DNA of 62,865 bases from a virus. Its lineage: Duplodnaviria; Caudoviricetes. Shown one piece after another: positions 1 to 62,865 of the stretch (position 1 is its first letter; every line of letters begins with the position of its first letter). A program made the translations under genes and the position numbers. The stretch lies in the IMG/VR virus record IMGVR_UViG_3300011335_000874, positions 1 through 62,865 of that record, one strand, 5' to 3'. Under the pieces are notes generated by a model. It made no database searches and was not told the origin of the DNA. It worked only from the letters and a program-made list of their open reading frames with translations.

Positions 1-141
1 ATGAGTAAAGGGATTCAGAACCGACAAGTTAAGCTCCGTGACCTAAAGAATTATTATGGGCTTAAAGGTCGCACAGCAGCAGATTGCCTACCCCAATTCA
101 TCCAATTGATGGAGCAATTTACAGGCCAGCCAGTTAAATAA
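1..141 (+). CDS. small hypothetical early protein (possibly 5'-truncated)
   Basis: Open frame MSKGIQNRQVKLRDLKNYYGLKGRTAADCL... ending TAA at 139-141, followed by an early promoter/stem-loop. Confidence 0.55.
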   Translation: MSKGIQNRQVKLRDLKNYYGLKGRTAADCLPQFIQLMEQFTGQPVK

Positions 142-145
142 AACG

Positions 146-190
146 GGGCGGGGCACAACCCCGCTCATACATTTACGTCAACCAAAAAAT
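146..190 (+). promoter_or_regulatory. early promoter/stem-loop element, copy 1
   Basis: GGCA(152)-N12-TACATTTA(168) then CGTCAACCAAAAAA; overlaps hairpin GGGCGGGG-CACAA-CCCCGCTC. Confidence 0.7.
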
Positions 191-198
191 TAAAAGTT

Positions 199-387
199 AT
201 GAACATAGAAGATTTAGGATTAACTAGTGAAGATTTTACAGAAATTCTTGTTAAGCATATGCAGAAATATTTACCAGAAGGTAGATGGATTGTTTCATAT
301 GTAGACCATGAAATAGTAGTACAAAATGATTTTAATGAAGTTGCAAGATATAGACTTCATGACTACGGTAAATCATATCTTTCTTAG
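199..387 (+). CDS. small hypothetical early protein
   Basis: ORF directly downstream of the repeated promoter, A-rich leader. Confidence 0.7.
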   Translation: MNIEDLGLTSEDFTEILVKHMQKYLPEGRWIVSYVDHEIVVQNDFNEVARYRLHDYGKSYLS

Positions 388-428
388 GCAAAATTTCTTA
401 TTATATTTACGTCAACCAAAAAATTAAA
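387..428 (+). promoter_or_regulatory. early promoter element, copy 2
   Basis: GGCA(387)-N11-TATATTTA(402) then CGTCAACCAAAAAATTAAAA, same 3' part as copy 1. Confidence 0.7.
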
Positions 429-431
429 ACC

Positions 432-611
432 ATGAACAAAAAATTATTATTATTTAGAATTACAGTTGCAGTATTTATTATTCTTAACTTCATCATTTCA
501 TACAAGTTAGAGACAGCGGCTGATGTGTTTATTATGTTATTCACTTCCCTATTTAGTGTATCTTACATCTTGGCAGAAGCATACCATGCATTTGACGAGG
601 CAGAGCAGTAA
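432..611 (+). CDS. small two-helix membrane protein (59 aa, not in ORF track)
   Basis: MNKKLLLFRITVAVFIILNFIISYKLETAADVFIMLFTSLFSVSYILAEAYHAFDEAEQ*, two hydrophobic stretches, follows promoter copy 2. Confidence 0.7.
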   Translation: MNKKLLLFRITVAVFIILNFIISYKLETAADVFIMLFTSLFSVSYILAEAYHAFDEAEQ

Positions 612-622
612 TTATATATTCA
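591..622 (+). promoter_or_regulatory. early promoter element, copy 3
   Basis: TTTG(591)-N20-TATATTCA(615), GGCA at 599. Confidence 0.6.
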
Positions 623-724
623 CATTAACCAAATAATAACACATGCCACCAATAAGTACATTACCAAGCGTAGGATTAGGACCAATAACCATATCAAGTA
701 AGTAACCATTAAATCAAATAACGT

Positions 725-973
725 ATGTTAACAAAACAATTCAATGAACTACAACGCCAAGCGGATGTAGTGGTAACTAGAGTAAATGTAGCCGATTTAA
801 AACCTGGACACAGTGTATTCGGTAATAAGGGTAACGTGTGGGAAGACACAGCACACATCTACAAGTCCGGTGAGGGTAACTTGTGTGGGACACCAGCTCT
901 AAGTAGTAACTGGGCGCGTATTGAGGGAGTACAGACGATTGGATGTCCACGGTGTTTAGAGCGGTATAAATAA
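725..973 (+). CDS. hypothetical protein, possible Zn-binding
   Basis: H...LCG...CPRC ligand pattern. Confidence 0.65.
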   Translation: MLTKQFNELQRQADVVVTRVNVADLKPGHSVFGNKGNVWEDTAHIYKSGEGNLCGTPALSSNWARIEGVQTIGCPRCLERYK

Positions 974-990
974 GCACACCAACATCAATT

Positions 991-1034
991 AAACGGAGCG
1001 GGGCTGGTCACAGTCTCGTTCCTATATTCACGTC
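991..1034 (+). promoter_or_regulatory. early promoter/stem-loop element, copy 4
   Basis: AAACGGAGCGG, GTCA(1007)-N12-TATATTCA(1023)CGTCA; hairpin GAGCGGGCTG-GTCA-CAGTCTCGTTC. Confidence 0.6.
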
Positions 1035-1051
1035 ATGAAAATAATATAAAC

Positions 1052-1306
1052 ATGAAACAATTAATCGCATTATTAGTCCTAGTAGTAACATTATTTAGCT
1101 GTACAGCCAATGAGCGCGCTCGTAACTTAGGGGGTACTGAGCACGTTACCTTAGATGAAGGTGAACGCCTGGTGAATGTAACCTGGAAACAGGATGACCT
1201 GTGGATCCTAACCAAACAGGATAACACTAAACCGTCCACATACTCGTTTAAGGAAAAATCGAGCTATGGGATAATGGAGGGTGAGATCATAATTACAGAG
1301 CAATAA
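1052..1306 (+). CDS. predicted lipoprotein
   Basis: MKQ, hydrophobic core, lipobox LFSC. Confidence 0.75.
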   Translation: MKQLIALLVLVVTLFSCTANERARNLGGTEHVTLDEGERLVNVTWKQDDLWILTKQDNTKPSTYSFKEKSSYGIMEGEIIITEQ

Positions 1307-1355
1307 AACGGAGCGGAGCACAATACCAATCGTATATTCATGTCAACCAAAAACA
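1306..1355 (+). promoter_or_regulatory. early promoter element, copy 5
   Basis: AAACGGAGCGG, AGCA(1317)-N12-TATATTCA(1333)TGTCAACCAAAAA. Confidence 0.65.
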
Positions 1356-1363
1356 TTAAACGT

Positions 1364-1606
1364 ATGAATACAGAATTAGTAAACCAAGCAGTAGCATTAT
1401 TTATTGAGACGTTACCACTCGAGGGTATGAGTGCTACCCACCCTCAATTCCACCACCTGTACTCTCAGGAGTGTCAATTATACCGTCTAATGCGGTTGAT
1501 GGAGGAAGATGAGATGAGTGAGTACAAACGCCAGATTGCGGATGTGGATTCGGAGGTGGGATTGATATTGATGGGATTGAATGATATGATCGATCCTAAC
1601 GAATGA
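1364..1606 (+). CDS. hypothetical acidic protein
   Basis: Start moved from 1340 (inside the promoter element) to the ATG at 1364. Confidence 0.6.
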   Translation: MNTELVNQAVALFIETLPLEGMSATHPQFHHLYSQECQLYRLMRLMEEDEMSEYKRQIADVDSEVGLILMGLNDMIDPNE

Positions 1607-1640
1607 TGAGCATGGACTCAAACCCCAGCACCAGAATACA

Positions 1641-1878
1641 AGGAGGTGGCCGTAAGGTCGCCTTCTGTCGTCTGTACAAAAGAGAGCGCGCGCGTGTGAG
1701 GGAGGGTGGATCCTCGGGGATCTCTGGATCTTGAGGGTGGTATCGGACCGATAGCGGTTCGTACACGGATCGATCGCGATCTGCTCCCACATTAATTGCG
1801 GTCCATCGATGGGGCGTTGGCGGCGCGAAAAAAGCCCCATGTATTCTCAACACGCAAACACCTCTACACCATCGACAG
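1641..1878 (+). ncRNA. putative structured non-coding RNA (or structured DNA element) of unknown class
   Basis: 71/120 G+C over 1681-1800; several hairpins with G-U pairs and a GUAA tetraloop; long-range pairings 1665-1670/1873-1878 and 1692-1700/1846-1855; no credible ORF. Confidence 0.55.
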
Positions 1879-1974
1879 TATATACGCATATACCCCTCTC
1901 ATAATCTTAAATTCCGACTTAGCCATTTTGTAGTAGCTTTGCGAAATCCCAAAATCTCCTCTTAAACGATCTTT

Positions 1975-2006
1975 TTTGTATAGGCAAAGTATATACGTTA
2001 CATTTA
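1975..2006 (+). promoter_or_regulatory. Bacteroidota-type early promoter
   Basis: TTTG-N20-TACATTTA, GGCA at 1983. Confidence 0.65.
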
Positions 2007-2024
2007 TTATATAACACTAATAAT

Positions 2025-2261
2025 ATGACGCCAAAAGATAAAGCACAATATATATTTGATAAGTTTTGGAATGTAGATAATTTAGGCAGGTTTTCAGATG
2101 AACATGGATATTCATCTTGGTCTACAATTGTATTAAAACAACAAGCAAAAGAATGTGCATTGATTGCAGTTGATGAAGTATTAAGTACTATGGACGAAGA
2201 AGATAATTATGTTATGTACAAATATTGGACAGAAGTAAAACAAAAAATAGAAAAATTATGA
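2025..2261 (+). CDS. small hypothetical protein, paralog family A
   Basis: MTP..KA / CALIAVD / YWxEVKQxIEK motifs shared with the next ORF. Confidence 0.8.
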   Translation: MTPKDKAQYIFDKFWNVDNLGRFSDEHGYSSWSTIVLKQQAKECALIAVDEVLSTMDEEDNYVMYKYWTEVKQKIEKL

Positions 2262-2479
2262 CACCAGCAGAAAAAGCATTTGAATTAGTAACCAAGTACA
2301 GTAGGATACTACCTATGAATCAAACAACGCTATTAGATCGTAAAAATTGTGCTTTAGTAGCAGTTGATGCAATACAAAAATTACCAAATATTCAATACGA
2401 CGCCATTCAATATAATAATAATGATGAATCTCAATACGATTATTGGCAAGAAGTAAAACAAGAAATAGAAAAAATATGA
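2258..2479 (+). CDS. small hypothetical protein, paralog family A
   Basis: Start reassigned to MTPAEKA (ATGA overlap); CALVAVD, YWQEVKQEIEKI. Confidence 0.8.
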   Translation: MTPAEKAFELVTKYSRILPMNQTTLLDRKNCALVAVDAIQKLPNIQYDAIQYNNNDESQYDYWQEVKQEIEKI

Positions 2480-2652
2480 AACTAATAATTAAAACCAGAG
2501 ACATAGAGATAGAATATCAAGACGACTACTCCATGTTAGAAGCACAAGCAAAAGATAGAATAATAGAATTAATAAAGACTATATATTCAGCACAGCCTAC
2601 CTACATACCTACGGGAACAGTAGAAGAAATATTTAACGCAAAAAAGAAATAA
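2476..2652 (+). CDS. small hypothetical protein
   Basis: Start reassigned to MKLIIK (ATGA overlap). Confidence 0.65.
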   Translation: MKLIIKTRDIEIEYQDDYSMLEAQAKDRIIELIKTIYSAQPTYIPTGTVEEIFNAKKK

Positions 2653-2655
2653 TAT

Positions 2656-3021
2656 ATGACAGCAGTAGAATTTTTAATAGAACAATTAATTAAATACGAG
2701 TTAGTACCAAAGGAAACTAATGTTGATAATGTAATATTTCATAGAGCCAAAGAAATAGAAAAGAAAGAAATCATAGATGCTTGGAACAATGGAGATTTTG
2801 GATATTATAGAACAGCAGAACAATACTACAATGAAACATACAAAAACAAAATTAATCTTGTAGAGATACCACGTGAACAACTCGAGAAGGAAAGAAATCC
2901 TAATTACAAATATTTTAATATTAATGAAACAACTTCTCAATTACCAGGTATAAATGTTAATGATGTAAAGCCATCTAATCCACAAATGGTAAAGGAAAAT
3001 TTTAGCACAAAAAATAAATAA
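2656..3021 (+). CDS. hypothetical protein, paralog family B
   Basis: TAV / AxExEKxxIIDA / EQYYxE motifs shared with 3023-3217. Confidence 0.75.
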   Translation: MTAVEFLIEQLIKYELVPKETNVDNVIFHRAKEIEKKEIIDAWNNGDFGYYRTAEQYYNETYKNKINLVEIPREQLEKERNPNYKYFNINETTSQLPGINVNDVKPSNPQMVKENFSTKNK

Positions 3022-3022
3022 T

Positions 3023-3217
3023 ATGCAAACAGCAGTTCAAAAATTAATATCTGAAATAAAAGGATATCCATCAGATTGTGAAATATTTCAAGATGCTATT
3101 GAAATGGAAAAGCAACAGATAATAGATGCTTATGAAAGTAGAATAGGTTATAATTATAATTTTGAATTATCAGGAGAACAATATTATCAAGAAATATTAA
3201 AACAAATAAAAAAATAA
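3023..3217 (+). CDS. hypothetical protein, paralog family B
   Basis: MQTAV, AIEMEKQQIIDAY, GEQYYQE. Confidence 0.75.
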   Translation: MQTAVQKLISEIKGYPSDCEIFQDAIEMEKQQIIDAYESRIGYNYNFELSGEQYYQEILKQIKK

Positions 3218-3218
3218 T

Positions 3219-3356
3219 ATGCAATACAATAATGACATAGGATACAAATATATTATGCTTTTTCTTTGGACCATATTTTTATGGGCATCTATTCTACATA
3301 TACCATGTAGAACAAAAAGATTGAGTTGGATAGAACCACTTGAATGCGCTTATTAA
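3219..3356 (+). CDS. small membrane peptide (45 aa, not in ORF track)
   Basis: MQYNNDIGYKYIMLFLWTIFLWASILHIPC... fills the gap between neighbouring genes. Confidence 0.5.
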   Translation: MQYNNDIGYKYIMLFLWTIFLWASILHIPCRTKRLSWIEPLECAY

Positions 3357-3368
3357 AAACAAAAATAT

Positions 3369-3575
3369 ATGAAACGACACAAACAATACTACTTTGAAGC
3401 AGTAGAAGATAACCCAAAAATACATAGAGTCATTATGGTATGGCGCAAACCCAAAAAACGATTACGCATACGTGAAATCATGTATTGGGCGTGGCAAGTG
3501 CAATCCGATAAACAATATATTAAAAAATATTTTAAAAACGACGAATATGAAGCCCCTGGATTTATTATTGACTAA
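3369..3575 (+). CDS. small basic hypothetical protein
   Basis: ORF in operon context. Confidence 0.6.
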   Translation: MKRHKQYYFEAVEDNPKIHRVIMVWRKPKKRLRIREIMYWAWQVQSDKQYIKKYFKNDEYEAPGFIID

Positions 3576-3738
3576 AGAAGCGTTTGACCAATACGCAACG
3601 CGTTTGCGTGAAGAAAAAGCACGCGAATACGGCATGACACTAGAGCAGTGGGATGCTGCGGTGCGTAGCGGCGCGACAGTTAACCCTATTACGCATATTA
3701 GTAATACCCAGCCATCATCTTCACTTAATAATCAATAA
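3547..3738 (+). CDS. small hypothetical protein
   Basis: Likely start MKPLDLLL (ATG 3547). Confidence 0.6.
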   Translation: MKPLDLLLTKEAFDQYATRLREEKAREYGMTLEQWDAAVRSGATVNPITHISNTQPSSSLNNQ

Positions 3739-3741
3739 TAT

Positions 3742-4218
3742 ATGCAACGCGTAACACCAGATGAATCACACTACTACATTAAACTTAAATCACATCAACA
3801 TCGCAAAGCTGATGCGTTTACTTTGATTAAAGAGGAAGACGGATGGGATACTGTAGTTTACTTAGCCAACGCTGTTTTAGACCCTTCAGGCGCTGTTCGC
3901 GCGCCTGAATACGTGTACGTACTAGTAAATAAGAGTGTACCTAATATGGTTAAAATTGGTATGACTAAATTAACGCCTGATGAACGTGCTCGTCAAATAT
4001 CTGCCGCTACTGGTGTAGCAACACCATGGATTCCTGTATATTCATTCCAATGTTATCGCTCCGATCTATTAGAAGAGGAAATACATAATCATTTTCATTA
4101 CTGTCGTGTCAATACACATCGTGAAATGTTTGCTATTGATTCGCATACTGCGCAAAAAGTAATTGAGGAGTTAGGATATAAGTATTCTACTGCGATGTGG
4201 GATTATGCTGGCAAGTAA
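3742..4218 (+). CDS. GIY-YIG superfamily protein (T5orf172/MUG113-like)
   Basis: YVYVL..VKIGMT...ERARQI...LEEEIH...REMF pattern. Confidence 0.85.
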   Translation: MQRVTPDESHYYIKLKSHQHRKADAFTLIKEEDGWDTVVYLANAVLDPSGAVRAPEYVYVLVNKSVPNMVKIGMTKLTPDERARQISAATGVATPWIPVYSFQCYRSDLLEEEIHNHFHYCRVNTHREMFAIDSHTAQKVIEELGYKYSTAMWDYAGK

Positions 4219-4228
4219 TTATAAATAA

Positions 4229-4277
4229 CCCTCACATATTTATTTATGTGGAGGGCAAAGTTCTGTTCGTATCTTCA
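4229..4277 (+). promoter_or_regulatory. hairpin with a late motif inside and an overlapping early promoter
   Basis: CCCTCACATA/TATGTGGAGGG stem; ATATTTAT at 4236; GGCA(4254)-N12-TATCTTCA(4270). Confidence 0.55.
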
Positions 4278-4319
4278 CGGTGTAAAAAATAATTAAATAA
4301 ACATTTAAAATTTAAAGCC

Positions 4320-4529
4320 ATGAAAAGTTTAAGATTAAAAAGAAATTTATTGATTTTTGGAACTTATGTTCTTGCTGCTATTTGTCAAATGGGTGCTATG
4401 CTTTATACCCACAGTTTTGAGTTTTTTACTTTTATTAGTTTAGTTGTTTTGAATGCTGTTGTAGTTGAGCAAATTAAAACTGATCTTGATGGACGCATAT
4501 ATATAGAGGAAAACTTCTTAAAGAAATAA
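4320..4529 (+). CDS. small membrane protein
   Basis: Two hydrophobic segments. Confidence 0.7.
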   Translation: MKSLRLKRNLLIFGTYVLAAICQMGAMLYTHSFEFFTFISLVVLNAVVVEQIKTDLDGRIYIEENFLKK

Positions 4530-4542
4530 TATATTTATTAAT

Positions 4543-4782
4543 ATGAAGACATATAAAATTAAGTTGGAAGATAAAGCTGCACTTATTAATGCGTTAAAAG
4601 GTATTAATATAGGAATTGATAGTTTTGATATTGTTGATGTATTACCTAAAGGGTATTTTGAAATTACATTTAATAATCCTCAGGATGAAGACACTGCTAA
4701 ATCTATTTTGAATACTCACAAAGGTATAGATCAATTAAAAGAAATGTTACGTCGTCTTATACGCGAAGAACTTAAAAAGTAA
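4543..4782 (+). CDS. hypothetical late protein with C-terminal LRRLIREEL helix motif
   Basis: ATATTTAT at 4531; C-terminal motif shared with other late ORFs. Confidence 0.7.
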   Translation: MKTYKIKLEDKAALINALKGINIGIDSFDIVDVLPKGYFEITFNNPQDEDTAKSILNTHKGIDQLKEMLRRLIREELKK

Positions 4783-4917
4783 ATTTGGTTTTATAAGAAA
4801 TTTCCATTAGCTTCAAAATACACGTTTGAAAAGTGTTTGAAAGGGAAATGGGAAAAATAAAGGAATAAAAAAACGCATAAACATAAAGACGCGTATATTT
4901 ATATATAAACATATATT

Positions 4918-5118
4918 ATGAGATACAAAGACAACGTATTAGACAAATTAAATCAAATAGATATTATTGCTAACCGCATTAACGTTCAAGTAAACAGAGG
5001 TGGAACTCAAGATCAAGTTATTGAATCTATTGAAATGTTAAAGGAAGCAATTGAAAATACTAGATCAATAATTTCTGTTGAATCAGATGATTTTGATCAA
5101 CAATTTAGACCACAATAA
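4918..5118 (+). CDS. hypothetical helical protein
   Basis: ORF after ATATTTAT at 4895. Confidence 0.7.
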   Translation: MRYKDNVLDKLNQIDIIANRINVQVNRGGTQDQVIESIEMLKEAIENTRSIISVESDDFDQQFRPQ

Positions 5119-5124
5119 AAATTT

Positions 5125-5403
5125 ATGCAAACAGTTTTATGGGTTATTTTAGTTCATGTAATTGAAATAGTCGGTATTGCCGGTTATTTAATTATTAGAA
5201 AAAATTCTAAGTTAGAAAAAACATTAGTTGATCAACAACAATATATAGATGCTATTAGTATCATTATTGAGGATTCGGCTAATACTATTCAAGAATTAGA
5301 TAGTCGTGGTGCATTTGCGGCTGATGATGAAGTTGGTACTTTCTTTAGAAATTTAAAGGAAATACAAAACGTTCTAAATCAATTCAATATTCGCAAAAAC
5401 TAA
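5125..5403 (+). CDS. membrane-anchored hypothetical protein
   Basis: N-terminal TM helix then coiled coil. Confidence 0.75.
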   Translation: MQTVLWVILVHVIEIVGIAGYLIIRKNSKLEKTLVDQQQYIDAISIIIEDSANTIQELDSRGAFAADDEVGTFFRNLKEIQNVLNQFNIRKN

Positions 5404-5454
5404 TTTGGTTTCGGTATTTTTTGTTATTATATTAGATATTAAACAATAAATATC

Positions 5455-6234
5455 ATGTCATTATACTACGAAGAAGATAACCTCGATATATTTTTAGAGG
5501 ATACAAAAATTGCACTTAATAAACGAGGACAACCCCGTAAACGCAAACCCAAAGAACCTCGTATTTACTTTACTGAAGATACTGAGAATGCTATTGTTGA
5601 GTACTTAGCATCTACTGATCAGGATTTTCGTAATCGTCTTTATAGGGATCGTATTGAATATGCCTTTTATAAATTGGCTGAAAATATTATCCATACATTT
5701 AAGTTTTACTATACTGATACCAGCACTATTGAGGAATTAAAACATGAAGTTGTAACATTCCTACTTGAGAAACTTCATCTATATGATCAGTCTAAAGGTA
5801 AAGCCTATTCTTATTTTGGTACTATTGCTAAACGTTACCTTATAGTTTATAATAATAACAATTATAAAAAATTACAGGAATACGTAGAGATAGATGAACT
5901 AAATGAGGATAAAAGATTCCTTCATGATACTATTAAGGAACAAGAAAATTATTCTGTTTCGGATAGTTTTATTAATCAATACGTTTTATACATAGATAAA
6001 CATCTTTATCAGTTATTTCCTAAAAAACAAGATGCTCGCACTGCTGATGCTATAATAGAACTATTTCGTAAACGTGAATCGTTAGAACTATTTAATAAAA
6101 AGGCACTCTATATCTATATTAGAGAAATTACAGACACTTCTACCCCTCATATTACCAGAATAACTAAAAAATTAGACACATTACGCACACGGTTATTTAA
6201 TGAATATTATGAGCATGGGTATATAAAAATGTAA
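5455..6234 (+). CDS. RNA polymerase sigma factor for late transcription (T4 gp55-like)
   Basis: YFTEDTE..., FYKLAENI, sigma region-2-like YDQSKGKAYSYFGTIAKR; host-type promoter TTTG-N20-TATATTAG upstream. Confidence 0.75.
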   Translation: MSLYYEEDNLDIFLEDTKIALNKRGQPRKRKPKEPRIYFTEDTENAIVEYLASTDQDFRNRLYRDRIEYAFYKLAENIIHTFKFYYTDTSTIEELKHEVVTFLLEKLHLYDQSKGKAYSYFGTIAKRYLIVYNNNNYKKLQEYVEIDELNEDKRFLHDTIKEQENYSVSDSFINQYVLYIDKHLYQLFPKKQDARTADAIIELFRKRESLELFNKKALYIYIREITDTSTPHITRITKKLDTLRTRLFNEYYEHGYIKM

Positions 6235-6263
6235 AGATATATATTTATTGGTAAACATAATTT

Positions 6264-6659
6264 ATGGCTAACTTTGATGATGTTACCCTATTTGGTAACA
6301 CGTCACTATCCGATATATTTAAGCAAATTCATAGAAATAATAAGGATACTGACAAACAAATTAATGAATTGATTGATGCTCTTAAACCGCTTGCATCATC
6401 CAATGCTGGATCAGCAGTAATGCTTATGCCTACTGTTAAGGATTTAATTGATGTTAACGTAAAAAATAACGAACAATTAATTAAAATGGCTGGTATTGCA
6501 CAACGTGCATCAACAGCTAGTTCAAATAATAACCAAGATTTATTTTTTGATCCATCAGAAATACAACAATTATTAGAGGAACAAAAGGCTGTGCAAGTTG
6601 AAGGTCAAAAACTATTAGATCAAACTGAGCATATCCAGCATAAAATAGAAAATAAATGA
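6264..6659 (+). CDS. hypothetical helical late protein (possibly small terminase-like)
   Basis: Late motif at 6241; helical hairpin pattern; function is a guess. Confidence 0.4.
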   Translation: MANFDDVTLFGNTSLSDIFKQIHRNNKDTDKQINELIDALKPLASSNAGSAVMLMPTVKDLIDVNVKNNEQLIKMAGIAQRASTASSNNNQDLFFDPSEIQQLLEEQKAVQVEGQKLLDQTEHIQHKIENK

Positions 6660-7840
6660 AAATAAAAACTAATCTAAGTGGGATAGTATCTGCTGCTAGT
6701 AGTAATGGAGGCGGTGGTGGTGGAAGTAGACCCCAAATAGGTAAAGTTTTTGGCGTTATAACTACTAAAAATACTCCCAATAAAGCATTATTTGAAAAAT
6801 ATAATGGATGGAATGGGATAGGAACTGTATTTTATTTACCGTATGATCAATCAAAATATTATGAAAATGTAAAGTTAGAAGAATGTCAAGTAGCTACTCC
6901 TTTAGATTCTAACTTTAGAAAATATCCTTTAGTAGGGGAATTAGTCTTTCTAATAGATGGACCCTCCCCTGCTAGTCAAGTAACATCTCAAGCTTTTCAA
7001 AAGTATTATGTCAATATTTTAAATTTATGGAATAATATTCAACAAAATTCACCTTCAGGTGATTCTTTAGGGAAGACATTTATTGAAAGTGTTGATGTAA
7101 AAAATTTAACTCCGTTTGAAGGAGATATTATAATTCAAGGTAGAAAGGGAAGTGGAATAAGGTTTGGCACTACAGTTAAAAATTTTTCTAGTGAAAATGA
7201 ATGGAGTAGTATAGGTAATGATGGTGATCCTATTACTATAATGGTAAACGGGTATGTTACTTCTAATCCCTCTGAGTTAACCCCTAATATTGAAGAAATT
7301 AATAAAGAAAAGTCATCTATTTATATGACTTCAACCCAGAAATTACCTTTAATACCTGGGGCTCTTATAAAAAATCCATTTAATGCTTCTATCGAACCTA
7401 GAAATTATACTAATCCTCAAATTATATTAAATAGTGATAGAATTACTCTTAACTCTAAAAAAGATGAAGTATTAATATTTTCCAAATCAAATATTGAATT
7501 AAGTACAGATAATGTTATTAATTTAAATGCAGGCGAAATAATACATCTTAATATAGATAATAAAAATGCTAATGCTAAAATTTTATTAGGAACAGATAAA
7601 AATGGAGCTGTTCCCTCTGAACCAGTTTTATTAGGAGGAAAAACACATGATTTATTATTAGAAATGCTTAATGCCTTAACAACATTAGCCGGATTTTTAT
7701 CAGCAGTTACTGTACCTACACCAGAAGGGGCTACTCCTATTCCTAATTGTAATTTAGCAGGCGAACAACTATTTAATGATGTCTCAGGATTAATAGATAA
7801 ATTATCATTAATAACCTCAGAAAAAGTATATACCATATAA
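6656..7840 (+). CDS. baseplate hub/central spike protein (gp5/gpV-like)
   Basis: OB-fold-like YPLVGELVF, EGDIIIQGRKGSGIRFG, beta-repeat C-terminus; lies upstream of gp25 and gp6. Confidence 0.6.
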   Translation: MKIKTNLSGIVSAASSNGGGGGGSRPQIGKVFGVITTKNTPNKALFEKYNGWNGIGTVFYLPYDQSKYYENVKLEECQVATPLDSNFRKYPLVGELVFLIDGPSPASQVTSQAFQKYYVNILNLWNNIQQNSPSGDSLGKTFIESVDVKNLTPFEGDIIIQGRKGSGIRFGTTVKNFSSENEWSSIGNDGDPITIMVNGYVTSNPSELTPNIEEINKEKSSIYMTSTQKLPLIPGALIKNPFNASIEPRNYTNPQIILNSDRITLNSKKDEVLIFSKSNIELSTDNVINLNAGEIIHLNIDNKNANAKILLGTDKNGAVPSEPVLLGGKTHDLLLEMLNALTTLAGFLSAVTVPTPEGATPIPNCNLAGEQLFNDVSGLIDKLSLITSEKVYTI

Positions 7841-9285
7841 TGTCTACTAATCCTCCAATAATAATCCCATCTTTAAATAACCAAAATACAGGTTCTGTTG
7901 AAACATTACCTGGGGTAACGGTTTATAGTACATCAAAACAAAAAACAGATACTAATCCTCCATCTTCAGGATTTAATGTTGCTTCTTTAATTACTCCTAG
8001 TACTGTATCTACTTTAAAATCTTTAAAAGAAAATCCTAAAGCATTTGGAGATCAATTAAAAGATCAAGCTAAACAAAAAGCAATTCAAGCTATTTCAGAA
8101 TCAACTTTAGCTAAATTACTAAAAGAAAAAACAAAATTAATTAAGGAAGGAATTGAACTAGATATTAATCATCAATTAACTTTAGCTAAATTAGAATTAA
8201 GACATACTCCTAAAAAACAATATGTAAATGGAGAAACTGTAGACATTCCACCAGAGTTAAATGATGAGGAATATAAAAAAGCAGTTGAGGCTGAAGATAA
8301 GAACTACGAAGAGGCTAAAAAAATATTACAAGATAAAAAGGATAAAAATAAAGAGGATTTAGATAAATATCTAAAAGATCCTTTTAAGAGCATAAAAGAT
8401 AAAATTCAAAAACGTAAAGAAGCAAGAGCAAAACGTAAAAAAAGAACTAAAGCAGAAAAGAATAAAGCAAGAAAAGAAAAAGCAAAAGCTGTATTAAAAA
8501 ACGCTAAAAAAACACTTGGTCCTATTTTAACTTTACTTATAACAAATAAAGTTGCTGAAATTGTAGCTCAAAACGAAAAAATTCAAAAATTAATAGACGA
8601 CACTAACGCTATAATTACTGAAGCAAACGCTTCAGGAGACCCATTAAAATTAAGTAATGCTAAATTAGCTAGAGATAATGCTATTAAAGTTATAAATGAT
8701 AACGAAGCTAAAATACAAAAAGTAGCAGAAACTATAAATAAAATATCAGTGTATATTAATATTTTTAGTCTTATTGTAACTATAATTTCATCTATTCCTC
8801 TTCCAACAGCTGTCCCTCCTGGTGCTGGTATTCTTGTTAGTACAATAATGAAATTTGTAAAAATATTAGACAAAGCAAATCGCATACTTTTAATGTTATC
8901 CTCCCTAATACCAGTAGCAGAAGGTATTCTTCAAAAGGCTATTAGTATATTGGAAGATCTTAAATCACAATTACTAGATATCAATGGTAAATTAGATACT
9001 GCTGCAGCAAGTGGTGTACCTAATCTTTCACTTAATTTAAATAGTCAAACAGGAGGAATGACGCTAGGAATAATCCCTTCAGTAGAATATAAAGGATTTA
9101 AATTTGCTATACGTGAAGAAAATAATCCTAAATTTGTTGTTAAAGGAAATAAACGTCATTATGCTGAAGCTATTAATACTGATAATGTAGCTGTATTAAA
9201 GAGCGATTATTCATTTACCTTAGATCCTGATGATCTTGTAGAACAATTAAAATTAATAATAAATTCACAAAATTTACAAGCTTAA
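7840..9285 (+). CDS. hypothetical virion-associated protein, coiled-coil with hydrophobic hairpin
   Basis: Lys-rich helices, IPLPTAVPPG hydrophobic segment, baseplate operon. Confidence 0.55.
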   Translation: MSTNPPIIIPSLNNQNTGSVETLPGVTVYSTSKQKTDTNPPSSGFNVASLITPSTVSTLKSLKENPKAFGDQLKDQAKQKAIQAISESTLAKLLKEKTKLIKEGIELDINHQLTLAKLELRHTPKKQYVNGETVDIPPELNDEEYKKAVEAEDKNYEEAKKILQDKKDKNKEDLDKYLKDPFKSIKDKIQKRKEARAKRKKRTKAEKNKARKEKAKAVLKNAKKTLGPILTLLITNKVAEIVAQNEKIQKLIDDTNAIITEANASGDPLKLSNAKLARDNAIKVINDNEAKIQKVAETINKISVYINIFSLIVTIISSIPLPTAVPPGAGILVSTIMKFVKILDKANRILLMLSSLIPVAEGILQKAISILEDLKSQLLDINGKLDTAAASGVPNLSLNLNSQTGGMTLGIIPSVEYKGFKFAIREENNPKFVVKGNKRHYAEAINTDNVAVLKSDYSFTLDPDDLVEQLKLIINSQNLQA

Positions 9286-9297
9286 ATATTTATTTAT

Positions 9298-9657
9298 ATG
9301 AACGTTAAATTATTTAAAAAATTAATTAAAGAAGCAGTAGCTGAGGCTATTTATGAAGAGTTACCTGAAATACTAAATGAGGTACTATCTCAAAATAAGC
9401 AACCATTACGTGAAAATAAGTCATTTAATTTTACTAGTACTGATGCTGTTCCATTATCCGGAGATGTACGTAGTTCATTAATGGCTAAAATGGGTGCTGA
9501 ATTTGGTTTTCAACAACCTCAACGTACTGATTTAAAAGTAATTGATGCTGTTGATGACTCAACAGGAGAAAAAGTAAACCCATATCTAGCATTTATAGCA
9601 GATGCCGCTAGTAATATGACACCAATGGATAGATCAGGATTAAGACAATTAGATTAA
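9298..9657 (+). CDS. hypothetical late protein with N-terminal FKKLIKEAV motif
   Basis: ATATTTAT at 9286; ILNE and LRE sites. Confidence 0.7.
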   Translation: MNVKLFKKLIKEAVAEAIYEELPEILNEVLSQNKQPLRENKSFNFTSTDAVPLSGDVRSSLMAKMGAEFGFQQPQRTDLKVIDAVDDSTGEKVNPYLAFIADAASNMTPMDRSGLRQLD

Positions 9658-9661
9658 TAAT

Positions 9662-10081
9662 ATGCCCATAGTTCAAACAACACGTATTAACCCATTAGAT
9701 TTGCAAAAAAATATTGCAATTGGGGTTTCTCTTCCCTTTGATGGAAATTTTGGACCTTTTAATAGTACATATAGTACCCAAGAACAAATTAAATCTAACT
9801 TAATAAACTTATTACTTACTAGTAAAGGTGAAAGAGTATTTAATCCTGAATTTGGTTCTGATCTTAAAAGAGTGGTATTTGAAGCTGCTTCTGAAGATAG
9901 AGATACTAGACAAGCTATTCAAGATATTATAGTAAGTAGCATTGATACCTTCATTCCGGAAGTTGATGTAACTGCTGTAGAGGTAGTTCCTAATATTGAT
10001 GGTAATGCAATAACAATAACAGTTAGTTATAAATTAAAAATATCAGGAAATTCTGATGAAATAACCGTAGAATTTATATAA
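9662..10081 (+). CDS. gp25: baseplate wedge subunit (gp25/gpW-like)
   Basis: QIKSNLINLLLTSKGERVFNPEFGSDL motif. Confidence 0.92.
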   Translation: MPIVQTTRINPLDLQKNIAIGVSLPFDGNFGPFNSTYSTQEQIKSNLINLLLTSKGERVFNPEFGSDLKRVVFEAASEDRDTRQAIQDIIVSSIDTFIPEVDVTAVEVVPNIDGNAITITVSYKLKISGNSDEITVEFI

Positions 10082-10082
10082 A

Positions 10083-11918
10083 ATGGCAAATAATAAAGTA
10101 TCATACTTAAATAAAACCTTTAGTGATTTTAAGAATAATCTTATAAATTATACTAAAACTTATTTCCCTAACACATATAATGACTTCTCAGACGCAAATC
10201 CAGGAGCATTATTTATTGACTTAGCATCATATGTAGGGGATGTTGCTTCATTTTATGCTGATACTCAAATTCAAGAAACTTTTTTATTATATGCTAAAGA
10301 AAGAGAAAATTTATATTCTTTATCATATGGTTTAGGATATCGCCCTAAAGTATCATATGCCTCTAGTGTGTTAATGGATATATATCAACTTATTCCTGCA
10401 ATTACAATTTCCGGAACAGCCAATCCAGATTATAATTATGCTTTAGTTTTACCAGAAAATACTCCATTAACTGCTACTGCTAACTCAATTAAATTTTTAA
10501 CTACAGATAAAGTTGATTTTAATGATACTACTGATACTGAAATAACATATGTAGATAATTTTTATTTTTTATTAAAAAAACAAGTAAAAGCTATATCGGC
10601 TGAAATTAAATCTACCATTATAAACTTTAGTTCACCACAGAAATTCCAATTAGCTACTATTAATGATAGTAATATATTACAAATATTAGATGCTACTGAT
10701 ACTCAAGGTAATAAATGGTATGAAGTACCTTACTTGGCACAATCTTCTGTATTAACTACTAAAACTAATTCTTCATATAATAGTGATGGTGTACCTTACT
10801 TAGTTAGTTATCAAAGAGTACCTCGTCGTTATGTATCTAGATTTTTATCTGATGATACTTTACAATTAGAATTTGGCGCCGGATTATCTAATTCTTCAGA
10901 TACTACAATACTACCTAACCCAGACACTTTACAATTAGGTTTAATACCAGGAGTATCAAATTTATTAAATAATTATAATAAAGCTACTCCTTTTTTCACT
11001 CAAGAATATGGTTTAGCACCAAGTAGTAATATTACTATTAGATATCTTGTTGGAGGAGGAATTTTATCAAATGTACCATCAAATAATATTGTACAAATAA
11101 CATCAACCAATGCTTATTTTCCTAGTGGTGTATCGGGACCTTTAGCAGATAATATAAAAGCAAGTATAGCTTGTAATAATTCCGAACCAGCAACAGGTGG
11201 TAGAAGTAAAGATGAAGTTGAAGAAATTCGTAATAATGCATTATATGCATACCAATCTCAATTACGTGCAGTAACTAGAGAAGATTATATGGTACGTGCT
11301 TTATCATTACCTACAAATTATGGTTCAATAGCTAAAGTATATGTTACTCAAGATGTAGCTAGTACTCCTTTAGCTACTCCTACAGTAGCATACACAGAGG
11401 AACGTAATCCATTATCATTAGATATGTACATATTAGCTTATAATGGTAATAAAAAATTAGTAACTGCTGCTACAACACTAAAGCAAAATTTATCTACTTA
11501 TATTGATCAATTTAGAATGGTCACAGATGCTGTTAATATTAAGGATGCTTTTTATATTAATATCGGAGTTAATTTTGATATAACCGTTAAAAGTGGATTC
11601 AATAATAATGATGTTATAACTAATTGTATATCAACTTTAAAATCATTTTTTAATATAGATAATTGGAATATTAACCAACCTATAATACTATCAGATGTAT
11701 TGTCTACTTTATTAGCAGTAAATGGAGTTCAATCTGTAGTTAAAATTGAAGTGATAAATAAACAAGATAGTACAAATACAACATATTCTCAATATGCATA
11801 TGATATATCTGGGGCCACAAGACAAGGTAATATATATCCTTCAATAGATCCTAGTATATTTGAAGTTAGATATCCTGATACCGATATTCAAGGTAGAGTA
11901 GTACCATTTGCAATTTAA
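10083..11918 (+). CDS. gp6: baseplate wedge protein (gp6/Baseplate J-like)
   Basis: F.DFKNNLINY, YNDFS, LGYRPK, ATGG...E.IR.NA, RAVTREDY. Confidence 0.9.
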   Translation: MANNKVSYLNKTFSDFKNNLINYTKTYFPNTYNDFSDANPGALFIDLASYVGDVASFYADTQIQETFLLYAKERENLYSLSYGLGYRPKVSYASSVLMDIYQLIPAITISGTANPDYNYALVLPENTPLTATANSIKFLTTDKVDFNDTTDTEITYVDNFYFLLKKQVKAISAEIKSTIINFSSPQKFQLATINDSNILQILDATDTQGNKWYEVPYLAQSSVLTTKTNSSYNSDGVPYLVSYQRVPRRYVSRFLSDDTLQLEFGAGLSNSSDTTILPNPDTLQLGLIPGVSNLLNNYNKATPFFTQEYGLAPSSNITIRYLVGGGILSNVPSNNIVQITSTNAYFPSGVSGPLADNIKASIACNNSEPATGGRSKDEVEEIRNNALYAYQSQLRAVTREDYMVRALSLPTNYGSIAKVYVTQDVASTPLATPTVAYTEERNPLSLDMYILAYNGNKKLVTAATTLKQNLSTYIDQFRMVTDAVNIKDAFYINIGVNFDITVKSGFNNNDVITNCISTLKSFFNIDNWNINQPIILSDVLSTLLAVNGVQSVVKIEVINKQDSTNTTYSQYAYDISGATRQGNIYPSIDPSIFEVRYPDTDIQGRVVPFAI

Positions 11919-11960
11919 AAACTGTAATTTACCATATTTATATATAGTAATCATGTAATT

Positions 11961-13055
11961 ATGGCAATTTATAAAATATTTCCTGAAAAAAGCGCTACGC
12001 TTTATTCATATTATCCTACACTTAATTCGGGTTTGGATGAAATACTAGAACTTAGTACTTTTAAATCTATTGGAGGTACTAATGAAATATCGCGTCCTAT
12101 TATTAAGTTTCCTCAAGACGAAATACTTGATGTTATTAATAATAAAGTAAGTGGATCTTCTTATAGTGCGTCTTTACGCCTATCTTTAGCTAATGCTTCA
12201 CAAGTACCTCTAAATTATACTATATTTTGTCATCCTTTAGCAGCAGATTGGAATGTAGGAAATGGAAGATATTCTAATTCACCTATAACAACAGATGGAG
12301 TTAGCTGGCAATTTAAAGATCAATTAAGTGGAAGTGTATGGTTTACCACATTTCCAGCAGGTACTACAGGATCATATACAGGTAGTGGAGTAGCAGGAGG
12401 TGGATTATGGTATACTGGTTCGTCATATGTAGCTACTCAATCTTTTAACCATGTTAGTTCATTTGATATATCATTAAATGTAACTAATACTGTAACATCA
12501 TGGTCAGGAAGTATATTACCTAATTATGGTTTTATTTTAAAACACAGCAGTTCATTAGAATTTACTACTGCCTCTAAATTTGAGACTAAATATTTCTCAG
12601 CTGAAACTCATACAATATACCCACCATGTTTAGAAATAAAATGGAATGATTGGGTATATAATACAGGCTCATTATCTGTTGTTACTTCGCCTAGCATTGT
12701 TGCTACATTAGCTAATAATCAAAGTGAATATCAACAAGATTCAATACAACGTTTTAGAGTAAGCATAAGGGATAAATACCCAGCAAGGGCATTTCAAGCT
12801 ACTTCTGTTTATTTAGTTAATAAAGCATTACCTACTTCTTCATATTATCAAATAAAAGATTTGGATACCGAAGAAATTGTCGTAGATTATGATACAACAT
12901 TTACTAAGATAAGTTGCGATCCAACAGGTATGTATTTTGATGTGTATATGAATGGATTAGAACCAGAACGCTACTATCAAATATTAATTAAAACAACTAT
13001 TGCTGGTACTACATTAGTATTAGATGATAATTATTATTTTAAAGTTATAAGATAA
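11961..13055 (+). CDS. virion structural protein (beta-rich)
   Basis: Late motif at 11934; S/T-rich; baseplate operon. Confidence 0.6.
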   Translation: MAIYKIFPEKSATLYSYYPTLNSGLDEILELSTFKSIGGTNEISRPIIKFPQDEILDVINNKVSGSSYSASLRLSLANASQVPLNYTIFCHPLAADWNVGNGRYSNSPITTDGVSWQFKDQLSGSVWFTTFPAGTTGSYTGSGVAGGGLWYTGSSYVATQSFNHVSSFDISLNVTNTVTSWSGSILPNYGFILKHSSSLEFTTASKFETKYFSAETHTIYPPCLEIKWNDWVYNTGSLSVVTSPSIVATLANNQSEYQQDSIQRFRVSIRDKYPARAFQATSVYLVNKALPTSSYYQIKDLDTEEIVVDYDTTFTKISCDPTGMYFDVYMNGLEPERYYQILIKTTIAGTTLVLDDNYYFKVIR

Positions 13056-13399
13056 TGTCACAAATTCCTATAGAAAGAACAGTATTTGATAAGAATACTT
13101 TTGGTAAAGTAATTAATACCAGATTTAGTCAATTTTTAACAGATGCTGAAGAAGTAGAAACACCAGTTTTTACTATAGATGATTTTTTTAATTTATATGA
13201 ACAATTATTTTATCAAATTCCTAAAGAAGGAGATGCAAATTCACATAGATATATTTTAGAAAAAGAAGCGGACTATTTAGGAGTAGTAATAAATCAAGAT
13301 GATATTCAAGCGTTATTAGATGAAATTACATCTTTAAGACAACAATTATTAGATACCCAAACTTCTCTTAGCGAATTAAATAATATAACTAGAAAATAA
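13055..13399 (+). CDS. hypothetical structural protein
   Basis: Translationally coupled; C-terminal coiled coil. Confidence 0.65.
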   Translation: MSQIPIERTVFDKNTFGKVINTRFSQFLTDAEEVETPVFTIDDFFNLYEQLFYQIPKEGDANSHRYILEKEADYLGVVINQDDIQALLDEITSLRQQLLDTQTSLSELNNITRK

Positions 13400-13402
13400 T
13401 AA

Positions 13403-16400
13403 ATGGCAAATAATATAAAAATAGTAGGTGATATTTTAACCACTACCTTGGTTTCACGTTATACTGATGGAGATAAAGCATTATTATCTCCTAAGGAACA
13501 ACAAGAAAATTTTGGAGGAGAAAATGACTATATTGAATATTATATATATGATATTGAAGGAAATTTATTAAATATAGATTATAATTATTTAAATTATAAA
13601 TTACCTACTAATATAGGACTAACTCCTGGAACTACAGTCCCAACAAATACAACAGGAAATATTCAAACAGAAAATGTAGGAGTTACTTCTACTTTATCTT
13701 CCCCTACAAGTTCACTGTACCCTATTATTGAAATAGATCCTATTGGTGATCTACAAAATTTTGGATACTCAGCAGGAGAGTTTAAAGTTAGGTATAATTT
13801 TTTTAAAAATAAAATATCTAATATAACAGACGCTGATTTATTTATTAAAGAAATATCTCAAGATCGAACAGAATTAAGATTAGCTTCTCTTACATTATCT
13901 AATGAAGAAATTGAAAAATTAACTATATCTCTTATAGATGAAATGAATAATTCTACTGAATATTATGTAGATTATTTATTAAATTTTGGTGATAATACAC
14001 AATGTGTAGCCGTTAATGTAGCATTAAATAGAGTTCCTGAAGGATATGAAATTTTATTTAAATTATACCAGCCATTACCTATAGATATTACGGATAAAAC
14101 GCAATTATGGGTTGTTGATGAAAAGGTAGATCCTTATGAATTTGAAATTAACTTAGATAAACTAATAATACCTGCTCCTCCCTTACAACTAAAAGGTCCT
14201 AATTTTGATATTGAAGCAAGTAATATAAAGACCGGTGCTGTAGGGACAGGAACAGTAGGTACTCCCTATACTAATTATACTACTTTAATAACTAGACTAG
14301 AAACATTACAAAATTCATCATATCAACAAATATTAGGATTATTAGCATCACAAAGTGCTGACATTAATATAGATTATTCTAGTTATGATAATTTTTCATT
14401 TTTTGGATCTGCTGAGCAACGTTTAGCTAATTTTTATACTAAAGTAAAACAAATTGAGGATTATACTAATTTGATAAATAAGTATAAGCCGTATGTAGCG
14501 ACAACAGCTAGTCTTCAAACCGAAATAAATCAGTACTCATCTAGTATTACTAATATCATAACTCAGTTTGATGGGTATGAAAATTATTTATATTTTGAAT
14601 CAGGATCACATTCATGGCCTAAATCCGGTTCTTTAAAACCATTTGAGTTATTATCTACTGGATCAGCAGTTACTGTGAATTGGTATAATGGTACTTCATT
14701 ATCTGCTTCTATATATGATAGAAATAATCCTAATAATTTAAAATATTCTATTCCTTCTTACTTAGTAGATGATGGTAATAACCAACCATTTATAACATTC
14801 CTTAGTATGGTTGGACATTATTTTGATAACATTTGGATTTATTTAAAATCAATCACTGATTTAAATGTTGCTAACAATAATTTAGATGCAGGTATATCTA
14901 GAGATTTAGTATACTATCAATTACAGTCATTAGGTCTTAAATTATATAATAGTCAAGCTGGTGAAAATGTTGATCAATACTTAATAGGATCTAATACAGG
15001 TAGCTCAACTTGGGATAATAATACTACTATAACAGGTAGTTACTTAAATAATATTCCACGTAAAGACTTATTATCAGAACTATATAAACGTATTTATCAT
15101 AATTTACCATTATTATTAAAACAAAAAGGTACAGTTGAGGGTTTAGATAACTTAATGACTGTATTTGGTATTCCTAATAAAACATATTATACACTAACAA
15201 GTGGATCTATACAAACAACTTGGTACACTCCAACAGGTAGTTCTGCAACAGCTAGTATATTAAACGTTAAAGAATATGGAGGTGGATTAAAATCAAGCTT
15301 AATACAAGGATATAATAATGATAAAGTAAGAATTATAAATAATGCTGTAACAGAAAGTGTTTTATCTTCTATAATAAGCTTACAATCATACCCAACATCA
15401 TCTAATGATTTTAGAGAAAATGATATGCATTACATTGACATATCGTTTTCACCACAAAATCAAATTGATAACTATATTTCTGGAGCTGTAGCATCTAACA
15501 ATCCTACTTGGAGCTTAGATGACTATATTGGTGATCCAGGATATCTTTACAGTTCATCTTATGATAGTTTAAATGCTCAACGCAAATTATATTTTCAAAC
15601 TGGTGTACCTGGATATGCTCCATTTACATCATCATTATTAGATTATAATGGATTTATTCGTTTAGTAGAATATTTTGATAATGCTCTATTTAAAATGCTT
15701 GCTGATTTTGTTCCTGAAAGAGCAAGTCTATCCACAGGCGTTACAATTAATTCTCCTGTATTAGAACGTAATAAAGTAGCTTACGCTTCACCTAAAAATA
15801 GTACTACACAAAGTGTACCAACAGCAGAATATTCCGCTTCAACTATATCTCCTATATATGGTACTTTTTACAATGCTTTAGGAGGAGATAAAGTAGCATG
15901 GTATAATGGTAATATAACAGGTAGCGTTGTTAGTATAAATCAATATTTTGAAGATAACAATAATCCCTATCTTTTAGGCACTACTGCGTCATATAATGCC
16001 TGGCATTCAACTAATCAACAAGTTAATTACAATACATTTTTACATTCTGATTGGAATGTATTATTCAATAATATATCTAATAGTGTATTATCATCTACTA
16101 GAAAAAATATAGAATATATTTGGGGTACTACAGGTAGCATAGTAAAACCTGCTGAATTACAAGATTCATACTTATCATTAACTTCTTATAATAATTCTAG
16201 ATATGCTGGAACTAAATTAACAAGTTTAACTTATAATAATTATACTAGTGAGTCTTATATAAATGGTTTAGTTACCCAAAGTGGAGATATATCTTATGGT
16301 AAAACAGCTGTAATTGATCAATATGTTCGTAAAATAGGATTATTTACTGCTTTAGATTCTAGTTCATATTTTTATAGAAAAACAGAAGGTAATTTAAAAT

Positions 16401-17707
16401 ATATTGTTGATGAATTTGGAGGATTAACTGAATTAAACCAAAAAAATAAACATTGGGAAGAAGTACAAAATACATTTAAAGCAGGAACCAATCAGGCTAT
16501 ATCCTTATTTGATAATCAAAAATACAGCAACCAAAAACGATCTGATGGCTTAAAATCAACATTCAATTCAGGGTATTCTTATACTCCTTTATTTTATTAT
16601 TCAAATACAGATAGAACTGCTTCATTTCAATATGCCGGTACGTCTCAAGCGAATATGTTTAAATATCAAACAAATGGAGGTACATTAGGATCATCATCCG
16701 CAGTTCCAACTCCTACATATATTCGTGCAAAAGATGATCCAGGAATACAATATTTAACAAATATATTTGGATCTCCCGATATTGAAATATACAATGATAA
16801 TTTAGTTTACAACCCAGGACTTATTACTAAAAGTGGATTTCCATATTTTGGATATTATGATGTAAAAAAAAATGGATATTATGGATTTGCAATTAATAAT
16901 CTTAGTTTTAGAATTAATGTTGGAAAAACGGCAAATGTTCCTATATATTCATTTAATATGTCTTCTTCTTATGGAAGAGAAACAGCTAAATTTTCATCAG
17001 AATATGGTGGTTTCAATGTAAGCACTCTAAATGGAACAGTAGATTCAAGATTTTACACTTCAGGATCACAAATATATTTTGGACTTCAAAGAACATATGA
17101 TGTAGGCTATGATCCAACCTATGAAACAGCAACCGATACAATAAACGCAGGTGCTATATTCCAATCTACCCTTTCTGGAGGTACACCATATGCTTTATCT
17201 CCATTTACATCATCTATATCATCAACTCAATTTTGTTTAGATGAACAATTTGCCTTATTTTATGGATATTTATTTTTACCACAAGGATCTGGTACCTATC
17301 CATCATCATCATTATACCCCACATACGGAGATGTAGATTATGATTTTACAGTATCTCCAGGGGATTTTATTAAATTTGTTTTATATGATGTATCATATGA
17401 ATTTGAAATAGCATCTACAGTTGTTACACAAGGAACAGCAGGTACAGGAAGCTTATGTTTTAATATAAATGGAGTAATGCCTAATTCTTTACTTGGTAGC
17501 TTTAATGCTGTAACTCAAGTATTAATACTAAAGAAAATAAAAGACGAAACAAATATTATATTTTCATACATTAAACCCCCAGGACAAACATCATATGGCT
17601 TTTTAATACCAGAAAATTTATCACCTGATGTTTTAGCTAATATAGATACCATAACAAAAGAAGTAAAACAAAAACTATTAGCAGACCAACAAGGTACAAC
17701 ACAATAA
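13403..17707 (+). CDS. large baseplate wedge protein (gp7/P2 gpI-like)
   Basis: RIYHNLPLLLKQKGTVEGL...FG resembles the gpI/gp7 KGT motif; 1434 aa, S/T/N-rich. Confidence 0.55.
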   Translation: MANNIKIVGDILTTTLVSRYTDGDKALLSPKEQQENFGGENDYIEYYIYDIEGNLLNIDYNYLNYKLPTNIGLTPGTTVPTNTTGNIQTENVGVTSTLSSPTSSLYPIIEIDPIGDLQNFGYSAGEFKVRYNFFKNKISNITDADLFIKEISQDRTELRLASLTLSNEEIEKLTISLIDEMNNSTEYYVDYLLNFGDNTQCVAVNVALNRVPEGYEILFKLYQPLPIDITDKTQLWVVDEKVDPYEFEINLDKLIIPAPPLQLKGPNFDIEASNIKTGAVGTGTVGTPYTNYTTLITRLETLQNSSYQQILGLLASQSADINIDYSSYDNFSFFGSAEQRLANFYTKVKQIEDYTNLINKYKPYVATTASLQTEINQYSSSITNIITQFDGYENYLYFESGSHSWPKSGSLKPFELLSTGSAVTVNWYNGTSLSASIYDRNNPNNLKYSIPSYLVDDGNNQPFITFLSMVGHYFDNIWIYLKSITDLNVANNNLDAGISRDLVYYQLQSLGLKLYNSQAGENVDQYLIGSNTGSSTWDNNTTITGSYLNNIPRKDLLSELYKRIYHNLPLLLKQKGTVEGLDNLMTVFGIPNKTYYTLTSGSIQTTWYTPTGSSATASILNVKEYGGGLKSSLIQGYNNDKVRIINNAVTESVLSSIISLQSYPTSSNDFRENDMHYIDISFSPQNQIDNYISGAVASNNPTWSLDDYIGDPGYLYSSSYDSLNAQRKLYFQTGVPGYAPFTSSLLDYNGFIRLVEYFDNALFKMLADFVPERASLSTGVTINSPVLERNKVAYASPKNSTTQSVPTAEYSASTISPIYGTFYNALGGDKVAWYNGNITGSVVSINQYFEDNNNPYLLGTTASYNAWHSTNQQVNYNTFLHSDWNVLFNNISNSVLSSTRKNIEYIWGTTGSIVKPAELQDSYLSLTSYNNSRYAGTKLTSLTYNNYTSESYINGLVTQSGDISYGKTAVIDQYVRKIGLFTALDSSSYFYRKTEGNLKYIVDEFGGLTELNQKNKHWEEVQNTFKAGTNQAISLFDNQKYSNQKRSDGLKSTFNSGYSYTPLFYYSNTDRTASFQYAGTSQANMFKYQTNGGTLGSSSAVPTPTYIRAKDDPGIQYLTNIFGSPDIEIYNDNLVYNPGLITKSGFPYFGYYDVKKNGYYGFAINNLSFRINVGKTANVPIYSFNMSSSYGRETAKFSSEYGGFNVSTLNGTVDSRFYTSGSQIYFGLQRTYDVGYDPTYETATDTINAGAIFQSTLSGGTPYALSPFTSSISSTQFCLDEQFALFYGYLFLPQGSGTYPSSSLYPTYGDVDYDFTVSPGDFIKFVLYDVSYEFEIASTVVTQGTAGTGSLCFNINGVMPNSLLGSFNAVTQVLILKKIKDETNIIFSYIKPPGQTSYGFLIPENLSPDVLANIDTITKEVKQKLLADQQGTTQ

Positions 17708-17754
17708 TTTTATAATTTTAATATATTTATAGTATATACAACAAACAGTAAAAA

Positions 17755-18420
17755 ATGGCAATATTAAATCCTACAACGGTAACAGTAGATTCAATTTTAA
17801 CAGACAAAGGTCGTGAATTATTAGCACGCAACGATGGCTCATTTCAAATCACACAATTTGCTTTGGCTGATGATGAAATAGATTATACATTATATAATCC
17901 AAACCAACCATCTGGATCAGCATTTTATGGTGAAGCAATTGAAGCAATGCCTGTTATACAAGCATTTCCAAACGATACACAAATAATGCGTTATAAATTA
18001 GTAACACTACCACGTGGTACTAGTAGATTACCTGTTGTTAGTATTGGTTATAATTCAATTACACTTAAACAAGGTGCTTCATTAACAATAACACCACAAA
18101 CATTAAATTATTTGGGTGCCTCAAGTACATTTGAAGCTAATGGATATATAGCTACTATAGCAGATGTTAGATTAGTATCTGCTTTCCAAGGTACAGGTAT
18201 TACTACTACAACAGTAGGTCAACCCGATCTTAATACAACAACAGGAGCAGTATTATCTACATCAGCAATTGGTACATCATTTACATTCACAGCAACAACT
18301 GTTAATACATTATTTGGTAGTACATTATCTACATTATCAACTACACTTACTATAATTGGTAGAGATAGTGGAGCTAGAATTACTATTCCTATTAACATTG
18401 CAAAAGTATCAACAACCTAA
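17755..18420 (+). CDS. baseplate/tail-fibre attachment structural protein
   Basis: LTDKGRELLA...ITQFALADDEIDY resembles tail-collar fibre N-termini; late motif at 17723. Confidence 0.55.
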   Translation: MAILNPTTVTVDSILTDKGRELLARNDGSFQITQFALADDEIDYTLYNPNQPSGSAFYGEAIEAMPVIQAFPNDTQIMRYKLVTLPRGTSRLPVVSIGYNSITLKQGASLTITPQTLNYLGASSTFEANGYIATIADVRLVSAFQGTGITTTTVGQPDLNTTTGAVLSTSAIGTSFTFTATTVNTLFGSTLSTLSTTLTIIGRDSGARITIPINIAKVSTT

Positions 18421-18440
18421 TAAAACAATAAAATAAAAAT

Positions 18441-19424
18441 ATGTCATTTTCAAGATATAACACTGAAGATTCAGTAATAAGTGCCGAAACTGTAGTTCGC
18501 GGATTGTGGAGTGGAGATAATAATGAATTAACAGGATCATCCATGTTTACAGGAAGTGGATACACTGAATATTATTTAGATGTATATGGCGCTAATCCAT
18601 CAGCAACCGGCTCCTCAGTTCAATTTGATATTCAATATGGTCAAATATCTGGATCAGGTTCAGCTCCTATCAATTCTTCAACTCCTGGATATTCACCTTC
18701 TCGTATTGTATATGGCCAGTATAGAAACTTAGTTTATGGTACTGAAACAACTAATTTTAGTTTTGATGGAATAAATACAGCGGAACAAATATATGTAGTT
18801 AATATCAATAGAGAAAGATACAAACAAGCTCTTCAACAAGGATCATTAAATTTAGCTTTAAAAAGTGGTAGTGCTATAATATATCTTACTGATGATAGTA
18901 ATACTACATCATTAACTCGTTTTGTTGGTGAAAATAGAATATACTATATCATAAGTGGCAGTAATGGAACTCCATATACTAGCAGCGCTGCTACAACATA
19001 CTATGGTATGATGTTACCTGATATGGGAGTTATTATATTAAATGCTTCTGGATCTTTAACACCATATATTCAAGCAGCTAATTTAGGATTAACAAGACAA
19101 GATAATCATTTAAAATTATATAATGCTATTGTATCAGGTAGTATCACAAGTTCTTTTAAATTACAATCACAAGAAGTAGTATCGTCACGTTATTTCTTCA
19201 CACGTATTAAGAATAGCGAATTTAATTATACTACTAATCCGTCTGTTATAGATGCAAATGGTAATTTATTATATACTACATTAATTAATAATCCACAAAC
19301 ATTTATTACTACAGTGGGTATGTACAATGATAATAATGAATTATTAGCTGTAGCTAAATTAAGTAAACCATTAGTTAAAGATTTCACAAAAGAAGCCTTA
19401 ATTAGAATCAAATTAGACTATTAA
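18441..19424 (+). CDS. baseplate/tail-collar structural protein
   Basis: C-terminal ITTVGMYNDNNELLAVAKLSKP. Confidence 0.6.
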   Translation: MSFSRYNTEDSVISAETVVRGLWSGDNNELTGSSMFTGSGYTEYYLDVYGANPSATGSSVQFDIQYGQISGSGSAPINSSTPGYSPSRIVYGQYRNLVYGTETTNFSFDGINTAEQIYVVNINRERYKQALQQGSLNLALKSGSAIIYLTDDSNTTSLTRFVGENRIYYIISGSNGTPYTSSAATTYYGMMLPDMGVIILNASGSLTPYIQAANLGLTRQDNHLKLYNAIVSGSITSSFKLQSQEVVSSRYFFTRIKNSEFNYTTNPSVIDANGNLLYTTLINNPQTFITTVGMYNDNNELLAVAKLSKPLVKDFTKEALIRIKLDY

Positions 19425-19427
19425 TGC

Positions 19428-20429
19428 ATGTCATCATTCAAAAGATTAAACAAGGCGGATGTTACTACAGTAGATTATTCTGCTAATAAACGATGGAATT
19501 TTTCCTTTACCTCAACAGCTACAGGAAGTATAACATTCTATAGAGGTACCAATCAATCTTTTAGTATAGGTGAATCAACTATTAATGGAGAATATCCATC
19601 ATTAGTGTATAGCTCTATTAATCATTTATTTTACCAATCCTATACAGGAAGTTTAAATACAGGTTCATTAATGTTTAATGTAAACACTTATGAATCTGCT
19701 TCTAGCAATCGCCCAACTTCTTCTTACTTTATATATAATGCTAACCCATTATTAATTAAACAGTTCCCAACAGGAGCTAGTGAAACTATTAATGTATTAG
19801 GTGTTGATCAAAAAGTATTTGGTTCCAAAGTATTACCAAATAGTATTAATATATCATCCTCTGGCTTAATTATAAGAGATGATGGATATGGAAATTTATA
19901 TGATATTAGTGGAATAGAAGATGATTATATTAATTTATCATATATCACTAACCAATATTTTGTTGATGCTACCCCAGATGGAGTAAAATTTGTAGGAAAC
20001 GTATTTTATGCTCATGGATTAATAGTACTAACTAACCAATCCTCTTCATATCAAAATCTATTATCTAATACCTTTTCATCTACAGCTAATGTATCTTTTC
20101 AAAATGAATACATTGTTTATGAAAATGAAGTTCGATGTATAGTACGTGAAAGTGATTTTAATTTATCATACAACCCAACATTATTAAAATACGGAAACAA
20201 ATATATAGTACCTATATCAGGTAGTGCTAGCAATGGATATACAACAACAGGTTCCTTTGATAATACAACTGTTAAAGATTTTGCTACTGGATCAGTATTT
20301 CAACCTTATGTCACAACAATAGGTTTATATAATGATGACAATGAATTATTAATGGTTGCTAAATTAGGTAAACCAATAATGTTATCGCCAGACACAGATA
20401 TGACTTTTATTGTTAAATACGATACATAA
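19428..20429 (+). CDS. baseplate/tail-collar structural protein, paralog of 18441-19424
   Basis: C-terminal VTTIGLYNDDNELLMVAKLGKP; FNxxxNP motif shared. Confidence 0.6.
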   Translation: MSSFKRLNKADVTTVDYSANKRWNFSFTSTATGSITFYRGTNQSFSIGESTINGEYPSLVYSSINHLFYQSYTGSLNTGSLMFNVNTYESASSNRPTSSYFIYNANPLLIKQFPTGASETINVLGVDQKVFGSKVLPNSINISSSGLIIRDDGYGNLYDISGIEDDYINLSYITNQYFVDATPDGVKFVGNVFYAHGLIVLTNQSSSYQNLLSNTFSSTANVSFQNEYIVYENEVRCIVRESDFNLSYNPTLLKYGNKYIVPISGSASNGYTTTGSFDNTTVKDFATGSVFQPYVTTIGLYNDDNELLMVAKLGKPIMLSPDTDMTFIVKYDT

Positions 20430-21100
20430 TGATAAAATTAGTAACCATATTAAAAGAAATGGCTATCTCAAATGCTTGGTCAGGGGAGAAGGGAAAGTTA
20501 GGAGCGGAAACTGATACAGTAATAAAGGCAGCTACAGCAATGGGATTAGATAACCCTGTACTTTGGAGAGGAACAAGAGGAGTAAAAGTACCAGGTCAAC
20601 GCACATCAGTTATACAGCGTATTATGCGTATAACTCCTAGAGAGAATCCATCGTTTAGAGGTGGACATGAAAACGCAAAGAAAATATTACAACTACTTGG
20701 AATAAACCAACCTATATTTGCTCATTTTGATAGAGCAATGACAGAGTTTTTTGGAACACCATGTGTTATAGTACTGGAACAACCATATATAATGTATCAA
20801 TCATCAAAAATTGATGATATAATGGCAGGTACAAGTAATTGGGAAACTGAATATACACAGAGTAATAGTGGTACATTAGGAAGTAGCAAATTTAAAGAAA
20901 AAACAGAACAAGATCTTCAAGATACCGCTAATACGTATAAACAAATAAATGGCAAATCAGAATATAATACTGAAAGTGGCAGTCCAAGAGAGGTTATAGT
21001 TGATGCTACAAACTATTGGGCTATACCTTGTGGATCTGAAATTAAAACATACGGTGATTTAGTAGATTTATTAGAATCATATAAAACTAAATTTGCATGA
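20429..21100 (+). CDS. MIKL-tagged protein, ADP-ribosyltransferase-like
   Basis: MIKLVTILKE; VLWRG and a late REVIV resemble ART catalytic strands. Confidence 0.4.
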   Translation: MIKLVTILKEMAISNAWSGEKGKLGAETDTVIKAATAMGLDNPVLWRGTRGVKVPGQRTSVIQRIMRITPRENPSFRGGHENAKKILQLLGINQPIFAHFDRAMTEFFGTPCVIVLEQPYIMYQSSKIDDIMAGTSNWETEYTQSNSGTLGSSKFKEKTEQDLQDTANTYKQINGKSEYNTESGSPREVIVDATNYWAIPCGSEIKTYGDLVDLLESYKTKFA

Positions 21101-21750
21101 TCAAGTTAGTAGACATATTAAACGAACTAAATATCCAGTCTAAACTTAAATTAGGAACAGGAAGTACATATACCACGTATCCCTCATCATTGCAACCAGA
21201 TAAAGTTATTAAAATCTTAAATGATGAAGATGAAGGAAGTCTTGATGAACATTATTATTTATTCATTAAATATCCTAAATATTTTCCTATAGTATATAAG
21301 AAGACAGATAAATATATGGTTCTTGAAAAATTAAATACTCAAGTAGTTAGAGATTATAATAATAAAATTATAAAATTAGCTAAAGAAAAATTAACACTTG
21401 AAAATCCTGAATTACCTGAAGGTATTAGAGCAGAATATATCAAAACTCCACATTTTCAAAAAGGCGCAACTTTAGCTAAAATGCCTATAGAATATTACCT
21501 TGAATTTCTAGACCCAGAAAAAACACAATACACAGACTTAGGTGATTTAGATGATATTAATTGGTTAGTTAAACAAGATCCTGAATTAGCTCGTATTACT
21601 AAAGAATTACATGAACTAGAAGAAACAGTTTACCAAATTTTACAAAAAGAAGGTATTGAAGGAAATGGAGAAGGAGGCCGCCCAGATACGGCTGGATATA
21701 ATAATATAGGAATGGATACTCAGGGTAATTTTAAATTTTTAGATTTTTAA
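21097..21750 (+). CDS. MIKL-tagged protein kinase-like protein
   Basis: LGTGSTYTTY Gly-loop, VIKI, MVLEKL hinge, D...NNIG, FLDF. Confidence 0.7.
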   Translation: MIKLVDILNELNIQSKLKLGTGSTYTTYPSSLQPDKVIKILNDEDEGSLDEHYYLFIKYPKYFPIVYKKTDKYMVLEKLNTQVVRDYNNKIIKLAKEKLTLENPELPEGIRAEYIKTPHFQKGATLAKMPIEYYLEFLDPEKTQYTDLGDLDDINWLVKQDPELARITKELHELEETVYQILQKEGIEGNGEGGRPDTAGYNNIGMDTQGNFKFLDF

Positions 21751-21766
21751 TTAAAAATAAGTTATT

Positions 21767-22207
21767 ATGAATTGGTTATATCAATACGTCCCACTACGGG
21801 ATGATTTTACTACGAGCGATTATGGTTTTATTTATAAAATCACTAATTTAGAGACAAATAAATTTTACATTGGTAAAAAATCATTTGTCCACAACAAGAA
21901 GAAAAAACTCACCAAAAAAGAAATAGCTGAACAAACAGGTCCTGGACGTCGTTCCACTACCAAAGTAGAACAAATCGATAGCGGTTGGCGTAATTACTGG
22001 GGTTCATCTAAAGAATTATTAGCTGATGTTAAATTACTAGGTAAAGATAAATTTGAACGTGAAATACTAAAGTTCTGTCCTACTAAAAAACAACAAACAT
22101 ATTACGAAGTACATTACCAAATACAATACTCAGTATTGTTTATTGATAGTTACAATGATAATATACAAGGACGTTTTTTTAGAAAAGATTTTGTTACGGC
22201 AGAATAA
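21767..22207 (+). CDS. GIY-YIG nuclease family protein
   Basis: GFIYKITN...FYIGKK, YWGSS, FEREIL, YNDNI. Confidence 0.85.
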   Translation: MNWLYQYVPLRDDFTTSDYGFIYKITNLETNKFYIGKKSFVHNKKKKLTKKEIAEQTGPGRRSTTKVEQIDSGWRNYWGSSKELLADVKLLGKDKFEREILKFCPTKKQQTYYEVHYQIQYSVLFIDSYNDNIQGRFFRKDFVTAE

Positions 22208-22220
22208 TTTCGTATCTTAT
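22190..22220 (+). promoter_or_regulatory. Bacteroidota-type promoter for primase
   Basis: TTTG-N19-TATCTTAT, GGCA at 22198. Confidence 0.6.
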
Positions 22221-22225
22221 GCATT

Positions 22226-23164
22226 ATGGAAAATGCTGCTCTTCTAATTTTACTGGAATCTGTTTTAGGTACTAGCAATAAAACTAGTCGGGGCAATTAC
22301 TCATTTAAATGTCCGTTTTGTAACCACCATAAGAATAAACTCGAAATCAACTGCATAACAAACGCAAAAAGCGAGAATCCTTGGCATTGTTGGGTGTGTG
22401 AGGCAAAAGGTAAAACCATTAGATCTCTTTTTAAAAGCGCTAAAGTAGCCGCTAATAAAGTAGCTGAACTAAATATGATTATAGCTCCTGGTAAGGATGT
22501 AGATAAACATATTGTATCTACTGTTTTAGAGCTACCTAAAGAATTTATATCACTAACATCTATTGTTGAAAATAAGATTACCACTATTGAATCAAAACAC
22601 GCTATTAAATTTTTACGCAAGCGTGGTATAACACCTGAAGATATTATTAAATATAATATTGGATTTTGTAATGATGGTCCATATAAAGATAGAGTTATAA
22701 TTCCATCATATGATGAAAATGGTATTGTAAATTACTTTATTGCTAGAGCATATAAAGATGGACCACAAAAATATAAAAATCCTCCTGCTGATGCTAAGTC
22801 TGCTATTGGTTGGGAGTTATATATAAATTGGGACGCACCCATCATACTTGTTGAAGGTATGTTTGATGCACTAACAATTAAACGAAACGTCATCCCCTTA
22901 TTTGGGAAAATTATTCACGAGAAGCTAATGAAAAAATTAGTCCGTTCATCAGTCAATAGAATCTATATTGCTCTTGACCCTGATGCTATTAAAAATGCTT
23001 TTAAATACTGCGAAGAACTAATGTCGTATGGTAAAGAAGTATACTTAGTAGAATTAGATGGTAAAGATGCTAATGAAATTGGATTTGAGAGGTTTTTAAA
23101 CATCATTGAAGAAACAAAACCACTTACATTCCAGAGCATATTGGCTAAAAAACTACAATTATGA
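22226..23164 (+). CDS. DNA primase (Zn ribbon plus TOPRIM)
   Basis: CPFC...CWVC, KYKNP, LVEGMFDA, ALDPDA, KDANE. Confidence 0.92.
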   Translation: MENAALLILLESVLGTSNKTSRGNYSFKCPFCNHHKNKLEINCITNAKSENPWHCWVCEAKGKTIRSLFKSAKVAANKVAELNMIIAPGKDVDKHIVSTVLELPKEFISLTSIVENKITTIESKHAIKFLRKRGITPEDIIKYNIGFCNDGPYKDRVIIPSYDENGIVNYFIARAYKDGPQKYKNPPADAKSAIGWELYINWDAPIILVEGMFDALTIKRNVIPLFGKIIHEKLMKKLVRSSVNRIYIALDPDAIKNAFKYCEELMSYGKEVYLVELDGKDANEIGFERFLNIIEETKPLTFQSILAKKLQL

Positions 23165-23949
23165 TTGATAAACACGCAAACATTATTAAAGATCCAAAAA
23201 TTAAACGCCTTGTAGAATACAAAGAAGGTGACAAACAAGTTAATATTTTGGACTCTAGATTTTACCGTAGAGATAGTAAATACTATCCATCAGTAACATC
23301 AGTATTGAATTATTTCCCTAAAAACCAATTTTTCCATAGTTGGTTAAAAGACGTTGGACACAACGCAGACATCATTGCTTCTAAAGCAGCAAATGAAGGT
23401 ACACAAGTACACAATGCTATTGAACAGTTTCTTAATGGGGCTGAAATACAATGGATTGATGAATATGGTAAGGCACAATATTCCTTAGATGTTTGGAAAA
23501 TGATATTGAAATTTGCTGATTTTTGGAATACCCATAAACCAGAGTTAATATCAACTGAATATCATTTATTCTCAGATGCACATGCATATGCTGGAACAGC
23601 CGATTTAATTGTTAGAATTGATGGTAAATTATGGTTATTGGATATTAAAACATCTAATTCATTACATACTAGCTATGGATTACAATTATCAGCTTATGCT
23701 ATAGCTTGGAGTGAAACACATAGTGATCCTATTGAAAGAACAGGAGTATTATGGTTAAAAGCATCTACTCGTACTACTGGTAAAGATGGTAAAATACAAG
23801 GTAAAGGATGGGAACTAAAGGAATATAGTAAGATTTTATCAAACTTTACTATGTTTAAAAACATATATGAAATATATAAGCTTGAAAATCCTGAATTTAA
23901 ACCACACACAGAGATATTACCAATCAGCATTAAGATAGCAACAAGCTAA
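23161..23949 (+). CDS. PD-(D/E)XK exonuclease (Cas4-like fold)
   Basis: PSVTSVL, GTQVHNAIE, AGTADL, LDIKTS, LQLSAY. Confidence 0.88.
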   Translation: MIDKHANIIKDPKIKRLVEYKEGDKQVNILDSRFYRRDSKYYPSVTSVLNYFPKNQFFHSWLKDVGHNADIIASKAANEGTQVHNAIEQFLNGAEIQWIDEYGKAQYSLDVWKMILKFADFWNTHKPELISTEYHLFSDAHAYAGTADLIVRIDGKLWLLDIKTSNSLHTSYGLQLSAYAIAWSETHSDPIERTGVLWLKASTRTTGKDGKIQGKGWELKEYSKILSNFTMFKNIYEIYKLENPEFKPHTEILPISIKIATS

Positions 23950-23974
23950 TATTTATAGATATATTAGACTGTAT

Positions 23975-24946
23975 ATGATTAAATTAATTAGTATTGTAAA
24001 GCAAATATTGATGGAGGGTGGTAACGTATTCGGTACCACCACCTCCATTGAAAAAGCGAATATTGAACCTACTATAGAAAAATTTGTAGGACAATTATCT
24101 AAAATATTTCCCGCTAAAGCATCCACATTTAACTCATTTGAAAAACTAGGATCAGCAGGTAAAAAAGATATATCTGGCGATATAGACTTATCGTATGATA
24201 TTAAAAATTTATTTCCTGATGGTAAAACACCTGACTTTAAGGGATGGGGTATAGATGAGCAAAAATATAACGAATTAGTAGCTCAATTTGCAAAACGTGC
24301 TAGAAATGCATCTCCTGAAAAAATACAATTGAGAGCTATGATTGTATTAATTGGTGAAAAAATCAATAATGCCCTACCAGATGTTGAAGTGGATGATAAA
24401 GCATCAGGATCCGGCTCTATATTTTGTGCTATACCACAATACGACCCATCAGGTAAAAAATTAGATAAAGCAGTACAAACCGACATTAATATAGGTAATC
24501 CTGGCTGGTTACGTTTTAGCTACTACTCACATTCATACGCAGGTAATGTTAAAGGATTACATCGTACACAATTGATGTTGGCCTTATTTTCAAATAAAGG
24601 TAAAACATTTGGTCATAGTACAGGTGTTGTTGATAAAGAAACAGGTGAAAGAGAAGCATCCACTCCACAAGAAGCAATTGCATTATTAAATAAATTATAT
24701 GGTTTTAGTTTAACTCAAGATATACTAGATGATTACTTTAAGTTAGAAGATTTTATAAAGAAAAATATATCTACTGAAGAGTATAATAGTATTATGGATA
24801 GATATCTTAAAATATTAGACTCAACACGAGCAGACATACCAGATAATTTACAGCAATATTGGATTGATAATCAAGATAGATTGGGGTTAAAGGGTAAATT
24901 TTTACCTGATACATCTAATTTAACACAATATAAAAAAGAAGCATAA
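23975..24946 (+). CDS. MIKL-tagged Pol-beta superfamily nucleotidyltransferase
   Basis: LGSAGKKDISGDIDL plus third Asp in VQTDI; late motif at 23949. Confidence 0.75.
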   Translation: MIKLISIVKQILMEGGNVFGTTTSIEKANIEPTIEKFVGQLSKIFPAKASTFNSFEKLGSAGKKDISGDIDLSYDIKNLFPDGKTPDFKGWGIDEQKYNELVAQFAKRARNASPEKIQLRAMIVLIGEKINNALPDVEVDDKASGSGSIFCAIPQYDPSGKKLDKAVQTDINIGNPGWLRFSYYSHSYAGNVKGLHRTQLMLALFSNKGKTFGHSTGVVDKETGEREASTPQEAIALLNKLYGFSLTQDILDDYFKLEDFIKKNISTEEYNSIMDRYLKILDSTRADIPDNLQQYWIDNQDRLGLKGKFLPDTSNLTQYKKEA

Positions 24947-27900
24947 TGTCAGGATCAGCAGGTGGAAATAGAATACCAAGAGCAGCTGTTGAAAAAACAG
25001 TTCAAGAATATATACAAAAAGTATTATCTAAATTCCCTTCATTTAAGGGAGCTAAAATATCAGGATCATACAATACTGGTACTAAATCAGATTTTGGTGA
25101 TATTGATTTAATTGTTCAATTAGATAGTGAAGATAAGAAAAATATTAAAGCAGAATTAGCAAAATACGTATCATCTCTATCAGATGACGTAATAGTACCT
25201 TTTAAGAGCGACAAATACAAAGGTAAAAAATTTCTTAACACAGGTGAAATTATTACTATATTATATCCAATAACGGGTATGCCTGGTAATTTTGTTCAAA
25301 TAGATAATATTGTTTCAATAAGTGATAAGGAAGCAGAATTTAAGAAAGAATTTTTAGATTATCCTGCTGAAATACAAGGACTATTATTAGGATTAGCTAA
25401 AGTAGCTTGTTTAGAAGAAGATCCACAAGCTATATTTGCTCGTATGGGTATTAAAAATGTACCTGCACTTGAACCGAACCAAGAATATGAATTTAATTTA
25501 TCTAGTAGTGGGTTAACCTTACGTATTGTAACATTAGATAATTTTAAAGAGACTGATAGAACAGATGTATGGAAAACTAGTGATTGGTCTAATATTAAAA
25601 AATTATTTACTAATTATAAAATAGATGATACATTTGAAGAATTATTAAGTGATGTATCCGCTAAATTAACAAATATTCGTTCTAAAAATCGCGTTAAAGG
25701 TATATTTAATTCTATGGTATCCATTAAAAGTGGTGAAGTAGGTACACCTAAAGGCGATAATAAACAAAAATCATTAGATAAGGTGAATACAACATTAAAC
25801 GAAACTAATCTAGGACGATACCTAGCTAGCTTAATATTAGAAGCAGAAGATCAACCTGAACAAACAATAGCATTGTTCCCAGGAGCATTTAAACCACCAC
25901 ATAAAGGTCACGTTGATGTAGTTCAAAAGCTATTAAAAGGATCTGATCAAGTAGTAGTACTTGTATCACCAAAAACACGTGAAGGTATCACATCAGATGA
26001 AAGTGTTGCTGTTTGGAACCTATATAAAGATAAAGGTTTATTTGATGGGTCAGTTGAAATTAAAGTATCACCTGTAACACCTGTTGGTGAAGTATTTGAT
26101 GTTGTTAAAGAAAATCCTGATACTGAATTTCGTGTAGCATTTGGTAAAGGCGAAATTGATCGCTATAAGAATATTGAACGATTCCCTAATGTAAAAGTAT
26201 TTGACGCGGGGGAAATAGAGGGTGTTAGTGCAACTAATTTACGTATGGTATTAGCTCAAAAAGATGAAGACAAAATAGCTGAATATCTTCCTGATGGAGT
26301 ATCAGTAGATGAATTTTTAATGGCTTTAAATGCTAAACCTGAAGAACAACCTGAAGAACAACCAGAAGAAGAAACACCAACTACGCCACCAACTGAACAA
26401 CCACAACCAGAACAACCATTACAAGAATCACCACCAATTAATTTTGATGAATCACCATATCAAGATTATGTAATGCAAAATCAAGATAAAATAGAAAAAG
26501 CAGCTGCTGTATTTAATCTACCAATACCCGATATGGATTATGCTTTTGATAGTGGTGATGAAGTAGTATTAAATGATGACATATGGTCTAAGTTAGAGAA
26601 TAGTAAGTCATATAAAATGAAGACATTAGATGATGCTATTCAACATGCTCTAAAATTAGGTATTAATCCAAAACCATATATTGATCAAATTAAAGCTGGT
26701 AAGGATATGCCATTACCCCTTGTATTGTGTTATGGACAGGATAAGTATTATTTGGTAGGTGGAGAAGTGGTATTATCATTATATAAAGCATTAGGTTCAA
26801 TTCCTACTGTATTACAGGGTACATTAAATCTACAAACTAAACAATTACATCAACCTACTTCTCTTGGAGAAGGGTTGATTAGAGAATATTCGGTTGGTAT
26901 TATTAATAAACTGATACAGAAATTCAAACAAGAAGATTCTGAATTGACTGATGATGAAATAAAAAAAGTAATCAAACGTTTTGATCAGATAAAGGATAAT
27001 GTAGAACAAAAAGACATATTAAAATATACTTGGGATGATTTAGTAGATGTAGCAATATCAAATGAACCTAAACGTATCAAGGCAGGTAAGATAAATGATG
27101 GTACTGTAGATAACGCAAACTTGGTTTACAACCAAAATGGTCTTAGAGTATATAAAGGTGGAGATAAAAAATCATGTATAAGGTATGGCCATGGGTATAC
27201 ATTTTGCATATCAGCTCGTGGGACAGGAAATGCATATGGTCGATATAGAGCAGGTGATGACGAAACTAGTCCATCATTAGCCTATTTTGTATTTGATGAT
27301 AAGAGACCTAGTGGGAAAATGAATAATGATAAATTTATAGATAATACTCATCTATTAGTAGTAATGGCTGAAGAGGGTGAATATGGTGGTTATTTCATTA
27401 CAGAAGCAGATAATTCTGTTAGTGATTGGTATGAAAATTTTGAAGAAGCAGTAGAAATGTATCCTCAACTTAAAGGACTAGAAAACATATTAAAATATGA
27501 ACTACCAGCTAAGGATGATATTGATATTAGTGTTTATAATATAGAACAAGAAAAAGAAGAGGCTTTAGATAATTATTTTTATAAAGACCCCCCAGAGAGT
27601 GGAATGTTTTTTGTAGAACCAGATCAAGCAATTGCTCTTTTAAAAGGTTCTTTAAAATTATTTAAATATCGATTAACTGACACACTAAATAAAAATCTTT
27701 ATGACCCTACAATTGTAGTATTAAATAATAAATCAGAAATGGAGAGTTATGCTAGAGCAACAGAAGCCTCTTTAAATGCTGCTCGCCCAACTGCAAATGA
27801 TAAAGTTACAGTATCGTATGAAGAAATTCCTATTGATGATGAAATAAAAGCATACTTACAGGGAATGCTTAATTTAATAAGTCAATATGATAAAAAAATA

Positions 27901-28299
27901 GCTAGAGTAAAGTTACAATCATTAAAAGAAGGTTTAAATACACCAACCGATAAACAATTATTAAAAAAATTTATTGGTTTTGCTATTAAAGAATTAGGCA
28001 TACAAAAACCACCAACATCTCTTACACTGTCAAGAGATAATAATATGGCTAAATCAATGCATTCATTTGGTTCATTTGATCCTAATAACGATAAAATATG
28101 GTTATATGTTAAAAACCGTAACATGGCTGATTTGTTACGTACATTAGCACATGAATTAGTACATCGTAAGCAAGCTGAAGATGGTAGAATTGATTATAAT
28201 AGTGGTGAGACTGGTAGTGAAATTGAAAATGAAGCAAATGCACAAGCCGGTGTATTGTTAAGAAAATTCGGCAAACAAAACGAAGAAATATATCAATAA
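24946..28299 (+). CDS. multidomain protein: Pol-beta NTase + HIGH-type nucleotidyltransferase + ParB-like + unknown domain + HExxH metallopeptidase
   Basis: SGSYNTGTKSDFGDIDL/VQID; FPGAFKPPHKGH...VSATNLR; PLPLVL...YYLVGG; LRTLAHELVHRKQ...ENEANA. Confidence 0.75.
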   Translation: MSGSAGGNRIPRAAVEKTVQEYIQKVLSKFPSFKGAKISGSYNTGTKSDFGDIDLIVQLDSEDKKNIKAELAKYVSSLSDDVIVPFKSDKYKGKKFLNTGEIITILYPITGMPGNFVQIDNIVSISDKEAEFKKEFLDYPAEIQGLLLGLAKVACLEEDPQAIFARMGIKNVPALEPNQEYEFNLSSSGLTLRIVTLDNFKETDRTDVWKTSDWSNIKKLFTNYKIDDTFEELLSDVSAKLTNIRSKNRVKGIFNSMVSIKSGEVGTPKGDNKQKSLDKVNTTLNETNLGRYLASLILEAEDQPEQTIALFPGAFKPPHKGHVDVVQKLLKGSDQVVVLVSPKTREGITSDESVAVWNLYKDKGLFDGSVEIKVSPVTPVGEVFDVVKENPDTEFRVAFGKGEIDRYKNIERFPNVKVFDAGEIEGVSATNLRMVLAQKDEDKIAEYLPDGVSVDEFLMALNAKPEEQPEEQPEEETPTTPPTEQPQPEQPLQESPPINFDESPYQDYVMQNQDKIEKAAAVFNLPIPDMDYAFDSGDEVVLNDDIWSKLENSKSYKMKTLDDAIQHALKLGINPKPYIDQIKAGKDMPLPLVLCYGQDKYYLVGGEVVLSLYKALGSIPTVLQGTLNLQTKQLHQPTSLGEGLIREYSVGIINKLIQKFKQEDSELTDDEIKKVIKRFDQIKDNVEQKDILKYTWDDLVDVAISNEPKRIKAGKINDGTVDNANLVYNQNGLRVYKGGDKKSCIRYGHGYTFCISARGTGNAYGRYRAGDDETSPSLAYFVFDDKRPSGKMNNDKFIDNTHLLVVMAEEGEYGGYFITEADNSVSDWYENFEEAVEMYPQLKGLENILKYELPAKDDIDISVYNIEQEKEEALDNYFYKDPPESGMFFVEPDQAIALLKGSLKLFKYRLTDTLNKNLYDPTIVVLNNKSEMESYARATEASLNAARPTANDKVTVSYEEIPIDDEIKAYLQGMLNLISQYDKKIARVKLQSLKEGLNTPTDKQLLKKFIGFAIKELGIQKPPTSLTLSRDNNMAKSMHSFGSFDPNNDKIWLYVKNRNMADLLRTLAHELVHRKQAEDGRIDYNSGETGSEIENEANAQAGVLLRKFGKQNEEIYQ

Positions 28300-28793
28300 T
28301 GATAAAACTAATTGACATATTACGCGAAGCTAAACAGGTAGGACCACTATATCATTTTACTAATATTTCATTTTTAAATGATATACTTAAAACTGGATTA
28401 AAGTTCAAACCAGATAACTCCGGATTACCCCAATATAAAAATACATTCAATGTAGCTGTTACCAGGGATAAATCAGGGGAAGGGGTAATGGAATTTTTAT
28501 CTTTTGGAAAGGAATTTAATATTAGAATTAAGTTAGATGGGGATAAAATATCAGAACACTATAAGGTAGAACCAATCAATGTTGAAAATATATGGAATTA
28601 TGATATTGAAGATTATAAAAACTCGGAAGAGCGAATATCAACAAAATTCCCTTATTTCTTTGAAGAAAGAATAATATCAAAAAAATCAGGATATTTAAGT
28701 CCAAATTATATATCTCAAATCGACACTATAATACCTGAAGAAGATCTAGATGACGAATTTATAGGTAAAATTAATATTATTAATAAGTTTTAA
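28299..28793 (+). CDS. MIKL-tagged protein, ADP-ribosyltransferase-like
   Basis: LYHFT...ILKTGL...VAVTRD...FEERI fits an H-x-E type ART pattern. Confidence 0.5.
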   Translation: MIKLIDILREAKQVGPLYHFTNISFLNDILKTGLKFKPDNSGLPQYKNTFNVAVTRDKSGEGVMEFLSFGKEFNIRIKLDGDKISEHYKVEPINVENIWNYDIEDYKNSEERISTKFPYFFEERIISKKSGYLSPNYISQIDTIIPEEDLDDEFIGKINIINKF

Positions 28794-28810
28794 AAAATAA
28801 AATATAAGTT

Positions 28811-29392
28811 ATGAGCGATAATCTATTAAAACGCGAATTTAAGACACGCGACGTACAACGTATGCGTAACATCATTACCAAAAAAGCGGGTGATAAAACC
28901 GGCATACAGGTTGGATACAACGCTGATTATGTTGAACGCAAGGAAGGTGACGTTTGGGAAGAACGTAACAAAAAATGGACCATTAAAAACGGAATCAAAC
29001 AGACTGTAACACGTTTTGATGATATTAAGAAAAAAATATTCACACCCATTACATGTCCTAACTGTAACAAACCAATGAATAAAGGAAATATAGATAAATA
29101 TATGTTCTCTATCCATCAGAAATGTTCAGATTGCGTATTCGAATATGAAACCAAACTAAAGATTAGAGGTGAATATAAGGAATATGAGCAAAATATGATT
29201 AAACAAGGTGTTGTATATCATATTAAAGAAATGGAAAATGTGTTGTTAGAGTTACTTATGGGTCAATCGGGTGAATCATATGTTACTGAGGGTGGTGATA
29301 TTGAAGAATGGAAAGGTAAAAGTAATGACAATCAATTTATCAAAGACATACAAGAATATATTCAAAAGCTTAAGGATGCCGTAAATGGTTAA
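28811..29392 (+). CDS. Zn-ribbon hypothetical protein
   Basis: CPNC...CSDC. Confidence 0.7.
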   Translation: MSDNLLKREFKTRDVQRMRNIITKKAGDKTGIQVGYNADYVERKEGDVWEERNKKWTIKNGIKQTVTRFDDIKKKIFTPITCPNCNKPMNKGNIDKYMFSIHQKCSDCVFEYETKLKIRGEYKEYEQNMIKQGVVYHIKEMENVLLELLMGQSGESYVTEGGDIEEWKGKSNDNQFIKDIQEYIQKLKDAVNG

Positions 29393-29435
29393 TATTTATT
29401 AGTAAAGATATTTTATTAATAAAAGTTAAAGATCT

Positions 29436-29726
29436 ATGGAGAATAACGTCTGGACAGTATTAATTACTGCAATTACGGTTTTGGGGGGTAGTCAAGCGTT
29501 TCGTTTCTATGAGAGAAGAGCAATGCATAAAGAGAGGGACGAAGATTTTATTCGCCATGATTGCAAAGATCGTATATCCAAATTAGAAGCTCTACTAGAA
29601 GACTCAGCTAGAGAAAAAGATGAAATGAGATCATTAATAATCAAATTAACATCAGAAGTAGCTGAATTACGTGTTAAAGTTGAATACCTAACACAAGAAA
29701 ATACTAAACTAATTAAAGGTAAATGA
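29436..29726 (+). CDS. membrane-anchored coiled-coil protein (possible holin/lysis accessory)
   Basis: N-terminal hydrophobic helix; late motif at 29392; near endolysin. Confidence 0.45.
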   Translation: MENNVWTVLITAITVLGGSQAFRFYERRAMHKERDEDFIRHDCKDRISKLEALLEDSAREKDEMRSLIIKLTSEVAELRVKVEYLTQENTKLIKGK

Positions 29727-29971
29727 TAAGATTAATCGATATACTAAAAGAACATAAAGAGGGGGAAGAATATCCTCCTTATATGTATTCACCAATAGGC
29801 TTTGGTTGTCACGTTTGTAACTATTACTATGTAGAAGATGATAAACATATGTGTAGTAATAAAGAATACCAAAAATATAAAGGTACTAGTGAATTAGTAG
29901 ATGATAATGGAGATCAAATTAAAGATCCAAGCAAATGGTGTTCAAATTGGTTTGAACCAAAAAATAAATAA
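29723..29971 (+). CDS. MIRL-tagged Cys-rich small protein
   Basis: MIRLIDILKE; CHVC...C...WCSNW. Confidence 0.7.
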   Translation: MIRLIDILKEHKEGEEYPPYMYSPIGFGCHVCNYYYVEDDKHMCSNKEYQKYKGTSELVDDNGDQIKDPSKWCSNWFEPKNK

Positions 29972-29973
29972 TA

Positions 29974-30384
29974 ATGATTAAATTAACAGAAATATTAGAC
30001 GAATTATTAACTGAAAAGCTCTGCAAAAAAGGTAGAGCATATTATAATAGTCGCAGAGCTGCTGGAGAAAAACCATCAGCTTATCTTTCTGGACGTGCTG
30101 TTAAAGTATGTAAAGGTTTAATGGAAGAAGATGACTTAGATTTACATGAATCACTTCGCGATTGGTTTAAAAAAGAAGATTGGGTTCGTATTGATACCGC
30201 TGGTAACATAACTGGTCCTTGTGGTACAATGAAAAAAGGGCATAAAACAACTCGTTGTTTACCTCGTGCTAAAGCAAATAGTTTAACTAAGGCTGAACGC
30301 GCTGCAACAGCAAAGAAAAAAACAGCATCTAAAAAACAATTTGTACCAAACACTAAAAAAGCAAAAGTACGTTTTAATAAATAA
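29974..30384 (+). CDS. MIKL-tagged basic protein
   Basis: MIKLTEILDELLTE; two basic Cys-containing modules split by LME/LHE. Confidence 0.7.
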   Translation: MIKLTEILDELLTEKLCKKGRAYYNSRRAAGEKPSAYLSGRAVKVCKGLMEEDDLDLHESLRDWFKKEDWVRIDTAGNITGPCGTMKKGHKTTRCLPRAKANSLTKAERAATAKKKTASKKQFVPNTKKAKVRFNK

Positions 30385-30387
30385 ATT

Positions 30388-31047
30388 ATGAAATTAACAC
30401 AACATCCATTCCCCGCAAACCAATATATGGCTGAGGAACATCCTAAATCTCAAATTTTCCTTCACCATACAGCTGGTAATGCTAGTCCATTTGCCACTTA
30501 TGGAGGTTGGGCTTCTAATGCTGAGCGTATTGCTACTTGTGTAGTAATAGGTGGTAAACCAACACCTGGTAGTAATTGGGAAGATGGTGAAGTAGTTCAA
30601 GGATATAGTTCAAAATATTGGGCTTTTCATTTAGGATTGAAAGAATCAACTTTTCATCGCTTTAATGTTCCATATAAATCTTTAGATAGAATTTCGGTAG
30701 CTATTGAAATTTGTAATTGGGGCCAACTTGTTCTTAAAAATGATAAATATTATAACTATGTTAATAAAGAAGTACCTGCTGATGAAGTATGTACATTAAG
30801 TACACCATTTAAAGGCTATAAATACTTTCATAACTACACAGACGCTCAAATAGCTGCTGTAAAAGATTTATTAGTATTATGGAAACAAAAATATAATATT
30901 CCTTTAACATACCATGAAGATATATGGGATATAACAACAAGAGCTTTAAAAGGAGAAGCTGGTGTATTTACTCATAACTCAGTTAGAACAGATAAAGTTG
31001 ATGTATATCCACATCCAAAATTAATCCAAATGCTTAAATCATTATGA
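30388..31047 (+). CDS. N-acetylmuramoyl-L-alanine amidase (Amidase_2 endolysin)
   Basis: IFLHHTAG, SVAIEIC, YTDAQI, THNSVRTDKVD zinc ligands. Confidence 0.9.
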   Translation: MKLTQHPFPANQYMAEEHPKSQIFLHHTAGNASPFATYGGWASNAERIATCVVIGGKPTPGSNWEDGEVVQGYSSKYWAFHLGLKESTFHRFNVPYKSLDRISVAIEICNWGQLVLKNDKYYNYVNKEVPADEVCTLSTPFKGYKYFHNYTDAQIAAVKDLLVLWKQKYNIPLTYHEDIWDITTRALKGEAGVFTHNSVRTDKVDVYPHPKLIQMLKSL

Positions 31048-32066
31048 TCAAACTAATAGACCTATTAAACGAAGATATATTTCAAAGTGAGGAACCATCT
31101 ATATATCCAGGAGATCAGAAAATAATTCAAAACTATATAAATGGATTGCCATCAGGAGGAACAACTATGCCGGATGTTATGGAAAAATTTAAAGATTACA
31201 ATAATGCCTTCCAGTTAACATTATTAATGGCTATAGCAAAAAAGGGATTACTAAATTTTAGTAACAGTAATATAAAAATTCCATCTGATGGAGTATTAGA
31301 TATGTTTAATGCTCAATCTGATATAGCAATGGATGCTTTAGCTAATTATAATTTAAATGAAGATAGAGTAGATTATTATGCAGATAGATATGGAAATCAA
31401 TTCCAAGTTGTTGATGCAAATTATCTACAAAACCCAGGCCTAGTAATGGTAAAATATGATAATGGTAAGCCAGTAGAATATAAAGGTAACTTTGAAGCTG
31501 ATTTAAAATCAGGTATTGTTAAACGTGCAAATAGTGAAATTAATGAAGCATTTTTCATTGGTGAAAATAAAACTATTGAATGTGGAAAATGTGGATGGAG
31601 ATGGGATTTAAAAGATGGTGCAGAAGATGGTGAAACAAATCCATATCTTTGCCATAAATGTGATTATGATAATAGCTACCGATATAATAATGAGATAGAC
31701 GAGTATGATGTTGATGAAAATGATTTGTATGAAGTAAAAGACTTCATTAGATTTATGAAAGAATATAAAACATTCTTAACCGAAGCATCATGTGATTGTA
31801 TAACTGAAGCCGAATATAAAGGTCGTAAAGTACAGTTAGGTAAACCAATGCAAGGTGACATTAAGAAATTTAAAGTATACGTTAAAAATAACAAAGGTAA
31901 AGTTGTAAAGGTTAATTTTGGATTTGGTGGAAAATCAGCTAAAGGCAAACGTATGGTGATTAAAGCTAAAAATCCAAAACGCCGCAGCGCATACCGCAAA
32001 AGACATCATTGTGATAACCCAGGACCACGTTGGAAAGCAAATTATTGGTCTTGTAGAAAATGGTAA
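31044..32066 (+). CDS. MIKL-tagged multi-module protein (Zn finger, basic C-terminal domain)
   Basis: MIKLIDLLNE; CGKC..CHKC; KVVKVNFG...RKRHHC...ANYWSCRKW. Confidence 0.75.
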   Translation: MIKLIDLLNEDIFQSEEPSIYPGDQKIIQNYINGLPSGGTTMPDVMEKFKDYNNAFQLTLLMAIAKKGLLNFSNSNIKIPSDGVLDMFNAQSDIAMDALANYNLNEDRVDYYADRYGNQFQVVDANYLQNPGLVMVKYDNGKPVEYKGNFEADLKSGIVKRANSEINEAFFIGENKTIECGKCGWRWDLKDGAEDGETNPYLCHKCDYDNSYRYNNEIDEYDVDENDLYEVKDFIRFMKEYKTFLTEASCDCITEAEYKGRKVQLGKPMQGDIKKFKVYVKNNKGKVVKVNFGFGGKSAKGKRMVIKAKNPKRRSAYRKRHHCDNPGPRWKANYWSCRKW

Positions 32067-32075
32067 TAATATATT

Positions 32076-34709
32076 ATGAGAGCAATAGACAAATTTATAC
32101 TACACGTAGTTCATAATTGGACAAATGAATTAAATGAAGCTTATAGCGAAAATGCTATTAAAACCTTTATTAATAAATTTAGTGAAGAAGCAGATGATCT
32201 TAATATGGATGTATCAGAAGATCAATTAAGAAAATATATTGAGCGTTTTGATACATTAAAAAATTCACCTAAAATAACTGAAAAAGATTTAAATAGATGG
32301 TCTTTATCTAAATTAATTAGACTAGTCACTTCATCTCCAGGAGCTGAAACACCAGATGATGTAGAAGATCAAACCCCAGATGTTGTTTATAATCAAGATG
32401 GTTTAGTTATATATAATGGTTCTAAAGAAGGAAACTGTTTAACTTATGGTAGAGGTGAAGAATGGTGTATTACTAGAGGATCATTTGGTAATTACCGCTA
32501 TGATGATAAAAGAAAAAACCCAACATTCTATTTAGTAAAAGATAATAATTTATCTGATAGTGATCGTAAAAGTTTTTTTGTTGTTGTAGTAGGTAGTGAC
32601 AACACATATAAAGTATCAGACAGATCAAATAATGATGTTGGCGGCAGAGGTACAGAATGGGATAGATGGGAATCATTTTCCTTTGTTGAACAAAACTTTC
32701 CATCAATTAGAGGATTAAGAAGTGTATTTAAATATATTCCTTTATCATCTTCAGAAAAAATAAATCAATCATATAAAAATAATGCTATTCCTATTAGGGA
32801 ATTTATTAAATTTCCTTATTCTGTTAAAGAACAATATTTAGTTGTTAGAAAAGGTAAAGAGTTATTTAAAGATGTTAGTACAGATGAATTTATTTCAAAA
32901 TATCTTCCTCAATATCCACAATTAGCTACGTTTATTTCAACTAATGCTGGTATTATACCTAGTGAAATTTTAATAAAACATTTAGAAAATTTTTCTAATC
33001 AAGATACAAGATCTGTTATAGCTAATATGAGAGATAAAGTTAAAATTAATCTTTTGTCCTCTGAAATTGTTCCATTTGCTGTTAAAAAATTATTAGTAGT
33101 AACAGATAAATGGGATGTACCCTCTAATGAAAGATTATATGTTACTAAAGATGGTAATGCTATTGTTAAATTAAAATTTGAAGATGAAATATCTGTAGGT
33201 TTATATACAGCAGACGATGATTATCCAAATATTAAATTAAATCAGCGTACAGCAAAATATATACTTGAATATCCTGAATTGGATGAATTACCATTTAATA
33301 GTTTACTTAAATTAGCTACTAATGGTATTGTAAATAAAGAATTCATCAGTAAAGTTATTGAGAAAGCCAAATCATCTGAAAACTCAGCTATTGTAGTTAA
33401 GAAAGTAGAGGATGGTGAAATATTAGTTGATGCTAATTCATTCTCATCATATAAAATAAAAAATGGTAATATAACTAAAATACCGTTTACGGATGAAGAA
33501 GTACAAACAGCTTTAGGAGATGAAAAAGAGAATACAGCATTCCAACAAGGTGCTGTTAATATAGTAAGAGATGCAATAGATAATTATGAAAATATTCCTC
33601 CAACTATTGATAAAGATGCCTTTACATCTATTATAAAATCAACTCCATATAGCAAAAGAACATTTACCACTACTAATACAAGAGGATTACAAATACTTCT
33701 TGTACCTGATGGAGAAAGTAGATTTGCTTTATTTACAAGACAGGTAGACGACCTATATAATTTCTCTACTGACCAGGATTACGGTAATAGAGGTGATTGG
33801 AGAGGTAGAGACACTAGTGATTGGATGGATGAAGGAGCATGGAGAGCATATTTTACTTATTTAAGAAATGAAAATAAGTTTTATGAAGGAAATAGATTAT
33901 CTCAATGGTTTAGATCAGCATATGTAAATAGTGAGAGCAGAAAAGGATGGTTTAACGCACAACCACCACTTGCACCAACCGATCAATACGCAACAGCAGT
34001 ATATAATAATCAATATTTTGTTATTAATAAAGCTAACCCACGAGAATCTCTTAGATTATCAGATACAGGTAAATTAGTTAAAGCTAATGTCCTACCATCA
34101 GTAGCTCGCCAATTGTTAGGAGGAACTACAGCACCTGATGAACCAACACCAGCAGCCACCGCTACAGGTAGAAGAGGTAGACCAGCAGGTGGTGGACAAC
34201 CACGTGCCGCAGTACCGGCAGCAGCAGTAGGAGGTGGTGATATAAATGTAGGTGAATTAATGGATGAGACAGGATTAGAAATAGCATTTATGCGCTTACC
34301 ACGTGCTGATAATAGACGATTAAATGTAACTAATGGTCGCCGTGTATCACCAAATGGTGATAGAGGTGCTGCTCGTCGTAATAATCAATTAGGAGCAGCA
34401 GGTAGCGTAGGTCGAGTAATAGAAGTAGGAGCTAGTAAAATATATATAATCCGATTAGCAAATCAACAAATAATAGCATCTATCAATATACAACCAGGAA
34501 ATAGAAATTATTTATTATTTCCTAATGCTCAAGGTAATGTAATGGTACCAATGAATTCACCATCAGAATTAATGCAAGTATTACAACGTCGTAACTTAGC
34601 TGAGGTGCATAATTATATGGTACGTGAGTATATTGCTAATAATCCACATCACTTAGATGAAGTAAAATCATTACTAAAAAAACACATAGCTGAAACTAAA
34701 AAATATTAA
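32076..34709 (+). CDS. large hypothetical protein sharing a domain with 24946-28299
   Basis: VYNQDGLVIY...CLTYG...WCI...FYLVKD aligns by eye with the polyprotein. Confidence 0.7.
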   Translation: MRAIDKFILHVVHNWTNELNEAYSENAIKTFINKFSEEADDLNMDVSEDQLRKYIERFDTLKNSPKITEKDLNRWSLSKLIRLVTSSPGAETPDDVEDQTPDVVYNQDGLVIYNGSKEGNCLTYGRGEEWCITRGSFGNYRYDDKRKNPTFYLVKDNNLSDSDRKSFFVVVVGSDNTYKVSDRSNNDVGGRGTEWDRWESFSFVEQNFPSIRGLRSVFKYIPLSSSEKINQSYKNNAIPIREFIKFPYSVKEQYLVVRKGKELFKDVSTDEFISKYLPQYPQLATFISTNAGIIPSEILIKHLENFSNQDTRSVIANMRDKVKINLLSSEIVPFAVKKLLVVTDKWDVPSNERLYVTKDGNAIVKLKFEDEISVGLYTADDDYPNIKLNQRTAKYILEYPELDELPFNSLLKLATNGIVNKEFISKVIEKAKSSENSAIVVKKVEDGEILVDANSFSSYKIKNGNITKIPFTDEEVQTALGDEKENTAFQQGAVNIVRDAIDNYENIPPTIDKDAFTSIIKSTPYSKRTFTTTNTRGLQILLVPDGESRFALFTRQVDDLYNFSTDQDYGNRGDWRGRDTSDWMDEGAWRAYFTYLRNENKFYEGNRLSQWFRSAYVNSESRKGWFNAQPPLAPTDQYATAVYNNQYFVINKANPRESLRLSDTGKLVKANVLPSVARQLLGGTTAPDEPTPAATATGRRGRPAGGGQPRAAVPAAAVGGGDINVGELMDETGLEIAFMRLPRADNRRLNVTNGRRVSPNGDRGAARRNNQLGAAGSVGRVIEVGASKIYIIRLANQQIIASINIQPGNRNYLLFPNAQGNVMVPMNSPSELMQVLQRRNLAEVHNYMVREYIANNPHHLDEVKSLLKKHIAETKKY

Positions 34710-34736
34710 TATTTATACATATAAACATAAAAACAA

Positions 34737-35339
34737 ATGAATCAATACGCATTACGCATGTTCGTGCGCAGTATTATAGCTGAAGCTAAAGAAAATAAAG
34801 ATAAAGAACCAAGTAAAAAAGAAGCAGGTCTTCCAAAAAGCTCTGGTAAATTAGTTGATCTTAAAAAAGAATTAGCTGCTCTTAAGCAATACAAAGATGA
34901 ACTATCTGCTGCTAAATTTGCTGAAAAAACAGCGTCAACTGAGGTTGAATTTGCTGATTTAGCTAAATTTGCTAAAGAATTAGATGCTCTTAAAGCAAAA
35001 GGCGTAGCGTTAGAACAACAAGTAGATGATAAAATTGCTGAATTAGAAACTCGTATTTCTGATGAGAAAAATAAAATTAAAGAAATGATGGGTTTAGTTC
35101 CTGAAGGTGGAAAAAAGAAAATGGTAGATGAAAAAAAAGAAGATAAACCAAAAGCACCATCCCACGAAGAAACAGATGCTAATCAAGTATATGAAGCTCG
35201 CTTTAAAAAAGGTACAGATATAGGTAAAAAAGGTAAAGGATTTGCTAAAATTGAAAAAGTAGCAGCTAAAAAATATGGCTCAGAAGAAGCAGGCAAAAGA
35301 GTAGCAGGTGCTATATTAAAAAAAGTAGTTAAAAAATAA
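34737..35339 (+). CDS. coiled-coil late protein, candidate internal head protein
   Basis: Late motif at 34709; LRMFVRSIIAE; basic C-terminus. Confidence 0.65.
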   Translation: MNQYALRMFVRSIIAEAKENKDKEPSKKEAGLPKSSGKLVDLKKELAALKQYKDELSAAKFAEKTASTEVEFADLAKFAKELDALKAKGVALEQQVDDKIAELETRISDEKNKIKEMMGLVPEGGKKKMVDEKKEDKPKAPSHEETDANQVYEARFKKGTDIGKKGKGFAKIEKVAAKKYGSEEAGKRVAGAILKKVVKK

Positions 35340-35342
35340 ATA

Positions 35343-35723
35343 ATGGAACAAAATAACCCACTAGTAGGACAATTTGTATCAACTTTGTTTGCTTCACGCA
35401 CACAAGCCCATATATTCCATCTTCAAACACCTTCATTTGCTGCTCATATGGCACTACAAGGATATTATGATGGTATTATAGATTTAGTAGATGGCTTTGT
35501 AGAATCATATCAAGGAAAATATGGTATTGTTACAGGATATGGTAATATTGCTTTACAAGAATATCAAAGTTGCGAAGCAATGATTATGTATTTTGAAACA
35601 CTTTGTATGTATGTTGAAAAAAGCAGAGAAATGATCGCACCAGATTCGTATTTGCAGAATCAAATTGATACAGTTGTTGAATTGATTAAATCTACAATCT
35701 ATAAATTACGTTTTTTAAAATGA
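35343..35723 (+). CDS. ferritin/Dps-like four-helix protein
   Basis: AHIFHLQT...AHMALQGYYD...DGFVESYQG. Confidence 0.7.
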   Translation: MEQNNPLVGQFVSTLFASRTQAHIFHLQTPSFAAHMALQGYYDGIIDLVDGFVESYQGKYGIVTGYGNIALQEYQSCEAMIMYFETLCMYVEKSREMIAPDSYLQNQIDTVVELIKSTIYKLRFLK

Positions 35724-36271
35724 TAAAATTAGCTGAATTATTAGGAGAAAAGGCTACATTTACTAGTAAGTATGATGATAGCCCTAAATTAAAAGGTAAA
35801 CAAACAAAATTACCTGATGAAATACAAGCCAAAATTGTTAAAGAGAATGATCACGAAGTATCAATGGCTCAAGCTAGTTTAAAATCAATAATTAAATCAG
35901 CAGCTCAATTAATGAGCAAGCTAGGTACTGAAGAACGAGACATTCCAGGTTGGATACAAGATCATATTACAAACTCAGAAAATTATATTGATCAAGCGGC
36001 TCAAGGATTTTATGAATTAGATTATGATAAAAAAACTTATAATCAAATTCAAGAATTATTTGGATTTGGTAAAAAAGAAGAACCACCAAAACCAAAAACA
36101 TCTCAAGGATTTGCTGAACGTTTTATTCAAGTAAATACTAAAGCAGTAGATTTAGCTAAAAAAGTTGAAGATTTAATTAATAATAATATAACTGATTCTT
36201 CTAAAAAAATGGAACTAAAAAAGGCAATATTAGATTTAACACAAAATATTGTTGAAGAATTTAATAAATAA
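35720..36271 (+). CDS. MIKL-tagged multi-module protein
   Basis: MIKLAELLGE; internal VKE and IQE sites. Confidence 0.7.
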   Translation: MIKLAELLGEKATFTSKYDDSPKLKGKQTKLPDEIQAKIVKENDHEVSMAQASLKSIIKSAAQLMSKLGTEERDIPGWIQDHITNSENYIDQAAQGFYELDYDKKTYNQIQELFGFGKKEEPPKPKTSQGFAERFIQVNTKAVDLAKKVEDLINNNITDSSKKMELKKAILDLTQNIVEEFNK

Positions 36272-36810
36272 TGAATAAACAACTATTACTAGAAAAATAC
36301 ATTAAGGTAGCTGTTAAAAAAGCTCTTAAAGAGCAAGAAGAACAACAGCAAAAAGCAGAAAAAGCAATGTACATGGTATATCGCTTTCCTGGTTTGAAAA
36401 AATTAATGGAAGATTTAATGTCTCCTGCTTTTGGTCGTTACGTTAATGGTATTAATATAATTGCTCCTAAACCAACAACATTTAAAGTTGACTTAACAAA
36501 CGGTCAAGATTTTAGCATTAAATATATTGGTAAAGGTAATTTTCAACTTAAAATAGCAGGCAGAAAATACGACCCATTAAACTTAGGTGAATTAGAACGC
36601 GCTTCACAAGGTATAGCTGATTTATTAGAATTAAACTATGCGCCTAAAGAAGAAGCAGCAGGAAATGAAGCACCACCCGCATCACCTGAAACGTCAGCCG
36701 CTGAATTAGGCCCTGACTTAGCAGGAGCTGGCCCTGAAACAACAGCACCACCAGCAGGAGCTGAAGCACCAGCCCCACCAGAAGAAGAAACACCACCAGC
36801 AGAAGCATAA
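36271..36810 (+). CDS. hypothetical protein with Pro/Ala/Glu-rich tail
   Basis: YIKVAVKKALKE N-terminus; low-complexity C-terminus. Confidence 0.7.
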   Translation: MNKQLLLEKYIKVAVKKALKEQEEQQQKAEKAMYMVYRFPGLKKLMEDLMSPAFGRYVNGINIIAPKPTTFKVDLTNGQDFSIKYIGKGNFQLKIAGRKYDPLNLGELERASQGIADLLELNYAPKEEAAGNEAPPASPETSAAELGPDLAGAGPETTAPPAGAEAPAPPEEETPPAEA

Positions 36811-36811
36811 T

Positions 36812-37909
36812 ATGAATGTTATAGATAATATATTAATTGAATGGTCATATAGATGTTCAGATGGCATCGTTGATATGAATGATCCTAATAAAGTTAAAAT
36901 TTTATTTGAAATATTAAAACCTTTACTTAAGGAAGATATTGATGATGATATTTTAGATGTATTGACTAATATTGATGATATTGATACAAAAGAAAAAGTA
37001 TTAAAATACCTTCAAAATATTAATAAAAAAGAAGATAAAGTAGAAGATAAGATAGAAGAAAATATAATTAAAAAACTTGAAGCTAAAAATTTAACAGATA
37101 GTTTAGCTGATTTAGTAGTATTATATGCTAGTAAATCTAATGATTTAAAAGCTTTATCTGATTATCTAAATAAACCTACTGTTACTTACAATAATTTATT
37201 AAGTAATAATAATCTTTCATCTTTATTTGAACCTATAAAATTATCTGATACCTTTAAAAATAAAATAATTAACCTATCAGGAGCTGTAGGTAATGTTACC
37301 TTAGGAAAAGGTGAAATAGCATTAATTATCTTTTTAAAAGATGCTGAAAAACATAAATCTGGTAAAGAATCAAAAGGAGATATTAAGATTGAAAGTCATG
37401 TTTTAGAAGTAAAAAGAGGTCCCTCTATATTAGCATCGGCTAGTTATATAAAAAGAGCTACAAAATCTAATTTATTTAATAGTGGAAAACCAAAAGAATT
37501 TATTGAAAAATATAATATAGATATTGCTGAAAGAAAAAATTGGATAGCTCAAATAACAGAAGTTAATCCTGAAAAAAATGAAATTAGAGATATTTTAAAA
37601 GAATTATATCCTGGATTATCTATAAATATAAATGATGTAGATGTATCTAAAGATGAAGAATTAAATAATGCTATAGGATTAGCACTAGCTAAGGATTATT
37701 TAAATAATAAAGATTTATTGTTTATAAATGAACAAAATGAATATGTTTGTGTAGAAGATTACAATATTTTTGAAAAAGCAGTCCAAAATAACAGCATAAA
37801 ATTCAACCTAGCATCTGATGTAATCCCAAGAACTCTATATAAGGGTCAATCAAAATCACCATCTAATAATGAGTTAACAGAAGACGAAGAAAATTATAAT
37901 TACGAATAA
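36812..37909 (+). CDS. PD-(D/E)XK restriction-endonuclease-like protein
   Basis: GKGEIAL...GDIKI...LEVK catalytic pattern after an N-terminal leader ending LLKE. Confidence 0.6.
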   Translation: MNVIDNILIEWSYRCSDGIVDMNDPNKVKILFEILKPLLKEDIDDDILDVLTNIDDIDTKEKVLKYLQNINKKEDKVEDKIEENIIKKLEAKNLTDSLADLVVLYASKSNDLKALSDYLNKPTVTYNNLLSNNNLSSLFEPIKLSDTFKNKIINLSGAVGNVTLGKGEIALIIFLKDAEKHKSGKESKGDIKIESHVLEVKRGPSILASASYIKRATKSNLFNSGKPKEFIEKYNIDIAERKNWIAQITEVNPEKNEIRDILKELYPGLSININDVDVSKDEELNNAIGLALAKDYLNNKDLLFINEQNEYVCVEDYNIFEKAVQNNSIKFNLASDVIPRTLYKGQSKSPSNNELTEDEENYNYE

Positions 37910-37917
37910 TAAAATTT

Positions 37918-38154
37918 ATGAACTTTAGACAACAACAATTCAGACAATCAATGCAACAACAACAATCGTTGTATTCGGCTAAACCAACTACTACCCCTAT
38001 TCCACCACCACCTCCAAAAGAGGAACCAAAAGTTGAGGAACAACCAGTGGTAGAAGTACAACCAGAACCAGAACCTATTATTGAAGAACCAAAAGTAGTT
38101 GAACAACCAAAACCATTAACCAATACAAATAAATTACCTAACTTAGGTAAATAA
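37918..38154 (+). CDS. Gln/Pro/Glu-rich low-complexity protein
   Basis: ORF with genome-typical codons. Confidence 0.65.
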   Translation: MNFRQQQFRQSMQQQQSLYSAKPTTTPIPPPPPKEEPKVEEQPVVEVQPEPEPIIEEPKVVEQPKPLTNTNKLPNLGK

Positions 38155-38206
38155 CATATAGACAGATTCATAGCCTGTCGACTAATAAACAATATTATGC
38201 AGCTGT

Positions 38207-38227
38207 GGCGCACCATTTAGGTGCGCC
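38207..38227 (+). terminator. GC-rich hairpin, probable terminator
   Basis: GGCGCACC-ATTTA-GGTGCGCC then a pyrimidine run. Confidence 0.55.
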
Positions 38228-38234
38228 CTCTCTA

Positions 38235-38265
38235 TTTGTAAGGCAAAATAAAAATAGTATATTTA
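38235..38265 (+). promoter_or_regulatory. Bacteroidota-type early promoter
   Basis: TTTG-N19-TATATTTA, GGCA at 38242. Confidence 0.7.
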
Positions 38266-38269
38266 GCGC

Positions 38270-38749
38270 ATGAATATATTTTACATAAACACAGACCCCG
38301 TTACAGCAGCACAACAGCTAGCAGACGATCACATTCGTAAAATGCAAATCGAATCTGCACAAATGTGTTGTACAGCTCATTGGGCTTCAGGTAGTGAAGC
38401 ACCATATAAAAGAGCACATTTGAATCATCCATCGACTAAATGGGTTAGAGAATCTATACACCATTATAGATGGGTTGTAGAACACGGTTTAGAAGTATGT
38501 AATGAATTTACTAAACGCTATGGTAAATCTCATAAAACACAAGGTGTATTAGAATGGTGTCGTGATAATGAACCTAGCATCCCAGACAATGGATTTACAG
38601 AACCACCACAGTGTATGCCTGATGAATATAAGAAATCTAATGCTGTAGATGGATATAAAACATACTATATAGAAGATAAAATTAAAAATAAACAATTAAC
38701 TTACAATAAATTAAACAACACACCAGAATGGATAAAAAAATCGTTATGA
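38270..38749 (+). CDS. pyrimidine dimer DNA glycosylase / endonuclease V-like protein
   Basis: MNIFY...HIRKMQIESAQM...HLNHPSTKW...PPQCMPDEYK. Confidence 0.8.
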   Translation: MNIFYINTDPVTAAQQLADDHIRKMQIESAQMCCTAHWASGSEAPYKRAHLNHPSTKWVRESIHHYRWVVEHGLEVCNEFTKRYGKSHKTQGVLEWCRDNEPSIPDNGFTEPPQCMPDEYKKSNAVDGYKTYYIEDKIKNKQLTYNKLNNTPEWIKKSL

Positions 38750-38985
38750 CACCAATAGAAACATCTGAAGAAGCAGCTATTAAGTTATTATGGAAAAAAT
38801 ATCCTTATCATCCCCCACAAGATTATGGATATTGGATAGATATGTTTAAAGAAGGGGCTAAATGGAAAGAAGAAAAAATGATTGACTTTGCTAATTGGTG
38901 TAGAATACACGATAATTTACATAAGAATGAAGTATGGACTATTCAACAACTTTGGACTAAATACTATCAAGAAACATTTAAATAG
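38746..38985 (+). CDS. small hypothetical protein
   Basis: Start MTPIET (ATGA overlap); FKEGAKW and YYQETFK resemble family B. Confidence 0.65.
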   Translation: MTPIETSEEAAIKLLWKKYPYHPPQDYGYWIDMFKEGAKWKEEKMIDFANWCRIHDNLHKNEVWTIQQLWTKYYQETFK

Positions 38986-39031
38986 GTTGTTGGTCTGATG
39001 GAACTTTCATATATTTATTGTAAATAATATT

Positions 39032-39625
39032 ATGACTAAAATATATGTTCTAGAAAGAAACGGAGTACCATTTTATATAGGTAAAACGATACAAGAAATA
39101 AAAGATAGATATTATACACATGGTAGTAGAAAAACAAATAGTGAAATAATTGAAATAGATTGTGTAGAAGATAATGAATGGAGATTTTGGGAGTCGTGGT
39201 ATATTGAATTATATAAGAGTTGGGGATTTGAATTAGAAAATAAAAATAATGGTGGCGGAGGTAGAGGACCAGGTTGGATTTCACCACCAGAACGAAATGC
39301 TAAAATTAAAGCATCAATGAAAAATCATTCACAATATTATACTGAAGAAGTAAGACAACGAATAAGTGAAAAAAATAAAGGTAGAGCTAGACCGTTTACT
39401 GAGGAACATCAACATAATATGCTTATAGCTAAACGTAAACAAGCTAAACCATTATTAATGTTTGATTTAAATGATAATTTTATTAAAGAATGGGAAAGTA
39501 AAGGACAGGCAGCTGAATGGATTAAAGAAACAACAGGTAAAACAAGTAATATAACATCTCAGATTAAAGACTGCATTTTGGGAAGGCAGAAAACAGCGTT
39601 TAAATTTAAATGGAAATATAAATAA
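39032..39625 (+). CDS. free-standing GIY-YIG homing endonuclease with NUMOD-type DNA-binding motifs
   Basis: KIYVL...FYIGKT, E..YI, LENKNNGG, TEEVRQRISEKNKG, KPLLMFDL...TAFKFKWKY. Confidence 0.85.
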   Translation: MTKIYVLERNGVPFYIGKTIQEIKDRYYTHGSRKTNSEIIEIDCVEDNEWRFWESWYIELYKSWGFELENKNNGGGGRGPGWISPPERNAKIKASMKNHSQYYTEEVRQRISEKNKGRARPFTEEHQHNMLIAKRKQAKPLLMFDLNDNFIKEWESKGQAAEWIKETTGKTSNITSQIKDCILGRQKTAFKFKWKYK

Positions 39626-39626
39626 T

Positions 39627-41003
39627 ATGGAACAAAAAAAAATTGTAGTAATTGGAGCTGGAGTAGCAGGTATTAACTTTGCTACTAAACTTGTCGATAA
39701 TGGATATCCAGGCGAGTTAATAACAATAATAGATAAGGGAAACGACCCTCATAATCGTAAACCAGAGGAGGTTATGACTGGCATGTTAGGTAGTGGAGGG
39801 TGGAGTGATGGTAAATTAACTTATCACACAGCAATTGGAGGCCAATTAGCTAAGTATTGTGGTGAAGAAAAAGCTATGGAATTGATGGATCAAGTTATTA
39901 GCAACTTTAGACGTTTCCATCCTAAACCAGAAGAAATATTCTGTTCTGATCCAGTAGCTGAACCAGACTTTATTAAACCATACTTTGGATTACGTTTGTT
40001 TCCTGTATGGCACATTGGTAGTAACTACTTACATGAGATTGCTAAAGCATGGTATCAATATTTAGTTGATAAAGGTGTAAACTTTAAATGGAATGCTAAC
40101 GTAACTAATATATTTTTTGATCATAATGGATTATATTATAGAATAAATAAAGGTGAAATTAATAAACTAAAATATGATACCCTTATATTCGCAGTAGGTA
40201 AATCAGGTATTGACTTTGCACAACAACTATCAGACGACTATAAATTACCAACTGAACCTAAATCAGTTCAAATAGGTGTTCGATTTGAAGCACCACAAAA
40301 ATATTTTCAAAAATTAATAGACATATCATATGATTTCAAATTATATCAGAAGTATGAAAATGTTTCTCTACGTAGTTTTTGTACTAATAACAATGCCGCT
40401 TACGTGGCCGTGGAGGAAACGTACGGCGATGTTACGTACAACGGACATGCGAAAAAGGGCGAACAATTCCGAAACGATATGACCAATTTTGGTATATTGA
40501 TGGAAATTAAAGGTATTGAAGATCCATTTAAATGGTCTAGAGATGTAGTTAAAAAATGTCAAGTAAAAGAAATTCAATCATATAATATACAATCATTTGA
40601 TTTAATTCAAGAAGGGGTATCTAGTAGAGGAACAGGAAATATGATACAAAAAGGTTTATATTATTCACCTAAAGGAACTAGAAAACCATCACAAACTTCT
40701 GAACATGATAATATAAAATCTATACAAATATATCATTTAGAAGGATTTAAAGATGCATTTGGTGAATACGCAACATATATTACTGATTTTATTGACCAAA
40801 TGAATATAGTATTTGAATTTGGTGATGATTGGGGTATGTATATTCCTGAGGTAAAATACCTATCACCTGAACCACTAGTAGATTATACTAATTTAGCATT
40901 AACTGAATATCCAAATGTGCATTTTGTTGGTGATGCATTAAGTGCTCGCGGTATAACTGTATCAGGGGCGCATGGGATTTATGTTGCTGAATATTTATTA
41001 TAA
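39627..41003 (+). CDS. FAD-dependent oxidoreductase
   Basis: IVVIGAGVAG, GGWSDGKL, IGVRFE, LRSFCTN, HFVGD. Confidence 0.88.
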   Translation: MEQKKIVVIGAGVAGINFATKLVDNGYPGELITIIDKGNDPHNRKPEEVMTGMLGSGGWSDGKLTYHTAIGGQLAKYCGEEKAMELMDQVISNFRRFHPKPEEIFCSDPVAEPDFIKPYFGLRLFPVWHIGSNYLHEIAKAWYQYLVDKGVNFKWNANVTNIFFDHNGLYYRINKGEINKLKYDTLIFAVGKSGIDFAQQLSDDYKLPTEPKSVQIGVRFEAPQKYFQKLIDISYDFKLYQKYENVSLRSFCTNNNAAYVAVEETYGDVTYNGHAKKGEQFRNDMTNFGILMEIKGIEDPFKWSRDVVKKCQVKEIQSYNIQSFDLIQEGVSSRGTGNMIQKGLYYSPKGTRKPSQTSEHDNIKSIQIYHLEGFKDAFGEYATYITDFIDQMNIVFEFGDDWGMYIPEVKYLSPEPLVDYTNLALTEYPNVHFVGDALSARGITVSGAHGIYVAEYLL

Positions 41004-41014
41004 ATACTTATATA

Positions 41015-41455
41015 ATGACGAAACAACAATTGCGCGAATCTATACGCAAAGTAATTAGACAAGAGTTAAATGAAGGATTAAAAACCGTTTCTAACCCTAA
41101 CGCGGGTAAATGGAGAATAGTGAGTATTGAATCTGGAGCTCCATTAACTAAAGAATTTTATAATTCTAAAGAAGAAGCACAAGCCGCTGCTAGAGAATTA
41201 GGTCAAATTAAAAGTAGTGGTATTAGATATGTACAATTAAAGGATACAATGAAAGTACATGAAGCCGCTCCTGCACCCTCTAAACCAGCTACAGCACCAG
41301 GTACTAAAGAACCACCTTCAAAAACACCAGGTAAAAAAGAACCACGTCGCCCATTAGGAAATCCTAATGTAAAACCTCAACCAAAGGCGACTATGAAGGA
41401 AGCTGAAATGTTAAAACAAGTAATCAAACGCTTTAAATCAAAAAAGAATGCCTAA
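41015..41455 (+). CDS. late protein with N-terminal LRESIRKVIRQELNE motif
   Basis: Late motif at 40991; Pro-rich middle. Confidence 0.7.
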   Translation: MTKQQLRESIRKVIRQELNEGLKTVSNPNAGKWRIVSIESGAPLTKEFYNSKEEAQAAARELGQIKSSGIRYVQLKDTMKVHEAAPAPSKPATAPGTKEPPSKTPGKKEPRRPLGNPNVKPQPKATMKEAEMLKQVIKRFKSKKNA

Positions 41456-42464
41456 TTTATTAGAAGTAGAATACGAAAAAATATTTAGCCCTAAAACAAT
41501 GGCTGGCCTAAAAGGCAAATCAGGTGAATCATTACGTTCAATGCTTGGTAATAAATCATTAATGCAAACAATGGTGCGTTCTCAAGCAGTATTAGATGAA
41601 ATTATTGAAGCTGAAGAAGGATATCGTGATGAACTTGAAATGGTAGCCGCTCAAATGGTGACTGATGCCTATCCAATTATAGATTATGCTAATATTAGAA
41701 TTGACGCTAAAATAGGAAATGATTTTAATTTACAAAATCCTCCACCACAAGAAGATCCAACACAACCTGATTTTGGTGAAGATGATCCTGAAAAATTACA
41801 AGCAAAACGCCGCATTATTAATGGTATAACACAAGGGGCATCAATTAGAGGCGCATTTGGATTTATTCTATTTAAAGAATATCTAGATGATATCAATCCA
41901 GCATTAGTAGAAAAATATAATGAAATAATTAAATTAGCATTTGGTATTTACGATGATGAAAACGCTATTGCAATGTTATTAGCAGCATTAGCTCAAGGAC
42001 AAACACCACACGGTGGCGAAAGTGAAATGGAATATGATGAAGAAACAGGTCAATTTGTTATTAAAGCTCGTGCTATTTGTTTCCCAATGCTTGTACATGA
42101 AATTGTAAAAGGATTGTATGAGATTATTGGTACAGAAGGATTTGGTGCTGATAAAGAAAAAAACCAAGCTATTGTAGGTGCTGTAGATAAATTATCTAAT
42201 GAGCCAAACGATTTGCGCTTTGGTAAATTCCTATATGACGCAATCAATAAAATATATGTTGAAAGTGATGTAGAAGATGCTCGTATTCGTGAATTATTCT
42301 TTTCATCTTTATATAAATTAGAAGATGATGAATTTTTCCCATTTGTTGAAAATGCTGTTAATGATGAATTAACAACAGCTCAAAAACAATGGGCTATAGG
42401 TGAAATGAGAGATATTGAGCGTGACTTACGTAAAGATGATACTGGATTAGAAGATTTGGACTAG
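41448..42464 (+). CDS. acidic hypothetical protein (degenerate zincin-like LVHEIVKG)
   Basis: MPNLLE N-terminus; HExxK. Confidence 0.65.
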   Translation: MPNLLEVEYEKIFSPKTMAGLKGKSGESLRSMLGNKSLMQTMVRSQAVLDEIIEAEEGYRDELEMVAAQMVTDAYPIIDYANIRIDAKIGNDFNLQNPPPQEDPTQPDFGEDDPEKLQAKRRIINGITQGASIRGAFGFILFKEYLDDINPALVEKYNEIIKLAFGIYDDENAIAMLLAALAQGQTPHGGESEMEYDEETGQFVIKARAICFPMLVHEIVKGLYEIIGTEGFGADKEKNQAIVGAVDKLSNEPNDLRFGKFLYDAINKIYVESDVEDARIRELFFSSLYKLEDDEFFPFVENAVNDELTTAQKQWAIGEMRDIERDLRKDDTGLEDLD

Positions 42465-42487
42465 GCAAAAAAACTTTCATATCTTTA
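42455..42487 (+). promoter_or_regulatory. Bacteroidota-type early promoter
   Basis: TTTG-N21-TATCTTTA, GGCA at 42464. Confidence 0.65.
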
Positions 42488-42499
42488 AAACAAAAACGT

Positions 42500-42757
42500 A
42501 TGAAGGAAACACTAGAGACACAGCGCATTGTAACAGCAGACGGAACAGTAGCACATTATGTTAGCATAAATGGAGTAAAGAAAATGCACAACTGGGATGG
42601 AGCTGCATTAATACCACAAGGTAATAAACGCCAAGCTGAATACTATTTATTTGGTATTAAGTACAGTAAAGATCAGTGGTTAGAATTTAAGAAAAATGTT
42701 AATGGTGTTCCATTTTATAAAACAGCAGCTGGAAAATTAGCAGGTGCAAGAGTATAA
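42500..42757 (+). CDS. small hypothetical protein
   Basis: KMHNWDGAALI...EYYLFG; flanked by promoter and terminator. Confidence 0.75.
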   Translation: MKETLETQRIVTADGTVAHYVSINGVKKMHNWDGAALIPQGNKRQAEYYLFGIKYSKDQWLEFKKNVNGVPFYKTAAGKLAGARV

Positions 42758-42763
42758 AATATT

Positions 42764-42788
42764 AGAGGATCGTCAAGATCCTCTTTTT
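42764..42788 (+). terminator. intrinsic terminator
   Basis: AGAGGATC-GTCAA-GATCCTCT then TTTT. Confidence 0.8.
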
Positions 42789-42799
42789 AAATTTATGTT

Positions 42800-43045
42800 A
42801 TGATAGAAAAAAGAGGTAGACCAAAAGAAATAGTTATTGAACCATCTCCACGTAAGTATACTAAAGTATATGAAGATGAATACACTACAGAAATATGGAC
42901 CTATAACTTAGATAAACATCATGGTCCAATAAGTGTTGATATTAGATACAAATCAGGTGCTGAAAAAGCAATGAAGCAAAATGCTAAAAATGCTATACAA
43001 GAAAAGAAAACAGCCCGTCAAATGAAAAAAATAAACAATAAATGA
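42800..43045 (+). CDS. small basic protein with AT-hook-like KRGRPK
   Basis: Motif at N-terminus. Confidence 0.65.
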   Translation: MIEKRGRPKEIVIEPSPRKYTKVYEDEYTTEIWTYNLDKHHGPISVDIRYKSGAEKAMKQNAKNAIQEKKTARQMKKINNK

Positions 43046-43563
43046 AAATAGGATTAACAGGTACAATGTCTGTAGGTAAAACTACATTAGCTAAAGCACT
43101 AGGCGAATTAGATATGTTTAAAGATTATCCAATACAAACTGAACGCAGTAAATATTTACGCGATATTGGTATTGCTTTAAACACAGATTCTACATTAAAA
43201 GGACAATTAGTGTTTGCTGCTGAACGCAGTATTGAACTAATGCAAGAGAATATTATTACTGATAGAACAGTATATGATGTTTGTGCATTTACACTCAGTG
43301 CTAGCTCAATTAAGTGGACTGAAAAACGCTATTTTACAGAAATATTAATGTCAATACGTGATGAATATGATGCAATTATTTATGTTTCACCTGAAGGTGT
43401 TGAAATAGAAAATAATGGTGTTCGCACAGTTGATCCAGTATATCGTGAAAAAATTGATGCTACTATTCAAAGTATGTTACTTGAGTACCCACCTAATAAA
43501 CTAATTAAAGTATCTGGCTCTACAGAAGAACGCATAAACACTATAATCTCACAACTAAATTAA
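43042..43563 (+). CDS. P-loop nucleotide kinase (NadR/AAA_28-like)
   Basis: GTMSVGKTT, IITDRT, YDAIIY, NGVR. Confidence 0.8.
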   Translation: MKIGLTGTMSVGKTTLAKALGELDMFKDYPIQTERSKYLRDIGIALNTDSTLKGQLVFAAERSIELMQENIITDRTVYDVCAFTLSASSIKWTEKRYFTEILMSIRDEYDAIIYVSPEGVEIENNGVRTVDPVYREKIDATIQSMLLEYPPNKLIKVSGSTEERINTIISQLN

Positions 43564-43598
43564 TATTTATGGATATCACATCACACGAATTAAAAACA

Positions 43599-44693
43599 AT
43601 GAAAGTAAAACAATTACGCAAACTTATACGTGAATCTATAAGTGAGATATTAGCTGAAAATACTGCTATTATTACTACTAAAACTGGTACTAAATCAATA
43701 GCATTTAAGGACCCTAAAGAATTAGATCCACTTAAAAAAGACTCAAATGTTTCTTCTATTGAAGATACTGCTGGTAAAAAATTAAAAGAAATGGCTCGTA
43801 TTGCTAAAGGATTTAGATTAACAGACCCAAATTTAAATACATCAACATACACAAAATCAATCAGTGGAACACCATTATCTGCTATTCTTGATTATTTTAG
43901 AGATAATCCAGGAGCTGATGTAAAATCTATCCAAACACAATTTAATTTTGTTCGCCCACAAATAGCAAATGGATTAGTTAAAGGTTTACTAGACGCTGGT
44001 ATATTAACTAAATTAACAGCCGGAGGAGAAGTAGTACCTACAGCAGCCCCAGGCGAAGAACAACCAGAAACAATTGACGGCCCAGAATCATTCTTAATTG
44101 GTGGTGGTGATCCGTTAGCGGGCATGTTTGATGGTGAACCAAATGATGATGGTTCTGAAGATTTTAATGATGAAATAGAACCAACATTAGGTGATTTAGA
44201 ACCGGATGAAGAACTTCCATCAACACCATCTACTGATAAAGAAAAAGCAGCTGATTTTACTATTGATGATGCTAATGCACGTTTAATTCAAAGTATCATA
44301 AACAACTATACTACTTTAAAAAGTAGAGCTAAAGGCGGAGGAGAAATGGGTGGATTATCTGGTTCAGATATGATGACAGCTATACAATCAAGTAAAGCGG
44401 CAGCTGAACTTAAGTTTCCTCAAAAAATGCAACAGCTAATTGATAAAATTAAAGAACAAGAACCATCTGTACAAAAAGCAATTATGGATTCTTTAATAAC
44501 AAAATTCGCTAGTGTAAAATTACCATCACTTGCTAAGGCAATAGCTAAAGAATTAAATGTAGATGCTAAAATACCAACATTAAAAACACCTATTGAAGAA
44601 CCAGAAGAGGATGATGAAGAACCATTAGACGAATCATTTAATAAAGAATATGAACTAAGAAAATTACAATATTATGCTGGAATTATTAAATAA
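43599..44693 (+). CDS. candidate internal head protein
   Basis: Start moved to MKVKQLRKLIRESISEILAE (the 43569 ATG overlaps the late motif at 43563); ends ELRKLQYYAGIIK. Confidence 0.65.
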   Translation: MKVKQLRKLIRESISEILAENTAIITTKTGTKSIAFKDPKELDPLKKDSNVSSIEDTAGKKLKEMARIAKGFRLTDPNLNTSTYTKSISGTPLSAILDYFRDNPGADVKSIQTQFNFVRPQIANGLVKGLLDAGILTKLTAGGEVVPTAAPGEEQPETIDGPESFLIGGGDPLAGMFDGEPNDDGSEDFNDEIEPTLGDLEPDEELPSTPSTDKEKAADFTIDDANARLIQSIINNYTTLKSRAKGGGEMGGLSGSDMMTAIQSSKAAAELKFPQKMQQLIDKIKEQEPSVQKAIMDSLITKFASVKLPSLAKAIAKELNVDAKIPTLKTPIEEPEEDDEEPLDESFNKEYELRKLQYYAGIIK

Positions 44694-45027
44694 ATATAAA
44701 AAACAAATAATTTACTTTATTATAGGATTATTTCTATTGTATGGTATTATATGGCTTGCAACTCGCAAACCACAAATGTCAGCTGACTTAAAAGCATCTA
44801 TTGATTCATTAACATTAATGAATAAAAAATTAATAGAATCTCAACAGCATATGGATAGTACTATTATGGCCTATGAATTTAAACTTAATACTATTGATTC
44901 ACAAATTAATAATATTGAAAATAAAACCGTTATTATAAACAGATATTATAATAATTTAGGTCAACAAGTAGATAAATACACACCATCTGAAATTGACTCA
45001 TTCTTTAAAAAACGTTATAACTACTAA
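44674..45027 (+). CDS. membrane-anchored coiled-coil protein (i-spanin-like)
   Basis: N-terminal TM then coiled coil. Confidence 0.5.
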   Translation: MLELLNKYKKQIIYFIIGLFLLYGIIWLATRKPQMSADLKASIDSLTLMNKKLIESQQHMDSTIMAYEFKLNTIDSQINNIENKTVIINRYYNNLGQQVDKYTPSEIDSFFKKRYNY

Positions 45028-45419
45028 TGAAACAACTATTAATTATACTAGCATTTATATTACCATCAATTGTTAAATCACAAGATACAATTAAAATACC
45101 TACACCTGTAGCTAAAACAATAGCTAAAGAATTAGTAGGTTGTGATAGCGCTAAAGCAATACTTACATTAACTAAAGAACAACTTTCATTAACTGAAAAT
45201 AAAGTAGTATTGAAAGATAGTATTATATCTAATCACATTAAGAAAGAAAATGTGTATAAGCAAGTAATTACTAATCAAGAACAAAAATTTGAATTACAAG
45301 GACAGTGGGTTACTGAATTACGTAAACAAAATAAAACGTTGAAAACAAAATTAACATTCACTAGAGTAATATCAATTTTATTTACTGGATTTATAACTTA
45401 TATCTATATTAGAAAATAA
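45027..45419 (+). CDS. secreted/membrane coiled-coil protein (spanin partner-like)
   Basis: Signal peptide, coiled coil, C-terminal hydrophobic segment. Confidence 0.45.
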   Translation: MKQLLIILAFILPSIVKSQDTIKIPTPVAKTIAKELVGCDSAKAILTLTKEQLSLTENKVVLKDSIISNHIKKENVYKQVITNQEQKFELQGQWVTELRKQNKTLKTKLTFTRVISILFTGFITYIYIRK

Positions 45420-45432
45420 CATATTTATACAC

Positions 45433-45942
45433 ATGAAAAAACAAATCAACGAAATTAAAAGAATGCAGCAATTAGCTGGTATCTTAAATGAAAACGAAAT
45501 TGGTTCTAAACCAAAATCAATTACCGTCAAAGTATTACCTAATTTTATAGAGTATATTAAATCAATTAAAGATGAAGAAAGTAGAAATACTGGATTTGTA
45601 ACTAATAGTGAATTTAAATTATCCCCTAATACAGAAGTTAAAATTGCTAGTGGTCCCTTTGAATTACGTATGTTTAGACAAATATTTTTTTGGGCTCAAT
45701 ACCAGCCAGAAAATAATGAAATTACTATTTCAAATAGTTTTTGTTTTGGTAACGATGCTATTACAAGGCATGATGATTTAACGTGGTCACCTGTAGGTGC
45801 ACCACAATTAGATTTTGGCGGTAACGAAGCAACCAAAAATGGATGTATGTTTAGACCAGACACTTATTGTAAATTTGAAAACGGATTTGAAGTTGGTCAA
45901 AAAGACCATCGTGGGTATTTTGAAATTATTGCTGTTAATTAA
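45433..45942 (+). CDS. late protein with N-terminal RMQQLAGILNE tag
   Basis: Late motif at 45421; tag resembles the scaffold C-terminus. Confidence 0.7.
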   Translation: MKKQINEIKRMQQLAGILNENEIGSKPKSITVKVLPNFIEYIKSIKDEESRNTGFVTNSEFKLSPNTEVKIASGPFELRMFRQIFFWAQYQPENNEITISNSFCFGNDAITRHDDLTWSPVGAPQLDFGGNEATKNGCMFRPDTYCKFENGFEVGQKDHRGYFEIIAVN

Positions 45943-45990
45943 AAATAATCGTCCTGCTACCTAGGATTGCCTATCTAGACCATAGGTGCA

Positions 45991-46021
45991 AAGCTTAACC
46001 CCGTAAGGTTAGGCTTTTTTT
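45991..46021 (+). terminator. intrinsic terminator
   Basis: AAGCTTAACC-CCGTAA-GGTTAGGCTT then T run. Confidence 0.8.
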
Positions 46022-46052
46022 ATATATTTATATACAACCAATAGTATATAAT

Positions 46053-47642
46053 ATGGCTGAACAAGCTAACATCAAAGACATAATAAAGCAGGAATATATA
46101 AAATGCGCAATGGATCCCGTGCATTTCTTTCGCAAATACTGCTACATTACTCACCCGGTTAAAGGTAGAGTATTATTTCATTTATACCCATTTCAGGAAA
46201 CAACATTAAATGAGTTTAGATTAAATCGTTTTTCCATTGTAAATAAATCACGTCAGTTAGGTATCTCTACTCTAGTAGCAGGATACGCACTATGGACAAT
46301 GCTATTTAACAAAGATAAAACAGTACTTTGTATAGCAACAAAACAAGAAACCGCTAAAGGTATGGTCGAGAAAGTACAGTTTATGTACAATAATCTACCA
46401 GCTTGGTTACGTGGTAATCAAAAACCAATATCAGATAATAAACTCTCACTCAAACTAGCAAATAACTCTCAAATTGTAGCTACATCAGCTGCATCAGATG
46501 CAGGTAGATCTTACGCCGTATCTTTGTTATTAATAGATGAGGCCGCGTTTATTGAAGGTATTGATAAAATATACACAAGTATTAAACCAACAATTGCTAC
46601 GGGTGGAGGAATTATCGCATTATCATCTCCAAATGGTATTGGTAATTGGTTCCATAAAATGTATACTGAAGCACAAATTGGTAAGAATGACTTTAAGCCA
46701 ATAGAGCTAAAATGGAACTTACACCCAGATAGAGTAGCACCAGTAGATCCAGGGTGGGAAGAACGTGAGCGTGCTAACATGTCACCACGTGAATTTGCTC
46801 AAGAATATGATTGTGACTTTTTAGGATCAGGAAATTCAGTCGTAGATTCAGATATATTATCTTTTTACGAACAAACATACATCCAAGATCCAATTGAACG
46901 CCGATTTATGGGTGGTGATTATTGGATTTGGCAATATCCAGATTATAGTAAGTCTTATATTGTGTGTGCTGATGTTGCTCGTGGAGATGGTAGTGATAGC
47001 TCTACATTTCATGTTATTGATATTGAAGCGTGTGAGCAAGTTGCAGAATATAAATCGCAAATAGGCACTAGAGAATTTGGCAATATGCTTGTATCTGTGG
47101 CTTCAGAGTATAATAATGCACTATTAGTACCAGAAAACGCTAATATAGGATGGGATGTTGTTAATACTATTATTGATAAAGGATATACAAATTTATATTA
47201 TTCGCCTCGCGCTTATGGTGAGTTGAATATTGATAAATGGATGGCTAAAATGGGTACTGATCAAACAGTACCTGGATTTACTAACTCCCAAAAGACAAGA
47301 CCACTTGTTATCTCCAAAATGGAGGCGTATATTCGAGATAGACATTTTATATTCCATTCAAAGAGATTATTAGAAGAATTACGTGTGTTTATTTGGATGC
47401 ATGGTAAAGCACAAGCGCAGAATGGATATAATGATGATTTGGTAATGGCTGCTGGTATTGGATTGTTTATTAGAGATACTGGTGTAAAATTCCATCAACA
47501 AGGTATGGATATGACTAGAAGAGCTATAGATGGAATATCAAACACAACACAAGGATATATTCCTTCACTACCTAGTGGAATACCAAATCCGTACATAATA
47601 GATACTCCATATGGTCCCGAAGACACCACATGGGTGTTTTAA
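46053..47642 (+). CDS. gp17: terminase large subunit
   Basis: LYPFQ, KSRQLGIST, LLLIDEAAF, SSPNG, FAQEYDCDF, CADVARG, DDLVMA. Confidence 0.97.
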   Translation: MAEQANIKDIIKQEYIKCAMDPVHFFRKYCYITHPVKGRVLFHLYPFQETTLNEFRLNRFSIVNKSRQLGISTLVAGYALWTMLFNKDKTVLCIATKQETAKGMVEKVQFMYNNLPAWLRGNQKPISDNKLSLKLANNSQIVATSAASDAGRSYAVSLLLIDEAAFIEGIDKIYTSIKPTIATGGGIIALSSPNGIGNWFHKMYTEAQIGKNDFKPIELKWNLHPDRVAPVDPGWEERERANMSPREFAQEYDCDFLGSGNSVVDSDILSFYEQTYIQDPIERRFMGGDYWIWQYPDYSKSYIVCADVARGDGSDSSTFHVIDIEACEQVAEYKSQIGTREFGNMLVSVASEYNNALLVPENANIGWDVVNTIIDKGYTNLYYSPRAYGELNIDKWMAKMGTDQTVPGFTNSQKTRPLVISKMEAYIRDRHFIFHSKRLLEELRVFIWMHGKAQAQNGYNDDLVMAAGIGLFIRDTGVKFHQQGMDMTRRAIDGISNTTQGYIPSLPSGIPNPYIIDTPYGPEDTTWVF

Positions 47643-47674
47643 ATAATAAATATTTATAGATATAAAATATACAA

Positions 47675-49570
47675 ATGGCTGAACAAAATACAGATACAGG
47701 ATTATTTAGTAGACTAAAACGCTTATTTGGTACTGATGTAGTAATCAGAAATGTAGGCGGTAATCAACTAAAAGTTATAGATACTGATCGCATCCAAGCA
47801 TATGGTAATGTAAAAACCAATGCATTAATTGATAGATTCACTAAGTTACATAGATATGGTGCTAATATGCCATATAACCCAACAATGAATTACCAAACAC
47901 TTCGTATCCAGTTATATACTGACTATGAAGCAATGGATACTGAATCAATCATTGCATCGGCACTCGATATTATTGCGGATGAAGCAACATTAAAAAATGA
48001 ATCACACGAAGTAATACAAATCAGATCCCCAGACGAAAATGTACAACGTATACTTTATAATTTATTTTATGATGTATTAAACATTGAGTTTAATCTATGG
48101 TTATGGATTCGTAACATGTGTAAGTATGGTGATTTTTATTTACATCTTGAAATAGCTGAGAAATTTGGTGTGTATAATGTAACACCATTATCAGTTTATG
48201 ATATGATTCGTGAAGAGGGTATGGATCCACAAAATCCATCTTATGTTTGTTTCAAGATTGATCCAATGGTGATCGCAGCTGGTGGTATCAATAGTCGTGT
48301 TAAGGATAGAGATGGTAAAATTAAATTTGAAAACTATGAAATAGCGCATTTTAGGCTATTAACTGATGCTAACTATCTTCCTTATGGTAGAGCGTACATA
48401 GAACCTGCTCGTAAAACTTACAAGCAATATGTGCTGATGAAGGATGCAATGATGCTCCATCGTATAACACGTGCTCCAGAAAAACGTGTATTTTATGTTG
48501 ACATAGGTAATTTACCTCCAAATGAGGTTGATGGGTATATGGAGCGTTTAAAGCAAAAAATGCAGAAAACACCATATATAGATAAAAATACAGGTGAATA
48601 TAATTTGAAGTACAACATGATGAATGTGATGGAAGATTTTTACATTCCTCAACGTGGTGCTAATTCAAATACTAAAATAGATACATTAAAAGGTCTTGAA
48701 TATAATGCAATTGATGACGTAAACTTCTTACGTGATGAAATGTTAGCTGCACTTAAAGTACCTAAAGCATTCTTTGGATTTGAAAAAGATTTGACTGGTA
48801 AAGCTACATTAGCTGCTGAAGATATTCGTTTCGCTCGTACAGTAGAACGTATTCAACGTATTGTATTATCTGAATTATATAAAATAGCATTAGTACATCT
48901 ATATACTCAAGGATTTGATGGTGCTGCTTTAAGTAATTTTGAATTATCATTAACGGTTCCATCTATTATCTATGAACAAGAAAAAATAGCATTATGGAAG
49001 GAAAAAATTGCATTAGCTAAAGATTTAACTGATAGCAAATTAGTACCATCTGATTGGATATATGACAATATCTTCCAATTTAGTGAAGATCAATATGATG
49101 AAGTACGTGATCTTGTTATTGAAGATATGAAACGTACATTCCGCTTATCACAAATTGAAAATGAAGGCAATGATCCAGCTAAATCTGGTAAATCATATGG
49201 TACACCACATGATCTAGCTTCATTATATGGTAAAGGTAGAGCAGGTATGAATGTAGATGGATCTGTTCCTCCGGGATATGATGAAAAACGTCCTGTTGGT
49301 CGTCCTGAAGAAAAAGCATCTATTATTGGTACACAAAAAGACCCATTAGGTAAAGATAGATTAGGTAACAAAGAAAATCAACCCATTTATACAGCAAATA
49401 TACCTGATGAAGGTAGTGGTACACCAAAAAGCTACGGTGCTTTAGCATTAGCTGAATCATTACGCTATAAAGATATGTTAAAAGCTATACCTAGAGCTGA
49501 TAAACAAATGGTATTTGAAGCGGAACAGGAATCTTCATTATTAGATGAAAAAAATATTAAGGACATATAA
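47675..49570 (+). CDS. gp20: portal protein (T4 gp20-like)
   Basis: HRITRAPEKRVFYVDIGNLP, EDFYIPQRG, IDTLKG, ALKVP. Confidence 0.95.
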   Translation: MAEQNTDTGLFSRLKRLFGTDVVIRNVGGNQLKVIDTDRIQAYGNVKTNALIDRFTKLHRYGANMPYNPTMNYQTLRIQLYTDYEAMDTESIIASALDIIADEATLKNESHEVIQIRSPDENVQRILYNLFYDVLNIEFNLWLWIRNMCKYGDFYLHLEIAEKFGVYNVTPLSVYDMIREEGMDPQNPSYVCFKIDPMVIAAGGINSRVKDRDGKIKFENYEIAHFRLLTDANYLPYGRAYIEPARKTYKQYVLMKDAMMLHRITRAPEKRVFYVDIGNLPPNEVDGYMERLKQKMQKTPYIDKNTGEYNLKYNMMNVMEDFYIPQRGANSNTKIDTLKGLEYNAIDDVNFLRDEMLAALKVPKAFFGFEKDLTGKATLAAEDIRFARTVERIQRIVLSELYKIALVHLYTQGFDGAALSNFELSLTVPSIIYEQEKIALWKEKIALAKDLTDSKLVPSDWIYDNIFQFSEDQYDEVRDLVIEDMKRTFRLSQIENEGNDPAKSGKSYGTPHDLASLYGKGRAGMNVDGSVPPGYDEKRPVGRPEEKASIIGTQKDPLGKDRLGNKENQPIYTANIPDEGSGTPKSYGALALAESLRYKDMLKAIPRADKQMVFEAEQESSLLDEKNIKDI

Positions 49571-49613
49571 TAATTACATATTTATATGTAGTGTATACTA
49601 ATTTATTATAAAA

Positions 49614-50468
49614 GTGAAAGTAAAACATTCAAAATACAAAAATACAGGAATCTTATTTGAACTATTAGTTCGCCAAATCGCTTCAGATACTGTATCTGGT
49701 AGAGATTCTGCAGCTATTGACATAGTAAAAAAATACTTTTCCAAATCAGAATTAGTTAAGGAACATAAACTATATCAAGCTTTAGTTGACTCTAAAGCAT
49801 TGACTGAAGGTAAAGCTGAGTCATTAATTAATGCTACTCTTGAAATATCTTCACGTTTAAATCGCTCTGCACTACGTAAAGAAAAATACAACATCATTAA
49901 GGCTATTCGTGAATCATATGATTTAGAAGAATTTTTTAAATCAAAGATTAACAATTACTCTCAATATGCCGCTGCCTTTAATTTAATAGAAGCCCACAAC
50001 TCATTAGAGTTTGTTGAACCATCTCAAGTTATTGAAAATAAAGTTACGTTACTTGAACATATTACACGTAAAGAAGTTAATAAAGAAAACGTTACAGATC
50101 GTGTGATGGAAGAATACCTTTCTATGGATAAAGGTACACGTATCTTAGTGTATAGAACATTACTTGAAAGATTCAACAACAAATATAACAATATGTCTAA
50201 CACACAAAAATCTGTGTTGAAAGAATATATTAACAATATATCTAATACTGTTAAATTACGTGAATTTGTTAATAATCATTTCGCAGCTATTAGAGCAGAA
50301 TTAAATAAGTTAAATCAAACAGTAACAGATAAAACTGTGCAGATTAAATTGAGCGAAGTGGTTAATATTCTTAAACCACTTGAGAAAAATCAAAATGTAA
50401 AAGACGATAATATTATTGCTTTATTACAATTCCATCAACTAATATCAGAAATAAAATCGGTTAAGTAA
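49614..50468 (+). CDS. conserved head-module hypothetical protein (GTG start)
   Basis: Between portal and protease; late motif at 49578. Confidence 0.7.
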   Translation: MKVKHSKYKNTGILFELLVRQIASDTVSGRDSAAIDIVKKYFSKSELVKEHKLYQALVDSKALTEGKAESLINATLEISSRLNRSALRKEKYNIIKAIRESYDLEEFFKSKINNYSQYAAAFNLIEAHNSLEFVEPSQVIENKVTLLEHITRKEVNKENVTDRVMEEYLSMDKGTRILVYRTLLERFNNKYNNMSNTQKSVLKEYINNISNTVKLREFVNNHFAAIRAELNKLNQTVTDKTVQIKLSEVVNILKPLEKNQNVKDDNIIALLQFHQLISEIKSVK

Positions 50469-51511
50469 TGGATTTGAAAGAATACATAAAATCACTAATA
50501 CGCCAACAAGTAGATGAAATGTCAACTACTGGTGCTATTGGTGTTGGTGCTGGTCCTATTGCATCACCAAATTGGGTTTCACCTCCAGGTCAAAAGAAAA
50601 ATGCAGCAACAAAATATGCTGAAAAAGAAGGGTGGAAAGTAACTAAAGGTGAAACTACAATGCCTGGTGATTCTAAAGTAAGAGATTACGTATCATTAAC
50701 AGGTAAGAAGAAAAAGAAAGTAAAAATATACGAAAATATATCTGTAGAAGATGCTTTAAAACAAATAAAACCTTTATTATCACATACAGTAAAACACGAT
50801 AAATTAGAAGGAACATTTGATAGTTGGCTTGAAAAAGTTAAAGCAGGAGATGATGACATCTTAGATAAAATGTGGAATTTAGCTGGAAGTGCTGTTGATA
50901 AAAATGCCATTAATATACTTTCAAAGATTAACGAAAGTAACTACGATCAAGCATCTAAATATGGAGCAGCAAGTGGCTACACAAAAGCAAGTGGCTATAC
51001 AGGTGTTGGTAGAGATAATCATGTAAGTACTTATTATAAAGAAAATATGAACGAAAATACAAACTTTGAAATAGGAGATAAAGTTACCTATGAAAATCAA
51101 GAATGGGAAATAATAAATATTTTTGGAGACCAATACCGTTTAAAAAATCTTAAAGGACTTCCTTCTACTAATGTTTTAATATCTACAATAGATAGAGAAA
51201 ATAAAAAATCATCAATGAGTGAATCATTAATAGACATTATTAAAGAAGAATTACTTAACGAAGTAACATATTATAAATTCAAAAACGAAGTAAAATTTCG
51301 CACTAAAAACGAACAACTCCACAAAGCAATACGTGAAGTAAAACGTAAATTATCTGAAATTGATCGTATTGTTGAATATACATCTCGTATGAAACAAGAA
51401 TTAAGCGAAGGTGAAGAAGGATTAAAATACTGGAAAAAAACAGAAAGCAATATTGCAACTATATCAGAAATGGTAAACACATTAAATAATAAAATAAAAA
51501 ATTTACATTAG
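50468..51511 (+). CDS. multi-module candidate internal head protein
   Basis: LKEYIKSLIRQQVDE; internal INE, MNE, LLNE sites. Confidence 0.65.
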   Translation: MDLKEYIKSLIRQQVDEMSTTGAIGVGAGPIASPNWVSPPGQKKNAATKYAEKEGWKVTKGETTMPGDSKVRDYVSLTGKKKKKVKIYENISVEDALKQIKPLLSHTVKHDKLEGTFDSWLEKVKAGDDDILDKMWNLAGSAVDKNAINILSKINESNYDQASKYGAASGYTKASGYTGVGRDNHVSTYYKENMNENTNFEIGDKVTYENQEWEIINIFGDQYRLKNLKGLPSTNVLISTIDRENKKSSMSESLIDIIKEELLNEVTYYKFKNEVKFRTKNEQLHKAIREVKRKLSEIDRIVEYTSRMKQELSEGEEGLKYWKKTESNIATISEMVNTLNNKIKNLH

Positions 51512-51514
51512 TAG

Positions 51515-51643
51515 ATGGCTAAGGCAAAAGGAACAAGCGACACAAGAAAATTAACATTTGGAGCTCGCAAAAAAGGTGCAGCAAAAAAATCATTCAACAA
51601 ACATAATCCAAGACCAAAGAAATATGTTGGTCAAGGAAGATAA
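51515..51643 (+). CDS. small very basic protein (42 aa, not in ORF track)
   Basis: MAKAKGTSDTRKLTFGARKKGAAKKSFNKHNPRPKKYVGQGR*. Confidence 0.75.
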   Translation: MAKAKGTSDTRKLTFGARKKGAAKKSFNKHNPRPKKYVGQGR

Positions 51644-51656
51644 ATAAAACATACCA

Positions 51657-53021
51657 ATGAAAAGTATTAAACAACAGTACATCGATTTACGTGAAGGTAA
51701 CATGACTCAAGCAAATTTTATGCGTAACTTACGTATGACATTACCTCACTTCGTTACTAACGTAACATCATTTGACGATTCAGTTCGTATCCTTAAAAAT
51801 AAAGGTATATTAACTGAAGCTGATACTAATATAAATGAATTGATATTTCCATTAATGGAACAATGGTTAGAAGATGTTAGAGATATTATAGAAGATAAAT
51901 GGCAAAATGGTGAAATAACACAAGCTGAATACGGTAGCTTAATGACTAAATTAAGTACCCAATCTGAAGACATAATAGCTCAATATGGTAAAATTAATGC
52001 TGAAGATGCCGCTATGGAATTACTTGATAGCGTATCTCATTTAGGCAATGAATATGACCCAGGGCCAGGAGAGGATGAAGATTTTGAAAGAGATTATGAT
52101 GCTGATTATGAAGAACCAAATGAACCTTTTGATATAGCTGAATCATTAAACGAATCTAAAGACGGGTCATCAGAAGGTAAATGGAAAACAGTTACTGGTA
52201 AAGATTTATATGCTCAATTTAAAGAAATTGACAATTTAAATGCTCAAGAAGTATTGATTGGATTAGATTGGGAAATGGAAAAAGATCCTGAACTAACTAA
52301 AGCAGCAGCCGCTAAAATAGTAATTAAGAATATAAAGAAAAATCCTATATATTATACAATGACTGATTTAGCTGGTAAAGAAGGAGCTGAAGCAGAAACT
52401 ATGGGTCCAAAATCAGATATTGCTGCTCGTCAAATGCAATACCTTGAAAAAAACATGGGTAATATAGTTGATAAAAAAATGGGAATGCAGCCCGTTAAGG
52501 ATGTAGAAAAACCTAAAAAAGATTCTGATAAAGGTGGTGAAACAAATAAAATGGAAAAAGGTATTTCATTAATGTCTCTTATCGCTAAATCAACACGTGG
52601 TGTTCAAAAAATGGATGCTACTGGTGAAAAAATGAAAAAAATTACTATTAAAGAAGGACAATATGATTTTATAGGTCATCTTAAAGCAGGCGAAGAAAAA
52701 GAATTAAGAAGCAAAATCCCAGATGTTCGTATTGAAGAAGATACGGAATATGGTCAAAAAATTAATACTACTATTTCTTCTGAAACAAAAAGTGATGAAG
52801 AAATTAAGAGCATAATAGATAAAATTATAGGAATGCCTGGAACTAAAAAAGATGTACCTAGTACTATTTTTAATAAAAATGCTGGTATTACTGCTGGATT
52901 AAAATCATTAACTAAAGATGATTTAATGGAAATGATTCGTAAAGAATTAGATGAAATAACAGGGGCTTATGGCGGTGATGCGATGGATCCTGAAGATGGA
53001 AGTTCATACACAAACTACTAA
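51657..53021 (+). CDS. multi-module candidate internal head protein
   Basis: LTE, INE, LNE, IKE sites; C-terminal LMEMIRKELDE. Confidence 0.65.
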   Translation: MKSIKQQYIDLREGNMTQANFMRNLRMTLPHFVTNVTSFDDSVRILKNKGILTEADTNINELIFPLMEQWLEDVRDIIEDKWQNGEITQAEYGSLMTKLSTQSEDIIAQYGKINAEDAAMELLDSVSHLGNEYDPGPGEDEDFERDYDADYEEPNEPFDIAESLNESKDGSSEGKWKTVTGKDLYAQFKEIDNLNAQEVLIGLDWEMEKDPELTKAAAAKIVIKNIKKNPIYYTMTDLAGKEGAEAETMGPKSDIAARQMQYLEKNMGNIVDKKMGMQPVKDVEKPKKDSDKGGETNKMEKGISLMSLIAKSTRGVQKMDATGEKMKKITIKEGQYDFIGHLKAGEEKELRSKIPDVRIEEDTEYGQKINTTISSETKSDEEIKSIIDKIIGMPGTKKDVPSTIFNKNAGITAGLKSLTKDDLMEMIRKELDEITGAYGGDAMDPEDGSSYTNY

Positions 53022-53027
53022 TATAAT

Positions 53028-53654
53028 ATGAAACAACTTTTAATAGATCATACACCGTTTAGAATTGCTAAACTAACACTTACCGAAAGTAAAACATCTG
53101 GCGGTAGAATGTTATTACAAGGTAAATTACAAGAAGCTGAAGTTAAAAACGGTAACGGCCGTGTATATCCACGCGAAATACTTGAACGTGAAGTTCAAAA
53201 ATACGTTGATGGTCCTGTTAAACAAAACAATGCTATGGGAGAGTTAGATCACCCTGAAGCATCAATCATTAATTTATCAAATGTATCACACAACATTAAA
53301 AAAGTGTGGTGGGATGGTAATGATTTAATGGGTCAACTTGAACTATTAAATACACCATCAGGTAAAATTGCAATGGAACTAGTAAGCGCAGGAATACCAT
53401 TAGGTATATCATCACGCGGTATGGGTTCTGTTAAGCAATTAGGCGAAACAGTTGAGGTACAAGACGATTTTGAACTATTATGTTGGGATCTAGTATCAGT
53501 ACCATCAACACCAAATGCATATATGCAACCCGTTGGTAAATTAGGTACAATGAATGAAAGTAAGCAATATAGACCAACTAAAGACTATAGCAAAGTAAAT
53601 TCATTAATCACTGAAATAATTTGTTCACAGACAGGTGTTTGCCCACTCTGCTAA
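53028..53654 (+). CDS. gp21: prohead core protease (T4 gp21-like)
   Basis: NGNGRVYP, GELDHP, VSHNI, GISSRGMGS, DLVSVPS. Confidence 0.95.
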   Translation: MKQLLIDHTPFRIAKLTLTESKTSGGRMLLQGKLQEAEVKNGNGRVYPREILEREVQKYVDGPVKQNNAMGELDHPEASIINLSNVSHNIKKVWWDGNDLMGQLELLNTPSGKIAMELVSAGIPLGISSRGMGSVKQLGETVEVQDDFELLCWDLVSVPSTPNAYMQPVGKLGTMNESKQYRPTKDYSKVNSLITEIICSQTGVCPLC

Positions 53655-53680
53655 TAATTTGCGGTTTTTAATATCTACAT

Positions 53681-53805
53681 ATATTTATGGACAGCCTATA
53701 ATAGCTGTCCATTTTTTATCCTCATGACAGCTTGGTATTTATAAATCCACACATTAAGATTCCCAATAATCTTATTTCCTAAACAAATTTAAGGAGAACA
53801 CATTT
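53681..53805 (+). promoter_or_regulatory. late promoter plus structured leader of the scaffold-capsid operon
   Basis: ATATTTAT at 53681; hairpins GGACAGC/GCTGTCC and TAAGATT/AATCTTA; AAGGAG at 53791. Confidence 0.6.
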
Positions 53806-55260
53806 ATGTCAAACAAAAATTTATTTAAAGAAGCTATCGCCGACGCCAAAGCAGTTCGCGAAGCAGCGTTAGCAAACGCAAAAGCCGCTCTAGAAGAGGC
53901 ATTAACACCAAGACTTCAATCTATGTTAGCTGCAAAGTTAAATGAGATGGAGTACGAAGAAGAAGGTCTTGACGAATACGCTGAAACACAACCAGACAGA
54001 GATATGGACGGAGACGGAGATATCGATGCTGATGATGTTGCAGCAATGGGAGAAGGATTCACTACATCTCACGGAGATGATAGCGATGAAAATCTTGATT
54101 TTAACTTAGAAGAAGATGAAGACTTCGATTTATCTGAAATTTTAGCTGAATTAAATGAAGCTGAAGAAAAAGAAGAGAAAAAAGAGAAAAAAGAGAAAAA
54201 AGAGAAAGAAGAAGAAGAAAGCGTAGCCGACATGACTATTGATGATTTGAAAGCTTTAATTGCTGACATCGTTTCTCAAGAAACAGGTGGTGGCGCTGAA
54301 GAAGGTGGAATGCACATGGAACCAGATGCAGATAACATGGGTGGTCCAAGTGATCATGATGCAGATAATGCTGATGATGAAATCGATTTAGAAGAATTAT
54401 TAGCTGAATTAGATGAAATGGGTAATGATGGTGAAGATCTTGAAGAAATTGATATTAAAGGAGGTCTTAAGAAAATTGGTAAGGCTGTTCAACGCTTTGG
54501 ACAAAACTATATAGGATTTAGTCCAAAAGATTGTATACAAAGAGCTAAGGCAGCTGGAAAAGAAGGCAGCGCAGAATATCTTGATGAACTTGAAAAATGT
54601 AGAGAAGAAAAAGGACTTGACAAACGAGTAACATCACAACCTTCATTGCAAGGTGGTGGATTTGGAGAAGCTCAAGAAATGAATGAATACATGGGCGGAG
54701 AAGAAGCTATTATCGACATGGGACAATGGGTTATAGAAAACTACCCAGCAATAGCTAAGATGTTAGGTAATGGTGCTCAACAAGTTGGTAACGCTTTAGT
54801 TCCTTTACTTACATTAGGTGGTGCTGCTATTGCCGGTACTTTAGGTACTGTTATTTCTAAAGCAAAAGAATATATGAAATCTAAAAAATCTAGCTCTTCT
54901 GATAAAGGTGAAATGAACGAAGCTATCAGAACTATCAAAACTCTTCGCTCTGAATTAAATGAAGTTAACTTGTTAAACGCTAAGTTACTTTATGTTAATA
55001 AAATCTTTAAAGCTAAGAATTTATCTGAATCACAAAAATTAAAAGTAATTGCTTCATTTGATAAAGCAACTACAGCTAAAGAAGCTAAAGTTGTATTCGA
55101 ATCATTAAGCTCTACTTTAACAACATCTGCTCCAAAACAAGCAATTAAAGAATCCTTAGGATTTGCTTCAAGAGCAGCTGGAGTTGCGCCTAGAAAAGCA
55201 ATCGTTGAAACAAATGATGCTATTACTAGAATGCAAAAATTAGCAAATATTATTAAATAA
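53806..55260 (+). CDS. prohead core scaffolding protein (gp22-like)
   Basis: Acidic, helical, between protease and capsid genes. Confidence 0.8.
   Translation: MSNKNLFKEAIADAKAVREAALANAKAALEEALTPRLQSMLAAKLNEMEYEEEGLDEYAETQPDRDMDGDGDIDADDVAAMGEGFTTSHGDDSDENLDFNLEEDEDFDLSEILAELNEAEEKEEKKEKKEKKEKEEEESVADMTIDDLKALIADIVSQETGGGAEEGGMHMEPDADNMGGPSDHDADNADDEIDLEELLAELDEMGNDGEDLEEIDIKGGLKKIGKAVQRFGQNYIGFSPKDCIQRAKAAGKEGSAEYLDELEKCREEKGLDKRVTSQPSLQGGGFGEAQEMNEYMGGEEAIIDMGQWVIENYPAIAKMLGNGAQQVGNALVPLLTLGGAAIAGTLGTVISKAKEYMKSKKSSSSDKGEMNEAIRTIKTLRSELNEVNLLNAKLLYVNKIFKAKNLSESQKLKVIASFDKATTAKEAKVVFESLSSTLTTSAPKQAIKESLGFASRAAGVAPRKAIVETNDAITRMQKLANIIK
54172..54207 (+). repeat. 9-nt tandem repeat encoding (EKK)n
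   Basis: GAGAAAAAA repeated about four times, in frame. Confidence 0.7.
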
Positions 55261-55286
55261 CAAAACAAAACAAAAACTTCATTAAA

Positions 55287-56948
55287 ATGAACGTACAACA
55301 ATTATTAGAATCGTCAAATCAGTATAAAGTAATTGCTGATGACGCAAAAAAGCTTAGCTCAAAGTGGGTTAAGTCTGGCCTTTTAGAAGGTCTTAAAGGC
55401 GAAACTGATCGCAACACAATGGCAATGCTATTGGAAAATCAGGCAAAACAATTAGTAACTGAAGCTTCATCTACAGGTACTGCATCTCCAGGTTCTGGAG
55501 CGTACAGTGGTGAATCTTGGAACGGAGTTGCTTTACCATTGGTTCGTCGTGTATTCGGTGAAATCGCTGCTAAAGAATTCGTTAGTGTACAACCAATGAA
55601 CTTACCTTCAGGTCTTGTATTCTATCTTGATTTTAAATATGGTACTAACATTAACCCATTCAGTAATGGTGGTTCTTTGTATGGTGCTAATGCTTCTAAC
55701 AACGTAACTGATATTACTTCAGCTTCATTATATGGTGCTGGTAAATTTGGTTATTCAGTTAACCAATACACTCAATCAAATGCTGAATCTGTAGTTTCTG
55801 CAACTTCTGCTAGTTGGGCTGATTTTAACTTCGATTCTGACTATTCAGCTTCATCTGCTGCTGGTTCTTGGAAAAAAGTATCAGTTAAATTACCTGCTGG
55901 GTATGATACAAATGCTGTTCGTGCATTTACTATTTCTTCAGGATCTAATTTTGCTTCTATTGATGTTTTACAAAACTTTACAACTGTAGCAAACGGATCT
56001 GGTTCTTTCATTATTACTGGCTCTAAATTTCCAACTGGTCAAAATGGTGGTTTAGCAGGTGGTGTAACATTGTTCTATGAATTTTCTCCACAAGATTCTG
56101 GTAGTGGTCAGTTCCGTGGTGATTTTGAAGATGGTGTTACTAAAAATCCAGCTACAGCTGCTCCATCAACAATTAACATCCCAGAAATTAACGTTCAGTT
56201 AAAATCTGAAGCAATTGTTGCTAAAACTCGTAAGTTAAAAGCACAATGGACGCCGGAATTTGCTCAGGATTTGAACGCTTACCATAGCGTAGATGCTGAA
56301 GCTGAATTGACTGGTATCTTATCTCAATACATTTCAATGGAAATTGATTTGGAATTGTTAGATATGTTGATTCAAAACGCATACACAGTTGATGCATGGT
56401 CTGCAGTTAATAACACAACTATTGCAGTTAGTGGTGTTGGTGCTAGTACAACTTTATCTACTCCAACAGTTAACACAGCTGGTTACTACAATACACAAGG
56501 TGGTTGGTTCCAAACTTTAGGTACTAAATTACAAAAAGTTTCTAACAAAATCCATCAGTTGACTTTAAGAGGTGGTGCTAATTTCATCGTAACTTCTCCA
56601 ACAGTTTCTACAATTTTGGAATCAATCCCAGGATTTGCTGCTGATGGAACAGGTGAAAAATTAGAATACAACTTCGGTATCCAAAAAGTAGGTAGCTTGA
56701 ATAGCCGTTACAAGGTTTACAAGAATCCATACATGACTGAGAACTTAATCTTAATGGGTTACAAAGGTGCTCAATTCTTGGAATGTGGTGCTGTATTTGC
56801 TCCATACGTTCCATTAATCATGACTCCATTGTTATACGATCCAGCTACATTCACACCAAGAAAAGGTTTGATGACTAGATACGCTAAGAAAATGATCCGT
56901 CCTGATTACTATGGTAAGATCTACGTTAGTGGTTTGAATACTATCTAA
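55287..56948 (+). CDS. gp23: major capsid protein (T4 gp23-like)
   Basis: LLENQ, PLVRR, VSVQPM..PSGLVFYL, AKTRKLKAQWTPEFAQDLNAYH, FAPYVPL, FTPRKGLMTRY. Confidence 0.98.
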   Translation: MNVQQLLESSNQYKVIADDAKKLSSKWVKSGLLEGLKGETDRNTMAMLLENQAKQLVTEASSTGTASPGSGAYSGESWNGVALPLVRRVFGEIAAKEFVSVQPMNLPSGLVFYLDFKYGTNINPFSNGGSLYGANASNNVTDITSASLYGAGKFGYSVNQYTQSNAESVVSATSASWADFNFDSDYSASSAAGSWKKVSVKLPAGYDTNAVRAFTISSGSNFASIDVLQNFTTVANGSGSFIITGSKFPTGQNGGLAGGVTLFYEFSPQDSGSGQFRGDFEDGVTKNPATAAPSTINIPEINVQLKSEAIVAKTRKLKAQWTPEFAQDLNAYHSVDAEAELTGILSQYISMEIDLELLDMLIQNAYTVDAWSAVNNTTIAVSGVGASTTLSTPTVNTAGYYNTQGGWFQTLGTKLQKVSNKIHQLTLRGGANFIVTSPTVSTILESIPGFAADGTGEKLEYNFGIQKVGSLNSRYKVYKNPYMTENLILMGYKGAQFLECGAVFAPYVPLIMTPLLYDPATFTPRKGLMTRYAKKMIRPDYYGKIYVSGLNTI

Positions 56949-56989
56949 TATAGTCTAACATAACTTAACCCCGTAAGGTTAAAATAAAG

Positions 56990-57016
56990 ACCCCAAGCAT
57001 AAGCTTGGGGTTTTTT
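56990..57016 (+). terminator. intrinsic terminator after the major capsid gene
   Basis: ACCCCAAGC-ATAA-GCTTGGGGT then T run. Confidence 0.88.
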
Positions 57017-57049
57017 ATTCATATTTATATGAAACCAACATATAGTCTT

Positions 57050-57715
57050 ATGCAAGATGAAAAAATTAAGCAAAAAAAAGTGTTGAAAAATGATATTAAA
57101 TATCAAATTACACTAAACGACGAACAAAAAGAAGCTAAGCGGTTGATCATAGATAACCAAATAGTAGTTATAACAGGTAGAGCAGGTTGTGGTAAATCAT
57201 TAGTGTCCGCTCAAACAGCACTAGATTTTGTTTTTAAAAAGCAATTTGAAAACATATATGTTACTAGAGCAGCTGTTGAAGTAGGTCATTCATTAGGATT
57301 CTTACCCGGTAGCTTAAATGAAAAATTTAACCCATATCTAGAAGCATTCCAGGAAAACTTAATTAAATGTTATGATAAGGTGAAGATAGAACAAATGATT
57401 AACGATAAACAAGTTATAGCACTCCCAGTACAATTTATTAGAGGTAAAACAATAGATGAAGTACTTATCGTTGAAGAAGCACAAAATCTTACTAAAGCGG
57501 AAATGTTAGCCATTCTAACACGTTTAGGTAAAAATGGCCGTATTATAATTAATGGAGATAATGAGCAAAGAGATATTAAAGATCAATATAATGGTTTAGA
57601 GTATGTTATAGAATTATCCAAGAAAATTAACGAAATTAAATGGATAAAACTAAAACACAACCACCGCTCTGATTTAGTGGGAAGGATATTAGATTACGAG
57701 TATAATGGAAAATAA
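57050..57715 (+). CDS. phoH: PhoH-like ATPase
   Basis: GRAGCGKS, LGFLPG, FIRGKT, EEAQN, LTRLG, NHRSDLV; start moved downstream of the terminator and late motif. Confidence 0.92.
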   Translation: MQDEKIKQKKVLKNDIKYQITLNDEQKEAKRLIIDNQIVVITGRAGCGKSLVSAQTALDFVFKKQFENIYVTRAAVEVGHSLGFLPGSLNEKFNPYLEAFQENLIKCYDKVKIEQMINDKQVIALPVQFIRGKTIDEVLIVEEAQNLTKAEMLAILTRLGKNGRIIINGDNEQRDIKDQYNGLEYVIELSKKINEIKWIKLKHNHRSDLVGRILDYEYNGK

Positions 57716-57766
57716 CGGCAGATAAATAACAGATACGTATATTTATACGTGTTAAATACTAATTAG

Positions 57767-62865: not shown

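Follow-up and report, generated by a model that had tools for sequence, protein, structure and literature searches.

The DNA analysed here, referred to throughout as the window, is an IMG/VR virus record of 62,865 bases that was taken in its entirety and is rated 39% complete; all 46 of its open reading frames (ORFs) of at least 150 amino acids lie on the + strand. The product of its large terminase gene (46053-47642) shares 80-91% identity with those of many uncultured contigs, including complete records of 155-179 kb, and the nearest cultured phage is the Flavobacterium phage vB_FspM_immuto (54% terminase identity), whose host is Flavobacterium. Five complete or near-complete relatives (G001 to G005) were reached via the terminase, and two complete ones, G001 (170,255 bases) and G002 (168,946 bases), were taken whole. 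In both of these almost all ORFs of at least 120 amino acids are on one strand (+), and their ends carry 127-nt terminal overlaps of the type left by an assembler on circular maps. Judging from these records, the relatives resemble lytic phages of the headful type, whose maps are circular. The carriers of the element described below form a clade of uncultured myoviruses of about 170 kb from aquatic samples, and the group is abundant.

The element lies between the stop codon (1604-1606) of ORF 1340-1606 and the start of ORF 2025-2261. On its upstream side are variable small genes, arranged in the window as cassettes that are separated by a repeated stem-loop and a TATATTCACGTCAACCAAAAA box. On its downstream side, 0.7-2.7 kb of variable genes are followed by conserved families (f2-f6) that are found in 47-58 of the 65 places examined, namely 64 contigs and the window. 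Four of these families are present in the window at 4543-4782, 4918-5118, 5125-5403 and 5455-6234, the last with a product that weakly matches sigma-70 region 2, and the ORF at 6264-6659 closely matches, by eye, the representative of the fifth. Baseplate genes come after the conserved families. The features of the locus, with the strand where one was assigned, are as follows.

1641-1666, + strand: hairpin with an 11-bp stem and a GUAA (GNRA) loop.
1667-1738: GC-rich spacer that varies between lineages.
1673-1682: A-tract unit TGTACAAAAG, within the spacer, which also has a GCGCGCGCG run.
1708-1731: three GGATCY units, about 9-10 nt apart, within the spacer.
1709, 1719 and 1727 (spacer), 1768, 1772 and 1778 (repeat array): six clustered GATC sites in 73 nt.
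1739-1782: four 11-nt direct repeats, GGTATCGGACC, GATAGCGGTTC, GTACACGGATC and GATCGCGATCT, candidate iterons with a family consensus of about CGATAGCGG.
1784-1812: near-invariant block CTCCCAC-N3-AATTGCGGTCCATCGATGG, in its family form CTCCCAC-N3-AATTGCGGTCCATCGAYGG.
1803-1812: 10-bp palindrome CCATCGATGG, inside the near-invariant block.
1813-1840: variable segment with a conserved A-run (mean pairwise identity 40%).
1821-1960, + strand: C-rich, G-poor tract (140 nt, of which 43 are C and 17 are G) that overlaps the conserved blocks.
1841-1851: conserved block GTATTCTCAAC, from the homologue alignment.
1869-1893: conserved block CCATCGACAGTATATACGCATATAC, with a second CCATCGAC copy.
1878-1885: first GTATATAC palindrome, inside the block 1869-1893.
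1911-1996: 3' conserved blocks from the homologue alignment, comprising TTAGCCATTTTG (family form TAACCCCTTTTG), TTTGCGAAA (family palindrome TTTGCAAA), and CCCAAAATCTCC followed by TTTTTTG (1972-1978) and then GGCAAAGTATATAC.
1989-1996: second GTATATAC palindrome, inside GGCAAAGTATATAC.
1975-2027, + strand: promoter-like end, as read from the sequence, consisting of TTTG, 20 nt, TACATTTA (1999-2006) and the start of ORF 2025-2261.

The composition of this region departs sharply from that of its surroundings. The GC content is 0.592 over 1621-1740 and again over 1681-1800, where an earlier note on this DNA had put it at 59%, as compared to 0.313 for the window as a whole, and the most GC-rich 120 nt of the window (0.60) begin at 1641. 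Elsewhere a GC content of at least 0.55 is reached at only two places (about 34.1 kb and 36.6 kb), each within long ORFs; the other GC-rich islands of G001 and G002 are likewise coding, for proteins with GKRGRP repeats. The region between the two flanking genes (1607-2024) is non-coding, as the earlier note had also held: it has no ORF that is kept in the relatives, the insertions and deletions in its variable parts have lengths that are not divisible by three, and protein coding was rejected since no ORF survives across the homologues. Two ORFs on the − strand (1487-1840 and 1596-1889) were likewise rejected as by-products of high GC. An ARAGORN scan found neither a tRNA nor a tmRNA, as had been expected from the lack of a signature of either. 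Rfam covariance models gave no match at gathering score across the entire window; when matches up to an E of 10 were admitted over 1400-2200, the sole one was to mir-628 (14.2 bits, with a gathering score of 75), on the other strand and outside the island. Seven related loci gave matches to six tRNAs and none on the element; the island matches no known RNA family.

The element is conserved well beyond the window. Matches to the island were returned by blastn in four of the five complete or near-complete relatives at 73-76% identity, and these matches also take in the AT-richer 130 nt that follow. G001 matches window positions 1650-2007 (74%, E of 2.7e-59), while G002 matches 1768-1996, G003 matches 1741-2014 and G005 matches 1782-1996. 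G004 carries a diverged copy, recognised by eye at the syntenic place with the same order of blocks, which neither blastn nor a 29-nt pattern had picked up. The 18 specified bases of CGACAGTATATACNCATAT served as the search pattern and are hence invariant by construction; 64 IMG/VR contigs contain this 18-base block, each of them once only, and together with the window they yield 61 distinct stretches of 450 nt. The alignment used for most of the work (A2) holds 59 sequences, with L156 and L166 (cut by contig ends) and the duplicates L163, L178, L179 and L187 left out. It places the conserved core at about window positions 1739-1996, whereas 1641-1738 is common only to a few close relatives. 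The block at 1784-1812, which played no part in collecting the sequences, has a mean pairwise identity of 84% over the 59 sequences, as compared to 37-75% for five neighbouring protein families. The 3' blocks are lost or replaced in three homologues (L181, L184 and L195). The motif clusters occur nowhere else in the window, in G001 or in G002, and the full 3' motif has no further copy in the window or in those two complete relatives; the element is thus present in single copy.

Outside this clade the searches returned little. Against cultured phages, blastn of 1300-2100 found nothing, and blastn of 1735-2010 found only 18 records with matches of 34-36 nt at an E of about 0.9. The syntenic 14.6 kb of immuto gave no nhmmer match (E up to 10) and no island above 49% GC, and the element is as such not universal in the wider family. 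The 36 loci that were found through a downstream protein of 78 amino acids contain no homologue of the island, while the upstream protein of 88 amino acids found no relatives and an exact 28-mer had no matches. A counterpart in the host was also considered and rejected: a search of 596 Gb of bacterial genome sequence finds nine perfect copies of the 19-nt invariant block, all with unrelated flanks, where chance is estimated to give about nine. The portions available to us of the literature on T4-like origins and iterons, on intergenic repeats of Flavobacterium phages and on immuto describe no such element.

Within the core, the most regular component is the repeat array. Tandem Repeats Finder (TRF) did not detect it when run on the window alone, yet among 57 distinct homologues the 60 nt before CTCCCAC have a clear period of 11 (self-match of 0.455 versus 0.269 when shuffled, z = 21.5), and the repeat motifs are spaced by 11 nt in 63 of 118 instances and by 10 nt in 22 of them. 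Variants of the repeat among homologues include GATAGCG, GATATCG and a GTACGTAC type. Units of the form [AT]A[CT]AAAA are found upstream of the array in 29 of 57 homologues, often as a GC-block joined to GTACAAAAA, and 11 of their 18 spacings are 19-20 nt. The sequence GATC is enriched 3.5-fold (mean of 1.96 per 158 nt, versus 0.56 when shuffled), with the window holding the maximum of six. The palindromes behave as symmetric units as well, since in the divergent homologues L173 and L197 CCATCGATGG becomes CCATATATGG, in which AT replaces CG at the centre and the symmetry is kept. The variable segment was also considered as the site of a sigma-54 promoter, by virtue of its A-run; this was rejected, as the GG-N10-GC spacing fits few homologues by eye. 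A hairpin of the window's type at 1809-1840 (ATGGGGC...GCCCCAT) is particular to the window and a few relatives.

The earlier note had read this island as a candidate for a new structured RNA in which several hairpins combine with long-range pairings and, as one alternative pairing suggested, with a switch or pseudoknot. There is some basis for this in the window itself: the island is GC-rich within an AT-rich genome, every hairpin and long-range complement that was quoted does exist in the sequence, and the + strand of 1607-2024 folds slightly better than its shuffles (-121.3 kcal/mol, z = -1.55, with 6 of 100 shuffles as good), the − strand giving a z of +0.05. The homologues do not share these structures, however. 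RNAalifold predicts no pairs on the 59 sequences; the 45 pairs of columns with the highest mutual information are all at most 11 columns apart and none forms a stacked Watson-Crick helix; and a mean pairing probability of at least 0.35 is reached by only three invariant pairs, all of which fall within the bases by which the sequences were collected, and by no pair on the − strand. The hairpins at 1745-1760, 1766-1783 and 1809-1840, taken together, are paired in 64.3% of 1178 cells as compared to 64.2% when shuffled (200 of 500 shuffles were as high), with a covariation score of 0.178 versus 0.183 when shuffled. The first two of these are by-products, because they consist of neighbouring units of the 11-nt direct-repeat array, and the third, with a mean z of -0.23, has a z below -1.5 for just three of the 59 sequences, one being the window. 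The alternative pairing of 1745 with 1799, which had suggested a switch or pseudoknot, displays no double changes. The long-range helices, counted on an alignment (A4) of the six sequences that have the 5' part, fare little better, with 76.8% paired versus 73.8% when shuffled, a double change in one pair out of 19, and gaps in four of the six sequences. Covariation, the test that had been set beforehand, is absent in the core (1733-2007), and compensatory changes within a conserved secondary structure are found only in the separate hairpin at 1641-1666. Together with the lack of any Rfam match, these results mean that the structured-RNA interpretation is not supported, and we consider it highly improbable even in view of the one hairpin that covaries.

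That hairpin begins 35 nt after the stop codon of ORF 1340-1606 and lies outside the conserved core. Its GNRA loop and its G-U pairs on the + strand, both of which had been pointed out in the earlier note, are borne out by the five sequences that carry it, among which it is kept through compensatory changes. In the alignment of these sequences (A3), 54 of 55 cells are paired (98.2%, versus 89.0% when shuffled, with none of 500 shuffles as high), both partners have changed in 4 of the 11 pairs, the loop remains of the GNRA type, and departures are limited to G-U pairs on the + strand. The preference of G-U pairs for the + strand, which had been claimed for the island generally, holds for this hairpin alone. 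Like an intrinsic terminator, the hairpin has a GC-rich stem-loop, but no U-run directly follows the stem, where GTCGTCTGTAC is found, and a terminator scan of positions 1-4000 does not list it. By eye, other lineages have canonical terminator hairpins at the same position. Taken together the hairpin looks like a 3' end of terminator type, closing the early gene unit that lies upstream. A pattern scan for further copies of it returned at least 109 contigs, mostly unrelated, with no new hairpin among the loci examined.

The 3' half of the element has a GC content of 30-47%, near the genome mean of 31%, and is set apart by its C/G asymmetry and not by AT-richness. The C-rich tract at 1821-1960 is among the three places in the window with the greatest excess of C over G. 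Over a 125-nt stretch in 60 distinct homologues the mean composition is 29.7% C and 9.5% G, with a C/G ratio above 2 in 59 of the 60, as compared to 13.6% C and 17.0% G in the coding DNA downstream. Nine relatives carry an extra insertion of about 60-100 nt in the tract, and these insertions are also C-rich by eye. The tract has the make-up of a Rho-utilisation site (at least 80 nt that are C-rich, G-poor and unstructured), a likeness that concerns composition only. The promoter consensus of Bacteroidota is TTTG / TAnnTTTG, and a TAnnTTyA box precedes the early cassette genes as well as standing in the promoter-like end of the element. The GTATATAC palindrome was rejected as a general promoter: AGTATATAC, with at most one mismatch allowed, occurs 39 times versus 40.6 expected and is not among the enriched upstream words, and the longer motif that contains GTATATAC is unique to the element.

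Among the genes around the element, one encodes a T5orf172 (GIY-YIG-type) protein (window 3742-4218, Pfam E = 1.2e-13). Such a gene is found within about 2 kb downstream of the element in 47 of 65 places, at a variable distance and in five of them on the other strand, and 12 loci for which 4 kb of downstream sequence is available do not have it. Apart from this protein and the weak sigma-70 region 2 match, the conserved neighbours received no Pfam or PHROG assignment, and scans of the neighbouring ORFs against both collections returned no replication-initiator family; nor did the scan of these ORFs match an actin-like or tubulin-like partition family. Along G001 and G002 the cumulative GC skew increases monotonically and forms no V-shape. 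The skew in 5-kb steps is 0.14-0.25 just upstream of the element and about 0 just downstream, a local step that is confounded because early cassettes give way to other genes at the same point. The largest contrast in skew between halves of the genome falls exactly at the element in G002, and at 30 and 115 kb in G001.

Given that the element is present in single copy at a fixed position, with phased repeats, A-tracts, palindromes and near-invariant blocks and with no RNA fold shared among its homologues, we believe it to be a DNA site that is read by proteins. It is somewhat probable that 1739-1996 constitutes a cis-acting locus that acts at the level of DNA by binding protein, and not a structured RNA. 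On a more tentative footing, the likeliest single role for the locus, though still less probable than not, would be that of an iteron-type origin of replication. Here the upstream hairpin would end transcription of the early cassette, and one or more sequence-specific proteins of the phage or of the host would bind CCATCGATGG, the two GTATATAC palindromes and the four 11-bp repeats, each of which spans roughly a turn of the helix. Candidates for such a protein include the T5orf172 protein of 3742-4218, the conserved protein of 79 amino acids encoded at 4543-4782, and AT-hook proteins of the relatives. A strand-asymmetric segment, first G-rich and then C-rich, would complete the unit together with the outward promoter. 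An initiator would bind the repeats, and opening or priming would take place in the asymmetric segment beside the promoter. If this is the case, and we put it forward as a possibility and with reserve, the element would represent a new type of origin, one with 11-bp iterons, palindromes and a switch from G-rich to C-rich strand by an outward promoter, in a phage genome that is read almost entirely in one direction. The skew step in the complete relatives would then mark where replication starts and ends, and not only a change of gene module. The four helix-phased direct repeats agree with the three or more expected of an iteron origin. Against an origin are the lack of an initiator gene among the neighbouring ORFs, the lack of a clear unwinding element, the lack of a decisive skew signal, and the fact that immuto lacks the element.

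Several known systems offer points of comparison. Iteron origins such as lambda ori, R6K gamma and that of the PLE of Vibrio cholerae share with the element phased direct repeats, palindromes and A-tracts, an adjoining region of differing composition and a single copy per replicon. Classical iterons measure 17-30 bp, however, and the element differs in that its units are of 11 nt, in having no adjacent Rep-type initiator gene and in having no distinct AT-rich unwinding element. Of the known kinds of locus, iteron-type origins nonetheless seem to fit its anatomy best. The iterons of the PLE are bound by RepA and by a T5orf172 nuclease, according to the part of the source available to us (PMC8263062). 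T4 oriE resembles the element in that both belong to a large myovirus and carry short direct repeats, each close to a helical turn in length, with baseplate genes a few kb away and a gene for a GIY-YIG-type endonuclease nearby (segC in T4, T5orf172 here). The available text of a review (PMC3016281) describes a cluster of 12-nt repeats at oriE for which no link to origin activity had been established. A tandem-repeat scan of T4 placed the repeats inside gene 5 with a period of 24 nt, unlike those of the element, which are non-coding and have a period of 11 nt; the two loci were compared by their features only. We take the 24-nt array to be the repeats meant by the review, and to reflect repeats in the protein. 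In plasmid R1, the parC centromere has a promoter flanked by arrays of 11-bp direct repeats, to which ParR binds. The element is alike in the period of its repeats and in their placement upstream of a promoter, although its relatives look like lytic, headful-type phages. Roles in packaging or in DNA entry appear unlikely: the element is 44 kb from the large terminase gene, which speaks against a packaging site, and the 127-nt end overlaps are of assembly type, which speaks against an injection-stop signal or fixed genome ends.

A boundary between early and late transcription is the foremost alternative to a DNA-level origin, albeit one that we regard as rather doubtful. Here a terminator hairpin, a Rho-utilisation C-rich segment, operator repeats and palindromes, and a regulated promoter would together keep early read-through from the late genes, which would need to be blocked because almost every gene is on one strand, and the promoter would serve the downstream conserved module with its sigma-like protein and the baseplate genes. 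The one-strand organisation holds for nearly all ORFs of at least 120 amino acids in the two 170-kb relatives and the window, and the element always separates variable cassettes that have promoter-like boxes of their own from families f2-f6. The asymmetric composition of the tract in 60 homologues and in its insertions, the terminator-type hairpins at the 5' edge in several lineages, and the promoter-like 3' end are all in keeping with such a boundary, and the lack of conserved secondary structure is what a rut site would display. The closest parallel is nutR-tR1 of lambda, in which a terminator, a Rho-utilisation site and antitermination signals stand between early and delayed genes; the element, too, separates early from later genes of one strand and has a hairpin that is followed by a C-rich unstructured segment, but it has no conserved hairpin of the boxB type, and its invariant blocks are unlike rut sites. 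Rho sites are poorly conserved in sequence, and the near-invariant blocks of 16-19 nt are not expected of them. Furthermore, a promoter and a terminator usually need less than the roughly 250 bp seen here, with their six or more conserved blocks and their phased 11-nt repeats, the GTATATAC and GGCAAAGTATATAC motifs do not form a general class of promoter in these genomes, and no regulator was identified. It should be noted that the roles of origin and of transcription boundary are not mutually exclusive.

A further explanation, which we judge to be improbable, is that the core is transcribed together with the gene downstream, as an unstructured regulatory RNA or a long 5' leader, and that a protein binds its 11-nt repeats and conserved blocks in RNA form and would so control translation, stability or antitermination. 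A contig of 528 nt (depth 18), from a run that we guess to be of RNA, covers 1705-2047 and 2143-2249 of a relative, starting just past the terminator zone and ending close to where the first downstream gene stops; if the run is really RNA, the core is transcribed. The strongly asymmetric strand composition would also suit an RNA, as would a CTTTTAACAA stretch in many homologues, which we take to resemble boxA. However, the RNA label of that run is a guess and the ends of a contig are not the ends of a transcript; none of the 22 runs listed as having the stretch is on record as RNA, and gaps of coverage in the runs examined carry no information. Perfect palindromes and a period of 11 nt, which approximates a turn of B-DNA, are characteristic of sites that act as DNA, and no promoter was found upstream of 1700.

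Last, we give hardly any credence to the element being a hotspot of recombination or homing with no function for the phage, in which the invariant blocks would be the target of the T5orf172 endonuclease, a landing site or a mobile remnant: the frequent downstream T5orf172 gene and the hyperplastic flanks of the element would agree with this, and T5orf172 proteins are described in the available part of one source as putative homing endonucleases, one of which cuts at origin iterons (PMC8263062), but the element persists in the 12 loci that lack the gene, it stands in single copy at one syntenic place and is not scattered in the manner of mobile elements, and about 250 bp conserved in several blocks is larger than the site of a nuclease.

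The reading of the element as a DNA-level control locus thus corrects a tempting inference, in that a hairpin-rich GC island here amounts to phased DNA repeats and palindromes and not to a folded RNA. The element appears to be a new, conserved, repeat-built non-coding control locus, whose function we infer from its anatomy, and no non-coding feature that we found around the transition from the variable early genes to the late regulator and baseplate genes is more conserved. The finding is of moderate interest to specialists, and the mechanism set out here is a proposed one. If the element proves to be an origin or an early/late switch, it would provide a handle on the control of replication or transcription in phages of Bacteroidota-type hosts, and on finding the protein that reads the 11-bp repeats. 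In that event its invariant blocks, which occur once per genome, may also aid in recognising this phage group in metagenomes.

Within its first 1.6 kb, ahead of the element (the GC-rich non-coding locus with its conserved core at 1739-1996 and its GC-rich 5' part from 1641), the window carries a unit that recurs once per small gene.

Features of the window on either side of the element (window positions).
137-210, 402-429, 615-638, 992-1065 and 1302-1375: repeated upstream unit, one copy per small gene
2025-2261 and 2225-2479: adjacent paralogous small genes, first pair
2656-3021 and 3023-3217: adjacent paralogous small genes, second pair (direct repeats over the two pairs: D4-D6, D9 and D11)
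3742-4218: T5orf172 / MUG113-domain protein, 158 aa (E = 1.2e-13)
5455-6234: 259-aa protein, conserved (average identity across 44 relatives, 75%)

Each unit is laid out as an A-run, a GC-rich stem-loop, the motif TATATT(C/T)ACGTCAACCAAAAA, some 10 nt, and then the ATG of the small gene. Five matches to the unit were observed where 0.22 would be expected, and many more copies are found in the relatives. In T4-like phages, promoter-early stem-loops flank mobile cassettes, and the units preceding the early genes of the window resemble this arrangement.

Directly 3' of the element, in a variable region, the paired small genes look like tandem duplications, and the first of them (2025-2261) is a member of phrog_21441. 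Further downstream, the 158-aa protein has weak PHROG matches that carry the annotation homing endonuclease; a T5orf172 gene lies near the element in most relatives, on either strand. The conserved 259-aa protein, which is also present in Flavobacterium phage vB_FspM_immuto (the nearest cultured phage to the window) and in Microcystis phage Mel-JY01, gives a weak match to sigma-70 region 2 at 16.3 bits, under the Pfam cut-off of 24, and may be the late sigma factor.

Base composition is unequal between the two sides of the element, with a GC content of 35-50% in the early cassette region (1-2000) as against approximately 25-30% in the genes 3' of the island. An excess of C over G as strong as that of the element (20-24 per 100 nt) was observed at just two other places in the window, 37911-38030 and 26341-26470.

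Features of relatives (positions in the relative's own record, or columns of the alignment of 59 element homologues).
Complete relative G001, ~850-1240 and ~1800-2100, and complete relative G002, ~8350-8750: other GC-rich islands, coding (loci L202 and L211)
Loci L139, L148, L150, L162, L192, L175, L176, L188 and L199, alignment columns ~170-290: element with insertion

The products of the coding islands contain several GKRGRP (AT-hook-like) repeats, and the genes for them precede the element by a few kb. The window begins too far downstream to take in such a gene; it is possible that these proteins bind the A-tracts of the element. In the nine insertion carriers, an extra ~60-100 nt, C-rich by eye, separates the CATATAC and ATTTCC blocks. 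Just 3' of the diverged element copy in another relative (G004, locus L223), sequences on the - strand resembling a tRNA T-arm plus acceptor were discerned by eye at ~4190-4420 and ~4570-4690; ARAGORN called no tRNA in these stretches.

On the scale of the whole records (~170 kb), nearly all ORFs of at least 120 aa in G001 and G002 lie on one strand, and, single opposite-strand ORFs aside, the other strand of G001 holds only one block, of two ORFs, at 106-108 kb. The cumulative GC skew climbs steadily along both genomes, and their layout is unusually one-directional for a myovirus of such size.
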